A stretch of 64,000 nucleotides of DNA, taken from assembly GCA_049970895.1 (NCBI GenBank), contig JBMFMB010000001.1:135544-199543 (forward strand), written 5' to 3'. The position numbers and the translations under genes are program-made. Shown one piece after another: positions 1 to 64,000 of this stretch (within the stretch, counting starts at the first letter, position 1; each line of letters begins with the position of its first letter). The DNA is from Candidatus Bathyarchaeia archaeon. Its GTDB lineage: Archaea > Thermoproteota > Bathyarchaeia > Bathyarchaeales > Bathycorpusculaceae. The notes beneath the pieces are model-generated. The model did no database searches. It had not been told where the DNA came from and worked only from the letters and a program-made list of their open reading frames with translations.

Positions 1-77
1 TGTTGTCCTGCCAGCAGATAGAAAAATGGAGCTCATAGAAAATGCTGAGAAGGTTATAGAAAAGACTTAAGCGCGTT

Positions 78-1454
78 TTAGAATCCCGCTTTGATTGGGT
101 TGCGGGGTTTCATAAGCTCCCTTAGGGATATTGTGGCATATGATCCACGATGTAGTGTAAAGCTTATCTTCACCATGCTTTTCTGTGGATTTAAAGGATC
201 TTTTGATATTTCCTCTATTCTAAAATCTTTTGATGTTGTTAGAACTATGCGCAAACCACCTTTTAGGCTTAGTTCCGGCATCCCCTTCACTTTAAAGTTT
301 TCAAGGGTTATTCCCTCTTCTTCTAAAACTTGTTTTTCAATTTCGCCTTGATAGCCCTCCGACAAGTGTTGCCTAAAACCGGCTAATGGTAGTGCCAAGC
401 CCATTTTCCCAGAAGATATAGCGCTGTCTATTTCAGAAAGTTTCTCCCGGCTCGCAATTTCGCGTAGCCTCTCGCTTGGCAAACCGGTAGCCTCGATTTT
501 AACAACGTAGTCTCCATCCTCTGCAGCGTTTAATGGAAGTCCCAACGCTATTCTTCTGCTTAAAAACTTGTTAAAGAGATAAGCCTGATAGGCTTGGGGG
601 AAAAGTATACGCAGTTTTATAGGCAGCTTTTTAAAAGCGCCTTTAAAGTCGTCTGGTTTCTTTGCCAAGTGTTTAAGCATCAAACGCTCGTAATACAAGT
701 GTTTTGGAAAGGTTTTCAAGGCTTTCTTGAAGTCTTGTGTTCGGTAAAGTTCTTCGCGGGCAGTTCTCGACTCTGAATGTTCAAAGGGATACGACTTGGC
801 GAGAAATAGCATCGCTGCTCTTCGAAAATCGCCTTTAACAATGGCTTTTCCAACTAGGTGAGTTATTGGACGGATTGTGCCGAAGCGTTGATGCCCAAAA
901 AAGTTTGGCACTCCACCCAACGCTTCAATTTCTTTAACAACCTTTTCTATTCTTTGCTGGATAACTGTTTTTGTGTGGCTTAATGCGCGTACCGTTATTT
1001 TGAAGGAGTTTCCAAACAGGTAATAGGGTGAAAGTTTGGTTTTAAAATAGCCCAACGGGACAATTTTTATGTCTCTTATGCTTATATTTTTAACATCTTC
1101 AGGCTTAACATCTCTAATTGTTACGTGTTGGGCGGTGACGGCTTTTGCATCCTTTATTCCAGCGATGTGAATTTTTTGAGGGCTTATCCCCAGCTGTTCT
1201 GCAATAGCCTCAAGAGCTTGGAAAGTGTCCCAGTTTCTCTTAACTAAAACACAAAGCAGGTAACGGCTGGTTAATGGCTGCTCATGGGTTGGCGGCGATA
1301 TATGAGGAACTGACACTTCCGCTTTTGAGCCGTTCACCAGCAATTCTTCGACAATAAAGTCTTCACACGAATGCCTTATCACGCCTCCAATGCCCGGAGA
1401 GCTTGTGGCGTAAACTTCAATTCCAATGCTTTTTTCAAGTTTCGAAACGCGCAA
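78..1454 (-). CDS. truD: tRNA pseudouridine(13) synthase TruD/Pus7
   Basis: EDFIVEE, AGIKDAKAVTAQ (catalytic Asp), NFFGHQRFG and GSYAT motifs. Confidence 0.95.
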   Translation of the reverse strand: MRVSKLEKSIGIEVYATSSPGIGGVIRHSCEDFIVEELLVNGSKAEVSVPHISPPTHEQPLTSRYLLCVLVKRNWDTFQALEAIAEQLGISPQKIHIAGIKDAKAVTAQHVTIRDVKPEDVKNISIRDIKIVPLGYFKTKLSPYYLFGNSFKITVRALSHTKTVIQQRIEKVVKEIEALGGVPNFFGHQRFGTIRPITHLVGKAIVKGDFRRAAMLFLAKSYPFEHSESRTAREELYRTQDFKKALKTFPKHLYYERLMLKHLAKKPDDFKGAFKKLPIKLRILFPQAYQAYLFNKFLSRRIALGLPLNAAEDGDYVVKIEATGLPSERLREIASREKLSEIDSAISSGKMGLALPLAGFRQHLSEGYQGEIEKQVLEEEGITLENFKVKGMPELSLKGGLRIVLTTSKDFRIEEISKDPLNPQKSMVKISFTLHRGSYATISLRELMKPRNPIKAGF

Positions 1455-1467
1455 TTTTAAACCTCAA

Positions 1468-1830
1468 TCATAAAAGCGGGAGATTCCCGGTAATTTTATT
1501 AACCTTTTCAGCGGGGGCTGGACCTATCCCCAAACATGTTATTGTGCCGAAAGGAATTTCTGTCAATCCCCTGTCGATGATTAAGGCGCAGGGTAAAGCC
1601 ATCTCTTTCGCCTGCTTCTCCAGTGCTAAAAGTTCTGCTTCACTTTTAACCTTAACAACAACTTTGCACTGCCCCTCGTTTAACCAAGCCTTCCACCACT
1701 TTTTTCTATGCTTACGGGCTTCCTCAGCTGCAGATACCGCTGCGTGTCCAGCTTGGGCTGCCGCCTTCCCCTTGCTAAGCTTTAAGTCTGAACGAAAAAC
1801 AATAACTTGTTTGTAGCGGAACTCGCTCAT
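1468..1830 (-). CDS. pth2: peptidyl-tRNA hydrolase type 2
   Basis: KQVIVFRSDLKLSKGKAAAQAGHA, DRGLTEI, GIGP; ATG at 1830 preferred over the upstream GTG at 1845. Confidence 0.95.
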   Translation of the reverse strand: MSEFRYKQVIVFRSDLKLSKGKAAAQAGHAAVSAAEEARKHRKKWWKAWLNEGQCKVVVKVKSEAELLALEKQAKEMALPCALIIDRGLTEIPFGTITCLGIGPAPAEKVNKITGNLPLL

Positions 1831-1868
1831 GGACTGTTCAGCCACTGCTACTTTGCCAAAATCCAGTT

Positions 1869-3101
1869 TTAAGTTTTCCCCAACATGTAATTAAGAAGGA
1901 GAAAGGCGAGCACCATTAAAGTCTTCGGGTTTTGCGCCAATTTAAGAAGAGTCCTTCCTTGGAAGTCTATCTCCTTTAAATCTTTCAAAGCCTCATTCAG
2001 CCGCAGTTTTTCACAGAGGCTTATAACGGCGTCCAAACTTTCGTCTGTAAGCCTATCCATAATTTCCCTAAGCTTAAGCATAACTTTCACATCAAAACCG
2101 AACATTTTCATGAAACGCTCCTGATACATGCTCAAAAATTCTGCAGAAAAGTCGCTTTTATCTAATGCCTCCGCAATTACGTCAGCGGCAATCCTCGCGC
2201 AGTTTAAACCAAATATTACTCCGCCGCCAGTTGTAGGCTTCACTTGTGAAGCAGCATCGCCAACCACGAGAAAGCCGTTTGCGTATGCCTTTGCTATTGG
2301 TCCACCCAAAGTTATCGGATGATAGGATTCTCTGACCACTTTTGCATTTTGCAGTTTCGCTGAAACCGCTGGATGTTTACGCATAAGCCTTTGCAGAAAA
2401 GCCCGCGGGTCTCCTGTCTCTGTTGCCAAACCAACTTTTGCCTCCTCCTCATTTTTGGGAATTAGCCAAGCATAAAATCCAGGAGCATAACAGCTGCCGA
2501 GGACAACCTCGACGACGTCCGTTTCAACATCCTTAACATTTTCAACCTCAACCTGAACCCCTTTAACAATTTTTCCACTTTTAGGCAGTGGCAATGCCGC
2601 TTGTCTCAGTATTCTTGCAGAGATCCCCTCAGCATCCAAAACTATCTTGCCAAAAAATTCAGAGGACTTGCCATCCCTTTTAATGACGACACCTTTGACA
2701 AATCCGCCTTCAAATATTAAAGATTCAACTCTTGTGCTCATGCTATAGTGTGCACCAGCTTTTTGGGCTAGCTCTGCAATGTGCTTGTCAAACAAAGCGC
2801 GGTTTACAGTGCACGTTATTGATTTAGCTAGGCGGATAGTAAGCACTTTGCCACTTGGAGAATAAATCTTCGCCCCAGTAAACGTATTCTCAACAATGCC
2901 TCTTGATAACGGATAAAGTCCAAGATTTTTTAAGCCGTTAATGCTTATGTGACCGGAGCAGTGGCATGGAACACCAATTTCGTTGTGCTCCTCGAAGACC
3001 GCTATACTAAAGCCTCTTCTTGAAAGGTTTAGGGCGCTGAAGGAGCCGCATGGACCTCCTCCGATGACTATTACGTCTGAAAAATTTTTCATCTGCTGCA
3101 C
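1869..3101 (-). CDS. geranylgeranyl reductase family FAD oxidoreductase
   Basis: GGGPCG FAD motif, PGFYAWLIP, VGDAASQVKPTTGGG. Confidence 0.88.
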   Translation of the reverse strand: MQQMKNFSDVIVIGGGPCGSFSALNLSRRGFSIAVFEEHNEIGVPCHCSGHISINGLKNLGLYPLSRGIVENTFTGAKIYSPSGKVLTIRLAKSITCTVNRALFDKHIAELAQKAGAHYSMSTRVESLIFEGGFVKGVVIKRDGKSSEFFGKIVLDAEGISARILRQAALPLPKSGKIVKGVQVEVENVKDVETDVVEVVLGSCYAPGFYAWLIPKNEEEAKVGLATETGDPRAFLQRLMRKHPAVSAKLQNAKVVRESYHPITLGGPIAKAYANGFLVVGDAASQVKPTTGGGVIFGLNCARIAADVIAEALDKSDFSAEFLSMYQERFMKMFGFDVKVMLKLREIMDRLTDESLDAVISLCEKLRLNEALKDLKEIDFQGRTLLKLAQNPKTLMVLAFLLLNYMLGKT

Positions 3102-3130
3102 GTTTAAAATTCTAAGGGAATCTGGAAAAT

Positions 3131-3358
3131 TTAGGCTATGAGCTCGACTCTCTTCTTTCCGCGGACAAGGGATGTTGTCCGTATTTTCCCGCCTATTTCA
3201 AGCTGCATAAGTGCCTTGTTGAAGTCTTTGTATCCGATGTCCTTGAATTCCTCGCTTAAGTATTCGAAAAGCTCTGTGTCTGTCATAGCACCCTTCTTTT
3301 TCAAGATTTCAAGCAGTGCATGGTAGATGGGTTGGGTTTTCCAAAGCTTTGTTGGCAC
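3131..3358 (-). CDS. small winged-helix-like protein
   Basis: 75 aa, wHTH-like pattern (FNKALMQLEIGGKI), directly downstream of cdc48. Confidence 0.65.
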   Translation of the reverse strand: MPTKLWKTQPIYHALLEILKKKGAMTDTELFEYLSEEFKDIGYKDFNKALMQLEIGGKIRTTSLVRGKKRVELIA

Positions 3359-3371
3359 GTCATCCTCTCTC

Positions 3372-5543
3372 CTAGGCTACTGGCGTTGCTGGCTTTTGCA
3401 CTTGGCGGACTTGCTGCATGAAACTCTTGTACCATTTCTCCATGTCCGGCGTTATGGAAGGCCCTATGCGTTTTAAGGCCTCTTCAAAGTCTTTCATCGT
3501 AACCTCCTTCGCGTTTATGTCGCTTCTCAAGGCTTGCATGGCTGCCTCTCTGCAAACCGCCTCAATGTCTGCGCCTGAATAGTTCTTCGTCATGGCAGCT
3601 AAAGTTTCAAGGTTGACATCTTTGGCAAGGGGCATGTTCCTAGTGTAGATCTTGAATATTTGGAGACGGCTCTTCTCGTCTGGTTCTGGCACATATATAA
3701 GCCTGTCAAATCTTCCTGGGCGAAGCACTGCTGGGTCAACTATGTCAGGCCTGTTTGTGGCTGCAATAACAACAATATCTTCTAAGGTTACTATGCCATC
3801 CATCTCTGTTAAGAGTTGGCTTATCACACGTTCTGTTACGCCGCTGTCTGCAAATCCTAAACCACGACGAGGCACAAGCGAGTCAATCTCATCAAAGAAT
3901 ATGACCGCTGGCGCCGCCATCCGCGCTTTTCTAAAGACTTCCCTTATGGCCTTTTCAGATTCGCCAACCCATTTGGAGAAGACTTCTGGACCTTTAATCG
4001 TTATGAAGTTGGCTTCGCTTTCCGTTGCCACAGCCCTAGCCAACAAAGTCTTACCACAACCCGGCGGCCCATAAAGCAGTATGCCCTTAGGAGGCTTTAT
4101 CCCCATGCGCTTGAAGATGTCAGGATGCTTTAGAGGCCATTCAACTGCTTCTCTGAGCTCCTGCTTAACCTCTTCCAGTCCGCCGATGTCGTCCCAATGA
4201 ACTGCTGGAACTTCAACGTAAACTTCCCGCATGGCTGTCGGCGTAACTTCCTTGTACGCGTTTAGGAAGTCCTCCATCTTAACCTCCATTTTCTCCAGAA
4301 CTTCTGGTGGTATGCGCTCCTCCTCAAGGTTTATCTGCGGCAAGTATCGCCTCAACGCCTTCATGGCAGTTTCTCTACAAAGCGCCGCCAAGTCTGCACC
4401 AGTATATCCATGGGTCATTTCAGCAAGCTTCTTAAGGTCTACATCCTCAGCCAGCGGCATTCCCCGAGTGTGAATCTGGAGAATTTCGTATCTTCCCTGC
4501 TTGTCTGGAACACCTATTTCAATTTCTCTATCAAACCTTCCAGGTCTGCGAAGAGCTGGGTCAAGGGCGTTGGGCCTATTGGTTGCACCTATAACTATGA
4601 CGTTTCCTCTTCCGGACAAGCCGTCCATTAGGGCTAAGAGCTGCGCCACAACACGCCTTTCAACTTCACCTGTTACCTCCTCCCGTTTTGGTGCAATGGC
4701 GTCCAACTCGTCGATGAATATTATGCTTGGAGCATTCTGCTGGGCTTGTTGGAAAATCTCCCTTAAGCGTGCCTCAGACTCGCCATAAAACTTGCTCATA
4801 ATTTCCGGCCCGTTTATGGAGAAGAAGTTGGCCTCAGACTCGTTTGCCACAGCCCTAGCCAACAAAGTCTTACCACAACCCGGCGGCCCGTGCAGCAACA
4901 CTCCTTTTGGGGGTTCTATGCCAAGCCTTTGGAAGAGCTCCGGATGCCTCAGCGGAAGCTCCACCATCTCGCGAACTCTTTGAATTTCCTCATGGAGACC
5001 ACCTATGTCTTCGTATGTTGTTCTCGGCACTCCTTTCCCTTCTGGGGCTGGCTCGCTGAGAATTGTCAGCTTGGTTTCTGGGGTAACTTTCACAATGCCG
5101 TGAGGCCTAGTTTTCGTCACAACAAAGGGTATGGCGTGGCCAAGCATCATGACAAGGGTTGTGTCCCCTTCAACCAAAGTTCTTTCCATCAGGCGGTTCT
5201 TGACAAAGTTTGTGAAATCTTCGTCCACGTTTAAGCGCATGTCCACCGGGGCTAGCGTGACATTCAAGGCTTCTTTAACCTTTGCAGGCCTCACAATGAC
5301 GTATTCGTTGATGGCCACTCCTGCGTTTTTGCGGGTAAAGCCGTCTATGCGTATTATGTCGCGGTTTTGGTCTTCGCTGTAGGCTGGCCATGCTATGGCT
5401 GATGTTGTCCTTTTGCCAACTATTTCTATCACGTCGCCTGCGCTTATGCCTAGCTTTTGCATTGTCCTCTGGTCTATTCTGGCTATTCCTCTACCAACGT
5501 CTCTTTGCCTTGCATCTCCGACACGAAGCTGAACTTCGCTCAC
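3372..5543 (-). CDS. cdc48: CDC48/VCP family AAA+ ATPase
   Basis: N-domain plus two AAA modules (GPPGCGKT twice, Walker B, RPGRFDR). Confidence 0.97.
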
Positions 5544-5573
5544 CTAAAACCCTTCCACAATTATTGGTTGCTC

Positions 5574-5604
5574 TGTTTCGAAACATAGTAAATCTCTATA
5601 TAAA
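5574..5604 (-). promoter_or_regulatory. cdc48 promoter: TATA box (TTTATATA) and 12-bp palindrome TGTTTCGAAACA near the predicted start site
   Basis: TATA at 5597-5604 on minus strand; perfect palindrome at 5574-5585. Confidence 0.5.
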
Positions 5605-5613
5605 GGTTTAACC

Positions 5614-5889
5614 TTATCTGCTTACCCTTCTAACCATTATTGTTTGCACTTGGCTTATTTCGCTTATCTGCTCAAAACGTTTTTCCAACTCTTCAAGCAC
5701 TCCACTCTTATCCTCAGGAATTTTGATGGCGCAAATTAAGGCGTTTAAGCCAAAAGCTATAGGCTCTTCACCATAACCATATATGGTTGCAAATTCCGGC
5801 AGAGAAGCCTCAATCTTCTTCTTCAAATCCTCAAAATTCACAGTTATGTCTGTCGGAAAAATTTTGTAAGAAATTATAACATTTCCCAC
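5614..5889 (-). CDS. ef1b: translation elongation factor 1-beta
   Basis: EEPIAFGLNAL motif, 91 aa, GGAGGTG RBS upstream. Confidence 0.93.
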   Translation of the reverse strand: MGNVIISYKIFPTDITVNFEDLKKKIEASLPEFATIYGYGEEPIAFGLNALICAIKIPEDKSGVLEELEKRFEQISEISQVQTIMVRRVSR

Positions 5890-6282
5890 ATTTTACACCT
5901 CCTATGGTCCAACAAAACCGCGCTTAAAGTGACGGAGAGCGAAATCCCGCAAACCCCCATTTTCTATTCTTTTATGTTTAGCGTGATTTACATAGCTATT
6001 AATAAGGCTATTGGTAGTGGTAACGCGGGCGACACTGTTAAGTTATTGATGCTGAGGCAATCTTTTAAAGTTTGATGCGGCCTTACGAAGTTATACCACA
6101 AGATAAATGTGACGCCAGCTTGTTGCTAAATTCGGACAAAAATTTATTAAAAGAAATAAAACTTGTGAAAGCCGAGTTTTAATGATGGAACACCATTCTA
6201 TGGAGGCAACATGATTAGAATGGTTATGCCTATGCCCAGAAGACTGTTTAAAGTATTCCCATTTTTCTATAAAATTGCGAAC

Positions 6283-6516
6283 TCATTTTTGTATTTGTGC
6301 TGTTAAGTAGGTTATGAATAGCTTTTCTAATTCGAGTATTTCGGTTGTGAGGACGTAGATGGCCTTTGATGTGTAATCTCTAACCTTAACGGCATAGCTG
6401 ATCTCTTCCTTTAGGAGCTTTTCCCTTTCAAGGATAAGCCTTCTAGCCTCCTCCAAACTCTTAATGAACTCTTCCATCCGTTCAACTCTAAAACTCAAAA
6501 CATCACCTCCCACATA
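6283..6516 (-). CDS. small coiled-coil hypothetical protein (element cargo)
   Basis: open frame with helical composition; start uncertain (GGAGGTGA precedes a TTG near 6498). Confidence 0.4.
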   Translation of the reverse strand, partial: YVGGDVLSFRVERMEEFIKSLEEARRLILEREKLLKEEISYAVKVRDYTSKAIYVLTTEILELEKLFITYLTAQIQK

Positions 6517-6778
6517 ACAGTTTAACAAGGCATCTAGAACTAAAAGCGTTTTTAAATATGATTACCCAGCAAACTTTTTAGATAAGCCTTGCCCGGCGCC
6601 ATATCCATTAGGAAAAAGCTAAACTTTTGATAAGCCTGAATGTAAAGGATGCATTTACAGGGTAGCCGATATTGCTGGAACGAGTGCCCTTACAATTTGT
6701 GGCGAGACTTTAATGGCAAGCTTTTAAAGGCTGGAGGTTAAATTGGAATTGAAGATTGTTACGGGTGGTTTTTAACCG

Positions 6779-7386
6779 GTGAGGGTGCGATTAACTCTCA
6801 GAAATATCTAGCAGGGACGAGTTGTTTTGCCTACAGATTATAATTAGCTAATTCAAGCTGCCATTTATAGTAGTGTTTCGCGAGAGCTGGCCGATTTTCT
6901 GCATGATAGAGGCTATCTCTTTGGCAAGAGGCAGTTTAAAATGTTTACGTTTTCAGGGCTTGGAGGGTATTGCATGTTGAATAGGGATAAAAAGCAGTTC
7001 GTTTTTGAAGGCGACATAACCTTATATATTTCTTCCCCTATCGAGAAATTTTGTTCAGGATCTTGCAACTACTATTGTTAAGAAAGGGTTTATCGTTTGG
7101 GCCAAAACATGCTTAAAGTGACTGACCTGGCTTTCCCCGCGAAGCCAGCTTTGAAAGACCGTGAGCTGAGGGTTCGCATGCTGTCTCCTTTGACGATATA
7201 CAGCACGCTCATGACCCTTGACGGCAAGAAAAAGACGTACTATTTTCACCTTACGAAAAAGAGTTTCCAGTCCTGGTAAATTCAAATGTAAAGAAGAAGC
7301 ACTTTTTAATTTCGGGAAAAAACATTAAATCTGACCTTAAGGTTAAACCTTTAAAGTTTAGAGAAGTGATCACAATATATAAGGGC
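6779..7386 (+). pseudogene. cas6: CRISPR-associated endoribonuclease Cas6 pseudogene
   Basis: translates as MRVRLTL..LPTDYN*LIQAAIY..ELADFLHDRGYLFGKRQFKMFTFS..ISSPIEKF / LSPLTIYSTL..DGKKKTYY / ..IYKG; two in-frame TAG, frameshifts, C-terminal G-rich loop missing. Confidence 0.85.
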
Positions 7387-7527
7387 TTGAAACCGTTTTT
7401 TACCCAAATTTTCACCCCCCTTGATCAAGAGGCTGATTTCAGCCCTGCTGGACCTACACCCTCCCCCTACATTTTCTGTGAAATGAATATGCCCGTGACC
7501 GTGCCGAGTTGCGAGGATACCTATAAG

Positions 7528-7647
7528 GGTGACGAGCACCACTCAGCCGTCGCAAAAACAGTTGATGAGGCAAGAGGCCTCATAAAGGCAGGCTTCGAAT
7601 ACGTATGCGACATAGAGGGCGTCAAACTGTTCAGAAAACGTAAGTAG
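7528..7647 (+). pseudogene. C-terminal remnant of a tyrosine integrase
   Basis: HSAVAKTVDEARGLIKAGFEYVCDIEGVKLFRKRK* resembles the tail of Bathyarchaeia site-specific integrases (recalled pattern); no catalytic R-HxxR-Y region upstream; ends just before the att repeat. Confidence 0.7.
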
Positions 7648-7662
7648 GTCCTACAAATGTCC

Positions 7663-7851
7663 CTAGGGACCCGTAAAACCGCATTTTGGGCATTTATATT
7701 GGCGTCCAAACTTGCGGCACTTTTTGCAGCGCCTAATTAAGATTTCTCCACAGTTTGGGCAGAAAAACTTTGTAGCTTCCGCTCCGGGCGGAATAGGCTT
7801 GCCGCAGCTTGTGCATGTAACTAGTGTTATTGTTGCTGTTTTTTCAGCCAT
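7663..7851 (-). CDS. DUF1610 (HVO_2753-like) small zinc-finger protein
   Basis: four CxxC pairs, FFCPNCG, ends CPKCGFTGP; family normally adjacent to EF-1beta. Confidence 0.9.
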
Positions 7852-7971
7852 TACTATTCCTCAACCGTAATGGTTGTAATTGTCAAGCTTCCTTATAAAA
7901 TGTGCTGTACCGTCAGTATTAGCAAATTTATTATCCAAGTTTAACCTATGCATTATTTAGCGGGAACCGTT

Positions 7972-9006
7972 TTGGGAGTAAACCTTCGGGACATTGTTCC
8001 AAAAATGGTCGTAAAGCTTGAGGATTTAAGTGGAAAATCTATAGCCATAGACGCCTACAACGCGCTTTACCAGTTTCTGGCTATAATCCGCCAGCCCGAC
8101 GGCACACCGTTAAAGGATAGCAGCGGGCGCATTACAAGCCATTTAAGCGGACTCCTCTACAGAACAAGCAACCTTGTAGAGTTGGGAATAAAACCTATAT
8201 ACGTCTTTGACGGAGTGCCGCCAGCCCTTAAAGAGGCTGAGATTAAAAGGCGCATGAAAGCCAAGGAAGAAGCCCTAATAAAGTATGAGCAGGCTTTAAG
8301 GGAGGGAAAAATTGAAGAAGCCAGAATGTATGCGCAAGCTACTGCAAGCCTTAAGGATTATATGGCTGAGGACAGCAAGCGCCTCCTAGACTTGATGGGC
8401 ATCCCATGGGTTCAGGCTCCAAGTGAAGGTGAAGCCCAAGCCGCCCACATTGTTAAGCGGGGAGACGCCGACTACTGCGCAAGCCAAGACTATGACTGCC
8501 TACTTTTCGGTGCTCCCCGTCTTGTTAGAAACGTGACCATTTCTGGGAGACGAAAGTTGCCTGGAAAAAACGTTTACATCGAGGTCGAGCCAGAAGTCAT
8601 TGAGCTTGAGCAGGTTTTGAAAGAGTGCGGAATAACTCATGAACAGTTAATTGATGTGGGAATATTGGTGGGAACGGACTTTAATCCAGAAGGCATAAAA
8701 GGGCTTGGACCAAAAACAGCCTTAAAACTCATAAAAGAGTATGGAAGCCTAGAAAATGCCCTACCCCACATTAAGAATGCTGAGTTCCCTGTGGAGCCGC
8801 AAAAAATCAAGGAGATTTTCCTACATCCAAAAGTGACGGATAATTACAAGATAGAGTGGCGGGAGCCCGACGTGGAGGGAGTTTTAGACTTTATATGCCG
8901 TGAAAGGGACTTTTCAGAAGATCGCGTTAGAAAAGCTTTGGAAAAAATGCAGAAGGGAATATCTAAGCTGAAGGGAAAAACAACGCTTGAAAGATGGTTC
9001 GGATAA
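7972..9006 (+). CDS. fen: flap endonuclease 1
   Basis: IAIDAYNALYQFL, EGEAQAA, SQDYD, GTDFN, C-terminal PIP-like TLERWF; TTG start at 7972 inferred. Confidence 0.96.
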   Translation: MGVNLRDIVPKMVVKLEDLSGKSIAIDAYNALYQFLAIIRQPDGTPLKDSSGRITSHLSGLLYRTSNLVELGIKPIYVFDGVPPALKEAEIKRRMKAKEEALIKYEQALREGKIEEARMYAQATASLKDYMAEDSKRLLDLMGIPWVQAPSEGEAQAAHIVKRGDADYCASQDYDCLLFGAPRLVRNVTISGRRKLPGKNVYIEVEPEVIELEQVLKECGITHEQLIDVGILVGTDFNPEGIKGLGPKTALKLIKEYGSLENALPHIKNAEFPVEPQKIKEIFLHPKVTDNYKIEWREPDVEGVLDFICRERDFSEDRVRKALEKMQKGISKLKGKTTLERWFG

Positions 9007-9062
9007 GCTAGACATATAGGAAATTTTTAATTCCATCCTACCTTAATAGAACAGTTTCTCAT

Positions 9063-10376
9063 ATGGGTGAAAAGAGGATGCGCAGCCAAATTCCATTACC
9101 AGTAGATGAGCTCCCAACAAAATGGTATAACATACTGCCAGATCTACCTGAACCATTACCACCCCCAAAGGAACCAGAAACCGGGCCGTCAAGGATGGAG
9201 TTTCTGGCTAGAGTCATGGTTAAGGAGTGTTTGAGGCAGGAGATGTCAAATGAACGTTGGATTCCAATTCCTGAGGAAATTCGCGAACTTTACTTGCACA
9301 TGGGGAGACCTCGGCCTCTTTATCGGGCAATAAGACTGGAAAAGTGTTTAGGGCTTAGGAAGGTTAGGCTTTATTATAAGCGGGAAGATTTGTCTCCAAC
9401 AGGTTCTCACAAAACTAACACGGCGGTTGCTCAAGCTTATTACGCTATGAAAGAGGGAAAAACAACTTTAACAACTGAAACTGGTGCCGGACAGTGGGGA
9501 ACAGCCCTTTCTTATGCCGCACGGCTTTTAGGTTTAGACTGCGTTGTTTTCTGGGTTAAATCCGTCTATGATTGGAAAACGGACAGAAGAACGTTAATGG
9601 AGCTTCTTGGCGCGAAGGTTTACGCTTCACCAAGCCGAGAGACAAAAATTGGTAGGGAGGTTCTCTTGAAAAATCCGGAACATCCAGGTTCGCTTGGAAT
9701 AGCAATTTCAGAGGGGTTAGAGTATGCTGAGACTCATGAAGATGCAGTTTACTGTTTAGGTTCCGTTCTAAACCATGTGCTTATGCACCAGTCCATAATC
9801 GGGTTGGAAACCATAAAGCAGTTTGACCTCATAGATGAGAAACCAGACCTGATAATCGGCTGCCTCGGGGGAGGCTCAAACTTTGGAGGTATAGCCTTAC
9901 CCTTCATTGGCGAAGTTTTGAAAGGGAAAAGGGAATGTGAGTTTTTAGCTGCTCAATCACTTGCAGCCCCAAACCTTGTGAAAGGTGAATATCGTTACGA
10001 CTTCTGTGATGTGGCTGAATACACGCCTCTTCTGAAGGTTTACACGTTGGGGCATAAGGTTGAGATGCCGCCGATAAAAGCCGATGGATTGCGTTATCAT
10101 GCGGCTGCCCCAATAATAAGCCTTTTAAGGCATCATGGCCTTGTGAAAGCAGTGGCTTATCCTATAGATGAGAAGGCTGTTTTTGAGGCAGCAAGGATTT
10201 TCCTCCAAAGCGAGGGATGGTTGCCTGCTCCGGAATCCAGTTATGCCATCCGCGCTGGGATAGACGAAGCCTTAAAAGCCGAAAAAGCCGGGGTTGAAAA
10301 AGTGATTTGCATGAATATAAGCGGACACGGTTTCCTAGACTTGACGGCATATAAGGAAAAGCTTGAAATTGGCTAA
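9063..10376 (+). CDS. trpB2: TrpB2-type tryptophan synthase beta-like PLP enzyme (copy 1)
   Basis: SPTGSHKTNTA (PLP Lys), TETGAGQWG, LGSVLNHV, GGGSNF, SGHG. Confidence 0.9.
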   Translation: MGEKRMRSQIPLPVDELPTKWYNILPDLPEPLPPPKEPETGPSRMEFLARVMVKECLRQEMSNERWIPIPEEIRELYLHMGRPRPLYRAIRLEKCLGLRKVRLYYKREDLSPTGSHKTNTAVAQAYYAMKEGKTTLTTETGAGQWGTALSYAARLLGLDCVVFWVKSVYDWKTDRRTLMELLGAKVYASPSRETKIGREVLLKNPEHPGSLGIAISEGLEYAETHEDAVYCLGSVLNHVLMHQSIIGLETIKQFDLIDEKPDLIIGCLGGGSNFGGIALPFIGEVLKGKRECEFLAAQSLAAPNLVKGEYRYDFCDVAEYTPLLKVYTLGHKVEMPPIKADGLRYHAAAPIISLLRHHGLVKAVAYPIDEKAVFEAARIFLQSEGWLPAPESSYAIRAGIDEALKAEKAGVEKVICMNISGHGFLDLTAYKEKLEIG

Positions 10377-10383
10377 AAATAGG

Positions 10384-11089
<706 letters not shown>

Positions 11090-11155
11090 ACTTTTGCACC
11101 GTATCAAAATATGTGGAATGGGCATTTAACTGATTTGCATTGCAAAAATGGATAA

Positions 11156-12985
11156 CTACTTTACGGTTACGGATTTGGCCAAGTTTCTTGGCTTGTCGGG
11201 GTCATATCCCCTTTCAACAGCCATATAATAAGCCAAAAGTTGCAGTGGAACAACAAATGGTATAGGTGACAGCACATCGGGTATGCCCTTTGGCACTTCA
11301 ACATAGTCGTCTGCAAGCTTTTTGACCCCCTCGTCGCCCTCTTCGATGACGGCTATTATTGAGGCTCCCCTTGCTTTCATTTCCATGATATTTCCTATAA
11401 TTGTCTTATGAGTGTCGTCTTTTGGGCAGATGAAAACCACTGGGAAACCCTCTTCGATGAGGCTTATTGGGCCGTGTTTGCTTTCGCCTGCTGGAAATGC
11501 TATTGCCGGGATGTAGGCTATTTCCATGAGTTTAAGTCTGCCCTCATAAGCTGTGGCTGTGCTTATGCCCCTTCCCAAAAAGAAGAAAACTTTGGCGTCT
11601 TTGTATTTTTTAGCTATGCCCTTAACCTTCTCCTCCTGTGTGGCGATCACAGTCTCCACAATGTCTGGAAGCTTCTTCAACTTCGCCTCAATAAAGTCCA
11701 TTTCGTCCTGCGAAATCTTCCCCCTCTTTTTCGCAAGCCTAAGCGCCAGTTGAGCGAGAACCGAAAGCTGTGAAGTGAATGTCTTGGTTGCAGCCACCCC
11801 GATTTCTGGGCCGGACTGCTGGCTTATGTAGACCCTTGAAACCCTTGTAAGCGTTGAGCCTATAACATTTGTAAGTCCGAGGATTGTCGCTGCCCTTTGG
11901 CGGGCAGCGTTTACCGCTGCAAGCGTGTCCGCCGTCTCGCCTGATTGGCTTACGGCTAAGATTGTGCTGTCAATGTTTACTGATTTGCCATGCTGTTCTA
12001 TGAATTCTGAGGCTATTACTGGGTAGGTTGCCAGAAAAGCAAGTTTGGAGAACATGTATGAAGCCGCCAGACATGCGTGGTATGATGTGCCACAAGCCAC
12101 CAGAAACACTTCTTTAGCTCTGTCTAGGAAAGTCGCCATCAAGTCAAGATAGTGCTCCTGCAGCCTCAAAGTGTTCCGTAAGCATGCCGGTTGCTCATGA
12201 ATCTCCTTCAACATGAAGTGAGGATAGCCCTGCTTAACAGCCATTTCAGGAGTCCAGTCAATGAGCTTTGGCTCACGCAGAACTGGGCTGAAGTCTACAA
12301 TTTTTCTGATTTCGAAACCTTCAAAGGATAGGGTGACGAGTTCTCCGTCTTCGATTATGACCGCTTTATTTGTTAGTGGCAAAAATGCTGGAATGTCTGA
12401 GGCGCAGTAAAGCGCGTTTTCTCCAATTCCTATAACAAGTGGGCTCTCATGTCTAGCACACACCATTTTGTCCGGCTCTTTCGGAGAAATAACCGCAATA
12501 GCATAAGAGCCTTCAAGCCTCCTAACAGCCTCAAGAACAGCATCCGCCAGCCTCAGAGAAGAATTCATCTTAAATGCTTCCTCGATAAGATGGGCTATAA
12601 CCTCAGTGTCTGTCCTAGACTGGAAGACGTGGCCTTTCCCTTCTAGTTCAAGTTTCAGCTCGGCGAAGTTCTCGATTATTCCGTTGTGAACAACTGCTAT
12701 TTGCCCACTACAATCAATTTGGGGATGGGCATTAATCATTAATGGCGCTCCATGGGTAGCCCATCTTGTGTGGCCTATGCCTATGCAGCCTGGCAAATCG
12801 TCAAGGTTGTGGATTTTGTGGACTTCGTCTATTTTCCCGCTGTCCTTTTTAACGTATAGTTTTCCATTATGTATTGTTGCTTCGCCCACCGAGTCGTAGC
12901 CGCGGTATTCCAGCCTTTTAAGGGCTTGGTGTATTATTGGTGCGGCGGTGCCTTCCTTTAAAACGCATCCAAATATTCCACACAT
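11156..12985 (-). CDS. glmS: glutamine--fructose-6-phosphate transaminase
   Basis: MCGIFG N-terminus, LEYRGYDS, GHTRWATHG, PRNLAKSVTV. Confidence 0.97.
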   Translation of the reverse strand: MCGIFGCVLKEGTAAPIIHQALKRLEYRGYDSVGEATIHNGKLYVKKDSGKIDEVHKIHNLDDLPGCIGIGHTRWATHGAPLMINAHPQIDCSGQIAVVHNGIIENFAELKLELEGKGHVFQSRTDTEVIAHLIEEAFKMNSSLRLADAVLEAVRRLEGSYAIAVISPKEPDKMVCARHESPLVIGIGENALYCASDIPAFLPLTNKAVIIEDGELVTLSFEGFEIRKIVDFSPVLREPKLIDWTPEMAVKQGYPHFMLKEIHEQPACLRNTLRLQEHYLDLMATFLDRAKEVFLVACGTSYHACLAASYMFSKLAFLATYPVIASEFIEQHGKSVNIDSTILAVSQSGETADTLAAVNAARQRAATILGLTNVIGSTLTRVSRVYISQQSGPEIGVAATKTFTSQLSVLAQLALRLAKKRGKISQDEMDFIEAKLKKLPDIVETVIATQEEKVKGIAKKYKDAKVFFFLGRGISTATAYEGRLKLMEIAYIPAIAFPAGESKHGPISLIEEGFPVVFICPKDDTHKTIIGNIMEMKARGASIIAVIEEGDEGVKKLADDYVEVPKGIPDVLSPIPFVVPLQLLAYYMAVERGYDPDKPRNLAKSVTVK

Positions 12986-13181
12986 GCTTTTGTCACAGTT
13001 CCCTTCGTTTTCGCTGGTTTTTGCAGCCTTATTTAGGGAAGCTTTTTGGTAATAAGCATTTTTAAGAGAAAAATTTCAGCTCTAAAAATTTTCTATAGGC
13101 TTTCTAGCCGCTTATGCCTTTTAAAAGGCTTAATTTATCAACTAAAAGTTAATAACATTTACAAAAATTTCATAATGGTCT

Positions 13182-14336
13182 TTAAGCTAATGCCTTCCTT
13201 GCCAGTTCGGCGCCCAAAACCATGTTTTTCAATTTTGCAAAGCTTACATCCCACGTCCTTGTTCTTAATCCACAATCGGTGCTCACATAAATTCTGCTGG
13301 GGTCTCCGACGATTTTGGCGGCATGGAGTATTCTATCCCTCACAAGTTCTGGTGGTTCAATAAAGTCTGTGTGGACGTCTATTACGCCTAATCCATACTT
13401 TCCCTCGAAGCCGTAATCCTCGAAGAGTTTCAGTTCTCTATAGCCTACGCGCACTTCGCCAGTCCCCCTTTGTCTGCTGTCTCTGTTGGCGAATTCGAGG
13501 GCTAGCTGGCTGCAGTTTCGCAGTTCAGCCGCATATTTCGCCAGCACTTCATAGTTGCTGTAGCAGTTGTGGAGACTGAAGATGCAACTAAAACCCTTAA
13601 CAGTCTCATTAAAGGCTTCAACAAACAACTCCATTTCCTCAGCTGACGGGTTTGTGGTTGCTGCTGGCTCGTCTATCTGAATCCATTCGGCTCCGGCTTC
13701 CACAAGTCCACTTATTTCTGGTCTTACAACCTCTCTTATTAGGTCGAAGAGAAACTCCCTTCGAGCTTCCAGCTTCCTCTGTTTAAAATCCTTATTTTTG
13801 CCGCTTAGCCTTTTCTCATAATATTCGTTAAATGTCCAGTCAACAAGCGTGTAAGGACCTGTGAAGGGTACTTTAACTTCTCTGTCTGTGTTTTTGCGTG
13901 TGAAGGCGAACTCTTCAACATAGAACGGTCTTACATATTTTGGCTTGCTTACGCACGCAGCCTTGTTAAAATATCTGTAGTCAAAGGATTTCACATAACC
14001 CAAAAATTTGAAGCCTTCAACGTTCCTAATGACGTGTTCGTACATTTCTGAACGCCACTGTTCCCCATCAAAGACTATGTCGAGCCCCGCGTTTTCAAAG
14101 AAGCGGATGACAAACCTTGCAGACCACTCAAGAATCGCCCTCCTATCATCTTGTGTTCTTTCCCCTTTTTTCAAAATCTTAACCAGCTCATCCACGCCCA
14201 CCATTCCCAGTCTCTGACCCCACTCTACAGCCTCTGCTATCTCGCTTTCTGATAGGGTTTCTCCCCTGTATCCCTTAACCCTCCATGCTGGCTTGGCAAG
14301 GCTTCCTATTTCCTGTGTTGGGAAAAGCTTATTCAT
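13182..14336 (-). CDS. cobalamin-independent methionine synthase, catalytic (MetE C-terminal-like) subunit
   Basis: DGEQWR, TGPYTL, WIQIDEP, Zn ligands HNC and TDCGLR. Confidence 0.85.
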   Translation of the reverse strand: MNKLFPTQEIGSLAKPAWRVKGYRGETLSESEIAEAVEWGQRLGMVGVDELVKILKKGERTQDDRRAILEWSARFVIRFFENAGLDIVFDGEQWRSEMYEHVIRNVEGFKFLGYVKSFDYRYFNKAACVSKPKYVRPFYVEEFAFTRKNTDREVKVPFTGPYTLVDWTFNEYYEKRLSGKNKDFKQRKLEARREFLFDLIREVVRPEISGLVEAGAEWIQIDEPAATTNPSAEEMELFVEAFNETVKGFSCIFSLHNCYSNYEVLAKYAAELRNCSQLALEFANRDSRQRGTGEVRVGYRELKLFEDYGFEGKYGLGVIDVHTDFIEPPELVRDRILHAAKIVGDPSRIYVSTDCGLRTRTWDVSFAKLKNMVLGAELARKALA

Positions 14337-15327
14337 GAACCCCCAACCCCACCTTTAAACGCTTGGTTAAACGGCTAATAACCCGCATTTTTTCTTCGGC
14401 TCTCTCCCAAGGTAGAAATTCCAAATCACAGTTTGGACAAATGAAGACTTTGTGAATCTTTGAAGGATAAATGGATTCAATAAGCTCCTCAGCCACCGTA
14501 AAAAGTTCATTTTCATCCTCGATTAATGAACTGCGGGCATCCACAAGCCCTAAGGCAACACCCTTATTGAAATCGTATTCCTTCAGTTTTTCTAGGCTGG
14601 TTTCGTAAAGGTCTATTCCCAAATCGTCAACTGGAAAGTCTAGGACATCTGGCAGAATTTGCGAAAAGTCTGCGAAAAAGGTTTGGAGACAAGTTCTTAC
14701 ATTTCCATTTTTGACAACAATTTTTAGGGCTTCTTTAACGTCAGCAAGCACATCTCTAGAAATTGGCTCTTTCAGTGGGTTGTAGATGAGTGCTGGGTCG
14801 CTTAGCTGAACATACTGGAAGCCCTTTTTCGCTAGGCTTTCAATTTCGGCTTTTAGAACTTCGGCGTAGCTGAACATTAGATCCCTTTCATTTTTATAAA
14901 ACTTGTTTTCCGAAAGCCTTGTTAAAGTGTAGGGTGCTGGCAGTATGGCTTTCCAAGGAACACTTCTTGGTAAATGCTCTATGTAAGCTAGTTCTGTTAC
15001 TATGGCTTTCTTATGCCGTATTTCGCCTTGAACGATGGGCTTTCTATAAAAGGTGTTGTTGTTAAACCACCTTGCGAGGGCTCCGGCTTTTATGCCTTCA
15101 AGATTTTCTGTGAAGGGTCTTAGCAGATCTTGCCATTTGAGCATTCCGTCCGAAATATGGCTTAGCTCGGCTGATAGTTGCGTCTCTATAGCTTTTATTG
15201 TGGCTTCTTTGAAGGCTTTTTCCAGCTCCTCTTCGCTGATTTTCCTCCTTTCATAGGCTCTTGTGGCTTCAACAAGCTTTTTTGGTCTTGGAAGTATGCC
15301 CGTCACATAGCAGCCAATCATTTTCAT
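14329..15327 (-). CDS. MetE N-terminal-like (split methionine synthase) subunit
   Basis: GILPRP, DGMLKWQD, RWFNNNTFYRKP, GLVDARS; stop overlaps the catalytic gene; start approximate. Confidence 0.78.
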   Translation of the reverse strand: MKMIGCYVTGILPRPKKLVEATRAYERRKISEEELEKAFKEATIKAIETQLSAELSHISDGMLKWQDLLRPFTENLEGIKAGALARWFNNNTFYRKPIVQGEIRHKKAIVTELAYIEHLPRSVPWKAILPAPYTLTRLSENKFYKNERDLMFSYAEVLKAEIESLAKKGFQYVQLSDPALIYNPLKEPISRDVLADVKEALKIVVKNGNVRTCLQTFFADFSQILPDVLDFPVDDLGIDLYETSLEKLKEYDFNKGVALGLVDARSSLIEDENELFTVAEELIESIYPSKIHKVFICPNCDLEFLPWERAEEKMRVISRLTKRLKVGLGVHE

Positions 15328-15416
15328 CCTTCTTTGCTGGCTTGTGTGGTTATCTCTTCCGCCAACCATAATAAAAATTTTAATAATAAAGACGTTTATT
15401 ATGCATGTGAAAAACC

Positions 15417-16382
15417 ATGGGCAAGAAGCTGCTGTTACATGATGATGGCAAAACGCAGATGGCTAAGGAGATAAAGGTATTTGACGATCCGCAGAAGCTT
15501 AAACTCATTTTGAATAGGCTAAGCTGGAAAATTTTGGTCATGCTTTCCGAGAGAGCAATGTACCCCCTTGAAATTGCAAAGGAGCTTGGAATTCACGAGC
15601 AGAAGGTTTACTATCATATTAGGAAGCTGGTTAAGGCTGGAGCAATAACTGTTGCAAGGCAGGAGGAGAAAAAGGGAGCCACAGCCAAATATTACACAGC
15701 CGCCTCGCCAGCCTTTGGAATAGAATTGCCAAAAGGATATAGAACCATGGAGATGCTGCCATTTGCCAGCGTTAGCGAGCAGGTTCGAAGATTTTTCAGC
15801 GAGTTCATCCGTCCAGATAGATGTTTTGATGGCAAAATTGTTGTGGGCAGCCCAATGCCCCATGGACCCTTCAAAACAAGCGCTCGGGATGGGCATTATG
15901 CCTCCCACTTGGCTTTCTTTCTCGGTCAATTTACTAGGATGCCCGAAAATTTCGCTGTGAAACTTGACGTGGACGTTAAGGCTGAGAAGGATGAGAAGAA
16001 CAATCTGATCCTCGTTGGTGGACCGGGAACAAACCTTTTGACGCAGGAATTGAACGAATATCTGCCCTTAAAGTTTAATATGAAGCCATCCGAGCAAGGC
16101 TTCCTATTTGGTGGTTTGGTTTCATCTAAAACTGGGCAGGTTTATACGGCTGACACTGTTGGGCTTGTGGCTAAGATTGTTAACCCATGGGATGCGAGTA
16201 AGCGGGTCATTGTTTTGGCTGGGAATAAGGCTGTTGGTACTAAGGCGTGTGTTTTGGCGTTAACAAACTTCCACGAAAAGACGCTGAGAAGCTATAGGGG
16301 CGAGGAAACATTTGCGAAAGTGATACAGGGCTTTGACTTGGATGGTGATGGGAAAGTGGATTCGATAGAGGTTTTGGAGTAA
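15417..16382 (+). CDS. ArsR-like HTH regulator fused to a C-terminal putative ligand-binding domain
   Basis: YPLEIAKELGIHEQKVYYHIRKL HTH; NLILVGGPGTN; divergent from the metE-like pair. Confidence 0.75.
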   Translation: MGKKLLLHDDGKTQMAKEIKVFDDPQKLKLILNRLSWKILVMLSERAMYPLEIAKELGIHEQKVYYHIRKLVKAGAITVARQEEKKGATAKYYTAASPAFGIELPKGYRTMEMLPFASVSEQVRRFFSEFIRPDRCFDGKIVVGSPMPHGPFKTSARDGHYASHLAFFLGQFTRMPENFAVKLDVDVKAEKDEKNNLILVGGPGTNLLTQELNEYLPLKFNMKPSEQGFLFGGLVSSKTGQVYTADTVGLVAKIVNPWDASKRVIVLAGNKAVGTKACVLALTNFHEKTLRSYRGEETFAKVIQGFDLDGDGKVDSIEVLE

Positions 16383-16383
16383 A

Positions 16384-16827
16384 ATGCTAAAAATTCGTGT
16401 GGCAGAGCAAAACGACTTACCAAAAATAATCGAGCTTATTAAAAGAAACAAGGAGCCCTTAAATGAAGATTTAGGGCTATTTTCAATTTTGAAAGCCCAA
16501 ACGAGAAGTGCAGATTCTTTGTTGCAGAAGAGGATGGCGAAATTGTTGTTTTGGGAGAGTGCATTTTACAGATGGAACAGAAGCGCTTATGTGATAAACC
16601 TACTTGTTGACGCTGGTTATAGACGTAGAGGGATAGGCTCTCTTCTTCGGAAGACTATGGATGAGTTTGCAAGGGAAAACGGCGCCAGGGTTCTGATGTT
16701 TGACACCGCCATAGATAACATTCCAGCCCTAAACCTTTATTTTAAGAACGACTTCAAAATCTGCGGCTATAACGAGAAGCTCTATGACATTGCAAAAACA
16801 GCGTTATATCTGGCAAAAGAGCTTTAA
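16384..16827 (+). CDS. GNAT acetyltransferase with an internally frameshifted segment
   Basis: VDAGYRRRGIGSLL and NIPALNLY motifs; typical FFVAEEDGEIV strand lies in another frame. Confidence 0.7.
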   Translation: MLKIRVAEQNDLPKIIELIKRNKEPLNEDLGLFSILKAQTRSADSLLQKRMAKLLFWESAFYRWNRSAYVINLLVDAGYRRRGIGSLLRKTMDEFARENGARVLMFDTAIDNIPALNLYFKNDFKICGYNEKLYDIAKTALYLAKEL

Positions 16828-16838
16828 TCCGCAGTGGT

Positions 16839-17280
16839 GTGGGCCATGTTAAAGTTTTCATCAGAAAGATGTCTGAGCTTGATTGGCTGATGTTTCAGAG
16901 CTGGCTCCTTTGGCAAATCCCCACTCGGTTAAGGAGCAGTATAGGAAGCATTATAGAAGTGCTAAAAGAAAATCCGGACCTCTCCTTTGTTGCTGTTGCG
17001 GATGGAAAGGTCATTGGTTATGTACAAGCTGAGGCTTTGGCTCTAAGGCTATTATTGAAGATATTGATAGGGCATATCAGAGTAAGGGTGTGGGAAAGCG
17101 GTTATTGGAAAAGGAGCTACAAATTTTGAAGCGTAAAAGTGAAGTTGCGTTTGCTGAGGTTCATTATGAATGCTCTTTAGCCACACCATTTTACTACAAA
17201 TTTGGCTTTTGAACATGTGGGTTTCAGCAGACTATTTGGAAGTTGGGCACGACGCAATAATCTTAAAGTTGGAGCTGTAA
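16839..17280 (+). pseudogene. GNAT acetyltransferase pseudogene
   Basis: fragments SFVAVADGKVIGY / YQSKGVGKRLL / FYYKFGF* in different frames. Confidence 0.7.
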
Positions 17281-17301
17281 ATTGTTGAAAGGTTTCAACT
17301 C

Positions 17302-17727
17302 ATGCAAATAACCGAATGTATAACAGCATTTGGTCATAAGAATGTCAAAGCTAAACATAAAACAACGCTTGAAATAACGAAGGAGAAAGAACTTTCCATT
17401 AGGGGAGACTGCATTATCGCAGTTTCCGCCGACAAAGGTCTTCCAGATTTGAAACAAGAGTTTAGGGAACTTCTCCGTAGAGAAAACGCAAGGCTAAAAA
17501 TTCTAATGGACGCTGGCGGTGTTGTTGACGTGGTGAGGGCTTTTGGAAGCCCAATGCTGATTTTGTCGCATCCAACTGACATGGTCGTGAGAAAAAGTGG
17601 ATACATCTGCAGCAGAACTTTGGCAATAAGGGCTGATAAGGCAGCTTGCGACTTGTCAAGGGCTCTTGTGAAAAAACTGCAAAACCCAAAACAGAGAGTT
17701 AGGATAACTTTAACTGTTGAGGTTTAG
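17302..17727 (+). CDS. DUF371 family protein
   Basis: GHKNVKAKHKTTLEITKE, RGDCII, VVRKS, ADKAACDL. Confidence 0.85.
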   Translation: MQITECITAFGHKNVKAKHKTTLEITKEKELSIRGDCIIAVSADKGLPDLKQEFRELLRRENARLKILMDAGGVVDVVRAFGSPMLILSHPTDMVVRKSGYICSRTLAIRADKAACDLSRALVKKLQNPKQRVRITLTVEV

Positions 17728-18794
17728 CGAACCTCAGCGTCTAGGACGGTTTGCCACTCGTATGGGGCTGTTTCACGAACAGTTCTTGAAAAGAGGATTT
17801 TTACCACATTTCTCCCGGATTTTTCAACTTCTTCCTTGAACCGATGTTTCAATTTTTCTAACGGGTTCTCTGCAGTGACGAAGCCGTAAAAGTGTATGAT
17901 GCCTCCCTCGGGTTTTAGCGCCTCGCATGCAGCTCCAACGAACTCTATAGCTTTTTCTGGTAGGTTCATTATAACGCGGTCTGCCACTCCTCGAAGCTTA
18001 TGTTTGACAATTTTTTTTGCGTCGCCGTGGATTGGGTGAACTTTTCCCTCAACTCTGTTTAGTCGGACATTCCTTTTTAGCAAAGCCATTGCGTCTGGGT
18101 TTATGTCTATGGCGTAAACATTAACGTTTTCATGGGTTTTTGCTATGAGGATTGAGAATGGACCTACTCCCGCAAACATGTCTAGGATTGTTTCGCCTTC
18201 CTTAACCATTGATGCCACACGTTTGTGTTCGTGGGATAGGCGTGGTGAGAAATAAGCTTTGGCTAGGTCTACATGGTATAGGCAGCCATGCTCTTTATGT
18301 ATGGTTTCTGTTTTTGGCTCTCCAGCTATTAGTGTGTATTCTCTTGTGCGGTATTCGCCTTTTATCGCCCCAGCCTTTGCTAGAACAGTCCGCAAGTTTT
18401 TATGGAATAGCAAGATGGCGTTTCCAATGTCTTTTTTGTAGGCTTCAAGTTCCGGTGGGCTTTCAATTATGGCTATGTCGCCGACAATATCCATGGCGCG
18501 AGGAACACAAGCCAAAAGGTGGGGTGGGAGCTCGCCTTCCAAAATTTCCATAAGCGTTTTTGGATGCTTTTTCCGTTCTGGAAACTTGTGAATTGTGATT
18601 TCTAGACTTGCGGTTTGTTTTTGGAGGGTTTGCACCTCGTCTTGCAATGGGCTTCTGATGATGGGGATATAAATGTGTGCGTTGTCTCTTTGAATCTCCA
18701 GTTCTTTGCTGATTAGTCCTAGTTTGTGGGCTGTTTTTATGGCTTTTTCTCCTTCATTTTTGGGGACTTTGAGGCAGATGGCTTCCTTTTGCAT
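17724..18794 (-). CDS. trm5: tRNA (guanine37-N1)-methyltransferase Trm5/Taw2 family
   Basis: YFSPRL, DMFAGVGPFSI, DRVIMNLP. Confidence 0.85.
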   Translation of the reverse strand: MQKEAICLKVPKNEGEKAIKTAHKLGLISKELEIQRDNAHIYIPIIRSPLQDEVQTLQKQTASLEITIHKFPERKKHPKTLMEILEGELPPHLLACVPRAMDIVGDIAIIESPPELEAYKKDIGNAILLFHKNLRTVLAKAGAIKGEYRTREYTLIAGEPKTETIHKEHGCLYHVDLAKAYFSPRLSHEHKRVASMVKEGETILDMFAGVGPFSILIAKTHENVNVYAIDINPDAMALLKRNVRLNRVEGKVHPIHGDAKKIVKHKLRGVADRVIMNLPEKAIEFVGAACEALKPEGGIIHFYGFVTAENPLEKLKHRFKEEVEKSGRNVVKILFSRTVRETAPYEWQTVLDAEVR

Positions 18795-18810
18795 AGAATT
18801 GCCTAAAATT

Positions 18811-19719
18811 TTACTCTATTATTTTGAAGAAGTCCCTTTCGGTTATTATGCCAACAAGCCGTTCATTTTGGACCACTGGTAGGGCGCCGAGGTTTTTCTC
18901 CCGCATGATTTTTGCTGCTTGTCCAATTTCAGCCTCTGGCGTGATTGTTGCAACTTCTTTTGTTGCTATTTCCATGGCTGGCGTGTTCAAAACCTGTGTT
19001 ATCGTTCCGGATTTTAAGTGTTTGAACACTTCTCCCGAGCCGAAAAAGCGTATTATGTCCATGGCTGTTACTATGCCTATGACTTTGCAGTCTGAAACTA
19101 TTGGGAGTCTTCTGAAGCCCTGTCCAATCATCGTTTTCTCCGCTTCAAAGATTGTTGTTTTTGGCAGTGCTGTCACCACTTTTTCAGTCATTAACTGTGA
19201 AACTTTTATTCCGCTTATTCTGTCTGCGAACATGTGGGCTACATCCCTTTCTGTAACTATTGCCCTAACATGGTTTTCTTCGTCCACAACTGGTAAGCCG
19301 CCCACATTTTTCTCCTTCATGAGCTTTATTGCCTCGCTTATGTCCGCTGTGGTTTCAACGGCGAAAACCTTCTGGCTCATTATGAGTTTTATGGGTTCGT
19401 TTATGGCTTTGAAAATGTTCCCCGAAAACTTCTGCTGGACTATTTCGAATTTTTTGCCTCCGCCTAGATAGTCAACTATGTCTGTGGCTGTTACTATGCC
19501 AGCCAAGGTTTTTGTGCCAGGGTCGGCTATAGGGATTCTTCGGAACCCCTCTTTTGCCATTATTTTTATGGCGTCGTGTATGGGTGTTGTTGGAGCCATT
19601 GTTATGACTGGGCTTTTGGCTATGTGCATCACGTCGCCTTCGCGCTTTTTAGCCGCGGAACCCTTCAATGAGACTGGACCTTTTCCTCTTAGCGTTCTCC
19701 TAAAAGTTTCTCTGCTCAA
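18811..19719 (-). CDS. CBS domain protein (4 CBS)
   Basis: repeated RRxPIV..GIVT motifs. Confidence 0.88.
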   Translation of the reverse strand: MSRETFRRTLRGKGPVSLKGSAAKKREGDVMHIAKSPVITMAPTTPIHDAIKIMAKEGFRRIPIADPGTKTLAGIVTATDIVDYLGGGKKFEIVQQKFSGNIFKAINEPIKLIMSQKVFAVETTADISEAIKLMKEKNVGGLPVVDEENHVRAIVTERDVAHMFADRISGIKVSQLMTEKVVTALPKTTIFEAEKTMIGQGFRRLPIVSDCKVIGIVTAMDIIRFFGSGEVFKHLKSGTITQVLNTPAMEIATKEVATITPEAEIGQAAKIMREKNLGALPVVQNERLVGIITERDFFKIIE

Positions 19720-19733
19720 TTTTTCCGCTTCTT

Positions 19734-20519
19734 CTATTTGATTATAAGCCTTGCTATGTCCTCTCGGTCCACTATGCCCATTAGCTTTCCGTCCTTGTCT
19801 ATGACTGGAACCCTTCCAATGTCTTTTGAAACCATTACTTTTGCGACTCTTATCGCCTTAACTGATGGTTGGACAGCGATAACGTTTGTTTCCATGACGG
19901 CTGAAATCTTTGTTGGAGCCCTAAACCTTCCCTTATGCGCCTCAAATGTTGGCATGAGGGTTCCGCTTTCAAGGAGGTCTTTCTGCGTAACGATGCCCAC
20001 AAGCTTGTCTTTGACGACAACAGGGAGTCCGGCTAAAGACTTGTTCTGCATTAACCGCCAAACGTTGTCAACTTCATCGTCTGGAGAACATGCTAGGAGG
20101 TTTGTTGACATTATTTCTGAAACTGGTTTTGCAAGCTTTTCTGGGCTTGTCTTAATTATGTTTTCTATGAAGTTTTCTAAGCCAAAAACTCCCTTCAATA
20201 AGTTTTCTGTTTTGCTGTTTACAACTGGTGTGCACCACTCGTCTACGCGTAGCATCTCCCTAACCGCTTGGAAGGCATCGTCTTCCGTTGTGGCGACATG
20301 CTTTGGGTTTGTCATTATACCTTTCACTTTTATGGACGAAACAGAGGAGGATATGGTCATAACTGCGCCGCGGGAGACTATTCCCAAAAGTTTTCTTTCC
20401 CTGTTTGTGACTGGCAGCATTCTTAGGGAGAAGTCGCGGATGATGGCGCGGGCTTTTGTTGCAAGCTCATCATCATAAATAAAGGGGTGCTTTTCATTTA
20501 ATACTTCTTTGACACGCAA
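19734..20519 (-). CDS. CBS domain protein (4 CBS)
   Basis: LPVV..GIVT, GIVDREDI. Confidence 0.88.
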   Translation of the reverse strand: MRVKEVLNEKHPFIYDDELATKARAIIRDFSLRMLPVTNRERKLLGIVSRGAVMTISSSVSSIKVKGIMTNPKHVATTEDDAFQAVREMLRVDEWCTPVVNSKTENLLKGVFGLENFIENIIKTSPEKLAKPVSEIMSTNLLACSPDDEVDNVWRLMQNKSLAGLPVVVKDKLVGIVTQKDLLESGTLMPTFEAHKGRFRAPTKISAVMETNVIAVQPSVKAIRVAKVMVSKDIGRVPVIDKDGKLMGIVDREDIARLIIK

Positions 20520-20537
20520 AAAATCTCCCCTTTCTCA

Positions 20538-21122
20538 TTATTCACTTTCCAATTCGGCTCTACAATCTTCGCAGAGGAATTCCCCATCCACCTCTTTAAG
20601 GTTGTCCGACCACCCGCCACAGCGGTCGCAGTAGCCAGCTAGGGAGGATTCCTCCTCTTCCACCATGGTTGTTTGGGCTAGGTTTTCGCCTTCTATTAGG
20701 GCTTTCTCCTGAATCGTTTCAATGAGTTCTGGCATGACGGCTAATATGTCCTTGCTGGAAAGAATTCCAATGAGTTGCCCCTTGTAGACTACGCCTAGCC
20801 TCCTAATGTTTAGTCTGCTCATTTTTCTTGCGGCTTCATTTATTGTTTCGTCTGGCTCTATTGTTATGAGTGGAGTGGTCATAACCTCTTTTGCCTTCAA
20901 AGTGTCGGGCTTAACGTTTTTTGCAAGGACCCTTGTTACTAGGTCTCTTTCTGTTATGATTCCTATGGGTTTTCCATCCTTACTGGTCACTATTATGCAT
21001 CCTAAGGCATGCTTGTCCATGAGTTCTGCGACGTGGTTTATTGGGGCGTCCTCATCCACGGTTATCACTGGGCTGCTCATAACGTCTCTAACCAGCATTC
21101 TTGACCTTAAACCGATTTCAGC
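20538..21122 (-). CDS. CBS domain protein with C-terminal Zn ribbon
   Basis: GIITERDL; CDRCG..LCEDC; start approximate. Confidence 0.88.
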   Translation of the reverse strand, partial: AEIGLRSRMLVRDVMSSPVITVDEDAPINHVAELMDKHALGCIIVTSKDGKPIGIITERDLVTRVLAKNVKPDTLKAKEVMTTPLITIEPDETINEAARKMSRLNIRRLGVVYKGQLIGILSSKDILAVMPELIETIQEKALIEGENLAQTTMVEEEESSLAGYCDRCGGWSDNLKEVDGEFLCEDCRAELESE

Positions 21123-21282
21123 CATGTTTTCCCACTGTTCCAAGTTTTTGTGTTTGGCTGCTCACTCAACTCAAAATGTAAAGAGACATTTAAAACTTGT
21201 CGTGTTCCAAGCAATACATCACTTTATGGAGAGGAAACTTATTATCCGAGACCAGCGTTGACTATCCGTCGAGGAGAAAAAC

Positions 21283-22173
21283 GTGTTAAGAACAAACGTT
21301 GACAAGCTTGTTAAGATTTCAGTTGTGGGTGAGGTTGCAAGCCCAGTTTATGGAAGAGGCATATACAATATTTCAGCCGAAGGCGTTCCCATGGTTTTGC
21401 CTGGCGTAGGCGGAATAACCTACAATGTGAGGGTTGGCGATCTGGCATGTGGCTGGGAAGCCGACCACGTGGAGCCAGGAGTAAGCATAGAGAACAAGGA
21501 GAATGATCCACGGTATGGTCAAGGCGCGAATACAGCCTTAAACGTGCTTTCATGTGTTGGGAATGAGGCTGTTGTGGTTTCCGGGGATGCCAAAGGCGCT
21601 AGGGGTGTTGTCACTGGCAAGCATGGTGGGATAGAACATGTGCTTGTGGACTTTCAGCCCGAAACTCTTGAAAAGCTCATGCTTGGCGACAAGGTTCTGG
21701 TGAAGGCTTTCGGCGTAGGCTTGAAGCTTTTGGATTTTCCAGAAATTAAGGTTATGAATATGGACCCGCGCTTTTTGGAGGCTTTAGACCCGAAACCCGT
21801 CGGCGACAAGTTGGAGGTCCCGGTTACGCATGTTATTCCGGCGGCAATTATGGGTTCAGGTTTGGGTGCCAACCAGACTTATTCTGGGGATTATGACATA
21901 CAGCTTTTCGATGAAGCCACAAGGAAGGAGTATGGGCTTGACGATTTGAGGCTTGGCGATTTGGTGGCAATATTGGACGCTGACCATTCTTATGGGCGGA
22001 TTTACCGCAAGGGCGCTGTTTCAGTTGGCATAGTTGTCCACACAAACTGCGTTACTTCTGGGCATGGTCCAGGCGTAACAACCCTCTTCACGTCGTCCAC
22101 TGGGAAGATTATTCCAAAAATTGATTCTAAGGCGAATATTGCTTACATTCTGAAACTGAGAACAGATATATAG
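21283..22173 (+). CDS. DUF4438 family protein
   Basis: PGVGGITYNV, DHVEPGVS, GKHGG, SGHGPGVT. Confidence 0.8.
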   Translation: MLRTNVDKLVKISVVGEVASPVYGRGIYNISAEGVPMVLPGVGGITYNVRVGDLACGWEADHVEPGVSIENKENDPRYGQGANTALNVLSCVGNEAVVVSGDAKGARGVVTGKHGGIEHVLVDFQPETLEKLMLGDKVLVKAFGVGLKLLDFPEIKVMNMDPRFLEALDPKPVGDKLEVPVTHVIPAAIMGSGLGANQTYSGDYDIQLFDEATRKEYGLDDLRLGDLVAILDADHSYGRIYRKGAVSVGIVVHTNCVTSGHGPGVTTLFTSSTGKIIPKIDSKANIAYILKLRTDI

Positions 22174-22221
22174 GTGTGCATGGCTTTATCATGCATAGAA
22201 CAGTCAAAAGGTTGTTGTGTT

Positions 22222-22512
22222 ATGCCATATAAGAGGAAGAGTCGAGGAAGGTCGAAGGGCGCTAAGGGTAGGAGCGGTTTTGTTCAGTGTGCCAACTGCG
22301 GGGAGCTTGTGCCAAGGGATAAAGCAAAAAAAGTGACGCGAAGGCTTTCTTTGGTTGATCCTGCTTTGGCTAGGGAGCTTCGCCAGAAAGGTGCCTACAT
22401 TTCTGCGCCTGTTGACACAAAATATTATTGTGTTTCATGCGCCGTCCATTATGGTATTGTGAAGGTTCGTGCAAGAGAAGAGCGTAAGCTCCGCGTTGGC
22501 AGAAAATTCTAG
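22222..22512 (+). CDS. rps26e: 30S ribosomal protein S26e
   Basis: MPYKRKSRGR, VQCANCG..VPRDKA, YCVSCAVH. Confidence 0.95.
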   Translation: MPYKRKSRGRSKGAKGRSGFVQCANCGELVPRDKAKKVTRRLSLVDPALARELRQKGAYISAPVDTKYYCVSCAVHYGIVKVRAREERKLRVGRKF

Positions 22513-23120
22513 CCTTCGGCGTTTTTCCCTTTCTTGCTTAAAGCCTTATAGGCATATAGGCTTCTCTGCAGCACTGTTAGGTTTGTGAGCACCGCCAACA
22601 GTATCATGCCAGCTTCTATTATGCCAACAAAGAATATTTCGGCTATGCTTGTAGCCGCAATTATTATTATTCGTTCGGCTCTCTCAGCAAAACCTATGGT
22701 TTCCATTTTTATGCCCGCTGCTTCGGCTCTGGCGCGGGAGTAGCTCACCAGCAAAGAGCCTATTAACGCGACGAGACCCCATGGAACTGTGCACAGTTTG
22801 CCCAATATTATGCCCATATAAACCGCTGAGTCTGCGTATCTATCAAGAAGTGAGTCCAAGAAGCCTCCGAAAGGAGTTGTTTTTTGGCATAGTCTTGCTA
22901 AGGCTCCGTCCAGCACATCGCAGTATCCAGATAGCAGAAGTAGGACAACAGCCAAAGCCATTGTTGTGCTTTGGCGTCCGTTGTCGTAGGCCAATGCTGA
23001 AAGAATGGCTAGAAGGATGCCTATGGCGCTTATAATGTTTGGTTTTAAGCCTATCTTGTTGGCGGCTTTTGCTTGGGTTTTTATGGCTGACTGCACCTTT
23101 GCCTTTAGCCTTGTCAGCAT
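22509..23120 (-). CDS. CDP-alcohol phosphatidyltransferase (archaetidylinositol-phosphate synthase-like)
   Basis: DVLDGALAR..GGFLDSLLDR, SYSRARAE. Confidence 0.88.
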   Translation of the reverse strand: MLTRLKAKVQSAIKTQAKAANKIGLKPNIISAIGILLAILSALAYDNGRQSTTMALAVVLLLLSGYCDVLDGALARLCQKTTPFGGFLDSLLDRYADSAVYMGIILGKLCTVPWGLVALIGSLLVSYSRARAEAAGIKMETIGFAERAERIIIIAATSIAEIFFVGIIEAGMILLAVLTNLTVLQRSLYAYKALSKKGKNAEG

Positions 23121-23197
23121 GTTGTTTCGCTTTTTCTTTGTGGCAATTTTTATTTAAAAATTACAACACATCATGAGGCTGTGGGTGAAATGGCTCC

Positions 23198-23491
23198 ATG
23201 ATAAATGTGGCTCAAGTTAAGGTTGGCAATAAAACATGCTTAGGTGTTAAAGTTGAGCTTCCAGAATCGCCTCCGCTGATTTTGATTTTGGCGGAGAAGG
23301 GTTTTGTTATGTGCGGATTCCTAAACATTGAGGTTGCAGAACGCTGGGGAGTGGTTGCGGCCATGGTGAGCGGAGTAAAAACCTTTGAAGACATTTTAAA
23401 CGCCGAGGTTAAGGCTGCCACTTCAAAGGCTAAGGGCATGGGCGTTCAGCCCGGAATGCGGGGTGCAGAAGCACTAGCGCGTATGCTGTAA
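23198..23491 (+). CDS. DUF1805 / YunC family protein
   Basis: KGFVMCGFLN, GVKTFED, GMRGAEAL. Confidence 0.8.
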   Translation: MINVAQVKVGNKTCLGVKVELPESPPLILILAEKGFVMCGFLNIEVAERWGVVAAMVSGVKTFEDILNAEVKAATSKAKGMGVQPGMRGAEALARML

Positions 23492-23651
23492 ATGTCAATT
23501 TTGCTGTTGGCGGCATACTGCAAAATACCTAGTACCTACCCCCTATAGTTTCTGCACTTGCCTGCTCAAATTTATGCTCTGCACCTTTTGTAAATTGGAT
23601 ACCCTTGTAGGGATTTCGGCTTATTGGATGGAAAATGGTTGCAGAAAAAGC

Positions 23652-24900
23652 TTAAGGTGACCTTCCCTTTCCCTCTAGCTCTGCTTGACTTTTGGTTCAG
23701 TTACGAAAATGGTTGTTGCCACCGCTGTGGATGCCATGGCGACTAGCAGAAGAAGGAATGGCGCCATTTTTGAAATCGTTTCATAGAGGAAGCCGCCTAA
23801 AAGCAGCGCCGCAGATCCGAGGAGGCAGTCTATGAAGTTTGAAAATCCCAAAAGTTTTCCTCTGTACTCTTTTGGGGGTTAGGTCAGCTTGTAGGGATAA
23901 GTATGCAGTAAAGACTAGGACGTTGCAGATTGCCGAAAACATTGAAAAGGCGTACAATCCCAAAGGGTTGCCGTGTAGAAACAATGCCACCGCAAGGGCT
24001 CCGGATATGGAGGAAAAGATTAGTGGCTTCTTTCTGCCAATTTTGTCCACCATCTTGTCTACTGGAAGCAGTGTGCAGAAAAATGTTATTGAATTGACGG
24101 TTTGCAGAACTGCCCATTGGAGTTCATCTACTCCTAAAACTTTGGTGGCGTAAAGCACGTAGTAGGGTATGCACATCCTAACAAAAAACAGGAGGGGCGT
24201 GAAGATGAGGAAAAGGTAAAGCGTCGCTTTTGGTAAGAATTTCCAGATGGTTACGCACTCTTTAAAGGCTTTAGGGTATTCTTTCAGAAACTCTGAAAAG
24301 GAAAATCCAGCTCTCTCAGTTTTCACCGTCTCCCTCAACCTTAGAAGTATTATTCCGGAGATAAGCCAGCATATGGAAACTATTATGTAGGCTGTCTCAT
24401 TCCGGCTACCAGCTCATATTTTAGGCATAATATTCCGGCGACAACTGGCGAAAGGATGGAGGTTACACAGGCAAGCATGGAAAGCGAATAGCCTAGACCA
24501 CGCTTTTCTGGTGGGAAGAGTCTGCAACCAACGCTAACATTGCCTGCTGGGCTATGGTGACTATGCCTATTAGCACTTCGCCTAAAAGGATGAAGTGCCT
24601 GTTGGAGCAGCAGCGAAAACAAGGTATATGAGGGTTCTGGAAAAGCTTGCACCCACAATTAGAGCTTTCTCCCCCTCTTGTCCGCCCAGTAACCGTCAGC
24701 CAACTGTAGAAAAGCCATGACAAACCATGATGCCGACAAAATTGAACTTATTGTAAAAGGTGGGCCGCCCAAAGACTCAACGTAAAGCGAATAATAGTGT
24801 CTGGAAGAAGGTGGGCAAAATCTGTAAAAGCCCAGACGGCCAAGAGTATGAAAACGTTTCCAATAACGAAGCTGAATTCCTCTTTGAAACGCCTAAACAT
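23652..24900 (-). pseudogene. MFS transporter pseudogene
   Basis: MFS fragments in several frames (MFRRFKEEFSF, VADS..EKRG, VDKIGRKKP, SLQADLTP); resembles the intact MFS at 34057-35316; ends approximate. Confidence 0.75.
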
Positions 24901-25104
24901 TTTACATGAATTTTTGGCTGGTTTTTCAGCCAATAGCAACTATCCCCTCTTTAGAATTTTACAACAACTAGGGTTGGGTACTATTAAAATAATGTGTATT
25001 CTTTAAAAAGTGAAGTGGTGTGTTTAATAACGAAGGCGCTTGTTGCTGGTGGAAACTTCACCACGTTTAATCGCTAGAATAATTTATTTTTTCTAACGAG
25101 GCTT

Positions 25105-25464
25105 TCATAAAAGTAGAAGTTCTAGCGGCTTTAGCTCACCCGTTACTGGGTCAACTTGCAGTCCAAGTTCTTCAAGAGTTGTCACACCAAGAACTTCCGC
25201 GTCGGAGTTTTCGCCGAAGATTATGATTGAGTATGTGCTTTGCCCGTTTATCTCTATCTCTGCGGCTCCAACCTCCCGCTCGACAAGTCTTCCGTCAGCT
25301 GTTTTGAATTTTCGTTTGCCCCGCGGCTTTATTTGAAGCCCTTCAAGAAAATTGCGTTTAATCATAGTATATATTGAGCCGGTGTCAGCGAGAAGTTCCC
25401 TTTCGGCTTCGAGTTCTGGCATGTGGATGTTTCGAATTTTCACCCTGACCCTAACGTAGCCCAT
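25105..25464 (-). CDS. clan AA (retropepsin-like) aspartic protease
   Basis: LADTGS catalytic motif; LGVTTLEELGLQVDP. Confidence 0.85.
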   Translation of the reverse strand: MGYVRVRVKIRNIHMPELEAERELLADTGSIYTMIKRNFLEGLQIKPRGKRKFKTADGRLVEREVGAAEIEINGQSTYSIIIFGENSDAEVLGVTTLEELGLQVDPVTGELKPLELLLL

Positions 25465-25545
25465 CTTAGGCGCTTCTCCATTAAATTATTCTTTGACAAT
25501 GCTAATAAGTGCTTCCCAGCTTATCACCGAAACTGGCTGGAGGGC

Positions 25546-26154
25546 ATGCACTCTTCGAAAGGGGCTGTTTTGGAGGCTGTTGCTTCAGAGGTTAGGGCTT
25601 GCAGGAAATGTGGTCTTTGGCGAACTCGCAAAAATGCTGTTCCAGGCGATGGCAGTCCAGAAGCACAAATAATGTTTGTTGGTGAGGCTCCGGGTTACTG
25701 GGAAGATGTTAAGGGAAAGCCCTTTGTTGGGGCTGCCGGAAAGTTTTTGGATTCGCTTTTGGCTGAGGCTGGCTTGTTCAGAAGCCAGGTCTTTATCGGG
25801 AATGTTTTGAAGTGTCGTCCGCCTAGCAACCGTGAGCCAGCCCCCGCCGAAATTGAGGCTTGCACGCCTTTTTTGGATAGGCAGATAGCCGCCATACAGC
25901 CAAAAATAATAGTTACCCTTGGGAATTATTCAACAGCCTACATTTTCGCAAAGGCAGGTATAACCTTTAAGGGTATAACAGAGGCTAGGGGCAAATTTTA
26001 CCAAGCAAATGTTTTGGGCTTGGCTGTAACTGTTTTTCCGACTTTGCATCCTGCTGCTGGGCTTTACAGTGCCAAATATAAACAACTGCTTATAGGGGAT
26101 TTTAGGATGCTTAAGGCGAAAATTTTGGAGCTGGGGGTGGCTGTTTCAGTCTAG
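25546..26154 (+). CDS. udg: uracil-DNA glycosylase family 4
   Basis: CRKCGL Fe-S cysteines, GEAPG, PFVGAAG, KCRPP, HPAA; ATG at 25546 inferred. Confidence 0.92.
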   Translation: MHSSKGAVLEAVASEVRACRKCGLWRTRKNAVPGDGSPEAQIMFVGEAPGYWEDVKGKPFVGAAGKFLDSLLAEAGLFRSQVFIGNVLKCRPPSNREPAPAEIEACTPFLDRQIAAIQPKIIVTLGNYSTAYIFAKAGITFKGITEARGKFYQANVLGLAVTVFPTLHPAAGLYSAKYKQLLIGDFRMLKAKILELGVAVSV

Positions 26155-27060
26155 CTTTTTGGCATTTTTCAACTCCTTTAGGATCTCATCTGCGCTCTTG
26201 TATGTTTTTGATGGCAGTTCCGCCAGTAAATCCGCCAGCCTAACCTGTTTGCCCTCTTCGATTTCCGCAAGCCTCCAGCCCACCTTCTTGACCAGCATGC
26301 TTTTTTGCGCTGGATACCGTGTTTTCGATATAACGCTTTTCACGGATTCCAAGCCAACATTGCCGGTGATTTTTGGGAATTTCCCGCTTTGAAGGTATTG
26401 CATGAAGCGTAATCCATCCTCAAACATGGCGAGATTGTTGAATAGCACATAAACCGTTTTGCCTTGAGCCTCAAAATTTTTGGCTATCTCACCCAGTTTC
26501 CTTAGTTCCTCATCCGTGTACTGGTAGTAGTATAGTTCTTCGCCCAAGCCGTGCAGTCGGAAATAGGCGGTTTGGCTTATATAGGCTGGTAAGATTCGGA
26601 ACGGGTCTGTTACATGCACGATGTCTAGGCTGCTTAAAACTTGGCGGAGCTTTTCATAAACTTCTGGTTTTTCCCACCCTGGTCCGCGGGTTTCCCAAAC
26701 TAGGGTTAAGCCTTCACGGTTCACTCCCTTAAAGAATTTTTCCGCCTCTCCGAGTTTGTCTGGGCGGAAAGACCCTGGCGTCTGTATCAACAATATTTTC
26801 GCGTTTAATGTTTTGCATATCTGCTTCATGATTTCAAAGGCTTTCAGGCTTGTTTCATCCAAATGCATTTTTGCCTTGTGGCTTATGTCTTGGTGGGCTT
26901 TAACAGTGAATTCAAAGTTTTGTGGGGCTTTTTCACGCCATCCCGCGACGGTTTCCAGCTTCGGATACTCGTAAAATGTGCTGTTTAATTCTACTAGGGT
27001 GTAGTTTTCGAAGTAGCGTTTCATCGAGGTTGGAAAGCCGCAACACCCAACCTTTATCAA
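26146..27060 (-). CDS. DUF72 family protein with C-terminal extension
   Basis: VGCCGF, VELNSTFY, WETRG, YFRLHG, FNN. Confidence 0.88.
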   Translation of the reverse strand: MIKVGCCGFPTSMKRYFENYTLVELNSTFYEYPKLETVAGWREKAPQNFEFTVKAHQDISHKAKMHLDETSLKAFEIMKQICKTLNAKILLIQTPGSFRPDKLGEAEKFFKGVNREGLTLVWETRGPGWEKPEVYEKLRQVLSSLDIVHVTDPFRILPAYISQTAYFRLHGLGEELYYYQYTDEELRKLGEIAKNFEAQGKTVYVLFNNLAMFEDGLRFMQYLQSGKFPKITGNVGLESVKSVISKTRYPAQKSMLVKKVGWRLAEIEEGKQVRLADLLAELPSKTYKSADEILKELKNAKKLD

Positions 27061-27090
27061 GGCTTAAACCCACCCTACGCCTAAACGGCT

Positions 27091-27858
27091 TTATGTGCTC
27101 ACTTTTGGGGGTGGGCGGACCGCCTTCCCAAGCTTTCTTCTTAAGGCTATGCGGTAAAGCTTCCTTAACGATTTTACAAGCTGCTCGACTGTTGGCAGTG
27201 CCGAATAGATTAGTGGTATTCGGTCGTATTCCGCCAATCTAATGGAGTATTCGTCTGGCTTGACACCGTGGAAAACGACAACCTTTGGTTTTAGGCTGCT
27301 CATGCGAACAAGCATCATAGGCGAGTTCTCATTTCCAATGTTTGTGAAGATTAGTGCGCGTTCTGTTGTGGCGCCGAAGAGCTGGGAATACTCAAAACCG
27401 GAAAGCGTCTCAATGGTCTTTTTGCTGTCCACAACTGTGTAGCCCAAAACATCCCGAACGTTTGGGCTTGAACAAGCCACAATTTCGCCCTTTATGGCTT
27501 TACACAAATACTCCACACGCACGGGAATTGGAAACTCGCGTAAGTCCACAACAGCCATGCTAGGCGAACTGGTTAGTTTGGCAAATTCGCGGATAAATCG
27601 GCTTCCCCGCTCCTCATCAATCTTTAAAAGTGCCCAGACAAAACGCCTAACAAACTTTGTTCCAGGACTTTTTCGCCTTCCGCTCTCATAGTCGCTTATA
27701 ACCGATGGCGAAAGCATCATTTTATCAGAAAGCGTTGTCTGGGAAACCCCAAACAACTCGCGCCACTTTCGCATAGTGGCTCCTGGCTTGTTTGAGAGGA
27801 TTATCTCGCCGGCGATTCGCCTTGCAAGAACTTCGCGAACACTCGGAGACACAGACAT
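27091..27858 (-). CDS. XRE-type HTH transcriptional regulator (COG1709-like)
   Basis: RIAGEII..MRKWRE..SPSVISDYESGRRKSPG. Confidence 0.85.
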   Translation of the reverse strand: MSVSPSVREVLARRIAGEIILSNKPGATMRKWRELFGVSQTTLSDKMMLSPSVISDYESGRRKSPGTKFVRRFVWALLKIDEERGSRFIREFAKLTSSPSMAVVDLREFPIPVRVEYLCKAIKGEIVACSSPNVRDVLGYTVVDSKKTIETLSGFEYSQLFGATTERALIFTNIGNENSPMMLVRMSSLKPKVVVFHGVKPDEYSIRLAEYDRIPLIYSALPTVEQLVKSLRKLYRIALRRKLGKAVRPPPKVST

Positions 27859-27968
27859 GTAAGTGTTACCCTTCCCAGTCCGCCAAGTTTCACCTCTAGA
27901 AATATGCTGGTATAAAACTGTACCGCTTCGAGCATGACGACGGAAAGAAAAAGGAGGATGTGAGATGA

Positions 27969-29013
27969 TTAGAGTATTGAAGCTCTATTCAATGGAAAAG
28001 CTGTGGTCACCCTTATGTCGTCTGCTCCCAAGACAAACTGTGTAACCCTGTTTAGCCCTATGCCGCAGCCGGAATGCAGAACACGGTGCTCCTTGTAGAA
28101 TTCCAAGTACCAGTGGAAGTCCTCGATGCTTCCACCCTTTTCGACAAGCTGCTTAAACATTGTTGAGCTCACAAGCCTCTCGTAGAGCTTCTCGTAGCGG
28201 TACTCCCGCTCCGCTGCGCCGACGGCTTCGCCGCTCATGGGCAAAAGCAAATCGGCACTATTGACGACGGCTGGGTTTTCGTCGTTTTCCCTCATGTTGA
28301 AGAATTTTATGGCTTTTGGGAAGTGGGTCACAAAAAGTGGCTTGTTGCCCACCATTTGGACGAGAGCCTTCTCATGGACACTTTTTAGGTCGTCGCCCCA
28401 TTTTACGCCGTAATTAGCCAACAAGCCAACAGCCTCGGTGTAGGTTATTTTCTCGAAGGGCTTTCTAACCCGCTTTAAACGGTCCGCGTCTACGCCTAGA
28501 AGCTCCAGCTCTTTTCCGCGTTCAGCAAGCACACAGCCCACCATTGAGCATATTACGCCCTCAATGTGTTCTAGAAGCTGCCCAAAGTCTCCGGCGAACT
28601 CCAACTCTATTAAGGTGAACTCCGTTAAGTGGCGCTCGTCAACGGATGGCTCAGCCCTAAAGCTTGGTCCAATGCACCAGACCTTGCCTAGGAAGGGTGT
28701 TAAAACCTCTAGGTAGAGTTGGGCTGTTTGGCTTAGGTATCGCCTCTTGCCAAAATAGTCCACCTCAAACATTGTTGCGATGTTTTCGCATGCGCCAGTA
28801 GCCCTTGTCAGATGCGGTACAACAACCTCCACAAAGCCATGCTCCTCAAAGTATCGTCTTGCACCCTTCAGCAGACTTGCCTCTATTTTGACAACAGCCG
28901 AAAGTTCTGGCTTTGAAAGCAGTTTGTGGCGGTTTTCTGTCGCTTTTAGAAGGGATAGGGGTTTTACACTTTGCTTTTCAGAAATTTTTCCAATCTCACT
29001 AAGTTGGGTCTCC
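27969..29013 (-). CDS. AsnRS-like catalytic-domain-only protein (archaeal asparagine synthetase A)
   Basis: LSQTAQLY, SFRAE..RHLTEF, GCGIGLNR; no OB-fold anticodon domain; start approximate. Confidence 0.8.
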
Positions 29014-29082
29014 ACGACCCACACCGAGCATTCAAGGTTCAACCATATAAACTTTTTCAACAAGCACTTGTGGAAAACGAGG

Positions 29083-29991
29083 CTATTCCATAAAAACCAA
29101 AAAGATTCCAGCCACAACCAATGCTGAGCCTATCGCAACCTTAGCCGTAACCTTTTCACGTAGGAAAATCACACCAAATAAGGCTGAAAAAAGGGGTGTT
29201 ACCGAAGATATGGGAACGGCTTGTGCCTCTGGAATGTAAATGAAGCTTGTTGTTAGAAAGAACCACCCAAGCCCGATGGCTATTAAGCCTCCAGCCAAAA
29301 GCATAACCACAGTTTTTCTTTTCATTTTTTGAATGAAGCGTCTCACATTACCGAAAGGAGTCAAAGCCAGCAGAGAAACAGCCACCGCCACGAGTCGAAG
29401 AGTGTTTATGGCGTAGGCTTGTTCCAAGCTGGCGGATGCCTTAACAGCCAAATTAATCATCGAAATGCTCACAGACCAAGCGATAGCCGTTGCCAAGGCA
29501 AATATAAAGCCTCTAACCCACAGTCTTTTCCAACCCTCACCGGAGCCTTTGTTTTGGTTTTGCTGTTTTTCTCCGCTGGTTAAAAGCCAAATCCCAAAAA
29601 CAATTGCCAGCGCTCCGAGGACAACTGGTAGCGTAATGGTTTCGCTTGCAAAGAGGTAAGCCCAAACAAGGCTGAAGAGGGGGTAAGTGCATGTTATTGG
29701 AACAGCCCTTGCCACACCGAGAATTTCGAGGCTGTTCATATAAAGGGTGTCGCCCAACCCTAACCCAATTAAGCCACTAACGGAGGCTAGCAAAACCACT
29801 TGGGCTGGCAAACTTGCAAAAACATGGATTTTCCCAATTAGGGCGAAAAACAAAACAAGAATTAGGCTTGTTCCAGCGCAGCGAACAACATTAGCTGAAA
29901 TAGGCTTCATCTCAGATAGAGCCTTCTTATAAAGCACGGCTGAGAAGGTCCAGCATAAAGCAGCCCCCAAAGCCGCCAACTCGCCAACCAT
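29083..29991 (-). CDS. EamA/DMT family transporter
   Basis: about ten hydrophobic segments, two EamA repeats (FLREKVT). Confidence 0.88.
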   Translation of the reverse strand: MVGELAALGAALCWTFSAVLYKKALSEMKPISANVVRCAGTSLILVLFFALIGKIHVFASLPAQVVLLASVSGLIGLGLGDTLYMNSLEILGVARAVPITCTYPLFSLVWAYLFASETITLPVVLGALAIVFGIWLLTSGEKQQNQNKGSGEGWKRLWVRGFIFALATAIAWSVSISMINLAVKASASLEQAYAINTLRLVAVAVSLLALTPFGNVRRFIQKMKRKTVVMLLAGGLIAIGLGWFFLTTSFIYIPEAQAVPISSVTPLFSALFGVIFLREKVTAKVAIGSALVVAGIFLVFME

Positions 29992-30072
29992 TCCAGACAG
30001 CCTTAAAGGGAAGAGTGCCTTAAACCACTAAAATATTTAACCTTTCAATAAAAGGTATTAGCCGGGTTTAAA

Positions 30073-30771
30073 ATGCGGCCCATAACAGTTTACTGGTGCG
30101 CCGAAGCAGCCTCAAAGTTTCCGCAATTAGCCATAAGCATAGGAACGATTAACGGCGTTGTTGTGGAAAAGGAGAACACTAAAATAAGAGAGCTGAAGAG
30201 GGCTTTATACAACGAGGTCAGAGCCCATCACAGTGTTGAGGGGCTTAAGGATAACCCTGTTGTGAGAGCTTACCGGGACTTTTATTGGCGGCTGGGCATA
30301 GACCCAACAAAGATAAGGCCTTCCGGTGAAGCCTTGCTGAGGAGAGTTTTACACGGCGAAGAGCTCCCAACCATTTCGACGGCTGTGGACGCCTACAATT
30401 TGGCTTCTATGAAGACCATAATCCCAGTAAGCGGCTTCGACATGGACACGCTTCATCCACCCTTCAATGTGCGTTTTGCAGAAAACGGCGAACAGTTCAC
30501 CGGTATTGGAATGGAAAAGCCGATGGCACTGACAAGCAACATGCTTGTTTTAGCTGACAGCCTAAAGGTTTTGTGTGTATACCCCCACAGAGACGCTGAT
30601 CAAACAAAAATTACGCTAAACACGAAAAACATACTCTTAGTGGCTTATGGAGCGCCGGGAATAACAAGCCAACAACTGGAAGAGGCAGTGAAAACAGCCC
30701 TAGAATACATTAGATTGTGCTGCGGCGGAGAAATTGAAACAATAAAAGTTTTTAGCCCGACTCAAAAATAG
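30073..30771 (+). CDS. stand-alone B3/B4 (PheRS beta editing-like) domain protein
   Basis: AYRDFYWRLGIDPTKIRPSGEALLRR, VDAYNLAS. Confidence 0.85.
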   Translation: MRPITVYWCAEAASKFPQLAISIGTINGVVVEKENTKIRELKRALYNEVRAHHSVEGLKDNPVVRAYRDFYWRLGIDPTKIRPSGEALLRRVLHGEELPTISTAVDAYNLASMKTIIPVSGFDMDTLHPPFNVRFAENGEQFTGIGMEKPMALTSNMLVLADSLKVLCVYPHRDADQTKITLNTKNILLVAYGAPGITSQQLEEAVKTALEYIRLCCGGEIETIKVFSPTQK

Positions 30772-30788
30772 GCTCTGGGTGCCCCAGC

Positions 30789-31559
30789 TTGTCCTTCAAA
30801 GAGAAGATGACTGAAGCTTCCAGAGAAAGGGAGTCAAAAATTGTTTTGGCTTTAGACTTCCCCTACGAGAAGCTTGAAAACCGCAAAACCCTTCTTAAAA
30901 GGGCGAAAAAAGTCATTGACGCTGTTAGTCCTTACGTTTGTGCTGTCAAATTCAACCACCACCTAATTTTGCCGCTTGGAGTTTTCAACGGCGTCAAAAA
31001 ACTCTTGGAAAGGGCAAATGGAAAAGGGTTGCCAACAATAATGGATTGCAAGGTAAATGACATAGGTTCAACAAACCAAGTGATAGCCGAATACTATTAT
31101 GAGGCTGGCTTTGACGCTTTAATCGCCAATCCCTTTGTTGGTTGGGAGGAAGGTCTAAAACCAGTCTTTGAAGTTGCAAAAAACAGGCTTAAAGGCGTCA
31201 TAGTGCTCGTTTACATGAGCCATAAAGGCGCCAGCGAGGGCTATGGGCAGATGGTTGTGGACGCCGAAAGCGGAAGGAAAACACCACAATACATTGTCTT
31301 CGCCAAAAAAGCCCTAAAGTGGGGCGCCGACGGCGTCGTGGTGGGCGCCACATACCCAGAAAAGATAAGGGAAGTGCACATGGTTTTGGGTGGAAAAATC
31401 CCTATTTACTCGCCAGGCGTAGGCGTTCAAGGAGGCGACATAGAAGTAGCCCTAAAGGCTGGAGCCGCCTACCTCATTGTGGGACGGGCTATAACCATGG
31501 CTGAAAATCCAGCTGAAGCCGCCAAAAGGTTTAGGGACGTTGCAAGAAGCGTTAAATGA
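30789..31559 (+). CDS. pyrF: orotidine 5'-phosphate decarboxylase
   Basis: LALD, DCKVNDIGST, VVGAT, SPGVGVQGG, IVGRAI. Confidence 0.92.
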   Translation: MSFKEKMTEASRERESKIVLALDFPYEKLENRKTLLKRAKKVIDAVSPYVCAVKFNHHLILPLGVFNGVKKLLERANGKGLPTIMDCKVNDIGSTNQVIAEYYYEAGFDALIANPFVGWEEGLKPVFEVAKNRLKGVIVLVYMSHKGASEGYGQMVVDAESGRKTPQYIVFAKKALKWGADGVVVGATYPEKIREVHMVLGGKIPIYSPGVGVQGGDIEVALKAGAAYLIVGRAITMAENPAEAAKRFRDVARSVK

Positions 31560-31576
31560 AAAGCAAGGATTGTGGG

Positions 31577-31729
31577 TTATCTCTCCTTCCTTTCCCAAAG
31601 CTCCTTCTTTAGCAAGTCTCTGACAGCCGATCTTATGGCGGCACTTCTGCTCGGGTACATGTTCGCCCTAACAAGCTCGTCTAACCCTTCCAAATAGGCT
31701 TCGGGTAACAGCACCGTTACGAGTTTCAT
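31577..31729 (-). CDS. ribbon-helix-helix (CopG/CdrS-like) regulator, 50 aa, below the ORF-track cutoff
   Basis: MKLVTVLLPEAYLEGLDELVRANMYPSRSAAIRSAVRDLLKKELWERKER*; GGTGAG RBS. Confidence 0.88.
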   Translation of the reverse strand: MKLVTVLLPEAYLEGLDELVRANMYPSRSAAIRSAVRDLLKKELWERKER

Positions 31730-31780
31730 GCCTTTCTCACCCAACCATGTTATGCTTTTAACATGCTACAAATATAAGAT

Positions 31781-32128
31781 TTAAACAAGCTTCCCAACTA
31801 TGCGCTCCTCCGAAGCCCGAAGCTCCCTCATAACGCTTTGAAAGGTTTTGGGTACATCCTCAATGTGGAGGGTTCGGCGGCGAATCCCCTCCTGAACTGT
31901 TCCAGCGGCTATTAGGAGGCTTCCCAGAACATCGCTTAGGAAGGGTTCTGGAAAAACTATCAGGGCTAAGCCCAACTTGACAAGCCACGGCTTGTTGCCA
32001 TTGTTCCAAAGCCTTTTAGAGGCTTTAACCTCCCTAACAGTGCCACTTAAGGACTGGAGGAAATCGGCATGGCTTTCACTCAACTCGTTTAACGCTGTGG
32101 CTAAAGCTTTAGCCTCATCTGGTTTCAA
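31781..32128 (-). CDS. hypothetical protein with a hydrophobic hairpin
   Basis: KLGLALIVFPEPFLSDVLG; TTG start inferred after GGAGG. Confidence 0.6.
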   Translation of the reverse strand: MKPDEAKALATALNELSESHADFLQSLSGTVREVKASKRLWNNGNKPWLVKLGLALIVFPEPFLSDVLGSLLIAAGTVQEGIRRRTLHIEDVPKTFQSVMRELRASEERIVGKLV

Positions 32129-32374
32129 AGGGAAACCTCCTCTTTCTGCGTTAAGACAATGATACAGCAGCATAGAAAAACTTTAACAGTCAAGAAAAGG
32201 CTTTTCTGGTGGCTTTCAAGCCTTAGGGAACAGCTGTTTTTAAAAGTCTATTTCAAAATCGGCTGATTTTCCAGCGGCTTTTGATGTTTAATGAGTGAAA
32301 ATTTGCTCTTGACACGAAGGTGTAGGCCACCAAAATTATTATTTTGAAGCCTAAATAACCATGGTTAATGCGGG

Positions 32375-32830
32375 GTGATTCACGGCTTGTCGGATGAGCA
32401 GTACGGTTTTATTCTGTTGACCGACGAGAAATGGTGGAGTAGGCTTTGTGAAAGATGCAAGGGTGGCAAGAAATCGTATGCTTTTGTGAGGCGAAACCTT
32501 GTTGGACCTAAAAAGGCTGAGAAGCTGTTGTTCTATGTTAAGCGTCCATCAATGCAGATTAGGGGTGTTGCAGACTTCATAGAGCGGGTTGCCGGAGACC
32601 CAAAAGAGCTTTGGGAAAAGTATGGGGATGAAACATGCTTAAACTCTTACAAGGAATTTTTAGCTTTCCTTAAGGGCAGAGACAAAGCCACTTTCATAAT
32701 GTTCAAAAACTTCTGCGAACTTGAAAACCCCATACCTTTCGAAGCTTTGAAGAGGCTTTCTGGCGTTTTAAAGGTGCCTAGGGGCGGTAAATACATAAGT
32801 CGCGAAATAGTAAATCAGTTAATCACTTAA
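32375..32830 (+). CDS. PUA/ASCH/EVE-like domain protein
   Basis: LLFYVKRP..IRGVADF..ELWEKYG pattern. Confidence 0.6.
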   Translation: MIHGLSDEQYGFILLTDEKWWSRLCERCKGGKKSYAFVRRNLVGPKKAEKLLFYVKRPSMQIRGVADFIERVAGDPKELWEKYGDETCLNSYKEFLAFLKGRDKATFIMFKNFCELENPIPFEALKRLSGVLKVPRGGKYISREIVNQLIT

Positions 32831-32848
32831 AGGGCGAGGAGAAAAGGC

Positions 32849-34051
32849 ATGGAAAGTTTCAACCCGGAAAAATTTGTTGAAACACAGATTGCTGAAATAA
32901 GGAAGGCTATAGGCAACGAAAGGGCTTTGGTGGCTGTTTCCGGCGGTGTGGACAGCACAACATGCGCTGTTCTAACCCGCAAGGCTATAGGCGAAAACCT
33001 TGTCTGCGTGATTTTGGACGACGCCTTCATGCGGGAGGGCGAACCAGAAAAAGTCGCCGATATCCTATCAAAAGAGCCGTTCAAAGTGCCGGTTAAAATT
33101 GTCGACGTCCGTGAACGCTTTTTAAACGCTATGAAAGGCTTACGTGACGCAGAGGAAAAACGCAAAAAGTTCCGTGAAACCTTCTACACAGTCTTAAGCG
33201 AAACGGCGAAGAAGGAAAATTGCCGTGTTCTCGTGCAAGGCACTATACGGGCAGATGTTGTGGAAACTGTTGGCGGTGTAAAAACACAGCACAACGTTTT
33301 GGAGCAGATAGGCATAAACCCCATGGAAAAATTCGGATTCAAAGTTGTTGAGCCGCTACTGATGCTTTATAAGGAGCAGGTGCGGATGGTTGCCAGATAT
33401 CTAGGTCTGCCACCAGAAGTTTCTGAAAGGCAACCCTTCCCAGGACCAGGCTTAGCGGTGCGGGTTGTAGGCGAAATCCGCCCGGATAAATTGGAAACAC
33501 TGAAAAAGGCAACAACGATAGTTGAAGAGGCCATTGCCGAGCATAAGCCAAGCCAATACTTCGCCGCAATAATAGACAACGAGGAGGCACCAGCCAAACC
33601 CTCAACGTCGCATGTGCAGGAAACAGTGGCACGCCTCCTAAACGTGCCATCAAGAAACGTCCACATCAAAGTTTTTAGGGACAAAGCCACAGGCGTGAAA
33701 GGCGGCGAGAGACGCTACGGGAAAATAGTTGGCGTGAAAGCTGAAACCGCGGAGGGCAAAGCCTTCCAGGCGGATATATCGAAGCTTGTTTCTTTGCAGG
33801 CTAAGATAACTAGCGAAAACCCGACAATAACAAGGGTGCTCTACGCTGTTAGGGAAACTTCCGAGAAAAAGCCCTACGTTATAAGCATAAGAGCCATACA
33901 AACAAAAGACTTCTTAACGGCGCAAGTCTCAGAATTACCGTGGAAGACTCTGGAGAAGACAGCCAATGAAATTCTTGCGAGATGCCAAAACGTTTCAGCA
34001 GTTTACTATGATGTTACACCTAAGCCTCCAGCCACCATAGAAATGGAGTAG
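32849..34051 (+). CDS. guaAB: GMP synthase ATP-pyrophosphatase subunit (B), extended C-terminus
   Basis: SGGVDS PP-loop, KTQHNV, RQPFPGPGL, YDVTPKPPATIEME. Confidence 0.9.
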   Translation: MESFNPEKFVETQIAEIRKAIGNERALVAVSGGVDSTTCAVLTRKAIGENLVCVILDDAFMREGEPEKVADILSKEPFKVPVKIVDVRERFLNAMKGLRDAEEKRKKFRETFYTVLSETAKKENCRVLVQGTIRADVVETVGGVKTQHNVLEQIGINPMEKFGFKVVEPLLMLYKEQVRMVARYLGLPPEVSERQPFPGPGLAVRVVGEIRPDKLETLKKATTIVEEAIAEHKPSQYFAAIIDNEEAPAKPSTSHVQETVARLLNVPSRNVHIKVFRDKATGVKGGERRYGKIVGVKAETAEGKAFQADISKLVSLQAKITSENPTITRVLYAVRETSEKKPYVISIRAIQTKDFLTAQVSELPWKTLEKTANEILARCQNVSAVYYDVTPKPPATIEME

Positions 34052-34056
34052 GCGTT

Positions 34057-35316
34057 TTAGGCTTCCCTTTTCTCCGGCTCCTTAACCCTAAACAAGACTA
34101 TGAGTAGGGCAATTACATCCAAGGGAACACACAACAGGAACGGGGCTGTTGGATGCACATTCTCGTATAGAATTCCTCCAATAAAAGAGCCTAAGGCCCC
34201 GGCGAGGATGTAGAGGGCGCCTGTGCTTCCCATTATCCTGCCCCTCATCTCTTTTGGAACTATGTCTGCTTGCAGTGCCGCCGTTGCTGGACCAAAAAGA
34301 ACCGAAGCCACGGCGAAGAAGGCGTAAACTATGGCGAACATCAGAAAATTATTGGAGAGAACAAAGAAAAATGCTGCCGGCGTGAATATCATGTGAGCCA
34401 GTATTAAGGCTTTCCTCCTTCCAATAATGTCTATGGCTTTACCCAGCAAGAGCCCAACAGCAAGCATTGTCGCCAAATTTATTGTGTTCACAGCACCCCA
34501 CTCAACATCGCTTAACCCAACAAATTGCAAGACGTAGAGGGAGCCGAAACGATAAAAGAAGGGGTCTGTAAAAGCTATAATTAAAGTTGACATTAAAAGG
34601 AAAACCAAACTTTTTGGCATAAGCTTCCAGCAGGCGAAAATTTCTTTGGCAGATTCCTTAAACGCCAGCTTAAGCTCTTTAAAACTGATGTCTTTAGGCT
34701 CCTTCAACGTCTCTTTTAAGAAAGCGTGACGCAGAACAGCGGCAACCAAACCAACAGCAAGCACTATGGCGTAGATTATGCGCATCCCAGGGTCAATGGA
34801 GTATTGGCTTACTATGGCTCCGGCAATTAAAGGCATAAATATTGAAGGTAGGAATGGCAAAACTCTGTAGGCAGCGTATCCAAAGCCGCGCTTTTCAGGC
34901 GAAATGGAATCCGCCTCAATGGCTTCAAGAGCCGACTGGTAGATTAGGCAAATGTTCGATACGATTACGCCAACAAAATAGAAAATCCAGTTGGGAGCCA
35001 GAATGAAGAAGATGTTTGCCAAGACAACGCCATAAGTCATTGTCACAATTATCTGCCTTCTACCATGCTTGTCAGTTATGTAGCCTCCGGGAATTCTCAC
35101 AAAAAATAGGATGAATGAGCCTACGGCTCCGATGACGCCTATCATTGTGGCGGAGGCTCCGAGGCTTTCTATGAATGGCGATTCGAAGGGTGATGTCATG
35201 GCATAGCCCATGTTGAAGAGAAGGTAGCTTAGAAGAAGAACTAGGAAATTCCCCTGAATGAAGGCGAACTCCCTTTTAATTCTGCTCCACAACTGGAATC
35301 GCGATTCCAAAAACAA
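34057..35316 (-). CDS. MFS transporter
   Basis: 12-TM pattern, GYITDKHGRR motif A. Confidence 0.9.
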   Translation of the reverse strand: MFLESRFQLWSRIKREFAFIQGNFLVLLLSYLLFNMGYAMTSPFESPFIESLGASATMIGVIGAVGSFILFFVRIPGGYITDKHGRRQIIVTMTYGVVLANIFFILAPNWIFYFVGVIVSNICLIYQSALEAIEADSISPEKRGFGYAAYRVLPFLPSIFMPLIAGAIVSQYSIDPGMRIIYAIVLAVGLVAAVLRHAFLKETLKEPKDISFKELKLAFKESAKEIFACWKLMPKSLVFLLMSTLIIAFTDPFFYRFGSLYVLQFVGLSDVEWGAVNTINLATMLAVGLLLGKAIDIIGRRKALILAHMIFTPAAFFFVLSNNFLMFAIVYAFFAVASVLFGPATAALQADIVPKEMRGRIMGSTGALYILAGALGSFIGGILYENVHPTAPFLLCVPLDVIALLIVLFRVKEPEKREA

Positions 35317-35377
35317 CGTTCAACCATATAAACTGCTCTAAAACTCTAAATAGCCGTGTTCCGACTCTCTAAGGGGG

Positions 35378-35710
35378 ATGAGCATGTTCCGTGTTAGAGT
35401 GAACAAGATTGAGTCTATCCGCGACATTGACGGAAACCTTGGAAAACGTATAGAGCTTGTTGAAGAGCGCCCAGTTCCACAGTTCGCCATAAGACCCCAA
35501 ACCGAAGAGGCGAAAGTTGTGCAGGATGTCCTCCAAGCGCTTCAACAGCAACTGCCCATCTTTCCCGGACGAGTGCGGTTCACAATTCCAAAAGTAATAC
35601 TTTTCCTAACAGAGCAAGAGTATGAAAGCCTGGGCATAGACTTTGACGTCAACCAGATTTATGAGATAACCCTTGAAAACCAGTCCATAAAGTTTAGGAA
35701 AAGCGGATAA
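35378..35710 (+). CDS. arcadin-1-like protein
   Basis: KRIELVEE..PKVILFLTEQEYE..DVNQIYEI pattern resembles crenarchaeal arcadin-1 (recalled). Confidence 0.7.
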   Translation: MSMFRVRVNKIESIRDIDGNLGKRIELVEERPVPQFAIRPQTEEAKVVQDVLQALQQQLPIFPGRVRFTIPKVILFLTEQEYESLGIDFDVNQIYEITLENQSIKFRKSG

Positions 35711-36028
35711 TCTCCCTCCTAATCTTTCTTAAAGCCGAATATTTTGGATGGAAGGACAAAACAAACATCATATTCCTCAAAGCTGTGCAAACCTTCTGCA
35801 TTGTTTCCCGTTTCCTTGTCACAGTAAAGCGGCACAGGTTCATTTTCACCATCCTCATAATAGACGTAAATGGGTGCCTTCACACCCTTTAACGGAACAA
35901 CCTTAAAGCCTAAAATTCAGCATATTGGCAGTCTTCTTAACCGCAACGCTCACAGCCCTCAACCGTTCTTCACGGGTTTCCGCACTTGAAACATAAACCA
36001 ACAATTTTCCACGATTAGCCTCCAGCAT
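35694..36028 (-). pseudogene. frameshifted hypothetical protein
   Basis: MLEANRGKLLVYV.. / APIYVYYE..PVPLYCD / LRNMMFVLSFHPKY read protein-like across frame changes. Confidence 0.5.
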
Positions 36029-36182
36029 CAGGCTAAGCCTCCAGAAAACGGGTCTTGAACCCCAGTCTTTTTAAGGTGAATGACGAGACGACAAAACTAT
36101 CCTCTAGAGAGAGTTAAGTTAAAGTGAAAGAGGAAGAATTTATTGAAGCAGTCTAAAAATTTTCATCTGAGGAGAATCCTGC

Positions 36183-37064
36183 ATGCATGAGGAACTGCTA
36201 AAAATTCTTGCATGCCCAATATGTAAAACTCCGCTGGTCTTTAATGGAAAAACCGTGGAAAAACGCCTTGTTAATGGATTTTTAAAATGCGGTGAAGGGC
36301 ACATGTATCAAGTCAAAGAGGAAATTGGACTAATTAAAGATGCAAAGCTATCTGCGGATGAATTTACATGGAAAGTGGACGTGGCTGATGAACGTAAATA
36401 TGATGAAATACAAAGGCAATACCTCTCATATTTGCATGAAGACCAAAAAGCAGCACTAGAAAAGCTCAAAAAGAAACTCGTCTACTACGTTACCGCCTCA
36501 TGCAAAGAGTCTGATAACATGGTTTTGGACATCGCAAGCGGGATGGGCAGATTTATCTTGCAACTTGCAGAAAAAGGCCCCAAAGACATTCTGATTATTG
36601 GCACAGACGTGGATGAAAAACCACTGCGTGGAGCCATGGGAAAAGCTAAAAATCTTGGAATTTATGATCGACTTTCACTTGTAGTTACCGATGCAAAACA
36701 TCTGTCCTTTCAAAACCAAACTTTTTCAATAATATCATCTTTCTTCGGATTTGACAACATCCCAGAAACTGTTTTAGCTCTTAAGGAAAGTTTTCGAGTC
36801 TTAAAACCAAACGGAAAAGTGGTTTTCACGTCCATCTGGTATAGGGAGGGTTCCAAGAGCATGGAAGTTGCTGAACAATACAAGGTGGCGCAAATAGCAA
36901 GCGAAAATAGACTCAAACAAGTATTGGAAAAAGCTGGCTTCATATTAGACTGGGTTGAAGAGGTCTATTCTGGTGTTTGGCCCTACAATCCCATGGATTT
37001 GCTACCAATTCATGGCGAAGAATATTCCCATGTCATTGTTCAGGCAAGAAAACCTTTCAAATAA
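36183..37064 (+). CDS. class I SAM-dependent methyltransferase with Trm112-like N-terminus
   Basis: LKILACPICK..C..H N-terminus; VLDIASGMG; RVLKPNG. Confidence 0.85.
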   Translation: MHEELLKILACPICKTPLVFNGKTVEKRLVNGFLKCGEGHMYQVKEEIGLIKDAKLSADEFTWKVDVADERKYDEIQRQYLSYLHEDQKAALEKLKKKLVYYVTASCKESDNMVLDIASGMGRFILQLAEKGPKDILIIGTDVDEKPLRGAMGKAKNLGIYDRLSLVVTDAKHLSFQNQTFSIISSFFGFDNIPETVLALKESFRVLKPNGKVVFTSIWYREGSKSMEVAEQYKVAQIASENRLKQVLEKAGFILDWVEEVYSGVWPYNPMDLLPIHGEEYSHVIVQARKPFK

Positions 37065-37109
37065 TTTCCAAATTTAAAATAGATAGGCTTTGTTTAGAAG
37101 GTTGGCGCC

Positions 37110-37385
37110 ATGAAGGTTAGGGCGCACGTTTTTGTCAGCGGGCGTGTTCAAGGGGTGTTTTTTAGGTCTGAAACTAGGCATGAGGCTAGACTGCGAGGCG
37201 TTAAGGGCTGGGTTCGCAACCTTCCAGATGGAAGGGTTGAAGCCGTTTTTGAGGGCGAAGAAGAAGCCGTAAAAGCCCTCATAGACTTCTGTAGGCGGGG
37301 GCCGCCAGGAGCAAAAGTTACAAAGGTGGAAGTGCGGTGGGAGAATTATACTGGCGAGTTCCGCGACTTCGAAATAAGGTTTTAG
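37110..37385 (+). CDS. acyP: acylphosphatase
   Basis: [22 protein letters not shown]. Confidence 0.95.
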
Positions 37386-37795
37386 CCCATTCTCCTCTTT
37401 GGTATGCGGAAGTGGCTTTCTTTTCCAGCGCTTATGTAGTCTCCTCCTGCTCCTCTTGCTATTTGGGCGATTTTTGCAAAGTTTTCGGCGCCTAGGTACT
37501 GGCGGGGCGTGATTTTGATGTATTCGCCTTTATCTTCGAAGTTTAGAAGTCCTTCTAAATCTTCTGGGAACATCATTTTAACGTCGTCGATGCTTAGGGG
37601 TTTTTCTGCTTGGGGAGCCTCTGGCGCTGGTGCGGATGGTGTGGGTGCTGTTGGCTGTGGGGCAAGCTGGGAGACGGCTATAGATTTTAATGATGCTGAA
37701 ACTATTCTTAGGTCTTCTGCTATGTTGTTTAAAACCACGAGGAGTTCGTCCACTTTTTCCGCGAGTTTTTCGATGCGCTCTTTCTCCGTGCTCAT
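37382..37795 (-). CDS. hypothetical protein (coiled coil, Pro-rich linker, small globular domain)
   Basis: clear three-part composition; ATG at 37795 inferred. Confidence 0.7.
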
Positions 37796-37901
37796 GTGCT
37801 GGTTCACGCTCTTTCAAATGCTTAATACCCTTATAGCCGTATTTAATTATTGTCTGTGAAAGCCACCACAGCGTTCAAGGCGAAGAGGAGCCATTTCACC
37901 A

Positions 37902-38939
37902 TTGATTGAGATTGATGGAAGCCAGAAAAGCGGAAGCGGAACAATATTAAGGCTTTCAGTAGCCCTAGCCTCCATTCTTGGAAAGCCGCTTCATATATAC
38001 AACATCCGCCAAAACAGACCACAACCAGGCTTGAGGCCGCAACACTTGGAGGCAGTTTTAACAGCGGCGAAACTATGCGGCGCAGAAGTTAAAGGCGCCG
38101 TCTTAAACTCTCGGGAACTCTGGTTCACTCCAAAAACGGTTAGAGGCGGAGTTTTTGAGGCTGAGATTGGCACTGCTGGGAGCATACCAATGCTTATTAT
38201 GACCGTGTTGCCCATATGCATCTTCGCAGAGAAGAGCGTCCGCCTCCACATTTCAAGAGGTGGAACAGACGTCTCCCACTCGCCAACAATAAATTACATG
38301 CGCTTTGTCTTCTTGCCAGTTTTGAGGCGGATGGGCATAAACGCCGACATAACAGTTCAAAAGTATGGTTATTACCCGAAAGGCATGGGAGAAGTAACCC
38401 TAACAGTTGAGCCTTGCAAAGAGCTTAAGCCCATATGCCTAGAAGAATTCGGCAACATAAAAACCGTTAAGGGCATGTCGGTTTGCACATTTTTGGCGGA
38501 TAGGCGGGTGGCTGAACGCCAAGCAAAAGCCGCCAACAACCACCTACAGAAGTATGGGTTGGAAGCGGAAATCCAAATCGTAAATGACCGTTCTAATCCG
38601 CTTCAGAAGGGAAGCTCCCTAGTGCTTTGGGCTGAAACTGACCGTAGTGCGGTGCTAGGCGCAGACGCCATTGGAGAGCTTGGAAAAACGAGCGAGGCTG
38701 TTGGGGTTGAGGCTGCCGAAAAGCTTCACGCCGAAGTTTCTTCAAAGGCTACTGTTGATGTGCATTTGGCTGACATGCTCATCCCATATGTGGCACTGGC
38801 TAGAGGTAGATCTGCCTACCTAACAAGAGCCATATCAGACCATTTGGAAACAAATATTTGGCTGGCTGAAACCCTCCTAGGCGTAAAATTCAATGTTGAG
38901 CGCGTTAACGGGCTTTACGTGGTTGAAAGGGTTGGCTAG
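37902..38939 (+). CDS. rtcA: RNA 3'-terminal phosphate cyclase
   Basis: IEIDGS, RPQPGLRPQHL, GGTDV, GYYPKG, DVHLADML. Confidence 0.93.
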   Translation: MIEIDGSQKSGSGTILRLSVALASILGKPLHIYNIRQNRPQPGLRPQHLEAVLTAAKLCGAEVKGAVLNSRELWFTPKTVRGGVFEAEIGTAGSIPMLIMTVLPICIFAEKSVRLHISRGGTDVSHSPTINYMRFVFLPVLRRMGINADITVQKYGYYPKGMGEVTLTVEPCKELKPICLEEFGNIKTVKGMSVCTFLADRRVAERQAKAANNHLQKYGLEAEIQIVNDRSNPLQKGSSLVLWAETDRSAVLGADAIGELGKTSEAVGVEAAEKLHAEVSSKATVDVHLADMLIPYVALARGRSAYLTRAISDHLETNIWLAETLLGVKFNVERVNGLYVVERVG

Positions 38940-38941
38940 CC

Positions 38942-40354
38942 TTGAAAGCCAAAGTTAGGGGTATATACACAACAGCCTTGACAAAACTGCTCTTGGAAAA
39001 TGGCTTCCAAATAGTTCAGCCATCCCAAACCATAAAGGCGCGTTTTGGCATACCGGACAACAACGAACCTCCAGACCTAAAGATTAAAGATAGACATGAC
39101 CTTCAAGGAGTGGTAGCGCTTGGCACACCAGAAGCGGTAAAGGCTTTCCAAAGCATTTTGCACTCTTCGCTGGAGGATGCCATAACAAGGAAATGGAACG
39201 TAAGCGTGGACGGCATATACAAGGGCAAAATCATAGGCGAAAGCAGCGACGCATTCCACGTCTTAATAGGCGAGGACGTTGTTGGAGTGCTTCCAAAACA
39301 AGAAGCCCAAAACGAAAATACGTTAATAGTTCAAGTTTTGAGAAAACGCATCGGAAGAAAAACCCCAGTTTTGACCACCCAGCTAAAGATTGTTGGAAAA
39401 AACGCCATTCTAGTGCAGAAAAGCAATGGTGGTGTAAGCCTAAAAATTAGAGACGTAAACAGGAGGGCTGAGCTTTACGCCCTTGGAAAACAACTGGCAC
39501 CCCAAGGATGGGGCATAATTTGGCGAGAGCCAGCAGCCCACATGCCAAAAACAGTTTTAGAAAACGAGGTGGCAACACTCTGCGAAAAAGTTAAAGTCCT
39601 AAACGAGAACGCGCCACTAGCTGATGCACCAGCCTTGCTCGTTGAAGGCTTATACTTTATGGACGTTGAGTTCCCAAGCCTTTCAAAGGCTAGGCTAGAC
39701 GCGTTAAGGGCTTCTGTTTCACCAACCATTAATGGACACCACTTCTATAAGAGCTGCGGCGGCAAGGTTTCAGCAGCCCTAGAAATGGCTGAAAAACTCT
39801 TGGAAAAGGGGCAGAGCAGAAGTGAGGTTGAAGAAATTTTAAGGGAGCAAGTTCGGCTTGAGCTTCCAGAGGAGGGTTCAGCGGTTGATGTGGAACACGT
39901 TAAGCTTAGCGGTGCCGTCTTTCACCTTGGACAAGCAACGGTTGAAGCCATAAACAGCCAAGAGCTAAGATATAGCAGAACCATTAGGGCTGACGGCTTT
40001 TACGACGGGCTTAGCATGGCAAAAGAGGCTGGTGACAAGGCTGTAAGCGAAACAAGGCTTGGAGAATGGCACATAACAACAAACTACTTCTCAAAGGATG
40101 GACGATGGAAAGGGGCATACATAAACATAAACACGCCTGTGGAAATCTACCCAGACGCAGTGCGCTACATAGATCTAGAAGTGGACGTTTGCATCCGACC
40201 AGATGGCAAAACAAAAGTTGTTGATATGGAGAAGCTTGAAAAAGCCTTGGAAAAGGGCGTTATAAGCAGAACACTCTTCGAGAAGGTTAAAGAAGCCGTT
40301 GCGGCGGTAACAGAAAAAAGTTTTGTTAATGGGCTTTCGGCTAAATTTATTTAG
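38942..40354 (+). CDS. FAU-1 / RNase E-G-like RNA-binding ribonuclease (DUF402)
   Basis: VRGIYTTALT, YININTPVE, YIDLEVDV. Confidence 0.85.
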   Translation: MKAKVRGIYTTALTKLLLENGFQIVQPSQTIKARFGIPDNNEPPDLKIKDRHDLQGVVALGTPEAVKAFQSILHSSLEDAITRKWNVSVDGIYKGKIIGESSDAFHVLIGEDVVGVLPKQEAQNENTLIVQVLRKRIGRKTPVLTTQLKIVGKNAILVQKSNGGVSLKIRDVNRRAELYALGKQLAPQGWGIIWREPAAHMPKTVLENEVATLCEKVKVLNENAPLADAPALLVEGLYFMDVEFPSLSKARLDALRASVSPTINGHHFYKSCGGKVSAALEMAEKLLEKGQSRSEVEEILREQVRLELPEEGSAVDVEHVKLSGAVFHLGQATVEAINSQELRYSRTIRADGFYDGLSMAKEAGDKAVSETRLGEWHITTNYFSKDGRWKGAYININTPVEIYPDAVRYIDLEVDVCIRPDGKTKVVDMEKLEKALEKGVISRTLFEKVKEAVAAVTEKSFVNGLSAKFI

Positions 40355-40391
40355 CTTCTCCTCGCCTTATTTTCCAGACAAGAGTGGAAAT

Positions 40392-41744
40392 TTGAAAGCT
40401 GAACTCGTCCTAAAAGACCTAAAAGCCTACATAAACGGCACCATTACAGAGTGCTGCCTAGCCATCAAAAACGGGAAAATAGCAAAAATCGGAAAAGAGG
40501 CACAAATGCCAAGGGCTGACGCCCAAATAAGCCTCAAAGGGCTGTTGGTTTTGCCGGGCTTGATTGATGTTCACGTTCATTTGAGGGATGAGGGTAAAGC
40601 CTATAAAGAAGACTTTTACAGCGGCACGGCTGCCGCGGTAGCAGGCGGCTTTACAACAGTTTTGGATATGCCCAACAATGCTCCAGTGACCATGAGTGCT
40701 GAAACCTTTAAAAACAGAATGGAGATAGCCAAAGAAAGGGTTCTTGTTAATGTGGGCTTTTACTCCGAATTTCCCAAAAGCCTATACGAAATAGATGAGA
40801 TAATTGATGCTGGCGCGGTGGCTTTCAAGCTTTTCCTAAGCGGACAAGTGGGCGGACTAAACATAAACGATGACAATGCATTGGCGGAGGCCTTCCAGAA
40901 AGTGGCTTCAAAAATTCCTATTGCGGTTCACGCTGAAGATAAGGGCATAATTAAAAGTGTTGAGGAAAAGCTTAAGCAAGAAGGCAAACGGGATATTGAG
41001 GCTTTTCTTGAGGCACATTCTGAAAGGGCTGAAGCAGAAGCCATAAAACGCATATTAGAGATAACCCAAAAAACAAGGGCGCAGGTGCACTTCTGCCACA
41101 TAAGCACAAGGCAAGGCTTAAGCTTAATTGTTGAGGCGAAAAGGGCTGGACTACCGGTAACATGTGAGGTTGCGCCCCACCACCTGTTCTTGTCAGATGA
41201 GGATTTGAGGCGTATAGGAACATTAGCCCTAACAATGCCACCGCTGAGGGACAAAAGCCACATCAAAGCCTTATGGGAAGGCTTGAAAAACGGTTGGATT
41301 GACGTTATAGGCTCAGACCACGCACCCCACACTCTGACAGAGAAAAATGCGGAAAGCGTGTGGGATGTTAAGGTTGGCATCCCCGGGCTTGAAACAACGC
41401 TGCCACTGCTGCTCACTGAGGTGAATGCTGGAAGGCTCAGCATAGCCGAAGTTGTTAGGTTTATGGGCGAAAATCCCGCGAAAATCTTTGGGCTAAAAGA
41501 TTTGGGAAGCCTAAAAGAGGGTTTTAGAGCCGACTTGGTGGCTATTGACTTGAAAAGGGAGTTTATAATTGACTCTTCCTGTTTCTATTCTAAGGCTAAG
41601 TTTTCACCTTTCGACGGCAAACCCGTCAAAGGCAGGGCTGTCAAAACTTTTGTAGGTGGAAAACTAGTTATGGATGAAGGCGAAATAGTGGCTGAACCAG
41701 GATGCGGCAAAATAATCAAGGCAAAAGTGCCAATGGAGGAGTAA
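40392..41744 (+). CDS. pyrC: dihydroorotase
   Basis: PGLIDVHVHLR, DMPN, HAED, SDHAPH; TTG start inferred. Confidence 0.88.
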   Translation: MKAELVLKDLKAYINGTITECCLAIKNGKIAKIGKEAQMPRADAQISLKGLLVLPGLIDVHVHLRDEGKAYKEDFYSGTAAAVAGGFTTVLDMPNNAPVTMSAETFKNRMEIAKERVLVNVGFYSEFPKSLYEIDEIIDAGAVAFKLFLSGQVGGLNINDDNALAEAFQKVASKIPIAVHAEDKGIIKSVEEKLKQEGKRDIEAFLEAHSERAEAEAIKRILEITQKTRAQVHFCHISTRQGLSLIVEAKRAGLPVTCEVAPHHLFLSDEDLRRIGTLALTMPPLRDKSHIKALWEGLKNGWIDVIGSDHAPHTLTEKNAESVWDVKVGIPGLETTLPLLLTEVNAGRLSIAEVVRFMGENPAKIFGLKDLGSLKEGFRADLVAIDLKREFIIDSSCFYSKAKFSPFDGKPVKGRAVKTFVGGKLVMDEGEIVAEPGCGKIIKAKVPMEE

Positions 41745-41751
41745 AACAGCC

Positions 41752-42234
41752 TTGAAGTTCATTGTTGACGGAATGCTTGGAAAACTCACTCGTTGGCTTA
41801 GGATGCTGGGGCACAACGTTAAATACTCGAATAGGCTGGATGACGCACAATTAATCGGCATAGCGAAGAGGGAGAAACGCATCCTCCTAACAAGGGATTT
41901 GGAGCTTTACCAGCAAGCCACAGCAAAAGGTGTCCAAGCCTTCTACGTAGACGGAAAAACAGAAGCTGAAAGGCTGGCGCAACTCGCTAAGAAATTTGGC
42001 ATAAGCTTAGAAATTGACATGGCTGTCTCACGCTGTCCAAAATGCAATGCGCAAGTGAAGCCAACATCAAAGGAAAACGTGAAAGGCAAGGTGGAAGAAA
42101 CCACATTCTCCCACTACAACGAGTTCTGGCAGTGCACAAAATGCGGACAAATCTACTGGCAAGGAGCTCACTGGAAAAGGATAAGGAAAACCCTTGAAAC
42201 GGCAAAAGAGTTAGCGAAGATGGAAAAATGTTAG
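41752..42234 (+). CDS. Mut7-C RNase (PIN-like) domain protein
   Basis: DGMLGKLTRWLRMLG, LLTRD, RCPKCN, CTKCGQIYWQGAH. Confidence 0.9.
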   Translation: MKFIVDGMLGKLTRWLRMLGHNVKYSNRLDDAQLIGIAKREKRILLTRDLELYQQATAKGVQAFYVDGKTEAERLAQLAKKFGISLEIDMAVSRCPKCNAQVKPTSKENVKGKVEETTFSHYNEFWQCTKCGQIYWQGAHWKRIRKTLETAKELAKMEKC

Positions 42235-42251
42235 AAAAGAGCAGAGCCTTT

Positions 42252-42521
42252 TCACTTCTTCTTTTCTTCTTCCAGAAGCCACTTTAGCGGTATGTCTTGA
42301 TATGTGCCATCTGGAAGCGTCCGCCTGATTGTTATTGGGAGGATGCCAGCCTCCAACTCTTTTAGGGCTATATCTATTGGGCTTGAATAGCCTTCTGGAA
42401 CATCAACAAGGATGGGGGCACCCATAGAAATTTGGAGGGCTCTTGCGCCAACTACTCTGGCTTTCTCGAAACGGGTAAGCCTTGGTGGACCAATTAAGAT
42501 TTTCTTCTCTCTTCCAGACGT
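42252..42521 (-). CDS. rpo6: DNA-directed RNA polymerase subunit Rpo6 (RpoK), absent from ORF track, apparent ACG start
   Basis: [38 protein letters not shown]; in-frame TAG two codons before ACG. Confidence 0.93.
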
Positions 42522-42539
42522 GTTCTAGCTCCCCAGCCC

Positions 42540-44174
42540 TTAGTATTCGCCTTCGGATGGCCCCTTAGGCGGCGTCGGTGGAGTCTTAGCCTTCCCAGCA
42601 GCTATAACATCGTCAATTTTCAGAATCATCGAGGCGGCTTCGGTTGCGGACTTAACAACCTGTTTCTTGACGGATATGGGTTCGAAGACACCGGCCTCCC
42701 TCATGTCCCGAACCTTTCCCGAATGCACCTCAATTCCAGCCCACGTCTCGCCCTTCTCATGCTTCGCCCTAAGCTCCGAGAGTATGTCTATTGGGTCTAA
42801 GCCAGCATTTTCAGTCAGCGTTGCAGGTATAGCCTCCAAGGCTTCTGCAAAGCTTTTGACGGCTAGCTGTTCTCTACCCGGGAGGGTTTCAGCGTACTTC
42901 TTCAGGGCTTTTGCTATTTCAAGTTCTGGTGCGCCTCCACCAGCCAAAACCTTTGGTTCTTCAACTATGTCCTTGACAACGCAGAGGGCGTCATGCACTG
43001 AGCGTTCAGCCTCTTCTACTACGCGTTCTGTCGCCCCCCTTATGAGGATGGTGACCGCCCTTGGATGTTTGCACCCTTCAACAAAGGTCATTTTGTCGTC
43101 ACCGATTTTGCGCTCTTCTACAAGGCTTGCATAACCCAAGTCTGCTGGACTCATGTCATCCAGGTTGGTTATTATTTTTCCTCCAGTGGCTTTTGCAAGC
43201 TTCTCCATGTCCGACTTTTTGATGCGGCGGACGGCTAGGATTCCCTTTCTGGCAAGGAAGTGCTGTGCCATGTCGTCTATGCCCTTCTGGCAGAGCACAA
43301 CATTCGCGCCAACAGCGTCAAGCTTTTCCACCATGTCCTTTAGCATGGCTTCCTCCTGCTTTAGGAAGGCGTCCATCTGCTCTGGACTTTCAATGTTGAT
43401 TTTAGCATCAAACTCGGTCTTCTCAATCTCCAACGGGCAGTCCAGCAGTGCAATTTTCGCGTTTTCAACACGCTTAGGCATGCCGGAATGAACAACCTCT
43501 TTGTCTAGGACAATGCCATTAATGAGCATCGTGTCCCTAACAGATTCACCTGGCTTCTTCTCAACTTTGACGTCGTCAACGTCCACCTTGTGTTTGCCAT
43601 CCTCCTTCTCTGCCACTTGCAGAATTGCGTTAACAGCCAAGTCGGCGAGGTATTCCCTATGCTCAGATACAAGCTTGCTCGCCATGGATGTCATGGCGGC
43701 TTTTCGCAAATATTCTGTGGAGTTTAGGTCTACTGGTATGGCTATTTTATCCAAAATTTCAAGGGCTTTTTCCATGGCCTTCTTGTAACCATCAATTATG
43801 ATTGTTGGATGAATGTTTTTGCCAATGAGCTCCTCAGCCTTAGCAAGAAGTTCCCCAGCCAAAATAACGGCTGTCGTTGTACCGTCCCCAGCCTCGTTAT
43901 CCTGTGTTTTAGCCACTTCAACCATCATTTTAGCGGCTGGATGCTGAACATCCATCTCATCCAAAATTGTGCGACCATCACTAGTTATCGTCACGTCGCC
44001 AAAGCTGTCCACAAGCATCTTATCCATGCCCTTAGGCCCAAGAGAGCTCTTCACCGTCTCGGCTATTATGCGTGCAGCCATAATGTTTGTGTGCTGCGCT
44101 TCCCTACCCCTGGAACGAGTTGAGCCCTCCTTTAATATTAGAACCGGGACTCCTGTGGATGCGGGCGATGACAA
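42540..44174 (-). CDS. ths: thermosome (group II chaperonin) subunit
   Basis: [29 protein letters not shown]; TTG start at 44174 inferred. Confidence 0.96.
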
Positions 44175-44545
44175 ATCGAACACCCCTAATGCGTCACAAT
44201 GAAAAACAGCATTACAATATAAATTTTTCCTCAACTGTATCAAATTAAGCACGTTTCTGCGATAATCACATCCATTTTTAACAGGCCTATTTATGACCTC
44301 TAGCAGAGCCGAAAAGTATAGGTATATTATCGGAGCTTTCTTTACGCTTTAAAATGACCAGCTGTTATTGTTGTAAAAGCTGTGGTGCCAGTAATGAGGA
44401 GCAGTTTCATGGAGGCTCTTCACTTAATTCTGATGGTTTTTGCGGTGGAATTATTTGGTTTTGCGTTATTCAACCAAAGCTTGGGTTGCGGGTTAAAGCT
44501 CATTAATTGAACAGCCCGGTCTGCATGTAATTTGGAAAAACGGGG

Positions 44546-45763
44546 TTATTTGTATGGTATATATTCTCTGCCCAGCAGTTCTCTGGCTATGATTATCCTT
44601 TGGATGTTCATGGCTCCTTCTGCGCCTATGTAATAGGACATTATGCCCCGTAGCCCCATTTCCAATGGACAGTCTTTTGTGTAGCCCCAAGCTCCCATCC
44701 ATAAAAGCACATGCTCAAAAACTTTGAAGGCGAAGGGCGGCACCTTCAGTTTAACAGCCGAGATATATTTTGTGACCTCCAGTGGTGTGAAGCGTCCCCT
44801 CTTGTATTTTTCGTCGTTCATCCACGCCGTGCGGTAAACAAGAGATCTTAAAGCTTCCAGCTCAGCCCACATATCAGCCAGATCAAACTGGATACCCTCA
44901 TACTTTCCAATGGGGTTTCCGAAGGCTTTCCGCTCCTTAATATACTCCATCCCAAGCTCCAAGGCTCTTTGGGCAGCCCCCAAACAGGTGGCACCTATAA
45001 GCAGTCTCGCATTATCAAAGCCCTCCATTGTTAGGTAGAAGCCCCTCCCCTCCTCGCCTATGCGGTAGGCATCTGAAAGCCTAACATTATCCATGACTAT
45101 GCTGCCCGTTGAAATGGCCATTCTCCCCATCTCCTCGAATCTTTTGCCAACCTCCACGCCGGGCGCATTTATGGGCAAATAGAAGGCTGTCATGCCCCGA
45201 TGAGATGCGCCGGGCGGCGGTGGCGCAGTCCTAACCAGCGTGAAGTGTCCCCCGCCAAGCTTTTTGGCCTCTTCTGTTCCGCTAATGTAGGTTTTCTCAC
45301 CATTCAAAACCCAGTGGTTCCCGTTTTTCACGCCGGTGGACTTTATGGCTGCAACGTCTGAGCCTCCGCCAGCTTCTGTTGAGGCTATGCCTATGAAGGC
45401 TTCCCCTTTGGCGGCTTTCCGTATAACCTCTTCCCTAACCTTTTCAGTGCAGTACTTGTCAGTTACAAAGCCCCATGAAGCCTCAACCAGGAAAAGCACT
45501 GGCACAGCAATGCTTATGTCAGCATAGCCCAACTCCTCAGCCGCAATACAAGCAGTAACCCAATCTGCACCAGACCCGCCATGCTCTTCGGGCACTGTCA
45601 TGAGCAGCAATCCTAAATCAGCCAAGCCTTTGATTATCTCCATAGGAATTTCGCCTTTGCTGTCCATCTCCCTAACCTTTTCCAGCGTCAGCTCTTTTCG
45701 GCACCACTCGCGGACTGCCTTGCGAAAAAGTTCTTGCTCCTCGGAGAAGCTGAAATCCACCAT
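44546..45763 (-). CDS. acyl-CoA dehydrogenase
   Basis: TEAGGGSD, LNGEKTYIS, RKAFG, GAWGY, EG..NIQR. Confidence 0.92.
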   Translation of the reverse strand: MVDFSFSEEQELFRKAVREWCRKELTLEKVREMDSKGEIPMEIIKGLADLGLLLMTVPEEHGGSGADWVTACIAAEELGYADISIAVPVLFLVEASWGFVTDKYCTEKVREEVIRKAAKGEAFIGIASTEAGGGSDVAAIKSTGVKNGNHWVLNGEKTYISGTEEAKKLGGGHFTLVRTAPPPPGASHRGMTAFYLPINAPGVEVGKRFEEMGRMAISTGSIVMDNVRLSDAYRIGEEGRGFYLTMEGFDNARLLIGATCLGAAQRALELGMEYIKERKAFGNPIGKYEGIQFDLADMWAELEALRSLVYRTAWMNDEKYKRGRFTPLEVTKYISAVKLKVPPFAFKVFEHVLLWMGAWGYTKDCPLEMGLRGIMSYYIGAEGAMNIQRIIIARELLGREYIPYK

Positions 45764-45835
45764 AACTTTTCACCCTTTTAAGCCTAACCTAAATCCTAAA
45801 AGCATATAAAACTTGTTTTAAAAGTCGGCAAATTC

Positions 45836-46363
45836 CTAAACAAGCTGTAAGCCCTTCCTAAAAGCATTTAAATTCACATTCACAGTCTTCTCTGAAATGC
45901 TTTCCCTTATGCTCTTTTCCATGGACTCAACGCTGACCAATTGTGTTATCTTCACCAGTGCCCCGAGGATAATCATGTTGGCGAAGAGGCTTTCTCCGAA
46001 GGCTTTTCTGGCTGTTTCCACCGCTGGCACCTTGAATGTTTTCGCCTTCACCTCTGGTATTTTTTCGACGCTGCTGTCAACTATTAGGGTTCCATCATCC
46101 TTTAAAAGAGGCAGATATTGGTCAAGGGATTCCTGGTTCATAGCCACAAGCACATCACACTTTCTAACCGCTGGAAAACCTATGCGGCTGTCTGAGATTA
46201 TCACTTCGCTTTTTGCTAGGCTTCCGCGGGCTTCGGCGCCATAACTTTGCGTTTGCGCAACATTCTTCCCATCAAAGGCGGCTGCCTTCCCTAAAATCTG
46301 CCCGGCTAACACAACGCCTTGACCGCCATGCCCACCAATAATAACCTCAATTCTTTTAGGCAT
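45836..46363 (-). CDS. 2-oxoacid:ferredoxin oxidoreductase gamma subunit
   Basis: GGHGGQG, SYGAEARG. Confidence 0.92.
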   Translation of the reverse strand: MPKRIEVIIGGHGGQGVVLAGQILGKAAAFDGKNVAQTQSYGAEARGSLAKSEVIISDSRIGFPAVRKCDVLVAMNQESLDQYLPLLKDDGTLIVDSSVEKIPEVKAKTFKVPAVETARKAFGESLFANMIILGALVKITQLVSVESMEKSIRESISEKTVNVNLNAFRKGLQLV

Positions 46364-47186
46364 ATTTCTGCGCTGCCTCCTTCAAAACTGCATAAACACT
46401 TTCCACAAGCGTCAGCCTCCTCCTTTGAACGAATTCTCCGACAACAATTTTGCCTTCAAGCTCTTCTTCCCCCATTTTCTCTGCTTCCGTCACTGGAACG
46501 GCATTTTCCCTAAACCACTTCAGCATTTCCCCAATGTCTTTGAATCCGGCTCTTCTGCCATATGCCGTTGGACATTGAGCGACAACTTCGATGAATCTGA
46601 AGCCGTCCATTTGAAGAGCCTTCTTAAAGCATTCCTTAAGCTCTTTTGGGTGGGCTGTTGTCCACCTAGCCGAATAATTGGCTCCTGCAACAGCCGCTAG
46701 TCTGGCGGCATCCAGTGGATGCTCAAAACTTCCATAAGGAGTTGTCGTCGTCCTCGTTTTCAGTGGGGTTGTTGGCGCCACCTGTCCACCCGTCATTCCG
46801 TAAATCATGTTGTTGCCCATTATGACGAGGATATCTGTGTTTCGCCTTGCAGCGTGTATGAAGTGCCCCATGCCTATGCCGACGATGTCTCCGTCTCCGC
46901 CAAACACAACAACGTGGAGTCCCGGGCGCAGAAGCTTTATGCTAGTAGCCACTGGTATGCTTCTCCCGTGCAATGTGTGAACGGAATCCGCCAAATAATA
47001 TGGCGATGGTATCCATGAGGAACAGCCAATCCCGCTGACAAAGCAGAATTTCCTAAAGTCATCATAGCCAAGCTCGTAAACAGCCCTCAAAAAAGTGTCA
47101 CTAAGCACATATAAACCGCACCCGGGACAAAAAGGAAAACGCAGTCCAGGCCTCAAATATTTACTTGGTGAAAAGCCCTCACGCAT
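46356..47186 (-). CDS. 2-oxoacid:ferredoxin oxidoreductase beta subunit
   Basis: FCPGCG, GIGCS, GDGD, YGMTGGQ. Confidence 0.93.
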   Translation of the reverse strand: MREGFSPSKYLRPGLRFPFCPGCGLYVLSDTFLRAVYELGYDDFRKFCFVSGIGCSSWIPSPYYLADSVHTLHGRSIPVATSIKLLRPGLHVVVFGGDGDIVGIGMGHFIHAARRNTDILVIMGNNMIYGMTGGQVAPTTPLKTRTTTTPYGSFEHPLDAARLAAVAGANYSARWTTAHPKELKECFKKALQMDGFRFIEVVAQCPTAYGRRAGFKDIGEMLKWFRENAVPVTEAEKMGEEELEGKIVVGEFVQRRRLTLVESVYAVLKEAAQKYA

Positions 47187-47190
47187 CTAT

Positions 47191-48339
47191 TTATCCCTCC
47201 AAAATCTTGTCCAAAATCTCTTCTGGAGTGATTAGTTCTCCACCACCAATCTTGTTTAGGGGCACAACTTCTGCGGTGCAGCCGGCAACCCTCTTAACCT
47301 CGTTGACTATTTGTCCCAAGTTCATTTCTGGCACAATTATTTTTTCAGCGTTTTCCGCAAGCCTCTGCACTGGTTTTTCTGGGAAGGGCCAAAGGGTTTT
47401 AAGGCGGACATAGCCAACTTTAACCCCTCTTTTTTCGGCTTCATCAACAGCCTCGTAGATTGCCCGCGATGTAATGCCGTAAGCCACTATGCCAACCCTA
47501 CAGTCTTCAATGTTGTAGCTTTCCACCTCCACAATGTCGTCTACATTCTTCCTTATCTTGTTGTTAATAGCTTCCACGACTCGCCTATGCACTGTGGGGT
47601 CGGCGGTGAACCTAACCCCCCGCTCATCGTGGGTTGAGCCGGTAACAGCCACATTAAACCCCTCGCCTATGGAAGGCATCGGCGCAACACTTTCCAAGCC
47701 AAAAAATGCTTGCTCTCCAGCCTTTGGCTTTTTACGGTTAACTATCTCTATGCTTTCTGAGGGTGGTATGAGTAAGTGCTCTCGAAGATGCATCGTAGTC
47801 TCATCCGCTAAGATGATGACTGGCGTGCGATATTTTTCTGCAAGGTTAAAAGCCCTAATGGTGAGTTCGAAAATCTCCTGAACGGAGTTGGGACAAAGCG
47901 AAACAGCCATGTAGTCGCCATGGGTCCCCCAGCGGGCTTGCATAACATCGCCTTGCGCACACTTAGTCGCCTGCCCAGTGCCTGGACCAACCCTCTGAAC
48001 ATCAACAATGACGCATGGCGTCTCAGTCATGAAAGCCCATCCAATGGTCTCCTGCATCAAACTAAACCCCGGACCGGAGGTGGCTGTCATAGCTTTAACA
48101 CCACACCAACTTGCACCGACAACAGCTCCTATTGAGGCTAGCTCATCCTCCATTTGTAGAAATACGCCGCCAACCTTCGGTAGGCGCGCCGCCATGTGTT
48201 CAGAAATCTCATTAGCTGGCGAAATGGGATAACCAGCAAAAAATCTGCAACCAGCAATTAATGCGGCTTCAACACATGCCTCGCTTCCCTGTAGAAAAGC
48301 CCTTGTTCCCTTTTCACATCCCATTTTAAGCACCGTCAA
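47191..48339 (-). CDS. 2-oxoacid:ferredoxin oxidoreductase alpha subunit
   Basis: AGYPISP, QMEDE, TATSGPGFSLM, PEMNLGQ; start may be the ATG at 48324. Confidence 0.93.
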   Translation of the reverse strand: MTVLKMGCEKGTRAFLQGSEACVEAALIAGCRFFAGYPISPANEISEHMAARLPKVGGVFLQMEDELASIGAVVGASWCGVKAMTATSGPGFSLMQETIGWAFMTETPCVIVDVQRVGPGTGQATKCAQGDVMQARWGTHGDYMAVSLCPNSVQEIFELTIRAFNLAEKYRTPVIILADETTMHLREHLLIPPSESIEIVNRKKPKAGEQAFFGLESVAPMPSIGEGFNVAVTGSTHDERGVRFTADPTVHRRVVEAINNKIRKNVDDIVEVESYNIEDCRVGIVAYGITSRAIYEAVDEAEKRGVKVGYVRLKTLWPFPEKPVQRLAENAEKIIVPEMNLGQIVNEVKRVAGCTAEVVPLNKIGGGELITPEEILDKILEG

Positions 48340-48480
48340 AATGGTTTATTGCTCCTTGGCATTTAGGGGCTTTTAATGAGTATTAAGAGTTTTGCCGCTA
48401 TCATGAACTTTTAGAATTTATCGGCGAAAAAATAGCAAAACCTTTCAAGCAAATATAACACAATTAGGTGAGGTGTTGGT

Positions 48481-49123
48481 GTGAACCCTATTGGCAATAG
48501 GCGAACCCTTTCAGGAGTTTTCAAAGCTACAAGAAACCGCATATTCTTCTACGACTTTAGGCAAGCTAACTACATTTCTGGCATGACAGCCAAAGACCTT
48601 GTAGAGGGAAGACTTCCGAAACCCGCCGCTGGCATATATGACGCTGAAATGCCGCTTCTTATCCAGTGCAGATATCACCAGGCAACTATCGCCTCGCATG
48701 GTATGTGCCCATTTATTGGCGTGAAACCGCAAGTGGAAAAGAGGAAACCATCTATTTGGCGGGTTTCGCCATAGTTGATGCAGAGGAAACCAGCAAGATA
48801 GCCATAAAAATGCATGAGGAGGACGTGACAAGCGAACAGTTAGTGCGCGCCACGAAGCTAGGGTTTCTAAAACTTTTCGGCATAATAACCGAAATAGAGG
48901 TCAGCGCCAAGGTTTTGGGCAAATACGAGTACGTGGAAGATGGGACAACCCACATAGTCCTTCGCTTGGATAACTCGACATACGAGTGGGTGGAAGCAAC
49001 CCCAAAAGATCTCCAGCAGACCAGTGGAACAAGTTAATGCAACAGAAAGAGATCACACGGTAACTTGCATATTGAAAGGTATGGGGAAAAATGGATAATA
49101 ACCGCCTTCGAAAACCCGGACGT
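48481..49123 (+). pseudogene. fragment of a larger uncharacterised gene
   Basis: overlapping ORF pieces (FFYDFRQANYISG / YRLAWYVPIYW / YVEDGTTHIV) in shifting frames; ends approximate. Confidence 0.5.
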
Positions 49124-49627
49124 CTAGTAAACAGAGACTTTTGCAACGCCCTTAACCTTTAAGAATTCTGGAATAAGCTCACCTGGAACCTTCCTCTCCA
49201 CAATAAGTGTCAGCTTAGGCTCCGGAGAAAGCTCCGGATCGTCCACGATAGCCTGCCTTATACTAAGACCGCTTCTTGCCAGTATCATGGCTGAGTTTGC
49301 CAATATGCCTGGTATTCTGGCGTCTACCGGTGTTATTTCCACCACGCCAAGTTCCAAGTGTTTTGCTATTTCCTTTAGCGAGTGCCCCGCAGATCTTAAG
49401 CCTTCAAATATTAGGCGGAGCTCGCGGTTTGCCCTTATCGTTTTTATTGTTTCGTTTACTGTTCTTCTGTCTACTCCAGCTACTCTCGCTATGCGGGTTG
49501 GCGGAATCTCTATCTCGTTAAGGTATATCTTTCCATTTTTTACGCTTAGCCCGTTTTCTACGAGGATTTTGGCTACTTTTAGGCGTTCGGGGTAGTTTTC
49601 AAAGTGCCTTTTTATTGTGTTCCACAT
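49124..49627 (-). CDS. trpY: TrpY-like (COG2150) HTH-ACT regulator
   Basis: IARVAGVDRRTV HTH, C-terminal ACT (GILA..SIRQAIVDDPEL); divergent from trpB2. Confidence 0.8.
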   Translation of the reverse strand: MWNTIKRHFENYPERLKVAKILVENGLSVKNGKIYLNEIEIPPTRIARVAGVDRRTVNETIKTIRANRELRLIFEGLRSAGHSLKEIAKHLELGVVEITPVDARIPGILANSAMILARSGLSIRQAIVDDPELSPEPKLTLIVERKVPGELIPEFLKVKGVAKVSVY

Positions 49628-49642
49628 GTTTCCGTCTCCTAA

Positions 49643-49715
49643 TGTACTTTTTTGTGCAATAAAGTATAAATATGTTCACTGTTTTATTACATGCCTAAAT
49701 GCACTAAAATGTGCA
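49643..49715. promoter_or_regulatory. two TGYAC-N6-GTGCA palindromic operators (TRP-box-like)
   Basis: TGTACTTTTTTGTGCA at 49643-49658 and TGCACTAAAATGTGCA at 49700-49715, flanking a TATA-like AT stretch. Confidence 0.75.
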
Positions 49716-49728
49716 AAGGTGAACCTTA

Positions 49729-51090
49729 ATGAGCTTTAAAGTTCAAAAAAATGAATACTTCACATTGCTAGACGCGGATGAAATCCCCACAGCATGGTAC
49801 AACATCCAAGCAGACCTACCAGAACTGCTCCCACCGCCACTGGACCCCACAACCCTAAAGCCCATAGACTCAAAACTGCTCGAGAGAATATTTGCAAAAG
49901 AGCTGATAAAGCAGGAGGTTTCCACAGAACGTTTCATAAAAATCCCAGAAGAGGTTTTAGAAGCCTATTTGAGGTTGCCGAGACCAACGCCGCTTTACCG
50001 TGCTAGAAGACTTGAAAGATTTCTGAAAACTCCGGCAAAAATCTACTTTAAATGCGAGAATTTTAGTCCAACTGGAAGCCATAAGACGAATACTGCCATA
50101 GCCCAAGCCTACTACAACAAGAAACAAGGCATAAAGAGACTAGTGACGGAAACTGGTGCCGGGCAGTGGGGAACAGCCCTAGCCTTTGCCTGCACAATTT
50201 TCGGTTTAAAATGCCGCATATACATGGTTCGCGTTAGCTACCAGCAGAAGCCGGGAAGAAGAACAATAGCACAGTTGTATGGCGCTGAAATGTTCCCATC
50301 GCCAAGCGACCAGACAAACTTTGGAAGGAAACTCTTGAAGGAGAATCCAAACCATCCTGGAACGCTAGGCATAGCCATAAGCGAAGCCATAGAGGACACA
50401 GTTACACATGAAGATACAAGGTACTCTTTGGGCTCTGTTCTAAACCATGTGCTTTTGCACCAAACCATCATTGGCTTAGAGGCTAAAAAGCAGTTTGAGA
50501 TTATTGGCGAGTATCCGGATGTTGTATGCGGTTGCATAGGCGGAGGCTCCAACTATGCTGGCTTCTGCTACCCCTTCATGATGGACAAGCTCAAGGGCAA
50601 GACTGAAACGGAGTTTGTGGCTTGCGAGTCTAAGGCTGTTCCCCACACAACAAAAGGCGTTTATACATACGACTTCGGAGACACAGCCCAACTAACACCA
50701 CTGCTCAAAATGCTTACAATAGGGCATGGCTATGCTTGCCCACCAATCCACGCCGGAGGCTTAAGGTATCATGGCATGGCACCATCAATATCCTACCTAA
50801 TCCATAAAGGATACATGCGCTCAATAGCCTATCACCAAACAGAAGTCTTTCAAGCAGCCCAAATATTAGCCCAAACAGAAGGTCTCATAATTGCTCCTGA
50901 AACAGCCCACAGCCTAAAATTCGTCATAGATGAAGCCTTGCGATGCAGAAAAACTGGCGAGAAAAAGGTTATTGCCATGAACTATAGCGGACATGGACTA
51001 TTGGATTTAGGCGCTTATGAGCAGTTCTTGGCTGGCAAGCTTGTGGATTACGAGCCGGAAAAAATCGAGGTCCCCCAGTTATTAAAATAG
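49729..51090 (+). CDS. trpB2: TrpB2-type tryptophan synthase beta (copy 2)
   Basis: SPTGSHKTNTA, TETGAGQWG, YDFGD, PPIHAGGLRYHG, SGHG. Confidence 0.92.
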   Translation: MSFKVQKNEYFTLLDADEIPTAWYNIQADLPELLPPPLDPTTLKPIDSKLLERIFAKELIKQEVSTERFIKIPEEVLEAYLRLPRPTPLYRARRLERFLKTPAKIYFKCENFSPTGSHKTNTAIAQAYYNKKQGIKRLVTETGAGQWGTALAFACTIFGLKCRIYMVRVSYQQKPGRRTIAQLYGAEMFPSPSDQTNFGRKLLKENPNHPGTLGIAISEAIEDTVTHEDTRYSLGSVLNHVLLHQTIIGLEAKKQFEIIGEYPDVVCGCIGGGSNYAGFCYPFMMDKLKGKTETEFVACESKAVPHTTKGVYTYDFGDTAQLTPLLKMLTIGHGYACPPIHAGGLRYHGMAPSISYLIHKGYMRSIAYHQTEVFQAAQILAQTEGLIIAPETAHSLKFVIDEALRCRKTGEKKVIAMNYSGHGLLDLGAYEQFLAGKLVDYEPEKIEVPQLLK

Positions 51091-51112
51091 CCGATAATAG
51101 GGCGACTTTAAA

Positions 51113-51766
51113 GTGGCAACCAAAACAAAAACTGAAAAGGCAGAAGCGTTCAAAATTGCCATCTTACCAATCGACTCGCTAAAGCCCCACGAGAAGGGCT
51201 CCCCATTATATCTAGAAATGCTAAAAAGGGAGATTCAAAAGGACGATGTCTTAAAATATCCGATAATCGCCGATGAAAAAACAAACGTCATACTCGACGG
51301 AATGCACCGATGGCTTGCACTAAAAAGTTTGGGCTACACGCAAATACCAGTTCTTCAAGTCAACGTTTTCCAGAATCCCCAAATTCGCATCGGTAGGAGG
51401 CGCATCCACAGATACATTGGCAACTCAAACCCGCCAATAACAGCCGAACATGTGGTTGCAGCAGCCTTAAGCGGAAAACTTTTGGAACCAAGAACCACAA
51501 GGCACTTCTTCCCCTTCATGAAACCTCCAAAAATCAACTATCCGCTAAACTCTCTGGAAAAGAGCAAACCGCAGGATGTTTCCAAATATCTCGCAGAAAC
51601 GACGCCGGAAGAAAGCCGAAAAGCCATAAAAGGTTGGCTTGAGGAAATATCAGAAGAACTGGAATTCCTAAAACAGAGAATTGACGAGGTGGAAAAGGAA
51701 AGGGAGGAGTTCATAAACAGAATAAAAAACCTGAACTCAAACAACCACAATTTTTCCAACCCCTAA
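51113..51766 (+). CDS. ParB/Srx-fold protein, SerK/SbnI-like serine kinase candidate
   Basis: LKPHE, ILDGMHR, LEPRTTRH motifs; C-terminal coiled coil. Confidence 0.7.
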   Translation: MATKTKTEKAEAFKIAILPIDSLKPHEKGSPLYLEMLKREIQKDDVLKYPIIADEKTNVILDGMHRWLALKSLGYTQIPVLQVNVFQNPQIRIGRRRIHRYIGNSNPPITAEHVVAAALSGKLLEPRTTRHFFPFMKPPKINYPLNSLEKSKPQDVSKYLAETTPEESRKAIKGWLEEISEELEFLKQRIDEVEKEREEFINRIKNLNSNNHNFSNP

Positions 51767-51936
51767 TCCCCCTTTTGTCCATCTTGCCCGATACTTTTCC
51801 AGATAAGAGCGCTAAAAACTTTAGAGGGGTAGTGTATTTGCAAAATTTTCTCAACTACAAAATGACCTGGACAAGCATTGGGTTTTGGGCAAGTTTTAAT
51901 ACGTTTTGAGGCATCATAATAGCAGAGGCTTAAGCC

Positions 51937-53046
51937 ATGATCCCAATAAATGCTCCACAAATAGGCGAAGAGGAAGTTGAGGCTGTTGTAAAGGTTTTGA
52001 AAAGCGGCATCCTCACCAACGCGCTTGGTGCCGGACCAATGGTTAGGCGTTTTGAGGAGGATTTTGCAAGGTTTGTTGAGGCTAAACATGCCATAGCAGT
52101 GAACAGTGGTACAGCAGCATTGCACATGGCTCTTGCGGCTGTTGACGTAAAGCAGGGCGACGAAGTGGTTTTGCCAAGCTTCACTTTTGTGGCCACAGCT
52201 GAAACCGTCGTGCTGGCCGGAGCAAAACCAGTCTTTGTGGACATAGACCCGGAAACCTACAACATCTCTCCAGAAGCGGTAAAGAAGGCTTTGACTAAAA
52301 GGACTAGGGCGATAGTTGCCGTAGACCTTTACGGCACACCAGCAGACCTAAAACCGATAAGGGAGATAGCCGACGAGCACGGGTTAAAGGTTATCGAGGA
52401 TGCAGCCCAAGCCCACGGTGCAACTTATAATGGCAAGCCGGTAGGCGCTTACGCGGATGCCGCGTGCTGGAGCTTCTATGCAAGCAAGAACATGACAACA
52501 GGCGAAGGCGGCATGATAACCACAAATGACGATGACGTTGCCGAAAAATTGAGGCTTATAAGAAGCCATGGAGAGAAGGAGAAATACAAATCCATTCTTT
52601 TAGGACACAACTACAGAATGCCAGAAATGGAAGCAGCATTAGGCATTGTGCAACTGAAAAAACTGCCAAAATTCTTGGAAAAGCGGAGGGAAAACGCGGA
52701 AAGGCTAACAGCAAAACTCCGCCACTTAAAAAATCTCCAACTGCCACTTGAGCCTAAAGGCTGCAGGAACAGCTGGTACCTCTACACTGTGAGAGTTAAA
52801 GACGCGGACAGAGCGAAAAGAGACGCAGTTGTGAAAAAACTGAAAGGGGAGGGCGTAGGCGCCGAAGTATATTATCCTTGGCCAATCCATCTAATGCCCT
52901 ACTACCGCAAATTTGGAAAGGAGCGGCTTCCAGAAACAGAAAAAGCCTCAGAGCAGGTGTTTTCCCTACCAGTTCATCCAGGCGTCACAGCTGAGCAAGT
53001 AAACTTCATAGGTGAGGCTGTTTCTCGTCTGGTGGGGCGAGGTTGA
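51937..53046 (+). CDS. DegT/DnrJ/EryC1/StrS family aminotransferase
   Basis: VNSGTAAL, IEDAAQAHGA, SFYASKNMTTGEGG. Confidence 0.92.
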   Translation: MIPINAPQIGEEEVEAVVKVLKSGILTNALGAGPMVRRFEEDFARFVEAKHAIAVNSGTAALHMALAAVDVKQGDEVVLPSFTFVATAETVVLAGAKPVFVDIDPETYNISPEAVKKALTKRTRAIVAVDLYGTPADLKPIREIADEHGLKVIEDAAQAHGATYNGKPVGAYADAACWSFYASKNMTTGEGGMITTNDDDVAEKLRLIRSHGEKEKYKSILLGHNYRMPEMEAALGIVQLKKLPKFLEKRRENAERLTAKLRHLKNLQLPLEPKGCRNSWYLYTVRVKDADRAKRDAVVKKLKGEGVGAEVYYPWPIHLMPYYRKFGKERLPETEKASEQVFSLPVHPGVTAEQVNFIGEAVSRLVGRG

Positions 53047-53126
53047 AACAGCTAGGTTTTTATAGTTTATGCTGCTAGTATAGTGCCCTCACCGAATTTG
53101 GTGGTTTTGCGGGGGCACCCGGCCTT

Positions 53127-54461
53127 ATGGCAAAAACTAGGGTTATTATAATGGGCGCAGCTGGAAGGGACTTCCACAATTTTAACGTCTATTTTAGGGA
53201 TAACGACGCCTACGAGGTTGTGGCCTTCACAGCCACACAGATTCCCGGCATAGAGGGACGCATATACCCGCCGGAGCTGGCGGGCAAAAACTATCCAAAG
53301 GGGATACCAATTTATCCTGAAGAGGAACTTGCAAGGCTGATAAGGGATTTTGACGTCGACCAAGTGGTTTTCGCCTACAGCGACGTCTCCCACGAATATG
53401 TCATGCACAAAGCGTCGATAGCGCTAGCAAACGGCGCAGACTTCAGACTGATGGGACCGAAGACAACTATGCTTAAGGCTAAGGTGCCAGTAATCTCTGT
53501 AGGCGCCGTGAGAACAGGTTCTGGAAAAAGCCAAACCTCACGGCAAGTAGCAAAAATCTTGAAGGGCAAAGGCTTAAAAGTTGTGGTGATTAGGCATCCA
53601 ATGCCCTATGGCGATTTGAGAAAACAGATTTGCCAACGCTTCGCCACATATGAAGACCTTGACAAATACGAGTGCACTATTGAGGAAAGAGAGGAGTACG
53701 AACCCCACATAGACAATGGAGTAGTTGTATACGCTGGGGTTGACTACGAGAAAATTTTGAGAGAAGCCGAAAAAGAGGCAGACATAATCGTCTGGGACGG
53801 AGGAAACAACGACATACCCTTCTATAAGCCGGACCTCCACATTGTTGTGGCAGACCCTCATAGGGCGGGACATGAAATCACATATCACCCGGGAGAAGCC
53901 AACCTCAGAATGGCGAATGTTGTGATAATAAATAAGGTGGATACGGCGGACCCGAAAAACGTTAACCTAGTTAAGGAGGATATAAGGAAGGTTAATCCAA
54001 ACGCCACCATTATTGAGGCGTCGTCGCCAATAACCGCTGACAAGCCAGAGCTGATTAAGGGTAGGCGTGTTCTTGTCATTGAAGATGGGCCGACATTAAC
54101 CCATGGAAACATGCCCTATGGTGCAGCGACAATATTGGCGAAGCAGCTTGGAGCCAGCGAATTAGCAGACCCAAGACCATACGCTGTAGGCTCAATAAAG
54201 GAGGCTTATGAGGAATACCCTCATCTTGGGGCGGTTCTGCCAGCCTTAGGCTATGGAGAAAAACAGATCGAAGAGTTGAAAGAGACAATAGCCAAAACGC
54301 CATGCGACGTCGTTGTCATCGGGACACCAGTAGACCTAAGAAGAGTCATAGAAATTAACAAGCCAACAGTAAGGGTGAAATACGAACTCAAAGTTCTGGG
54401 GCCGCTGTCCCTAGAACAGATTTTAGAAGACTTTCTAGGAAAAGTGCATAAATATGGCTGA
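53127..54461 (+). CDS. COG2403 P-loop protein (cyclic 2,3-diphosphoglycerate synthase-like / arginine synthetase-like)
   Basis: GAAGRDFHNFN, RTGSGKS, RHPMPYG, WDGGNND, EDGPTLTHG. Confidence 0.85.
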   Translation: MAKTRVIIMGAAGRDFHNFNVYFRDNDAYEVVAFTATQIPGIEGRIYPPELAGKNYPKGIPIYPEEELARLIRDFDVDQVVFAYSDVSHEYVMHKASIALANGADFRLMGPKTTMLKAKVPVISVGAVRTGSGKSQTSRQVAKILKGKGLKVVVIRHPMPYGDLRKQICQRFATYEDLDKYECTIEEREEYEPHIDNGVVVYAGVDYEKILREAEKEADIIVWDGGNNDIPFYKPDLHIVVADPHRAGHEITYHPGEANLRMANVVIINKVDTADPKNVNLVKEDIRKVNPNATIIEASSPITADKPELIKGRRVLVIEDGPTLTHGNMPYGAATILAKQLGASELADPRPYAVGSIKEAYEEYPHLGAVLPALGYGEKQIEELKETIAKTPCDVVVIGTPVDLRRVIEINKPTVRVKYELKVLGPLSLEQILEDFLGKVHKYG

Positions 54462-54834
54462 AACGGACGAAATTTCACGGGTGAAAATAAAGTTTGTAAT
54501 TGAGGGTTTAGGCGAAGCTGAAGGGGAGCTTGTCCGCCACCTAGCCCCGAGAACAGTGGACATGATTGTCCGGAAACTCCCAATAGAAGGAAGAGCAGCC
54601 ATCTGGAAGGAGGAAGTCTACTTCGAAATCCCAGTAAGGATGGGTGAGGAAAAGGCAAAGGCTACCGTTGAAAAGGGAACAATAGCCTTCTGGCCCATGG
54701 GGAGCGCCTTATGCATATTTTATGGTGAGTCCCAACCCTACAGTCCTGTAAACGTTTTAGGCAAGGTTACCAAAAACCTTGAATTCTTCAGCAAGGTGAA
54801 AAGCGGAACAACCATTAAAGTTGAAAAGTTATAA
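54454..54834 (+). CDS. cyclophilin-like fold protein (DUF369-like)
   Basis: WKEEVYF, IAFWPMGSALCIFYG, SPVNVLG. Confidence 0.8.
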   Translation: MAETDEISRVKIKFVIEGLGEAEGELVRHLAPRTVDMIVRKLPIEGRAAIWKEEVYFEIPVRMGEEKAKATVEKGTIAFWPMGSALCIFYGESQPYSPVNVLGKVTKNLEFFSKVKSGTTIKVEKL

Positions 54835-55350
54835 GTATACGCTTTCACTCCAACTTTTCAAAAGCTTTTCACACTCTTCCTTGACATCTTTCTTGCGGGT
54901 TTTCTTCCTCAACGTTTCTAGGAATTCTATGCGCTTTTCCACTGAGCGCCTTTCGGCTTCCCCGCCATAATACATTTTTCCTTCGAGGTATTCTTTCATG
55001 TGATGGGCCTTTTGCACAAAAAGGCTTGCGGCGTCAACTGGATTTGCCACTGCATATTTATTTGCCCAAATGGAGGCTTCAGACTCCCGAAGCTGTGTGA
55101 AGCCATCTATTTCCACTATGCTTTTAATGTATGACCTCAAAAAGTCATAGTATCCAGCGGTTTTGACAAGCTTAAGCGCGGTTCTAACCTTCTGTTTGAA
55201 ATCTGGGCTTCCCTTAACTGTTAAGCGGTGTTTATAGCCTTTCCTAACAAGTTTTTCTGCTTCTTTAACTTCGTCGGTGGTGTACACTCTTTTGGGATAA
55301 GCCAAACCTTCAACTCCAACCGTGAAAATTTGGTAAGTGCCACCATACAA
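54829..55350 (-). CDS. hypothetical protein
   Basis: open frame co-oriented with rps25e; true start likely later (TTG of LAYPKR). Confidence 0.65.
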   Translation of the reverse strand: MYGGTYQIFTVGVEGLAYPKRVYTTDEVKEAEKLVRKGYKHRLTVKGSPDFKQKVRTALKLVKTAGYYDFLRSYIKSIVEIDGFTQLRESEASIWANKYAVANPVDAASLFVQKAHHMKEYLEGKMYYGGEAERRSVEKRIEFLETLRKKTRKKDVKEECEKLLKSWSESVYL

Positions 55351-55358
55351 TAAAATGG

Positions 55359-55688
55359 TTAGTCTACAGCCCTGTAAATCTTTATGTCATGGTTCCCGGA
55401 AACAAGCTGAACCAAACCGTCTTCTTCAAGCCGTTCTAGAAAGTCTTTAGCCGCACTTATCCTTATGTTGAAACGAGTTGCCACCGTGTAAGGCGTCAAA
55501 ACCCGCATCTTCTTTAGCTCCTCAAGAATCTTCTCGCCCTGAACGTCTGGCACAAATATTCCAGCCAGCTTTTTCTCTCTGGCCGCAGCCTTTTCCTTCT
55601 CTTTTTCCTTCTTCTTTTTCTCCTCCTCAGCCTTCCGCATCTGCATGCGTTCCATTTGCTTCAGGCTGAGCTTCTTCTTTCCACCCAT
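55359..55688 (-). CDS. rps25e: 30S ribosomal protein S25e
   Basis: MGGKKK basic N-terminus; LTPYTVA..IRISAAK winged helix. Confidence 0.88.
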   Translation of the reverse strand: MGGKKKLSLKQMERMQMRKAEEEKKKKEKEKEKAAAREKKLAGIFVPDVQGEKILEELKKMRVLTPYTVATRFNIRISAAKDFLERLEEDGLVQLVSGNHDIKIYRAVD

Positions 55689-55770
55689 AGGCAGATGTCT
55701 CCTAATCAATTTAAGCTATGGATAGATTCCATTTTCGCTTCTTATATACGTTGCTAGCCGCAGCGGTATA

Positions 55771-55795
55771 TTAAAAAGAAAGAGGGGAGAAGCAG
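55771..55795 (-). terminator. pyrimidine/U-rich terminator after the histone gene
   Basis: minus strand reads CTTCTCCCCTCTTTCTTTTT right after the stop. Confidence 0.45.
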
Positions 55796-55798
55796 CTT

Positions 55799-56020
55799 TC
55801 ATCTGCCCATAACTTTTCTGGCGGCAATCTCGATGTCTTCAGCCTTTATAGTCTTCCTTCCAGTGTGCATTGCAAAGTCCAGAGCTTCTTTTGCTATCTT
55901 TATCCCTATTTCTTCTAGGGCTTTTGCGAGTTCTCTTGCAGCTGCCTCACTCACACGGTCAGCTCCAGCTTTCTTACAAAGCCTGTGCATGGGGGCTATT
56001 GCCAACTCTAAATCTGCCAT
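55799..56020 (-). CDS. archaeal histone (HMf-type)
   Basis: ELAIAPMHRL..GADRVS..HTGRKTIKAEDI; GGAGG RBS. Confidence 0.95.
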   Translation of the reverse strand: MADLELAIAPMHRLCKKAGADRVSEAAARELAKALEEIGIKIAKEALDFAMHTGRKTIKAEDIEIAARKVMGR

Positions 56021-56181
56021 AAAGACCTCCTCCGTAGCCTCTTTCTTTATTTAAAGCAATATTTAACGTTTATTGCATCCAATCTTCCAAAATTGGGCAT
56101 TAAAGCCCAACTTTCTTTATTTAAGAGAGGAAATTATAAAAATGTCTAGACTTGTAGTTTTATGCTCAAAGTGACACCTCT

Positions 56182-56970
56182 ATGAAGCCACTAAAGTTTG
56201 TCGACGCCCATATACACCTATCAGACGAGGAGTACGCTAGAAAGATTGACGAAATTGTTTCAGACGCCAAAAACTCCAATGTTGTGGCTTTGGTTTCAAA
56301 CTCCATGAACCTTGAAACAAGCATAAAAAGCCTTGAGCTAGCCGAACGCTACAGCGGGATGGTTTATGCGGCTTTAGGAATTCACCCATGGAATGTAAAC
56401 ACATTGACTGAAGATGAGTTGCGGCAAGCAACGGAGTTTATAACGAAACAGAGACGGAATAAAGCCCTAATAGCCATAGGCGAAGTTGGTTTAGACTACA
56501 AATATGAGAAAATATGGGATAAACAGTTGATGGTTTTTGATGAAATGTTGCATCTGGCTGAGAGGCTAAACTTGCCAGTCATAATTCACTCACGTGGAAC
56601 AACCGCAAAAGTTGTAGATATGCTCCCTTCCTACAATTTGAAAAAAGTTCTTCTACACTGGTTTAGCAATCCAATAAGCGTTTTGCCAAAAGCCATCGAA
56701 ATAGGATGCTACATCAGTGAGGGTCCACCAACAGCCTATTCAAATGGCATCCGCGAAGTGGTTAAAAAAGTGCCATTAACAAACCTTTTAACCGAGACTG
56801 ATGGTCCAGTACGCTATTTCAAGAGTCCCTTTAGCGGGAAGCTGACAACTCCGGCTTTTATTCCAACGGTTGTTGGTGCAATAGCTGAAATTAAAGGGGT
56901 AAGTGTTGAGGAGGCTGCAGATCAGATAATTCGAAATTTTGAGGAATTTTTCGGAGTGAAGATAAATTAG
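56182..56970 (+). CDS. tatD: TatD family nuclease
   Basis: DAHIHL, GIHP, IGEVGLD, IIHSR, LLHW, LTETDGP. Confidence 0.92.
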   Translation: MKPLKFVDAHIHLSDEEYARKIDEIVSDAKNSNVVALVSNSMNLETSIKSLELAERYSGMVYAALGIHPWNVNTLTEDELRQATEFITKQRRNKALIAIGEVGLDYKYEKIWDKQLMVFDEMLHLAERLNLPVIIHSRGTTAKVVDMLPSYNLKKVLLHWFSNPISVLPKAIEIGCYISEGPPTAYSNGIREVVKKVPLTNLLTETDGPVRYFKSPFSGKLTTPAFIPTVVGAIAEIKGVSVEEAADQIIRNFEEFFGVKIN

Positions 56971-57080
56971 AGGAATTAAGGACGTAAATTTAAATTACCC
57001 CTTTATTGTTTATGAGTGTTCACTTTAATCGGGGCAAGCCGGGTGAACGCTAAGGATGGCTGCTTGGGGGACAATAAAGC

Positions 57081-57305
57081 TTGGGAAAAGTTCGCACAGA
57101 GCACATTAAACGCATAGCCAAAGAGCTCATTAGACGCTTCCCCAACAGGTTTTCCAGCGACTTTGAAGAAAATAAGCGGGCTGTCACCATGCTTCTGCAA
57201 GGAGCAACAACACGTGTGCGAAACCAAATTGCTGGATACATAACCCACATCTATTCCGGCATGGAAACGCCAGCGTCCACTGAAAGCTCTGAGGAGGGCG
57301 AGTAA
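57081..57305 (+). CDS. rps17e: 30S ribosomal protein S17e
   Basis: MGKVR..DFEENK..RNQIAGYIT. Confidence 0.95.
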   Translation: MGKVRTEHIKRIAKELIRRFPNRFSSDFEENKRAVTMLLQGATTRVRNQIAGYITHIYSGMETPASTESSEEGE

Positions 57306-57355
57306 CTTTATTAAAAGGCTTCTAGTCTTAGAAAAGGCGGATGAGGCTTTAGGCT

Positions 57356-57730
57356 ATGATGGACCAGTACAGGCGGGGGTGGGCTTTAAGATACTTACGT
57401 GAGGCAAAAGCAGAACTTGAAGCAGCGAGGAAAATGCCCTATATGGCTCCAAGCCTAATTCTAGAAGCCATAAGAAAGGCTAGAAACGCCATATACTACA
57501 GCCTAGGAGAACCAGCCTTCATAGAAAACGTTGTGAGAGAGGCTGTTGAAAAGATGCAGTTCGGAAACGATCCAGTTTTGAGATGCCTAATAGAAATCGA
57601 GGGGATGGTGCAGCAGCTGGCACAAATGGAAGAGGTAAACGAGGAAAAAGCTGTGAAACAAGCGGACAACTTAATACAATTAGCCTCAGAAATCGTCGAA
57701 ACCCTTGTAGGAGAAAAAGTGGAAGATTAA
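57356..57730 (+). CDS. helical hypothetical protein (HEPN-like pattern)
   Basis: YLREAKAELEAA helical start; family assignment weak. Confidence 0.6.
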   Translation: MMDQYRRGWALRYLREAKAELEAARKMPYMAPSLILEAIRKARNAIYYSLGEPAFIENVVREAVEKMQFGNDPVLRCLIEIEGMVQQLAQMEEVNEEKAVKQADNLIQLASEIVETLVGEKVED

Positions 57731-57744
57731 AGGTTTAAAGGCGC

Positions 57745-58923
57745 TTAACCTTTCAGCTTTTCAACAGCCTTGCCTATGCGGTCTATAGCCTTCTTAATGT
57801 TCTCAACGGAGTTAGCGAAAGATATACGCAAATAACCCTCGCCATACTTTCCAAAGGAAGTGCCGGGCAAAACAGCCACGCCAGCCTCATTGAGCAAGTA
57901 GTCCGAAAACTCCTTGGACTTCTTTCCAACGCCCTTTATGTTGGGGAAAACGTAGAAGGCGCCTTTAGGCTTTTTACACGTTATACCCTTAATGTTGTTT
58001 AAGCCTTCAACAATGACCTCTCTACGCTTTCTGAACTCTGCAACCATTTTTTCAACGGAATCCTGCGGACCTTTGAGGGCTTCAACGCCAGCCATTTGGA
58101 CAAAGGCACAAGTGCAGGAGTTTGAGTTAACCATCAGCTGTGTTATCTTTTCTGCTATGTCTTTCCGCATGACACCGTAGCCAAGCCTCCAGCCAGTCAT
58201 AGCGTAAGTTTTCGAAAAGCCGTCCAATATGATTGTCTTCTCCTTCATTCCCGGAAGCGAAGCAATACTTTCATGGGTTCCCTCATAGATTATTCTGCTG
58301 TAAATTTCGTCTGAAAGCACAATTACATCGTCTCTTTTGGTTATGCAGTCGGCAATAACCTTCAAATCCTCCTTCGTCAAAACGCCGCCTGTCGGGTTTT
58401 CAGGCGAATTCAAAATGATCATTTTGGTTTTCTTGGTTATCTTCTCCTTAACATATTCGTGGTCTAGTCTGAAATCGTTCTCCTCCAAAAGTGGAATAGG
58501 CACAGGTTTTGCTCCGACAAAGTTTATCATGGACTCGTAAATTGGGAAGCCGGGATTTGGGTATAGGACTTCCTCACCGCGGTCCACACACGCCAGTATT
58601 GCGAAGAACATTATTGGCTTTGCACCGGGAGTGACGACAACCTCTTCGGGGTCTACTGGAATCTTCCTAGTTTTTGAAATGTATTCGGCTATGGCTTCCC
58701 GCAGTTCTGGAATGCCGGCGGCTGGCACATAGTGGGTGTAACCAGCGTAAAGAGCCTTCACAGCGGCTTCCTTAATGTTCTTGGGCGTGTCAAAATCTGG
58801 TTCGCCTATTTCCAAGTGGATTATTTCTTTTCCTTGCCTCTCAAGGGCTTTTGCGCGGGCAAGCACCTCAAAAGCCGTTTCAGTCCCTAAGGATGCCATT
58901 CTGTCCGCAAATATGGAAATCAT
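57745..58923 (-). CDS. class I PLP-dependent aminotransferase
   Basis: GEPDF, NSPENPTG, SDEIY, GFSKTYAMTGWRLG; ATG at 58923 inferred. Confidence 0.92.
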   Translation of the reverse strand: MISIFADRMASLGTETAFEVLARAKALERQGKEIIHLEIGEPDFDTPKNIKEAAVKALYAGYTHYVPAAGIPELREAIAEYISKTRKIPVDPEEVVVTPGAKPIMFFAILACVDRGEEVLYPNPGFPIYESMINFVGAKPVPIPLLEENDFRLDHEYVKEKITKKTKMIILNSPENPTGGVLTKEDLKVIADCITKRDDVIVLSDEIYSRIIYEGTHESIASLPGMKEKTIILDGFSKTYAMTGWRLGYGVMRKDIAEKITQLMVNSNSCTCAFVQMAGVEALKGPQDSVEKMVAEFRKRREVIVEGLNNIKGITCKKPKGAFYVFPNIKGVGKKSKEFSDYLLNEAGVAVLPGTSFGKYGEGYLRISFANSVENIKKAIDRIGKAVEKLKG

Positions 58924-59007
58924 CAGCAACACCCAACATCCAAGGTGAATTGAAAGTAGCATGAAGAGAGTATTTAACCATTACAGTTGGAAGAGTGGAA
59001 AATCATG

Positions 59008-60015
59008 TCAAAAGAGCTTTGATAATGGACGCACCTTGACAACTTCGGGGTTAACCAGGTTAGGCGGAGTTCTGCCCTCAAAGAACGCAACCAAATTTTC
59101 AGCCACCATCTCAGCCATCCTTGAACGCGTCTCATAACTGGCACTTGAAATATGCGGCGCCACAACAACATTGTCGAGCTTAAGCAGAGGATTATCCACC
59201 GGCGTTGGTTCCTGCTCAAAAACGTCTAGGGCTGCGCCTGCAATCCATCCCTCCTTCAAAGCCTTATAAAGGGCCTTTTCGTCGACAACTGGTCCTCTGG
59301 AATTGTTAATTAAGTATGCGGTTTTCTTCATAAGCTTAAGCTTCTCCTCATTGATTAGGTGATAAGTTTCCTTCATCAACGGGACGTGGATGCTCACGAA
59401 GTCGGATTCCCTTAAAAGCGTGTCTAGGTCCACACGTTTTGCGCCAAGCTCCTTTTCAATCTCAGGCGGCATGGGCACAACATCGTAATAGAGAATTTTC
59501 ATGTTGAAGCCTTTCGCCCTCCGCGCAACCGCCGTTCCTATTCTGCCAGCCCCGACAATGCCTAATGTTGCGCCATAAACATCCCTGCCCAGCAACATGC
59601 TTGGATGCCAACTAACCTTCCACTGCCCAGTACGCACATACCTATCTGCCTCAACAACACGTCTTGCAACAGCCATAAGCAAAGCCCAAGCAAAATCCGC
59701 TGTGGTTTCTGTTAAAACGCCAGGCGTGTTTGTGACGTATATTCCCCTTTTTGTGGCTTCAGCAACATCTATGTTGTCAAAGCCAACAGCCATCTGAGCC
59801 ACAATTTTCAGTTTTGGCGCAGCATCAAAAACTTCAGCGTCAATCTTATCCGATAAGAGTGTGACTAAAGCGTCAACGTTCCTTGCTTTTCGTATTATTT
59901 CCGCCTTTGGAGGTGGACCATACTCAGGCCAGACCTCAGCTTCGAAACGTTCCATTATTATTTTCATGCCCCTTTCTGGAAGCTCTCGGGTTACGTAAAC
60001 CTTAGGCTTAGCCAT
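59008..60015 (-). CDS. gyaR: glyoxylate/hydroxypyruvate reductase (D-2-hydroxyacid dehydrogenase)
   Basis: [39 protein letters not shown]; ATG at 60015 inferred. Confidence 0.88.
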
Positions 60016-60108
60016 AATGTTCACCTATGTGTGCAAAACACTTTATTAAAGCTCAACTTATTACATTTACGATTCGCTCCATTTAAAAGCCTCAATGGTG
60101 CCTGAAAG

Positions 60109-61485
60109 ATGACAATAATCAAGAATGCTGGGCAGATAGTGCAGAACGGCGAAACACGCCTTAATAAAAGGGCAAGGAAGCTAGCCCTAAAAAGCCTCGA
60201 AGCCGCCATCAAAGCTGTAGATCCAAAAGCGATAATAAAGTCAAAAATTAGGCTTAAAGGCTTCATCCTCCAAGTTAACGGGCACTCTTTTGACCTTAAA
60301 AAATTTAAGAGCATATATGTTGTTGGCGGTGGAAAGGCAAGCGGCTCCATGGCTGAAGCCTTAGAGGAGGTCTTGGGCGACAAAATCACAAACGGGCTCG
60401 TCAACATCCCAAAAGGAAGCTTGCATCAAACAAAGATAGTTAAGCTTCATGAGGCAAGCCACCCAATCCCAGATGAGTCTGGAGTTGAGGGGACGAGGAA
60501 AATGCTTGAAATGGCAGAAAAAGCCGGCGAAGACGACTTGATAATTTGCTTAATTTCTGGGGGTGGCTCCAGCCTAATGCCGATGCCAAAAGGCGAAATC
60601 ACAGTAGCCGACAAAAGGCGTATAACAGAGGACTTGCTGAAGTGCGGTGCCACAATAAATGAGATAAACACTGTTAGAAAGCACATTTCAGAGTTTAAGG
60701 GGGGCTGGCTTGCGAAAAAGGCTTATCCTGCAACAATCCTAAACCTCATCTTATCAGATGTTTTAGGCGACCCGCTTGATTTTATCGCCTCAGGTCCCAC
60801 AGTTCCAGACTCCACAACCTTCAGCGACGCCATCAAAGTTCTGAAAAAGTATGGTTTGTGGGATAAAGCACCCGAATCAATAAAGAAAGTTTTAACAGAC
60901 GGCGAAAAGGGGCTCATTCCAGAAACACCTAAAGCTGGCGATGAAGCCTTTAAAAAAGTTTTCAATGTTGTTATTGGAAACAATCGGGCTGCAAGCATGG
61001 CGGCATGTGAAACCCTAAAATCTGAGGGGTTAAACACGCTTTTGCTCACTTCGCTTCTCGAAGGAGAGGCAAGACACGTTGGAACAGTGCTGGCTTCAAT
61101 AGCCCGCGAAGTTTCGGCTTCCGGAAACCCGGTTAAAAAGCCCGCTGGCATAGTGGCTGGAGGTGAAACAACAGTCACGGTCACCGGAAAAGGCAAGGGT
61201 GGAAGGAACCAAGAAATAGCCCTAGCGGCTTCAATGAAAATTAGAGGCTTAGATGGAGTTGTTATAGCCTCGTTAAGCACGGACGGGGTGGATGGACCAA
61301 CAGATGCTGCTGGGGCAATAGCTGACGGAAAAACCATAGCCAGAGCGGAGGCTTTGGGGCTTAGGGCTGAGGAATTTTTGGCGGACAACAACTCCTATGG
61401 CTTCTTCTCTAAGCTTGGTGACCTGATCTTTACTGGTCCAACAGGCACAAACGTCAACGACGTATCAATTATTATTGTATTATAG
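60109..61485 (+). CDS. gck: glycerate 2-kinase (MOFRL family)
   Basis: GGGKA, ISGGGSSL, GGETTV, GGRNQE, TDGVDG, TGTNVND. Confidence 0.92.
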   Translation: MTIIKNAGQIVQNGETRLNKRARKLALKSLEAAIKAVDPKAIIKSKIRLKGFILQVNGHSFDLKKFKSIYVVGGGKASGSMAEALEEVLGDKITNGLVNIPKGSLHQTKIVKLHEASHPIPDESGVEGTRKMLEMAEKAGEDDLIICLISGGGSSLMPMPKGEITVADKRRITEDLLKCGATINEINTVRKHISEFKGGWLAKKAYPATILNLILSDVLGDPLDFIASGPTVPDSTTFSDAIKVLKKYGLWDKAPESIKKVLTDGEKGLIPETPKAGDEAFKKVFNVVIGNNRAASMAACETLKSEGLNTLLLTSLLEGEARHVGTVLASIAREVSASGNPVKKPAGIVAGGETTVTVTGKGKGGRNQEIALAASMKIRGLDGVVIASLSTDGVDGPTDAAGAIADGKTIARAEALGLRAEEFLADNNSYGFFSKLGDLIFTGPTGTNVNDVSIIIVL

Positions 61486-61510
61486 CACTTCACACAAAAA
61501 GGCGTGGAAA

Positions 61511-61795
61511 ATGAAGGTAAACATCAAATTTGTTGGCAGCTTCCGTAACATAACAAACAAGAGTAAAGTAGTACTAGAGCTAAGTAAAGGCGCTAAACTA
61601 AAGGAAGCCATAAAACGCGTTATTGATGAATTTCCGAAGATAGAGAAGGCGTTAATTGATCCGGAATTGGGCGACCCTAGGCCAAACACTCTAATAGTTG
61701 TGAATGGACGGGAAATCAGCGTCTTGAAAGGTTTAGAAACAGTTCTCAAAGATGGGGATGAAGTGGTTTTCATCCCGATCTCCCATGGAGGATGA
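61511..61795 (+). CDS. MoaD/ThiS/SAMP ubiquitin-like protein
   Basis: VNGREI, LKDGDEV, C-terminal GG; ATG at 61511. Confidence 0.9.
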   Translation: MKVNIKFVGSFRNITNKSKVVLELSKGAKLKEAIKRVIDEFPKIEKALIDPELGDPRPNTLIVVNGREISVLKGLETVLKDGDEVVFIPISHGG

Positions 61796-61798
61796 GCC

Positions 61799-62575
61799 TT
61801 GAAACTTTTCCCAATAAAAACAGACATCATAAAGCAAGGGGACAACATAGCAGATGTAACCCTAAAGGCATTGGAAAAAGAGGGACTGGTGCTTGATAAT
61901 GGTGACATATTAGCATTGGCATCAAAAACAGTAGCTTACGCGGAAAACCGCATCGTGAAATTAGACGAAGTCAAACCATCAAAAAGAGCTGAAAAACTAG
62001 CCAGCAAATTCTCCATACCGCCACAACTAGCCGAACTAATTATGCAAGAGGCAGAGGAAATCTACGGAGGGGTAGAAAGGGCTGTTTTAACGCTGAAAGA
62101 CTATATTTTAGCGCCAAATGCTGGAATAGACAACAAAAATGCACCAGAAGGTACCGTTGTTTTGTGGCCGAAAAACCCGAAGAAATGGGCAGAAAAAATT
62201 AGAGAAGAAATGATGCAAAAAACCGGTAAAAAAGTTGCAGTTTTAATTGTTGATAGTGGCTTGAGACCGTTAAGGCTTGGCACAACAGGTTTGGCTTTGG
62301 CCGTCGCTGGATTCAAACCAACAAAGGATTGCAGAGGCGAAAAGGACATTTTTGGGAAAAAATTGACCATCACATTACACGCTGTGGCAGATGATTTGGC
62401 ATCGGCAGCCCACCTTCTACTGGGCGAAACCTCAGAAAAGATTCCAGCAGTTCTAATTAAAGGGGCACCCGTCAACTTTGATGATGGGGTCTATGGCTCA
62501 GAGGATATGGCTTTACCGCCAAAAGAGTGCATTTTCATGAACAGCTTGAAGCCAAAAAAGAAAATTAAATATTAA
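61799..62575 (+). CDS. cofE: coenzyme F420-0:L-glutamate ligase family protein
   Basis: NAGIDNKN, PLRLGTTG, AVADDLASAA. Confidence 0.85.
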   Translation: MKLFPIKTDIIKQGDNIADVTLKALEKEGLVLDNGDILALASKTVAYAENRIVKLDEVKPSKRAEKLASKFSIPPQLAELIMQEAEEIYGGVERAVLTLKDYILAPNAGIDNKNAPEGTVVLWPKNPKKWAEKIREEMMQKTGKKVAVLIVDSGLRPLRLGTTGLALAVAGFKPTKDCRGEKDIFGKKLTITLHAVADDLASAAHLLLGETSEKIPAVLIKGAPVNFDDGVYGSEDMALPPKECIFMNSLKPKKKIKY

Positions 62576-62602
62576 GTACGCCTTTGCTGATGCTTCCCAA
62601 TT

Positions 62603-63283
62603 TTAGGATTTTTGTAACACCACGCCAACAAGAGTTGAGGCCAATGCTATAACTACTCTTTCAATTGGATATAGAAAAGTGGTAGCTTGCCAGACGAATT
62701 TTACACCATCCACATCGGCTGTAAATAATGGCCATAGGGTTAATTCAAACATAAGTGAACCGGCAATTTGCCCGGCTAACGTGGAGACAAGAAATGTTAT
62801 GAAAAAGCTGAAGACACTTATGGTGTCACTTTTCGTGTTATTCATATTTTTCACAGCCCAAGACTGCAAGGGAGAAATTAGAACCACAAAGCCAAAGATC
62901 TGGAACCACATTAGTGATGGATAAAGCCAGACGGGCCCAACGAAGGGACAGAAGCCGAAAAGCAGTAGAAGCGAGAAATAAGTTAAGGCGCATAAATCTC
63001 GCCTTCCAGTGTAGAGGGAACCAGCACAAAAGGCGGCGGCAACGCCTGCAACAAGGCTTATGTGGGAGAAAAATCCCGTTAACAAGCCAATTGCTCCGCC
63101 TACAACTGTTGAAAACGCTCCAGTGTAGGGGCCAAGGATCATGCCTATAACTGGTGCCATGATGGCCGCGGCTGTTATGGCTTTGTATGGTAGACCAATT
63201 ATTTGAAAGATTGGAAATGTGCAGAAAACTGCATATAACGATGAAAAGCTGATAACTAAAGCCAAATTTCGCGTGTTCATCAC
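62603..63283 (-). CDS. membrane protein, ECF S-component-like
   Basis: multiple TM segments, APVIGMILGP. Confidence 0.65.
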   Translation of the reverse strand: MMNTRNLALVISFSSLYAVFCTFPIFQIIGLPYKAITAAAIMAPVIGMILGPYTGAFSTVVGGAIGLLTGFFSHISLVAGVAAAFCAGSLYTGRRDLCALTYFSLLLLFGFCPFVGPVWLYPSLMWFQIFGFVVLISPLQSWAVKNMNNTKSDTISVFSFFITFLVSTLAGQIAGSLMFELTLWPLFTADVDGVKFVWQATTFLYPIERVVIALASTLVGVVLQKS

Positions 63284-63517
63284 CTCAACCTTCGTCCTTT
63301 CAAGCTTTCAAAGTTTCGCAGAGCGTGTCTTAAACCTCATTTTAAACTGTTTAGGGGGTATTATGCCGGTTTGTAACTTGCTTATAAATAAATTGCACAG
63401 TATCGTAAAATTTAAGATACTAAAAGCCAATTAATCCATGGATGGCGTTTATGGGTAGGGCGGCTTGGCAAGTCATTATATGTTCCAGTTGCTTGGATTT
63501 TAATTGTTAGCTATCAA

Positions 63518-63922
63518 ATGTTCACTGAAACAGCCGTTAAGTCGCTCATTAATTTTGTCAACATCCTCTGGCCCTTTGTTGGAGAGTGGCTAATTTATAG
63601 GGTTGGCATGATAGTTTTTGTATCCGCCTTCGCATGGGTCTTTGTGCTATCATCAGCACTACCATCAGTTATTCTTGGCAGAGAAAGAGGTGTGCTCGCC
63701 CAGTTTTTCGTCTGCCTAACACTGACGTTTTTGCCTTTCATAGCCTTCGATTCCTTGAAGGCTTACGGAGGCCACATAATCAGCTACATGCTGGGCTTTG
63801 CCACCCAACTGGAGAACCCGTTTACGGCACTCGCATATCTTTCAATGCCCTACATCATAATGCTCGCAATAGACCTCCAAACAAGAAGGAAAAACAAAAA
63901 GAAAACAGTGTTAAAAACGTAA
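63518..63922 (+). CDS. hypothetical membrane protein
   Basis: hydrophobic ORF; frame is open further upstream to 63416 without a canonical start. Confidence 0.6.
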   Translation: MFTETAVKSLINFVNILWPFVGEWLIYRVGMIVFVSAFAWVFVLSSALPSVILGRERGVLAQFFVCLTLTFLPFIAFDSLKAYGGHIISYMLGFATQLENPFTALAYLSMPYIIMLAIDLQTRRKNKKKTVLKT

Positions 63923-64000
63923 CAAATGTTTATCGAGAAGATGCAGCGGCTGCTGCTGAACAACAGCTGCCAAGATTTAACAATCAATAAGGCGGAAAAT

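Follow-up and report, generated by a model that had tools for sequence, protein, structure and literature searches.

Dedicated kinases that phosphorylate free serine have been described in two settings that bear on the archaeal locus presented here. SbnI belongs to a bacterial siderophore setting, as opposed to the archaeal tryptophan salvage that we propose below, and its gene adjoins that of the phosphoserine-consuming enzyme, the PLP-dependent SbnA; the catalytic residues of SbnI are presumably Glu20 and Asp58. The other is SerK (TK0378 of Thermococcus kodakarensis), an ADP-dependent kinase whose clear homologs were reported from the Thermococcales and Desulfurococcales only (Makino 2016, PMC5120207). 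For one archaeal SerK-like protein, binding of CTP has been reported (PMC12704722).

At our locus the partner of the kinase-like gene is trpB2, and not cysK. TrpB2 enzymes were said in 2014 to prefer O-phosphoserine, and the TrpB2 of Thermococcus reportedly works in indole salvage (Hiyama 2014), but to our knowledge the physiological setting of O-phosphoserine use by TrpB2 has stayed unclear. In Methanothermobacter, trpB2 is reportedly regulated by TrpY (Karr 2008). We take TGTACA to be the "TRP box" consensus of TrpY. For TrpB2 enzymes, O-phospho-L-serine is described as a substrate (PMC11917138, citing Busch 2014), as is a high affinity for indole (PMC11917138, citing Hettwer and Sterner 2002). 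Our search of the literature found no description of a trpB2 gene paired with a serine kinase-like gene.

The locus comes from an uncultured hot-spring archaeon of the class Bathyarchaeia with a genome of 1.34 Mb (97.26% complete), and it lies in the window, by which we mean the whole 64-kb stretch of DNA that was analyzed. The original prediction described a trpY gene, a trpB2 gene, and, 22 nt further on, a gene for a ParB-fold protein with three short motifs, all of which are present (Table 1). The shortness of the spacer suggests that trpB2 and the kinase-like gene share one transcript, and the spacers are comparably short in most related loci.

Table 1. Features of the trpY/trpB2/kinase-like gene locus (positions are those of the window)
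Feature	Position	Strand	Description
trpY	49124..49627	-	167-aa ORF; TrpY-family HTH + ligand-binding regulator, divergent from trpB2
Control region	49628..49728	.	101 nt, between divergent trpY and trpB2
trpB2	49729..51090	+	453 aa; TrpB2-type PLP-dependent tryptophan synthase beta paralog
Spacer trpB2/kinase-like gene	51091..51112	+	22 nt
Kinase-like gene	51113..51766	+	217-aa ORF, GTG start; compact SerK/SbnI-family protein, putative free-serine kinase
KPHE motif, kinase-like protein	51182..51193	+	residues 24-27
DGMHR motif, kinase-like protein	51296..51310	+	residues 62-66
PRTTRH motif, kinase-like protein	51488..51505	+	residues 126-131
C-terminal long helix, kinase-like protein	51605..51742	+	residues 165-210; coiled-coil-like tail

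The only NCBIfam models that match the 217-aa protein are those of SerK (NF053625, 7.2e-14) and SbnI (NF033589, 3.2e-9), with scores below the curated equivalog cut-offs in both cases (51.5 bits versus 380 and 36.5 bits versus 350, respectively); on its sequence the protein is a distant relative of SerK and SbnI and not an equivalog. The best PDB match is SbnI when the single sequence is used (5uje, 9.7e-10) and SerK when the family profile is used (5x0b, 1.9e-16), and 618 of 837 candidates are homologs of the protein at E <= 0.001. With the AlphaFold2 model (pLDDT 88.0, pTM 0.79) as query, the top nine Foldseek matches are all SerK or SbnI, and the VIA comparison gives these nine entries Z scores of 12.0 to 18.0, versus at most 7.9 for any other fold. 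The SerK entries, with the Pyrococcus homolog 1vk1, superimpose on the ParB/sulfiredoxin-like core with Z scores of 13.3 to 18.0 and an rmsd of 1.8 to 3.0 Å over 126 to 138 residues (1vk1, Z 18.0, 1.8 Å over 126 residues; 5x0j, Z 16.5), though with only 25 to 28% identity over the structural alignment, and SbnI follows with Z scores of 12.0 to 15.5 (5uje, Z 15.5). Both profile and structure place the protein with SerK and SbnI, well above ParB and sulfiredoxin.

The catalytic core of the protein spans residues ~10 to 150, and within it the alignment of the acidic residues bears out the original prediction. Residue E27 of KPHE aligns where 5x0b reads KPHE and where the E30Q and E30A mutant entries of SerK read KPHQ (5x0j) and KPHA (5x0e), making it the equivalent of SerK Glu30, and at least 90% of the sequences in the family alignment retain it; SbnI shares the HE of this motif. 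The DGMHR motif aligns with DGVHR in SbnI and DGHHR in SerK, its Asp presumably being Asp58 of SbnI, and D62, G63, and R66 are invariant in the family alignment, of which at least 90% also has H65. Profile positions 109 to 147 align with SerK residues 204 to 241, so that PRTTRH matches PKTTRH of SerK, with P126 invariant and R130 and H131 conserved in at least 90% of the alignment. From these residues and the fold we infer that the 217-aa protein would be a serine kinase with L-serine as its substrate.

The original prediction also gave the protein a length below that of SerK and a coiled-coil tail, and both statements hold. The family profile covers only residues 14 to 99 and 204 to 241 of SerK, and in the profile alignment SerK residues ~100 to 203, about 100 central residues, have no counterpart in the 217-aa protein. 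Consistent with this arrangement, the family HMM matches the 217-aa protein in one piece, whereas SerK-like proteins of 209 to 306 aa match in two pieces that lie ~50 to 110 residues apart. The tail is a single helix by DSSP on the AlphaFold2 model (block pLDDT 88 to 96 over residues 161 to 210), and its ~45 residues are absent from SerK; SbnI differs in another way, with a larger C-terminal part and, by its NCBIfam name, a further function in transcriptional regulation.

The trpB2 product scores above the cut-offs of both TrpB2 models (NF009057, 699.5 bits versus 366; TIGR01415, 682.7 bits versus 518.85) and below that of the TrpB1 model (TIGR00263, 160.8 bits versus 392.45). The closest solved chains, all named tryptophan synthase beta, are 6hul_B (2.6e-150), 4qys_B (2.8e-141), and 6hte_B (4.1e-141), which we take to be Sulfolobus TrpB2 enzymes and with which the protein shares an identical AGGLRYHG segment. 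By analogy with described TrpB2 enzymes, O-phosphoserine is probably a substrate of the enzyme here and would be preferred over L-serine. It differs from known TrpB2 enzymes in being paired with a kinase-like gene and in belonging to a genome in which neither TrpA nor other trp genes were found. The same window also contains a second, stand-alone trpB2 paralog (9063-10376, + strand) with no kinase gene adjoining it.

The trpY product passes the TrpY-family cut-off (NF053754, 194.5 bits versus 180, residues 2 to 164 of 167), and, as with TrpY of Methanothermobacter thermautotrophicus, its gene is divergent from the gene that it is presumed to regulate. The control region contains a TATA-like core, AAAGTATAAATAT, which is invariant in an alignment of 15 loci. 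On either side of this core lie TGTACA-like half-sites that the same alignment shows to be conserved, two toward trpY and two in the stretch from the core to the start of trpB2. The region holds four GTRCA/TGYAC pentamers, versus 0.19 expected per 101 nt, and only 0.12% of 101-nt windows across the 64 kb reach four. These operator-like boxes overlap the shared promoter region, and TrpY probably represses the trpB2 unit; unlike in Methanothermobacter, the predicted control here is of a two-gene salvage unit and not of a full trp operon.

The reading that we favor, and hold to be probable though well short of assured, is that a compact serine kinase supplies O-phosphoserine to TrpB2 in a tryptophan-repressed indole salvage unit, the rest of the trp pathway having been lost. 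In the first step the 217-aa protein would phosphorylate free L-serine to O-phospho-L-serine at the expense of a nucleotide donor; in the second, TrpB2 would join O-phosphoserine to indole taken from the environment, yielding L-tryptophan and phosphate; and in the third, TrpY would bind the TGTACA-like boxes on both sides of the common TATA-like core and close both promoters when tryptophan is plentiful. The structural, residue, and linkage comparisons all support the indole-salvage reading of the original prediction, with L-serine the probable substrate. The scheme resembles that of SerK in that phosphoserine would go to a fold-type-II PLP β-replacement enzyme, which in Thermococcus is cysteine synthase (PMC5120207).

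The remainder of the genome is consistent with this proposal. TrpA was said to be missing from the window, which is correct and extends to the entire 1.34-Mb genome, where trpA, trpC, trpD, and trpE have no match over cut-off (best scores 23 bits for trpA and 18 bits for IGPS) and a search for a chorismate-binding enzyme found none. SerB and PGDH likewise have no match over cut-off in the genome, the best PGDH-like gene being a glyoxylate reductase (546.9 bits versus a cut-off of 455), and the usual phosphorylated serine pathway is therefore not evident as a source of phosphoserine. The genome does contain a class-V aminotransferase of the serine/aspartate-glyoxylate type, which leaves room for a non-canonical phosphoserine route. 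The only other SerK-like ORF in the genome is a domain fused to a CysK/M-like PLP β-replacement enzyme, and this fusion would match the established logic by which SerK forms phosphoserine for cysteine synthesis (Makino 2016, PMC5120207).

The nearest relatives of the kinase-like protein outside the Bathyarchaeia are 33 to 38% identical to it and raise the question of whether its substrate is indeed serine. They have the same compact core and tail, matching the family HMM from positions 6-22 to 205-212, the long helix included, and trpB2 adjoins none of them at seven loci. Instead, five of the six loci scanned among these seven have a cytidylyl- or nucleotidyl-transferase either fused to the protein or next to it, the fusions involving cytidylyltransferase-like, NTP-transferase, and asparagine-synthase-like domains, and the neighboring genes include CDP-alcohol phosphatidyltransferases (three loci), Asp/Glu racemases (three loci), and glycosyltransferases. 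Given the nucleotidyltransferase setting of these relatives, the ancestral substrate could be another small alcohol, and because all of the catalytic motifs are common to the trpB2-linked and nucleotidyltransferase-linked groups, the motifs cannot separate the substrates of the two. The protein may accordingly be a SerK-family kinase for a different small molecule, such as a C3 alcohol or a hydroxy-amino acid other than serine, or its product may not be meant for TrpB2. We consider this unlikely, if the most serious of the alternatives, since SerK and SbnI, the only characterized members of the wider family, both phosphorylate free serine to judge from paper titles and PDB names, trpB2 adjoins the gene in every bathyarchaeal locus compared, the reported co-substrates of TrpB2 are serine and phosphoserine, and the CysK/M-like fusion found elsewhere in this genome is likewise in keeping with the formation of phosphoserine.

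The linkage itself, a part of the original prediction, proved to be without exception: in 73 of 73 Bathyarchaeia loci the kinase-like gene has trpB2 directly upstream, even where the kinase-like protein is only 55% identical to the one here, but this order is only partly independent evidence because the loci come from a single class and most of them also keep the same downstream genes, for a DegT-type aminotransferase and a 444-aa P-loop protein. A divergent trpY on the other strand precedes trpB2 in 66 of the 73, and the other seven end at a contig edge. The downstream synteny is what an inherited gene order with no functional coupling would look like, with the ParB-fold protein serving an unrelated process, and the kinase-like protein also evolves faster than its neighbor (55 to 86% identity, versus 78 to 96% for TrpB2 in most loci). 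Against such a coincidence, which we regard as slightly more doubtful than a different substrate, stand the 22-nt spacer and the persistence of the pair even when the genes that follow it differ or are missing, for example at seven of the loci, and also beside a TrpB2 that is only 50 to 57% identical to the one here, as in four linked loci. The distribution argues in the same direction by being complementary to that of trpA. Orthologue-level matches to the kinase-like protein occur in 14 of 301 genomes of the class, and trpA is over cut-off in one of these 14, versus 130 of the 287 others, a contrast that overstates its significance because related genomes are not independent. The single exception is a counter-example, having the orthologue, trpA, and trpD all present, while no trpD match passes the cut-off in four others of the genomes with the orthologue.

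A quite improbable third explanation is that the 217-aa protein has no catalytic activity and serves TrpB2 as a nucleotide-binding partner or scaffold, perhaps as an allosteric activator that replaces TrpA and docks by means of the long helix. The helix does lack a SerK counterpart, the genome has no TrpA, and other proteins employ the ParB/sulfiredoxin fold for switching or as a scaffold (PMC12704722), but strict conservation of the SerK-Glu equivalent and the other kinase motifs would be unexpected for a mere scaffold, and the same helix is found in relatives that have no TrpB2 beside them. That the protein binds DNA, in partition or regulation of the ParB type, is very improbable, for although relatives bear the NCBI name "ParB N-terminal domain-containing protein" and some of them carry a precomputed PF02195 match, the 217-aa protein itself has no Pfam ParB_N match at E <= 0.01, no helix-turn-helix, and no match to the ParB partition model TIGR00180, its core is followed by a single long helix, and ParB/Noc structures reach a Z score of 7.7 at most over ~85 residues, versus 18 for the serine kinases.

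Returning to the compact serine kinase that feeds TrpB2, the conserved operon would be the first genomic context found that explains the source of phosphoserine for TrpB2, with regulation by tryptophan predicted as well. More tentatively, and with rather less confidence than we place in the salvage unit itself, we suggest that in some Bathyarchaeia the TrpA-TrpB system has been replaced by the compact kinase and TrpB2, with O-phosphoserine obligatory in vivo and the cells living as indole-dependent tryptophan auxotrophs on the indole of their neighbors. The kinase core might on the same view be a reusable module for "serine activation," serving TrpB2 for tryptophan, the CysK/M-like fusion for cysteine, and nucleotidyltransferases in bacteria and DPANN archaea for a further activated product. 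The SerK/SbnI family reaches well past the Thermococcales, Desulfurococcales, and staphylococci, and a minimal catalytic core of ~150 residues recurs in it with different partner enzymes. If the proposal is true, indole from the environment would be a requirement for many members of this very abundant class of uncultured archaea, a point that would be useful to cultivation attempts and to models of cross-feeding.

The three genes lie as originally predicted, with a TrpY-family reading frame on the minus strand, trpB2 diverging from it, and the kinase-like gene following trpB2 after a spacer of 22 nt. The linked TrpB2 exceeds the cut-offs of both TrpB2 models (table) and falls under that of the TrpB1 model (TIGR00263, 160.8 bits against 392.45), a 67-aa piece of it matches only TrpB2 structures in the PDB, and the TrpB1 residue opposite R346 of TrpB2 is probably Asp. 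The assembly comprises 1,344,016 bases in 79 contigs, with completeness estimated at 97.26% and contamination at 1.89%, the records of the kinase-like protein's close relatives are named Candidatus Bathyarchaeia, and the four sequencing runs containing positions 49100-51800 are all DNA runs labelled hot springs metagenome, two of which may be the source of the assembly, with no RNA run among them. Upstream of trpY, an acyl-CoA dehydrogenase and gamma-, beta-, and alpha-like subunits of a 2-oxoacid:ferredoxin oxidoreductase occupy 44546-48339 (-) and look like amino-acid or 2-oxoacid catabolism genes, the family scan having covered the alpha subunit (NF006412, 542.9 bits) and the dehydrogenase. 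The interval that separates the oxidoreductase genes from trpY contains a 123-aa ORF at 48666-49037 (+), which has no Pfam or NCBIfam match and may not be a gene. On the 3' side of the kinase-like gene, a DegT/DnrJ/EryC1-type sugar aminotransferase (51937-53046, +) and a 444-aa P-loop protein with weak CobW/HypB-type matches only (53127-54461, +) are syntenic in most related loci, with no apparent link to the trp unit, and a 73-aa ORF at 55799-56020 (-) resembles an archaeal histone by eye.

Coordinates of the trp unit, the serine/glycerate-type cluster, and distant relatives of the kinase-like protein (window positions unless a locus is named)
Feature	Position	Strand	Match or setting
trpY, 167 aa	49124-49627	-	NF053754, 194.5 bits (cut-off 180)
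trpB2, 453 aa	49729-51090	+	NF009057, 699.5 bits (366); TIGR01415, 682.7 bits (518.85)
Kinase-like gene, 217 aa, GTG start	51113-51766	+	Sub-cut-off matches to SerK NF053625 and SbnI NF033589
Aminotransferase	57745-58962	-	Cluster 57745-61485
Glyoxylate/hydroxypyruvate reductase	59008-60024	-	NF009714, 546.9 bits (455)
Glycerate-2-kinase-like gene	60109-61485	+	Cluster 57745-61485
Relatives fused or adjacent to cytidylyl- or nucleotidyl-transferases	L078:1720-4784, L079:3631-6969, L080:1229-2218, L081:4486-6600, L085:5590-8748		Bacteria and DPANN-type archaea; 33-38% identity; same core and tail

The kinase-like protein has only two NCBIfam matches, to the free-serine kinases SerK of Thermococcus (NF053625, E 7.2e-14, 51.5 bits) and SbnI of staphylococci (NF033589, E 3.2e-9, 36.5 bits), and since the equivalog cut-offs, 380 and 350, are far higher than these scores, it is a distant SerK/SbnI relative and not an equivalog. 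A single-sequence search against solved structures finds SbnI (5uje, 9.7e-10) and SerK (5x0b, 7e-7), and a profile of 13 family members (A1) reaches SerK at 1.9e-16 in two blocks, with profile positions 10-92 aligned to SerK 14-99 and 109-147 aligned to SerK 204-241. The KPHE, DGMHR, and PRTTRH motifs on which the SerK-like assignment had been based are located at residues 24-27, 62-66, and 126-131, counted on the translation. The catalytic glutamate aligns, in that the glutamate of KPHE is replaced by Q in 5x0j (a complex with phosphoserine and AMP) and by A in 5x0e, which are labelled in their Foldseek entry names as E30Q and E30A mutants of free serine kinase, and E27 of the kinase-like protein therefore corresponds to Glu30 of SerK. 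DGMHR is aligned with DGHHR in SerK and DGVHR in SbnI, and PRTTRHFFPF is aligned with PKTTRHVLPF at the SerK C-terminus. An AlphaFold2 model built from A1 has a mean pLDDT of 88.0 and a pTM of 0.79, and the nine structures that Foldseek ranks highest for it all belong to SerK or SbnI; on re-alignment these give Z of 12.0-18.0, the best being 1vk1 (rmsd 1.8 Å over 126 residues, 27% identity). The O-phosphoserine sulfhydrylase chains 3vsc_A and 1wkv_B, presumably from Aeropyrum pernix, align over residues 2-75 with the kinase-like core at Z of 5.5-5.8, a weak match from which a shared arrangement is unsafe to assume, though it hints that the extra N-terminal domain of the sulfhydrylase could be what is left of a SerK-like core once fused to the enzyme.

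The protein was also predicted to be shorter than SerK and to have a coiled-coil tail, and the comparison bears this out: the approximately 100 residues at SerK positions ~100-203 have no counterpart, and residues 165-210 are modelled as one long C-terminal helix that is absent from SerK. In searches with the A1 HMM, the TrpB2-linked proteins and nucleotidyltransferase-linked relatives give a single continuous match that takes in the tail, the short proteins (128-166 aa) are matched over the core alone, and in proteins of 209-306 aa the match is split, as in SerK, into two pieces separated by ~50-110 residues. These matches indicate that the compact form is a family trait and not a truncation, and the absent SerK segment may be important for serine binding.

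A scan of one genome per prokaryote species gave 80 loci, all of which were examined by tblastn. The linkage is conserved in every one of the 73 loci from Bathyarchaeia (L006-L077 and L082), where the kinase-like protein shows 55-86% identity and trpB2 is directly upstream on the same strand, and trpY is upstream on the opposite strand in 66, the other seven having a contig end within ~90 bases of trpB2. A 266-aa metagenomic protein, P0128, in which a TrpB2 end runs directly into the kinase-like domain, was rejected as a true fusion because the sequence appears to be frameshifted, and it was counted as adjacency.

The 101 bases between trpY and trpB2, aligned over 15 loci, contain an invariant AAAGTATAAATAT core. 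Towards trpY it is accompanied by conserved ATGTAC and GTGCA boxes, and between it and the start of trpB2 are two (A/C)GTACA or TGTACA-like boxes, TGTACA being the TrpY box consensus. In the window, this region has four GTRCA/TGYAC pentamers against 0.19 expected, a count reached by 0.12% of 101-base windows, while an exact two-box pattern, for which the boxes are too degenerate, gave no match. Pentamers cluster a second time near 2,700, but this cluster is inside a coding ORF, looks like chance, and was discarded as an operator. The control region fits a putative TrpY operator layout, and TrpY regulation of trpB2 has been reported in Methanothermobacter (Karr 2008).

The prediction that TrpA is missing from the window extends to the whole genome, where the best score to the trpA model is only 23 bits; the best IGPS score is only 18 bits, and neither trpD nor the chorismate-binding family has a match, with each of these families detected in 14 of 14 control genomes. 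The genome has two full TrpB-like genes, both in the window, and one fragment on a 729-base contig (C44, L004:247-582; 77.4 bits to TIGR00263), which may come from a third paralogue, from duplication in the assembly, or from contamination. The second trpB2 (9063-10376, +; 437 aa; NF009057, 595.7 bits) is 54% identical to the linked copy and has neither a kinase-like neighbour nor TGTACA-like boxes upstream. No SerB over cut-off was found in the genome and the best PGDH-like gene is a glyoxylate reductase by NF009714, so the usual phosphorylated serine pathway is not evident from sequence, although it could still operate because a class-V aminotransferase of serine/aspartate-glyoxylate type is present. 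The reductase gene is flanked by the glycerate-2-kinase-like gene and an aminotransferase in a cluster that looks like a non-phosphorylated serine/glycerate route, and such a route would fit a cell having to make phosphoserine by a kinase. The alternative phosphoserine user SepRS was not found in the genome (88.9 bits against a cut-off of 380.65).

Among 301 sampled genomes of the class, 128 have a SerK-like match at E <= 1e-10, 14 have an orthologue-level match (E <= 2.1e-38 and identity of 56% or more, clearly set apart from the next match, which has 2.3e-23), and 131 have trpA over cut-off. One of the 14 orthologue carriers has trpA (G145) against 130 of the 287 other genomes, and in the window's own family, excluding its own genome, the orthologue occurs in 1 of 33 trpA-positive and 7 of 15 trpA-negative genomes, a complementarity that is a consistent pattern and not a statistic, the genomes being related and some of them incomplete. 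TrpD is over cut-off in G145 and is not in G008, G072, G286, and G062. Across the phylum, six of 401 sampled genomes have a match at E <= 1e-25, and all six belong to class families f1 and f4.

The reading that we consider moderately probable, from sequence comparison and modelling, is that a compact serine kinase and TrpB2 together provide tryptophan-regulated indole salvage via O-phosphoserine. At low tryptophan, TrpY would leave the divergent promoters, the kinase-like protein would phosphorylate free serine, and TrpB2 would join the O-phosphoserine to scavenged indole. TrpB2 enzymes are reported to use O-phosphoserine (PMC11917138, citing Busch 2014) and to have high indole affinity (PMC11917138, citing Hettwer and Sterner 2002), and a TrpB2 role in indole salvage is reported for Thermococcus (Hiyama 2014). 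The donor nucleotide of SerK is reported to be ADP (Makino 2016), and CTP is reported to be bound by one archaeal SerK-like protein (PMC12704722).

It is unlikely, though the leading alternative, that the kinase-like protein acts on another substrate or that its product has another use. The closest relatives outside the class have the whole architecture in common, yet they have different gene settings: at the seven distant loci (33-38% identity; record names Saccharibacteria, Mariniphaga, Woesearchaeota, Methanosarcinales, two Nanoarchaeota, and Sulfurovum), neither trpB2 nor trpY was found, several such relatives are fused to cytidylyltransferase-like, NTP-transferase, or asparagine-synthase-like domains, and a cytidylyl- or nucleotidyl-transferase is fused or adjacent in five of the six distant loci scanned. 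Neighbouring genes encode CDP-alcohol phosphatidyltransferases (L078, L081, and L085), Asp/Glu racemases (L078, L079, and L085), glycosyltransferases, and methyltransferases. This context suggests phosphorylation followed by nucleotide activation and transfer, with a substrate that is not necessarily serine, and the distant loci may represent an undescribed pathway by which a surface polymer or a lipid receives a small alcohol that might be serine. The TrpB2-linked and nucleotidyltransferase-linked groups have the same catalytic motifs, which therefore cannot decide the substrate. Inherited synteny without functional coupling is unlikely; the pairing is retained at L039, L047, L053, and L054, where the adjacent TrpB2 is only 50-57% identical to that of the window, and also where the usual downstream genes are missing. 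A role as a non-catalytic partner of TrpB2 we regard as improbable, and the KPHE glutamate and the DGMHR and PRTTRH residues are invariant or near-invariant in A1. Relatives are recorded publicly as 'ParB N-terminal domain-containing protein' or hypothetical, but a DNA-binding ParB is a highly implausible identity for a protein that, as judged by its alignments and modelled fold, is of the SerK/SbnI type and not a DNA-clamp ParB, with the next fold class (sulfiredoxin, Noc, and ParB) at Z of 7.9 or less on re-alignment and with no HTH or ParB partition-model match in Pfam and NCBIfam scans.

When all six-frame ORFs of the genome are searched by HMM, exactly two proteins prove to be SerK-like. 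The second, of 576 aa (contig C3, L087:637-2367, +), begins with an intact compact kinase core (REHEE, DGEHR, and PKTTCH) that shares 39% identity with the 217-aa protein over 120 residues; its other two parts are a degenerate second kinase core and a CysK/M-like PLP enzyme (189.9 bits, against a cut-off of 344). Six other genomes of the class have matches in open frames of comparable length (546-597 aa), and P0148 is one representative of this kinase core-CysK/M-like fusion. The fusion looks like a one-polypeptide route from serine to phosphoserine to cysteine, and its layout parallels the published SerK-phosphoserine-cysteine route (Makino 2016). With it, the compact core is seen joined in two separate cases to a beta-replacement enzyme of the tryptophan-synthase-beta fold type.

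In the literature searched, judged largely from titles and abstract starts, no described link between TrpB2 and a serine kinase was found. A 2025 survey of the ParB-CTPase fold refers to SerK and SbnI, with no mention of PLP-enzyme or cytidylyltransferase partners in its main text, nor of SerK or Bathyarchaea in its supplementary text (PMC12704722). Both kinds of enzyme are already known; the novelty lies in the compact subfamily of kinases and in the way it is paired, as a dedicated partner, with TrpB2 in genomes with no detected trp pathway.
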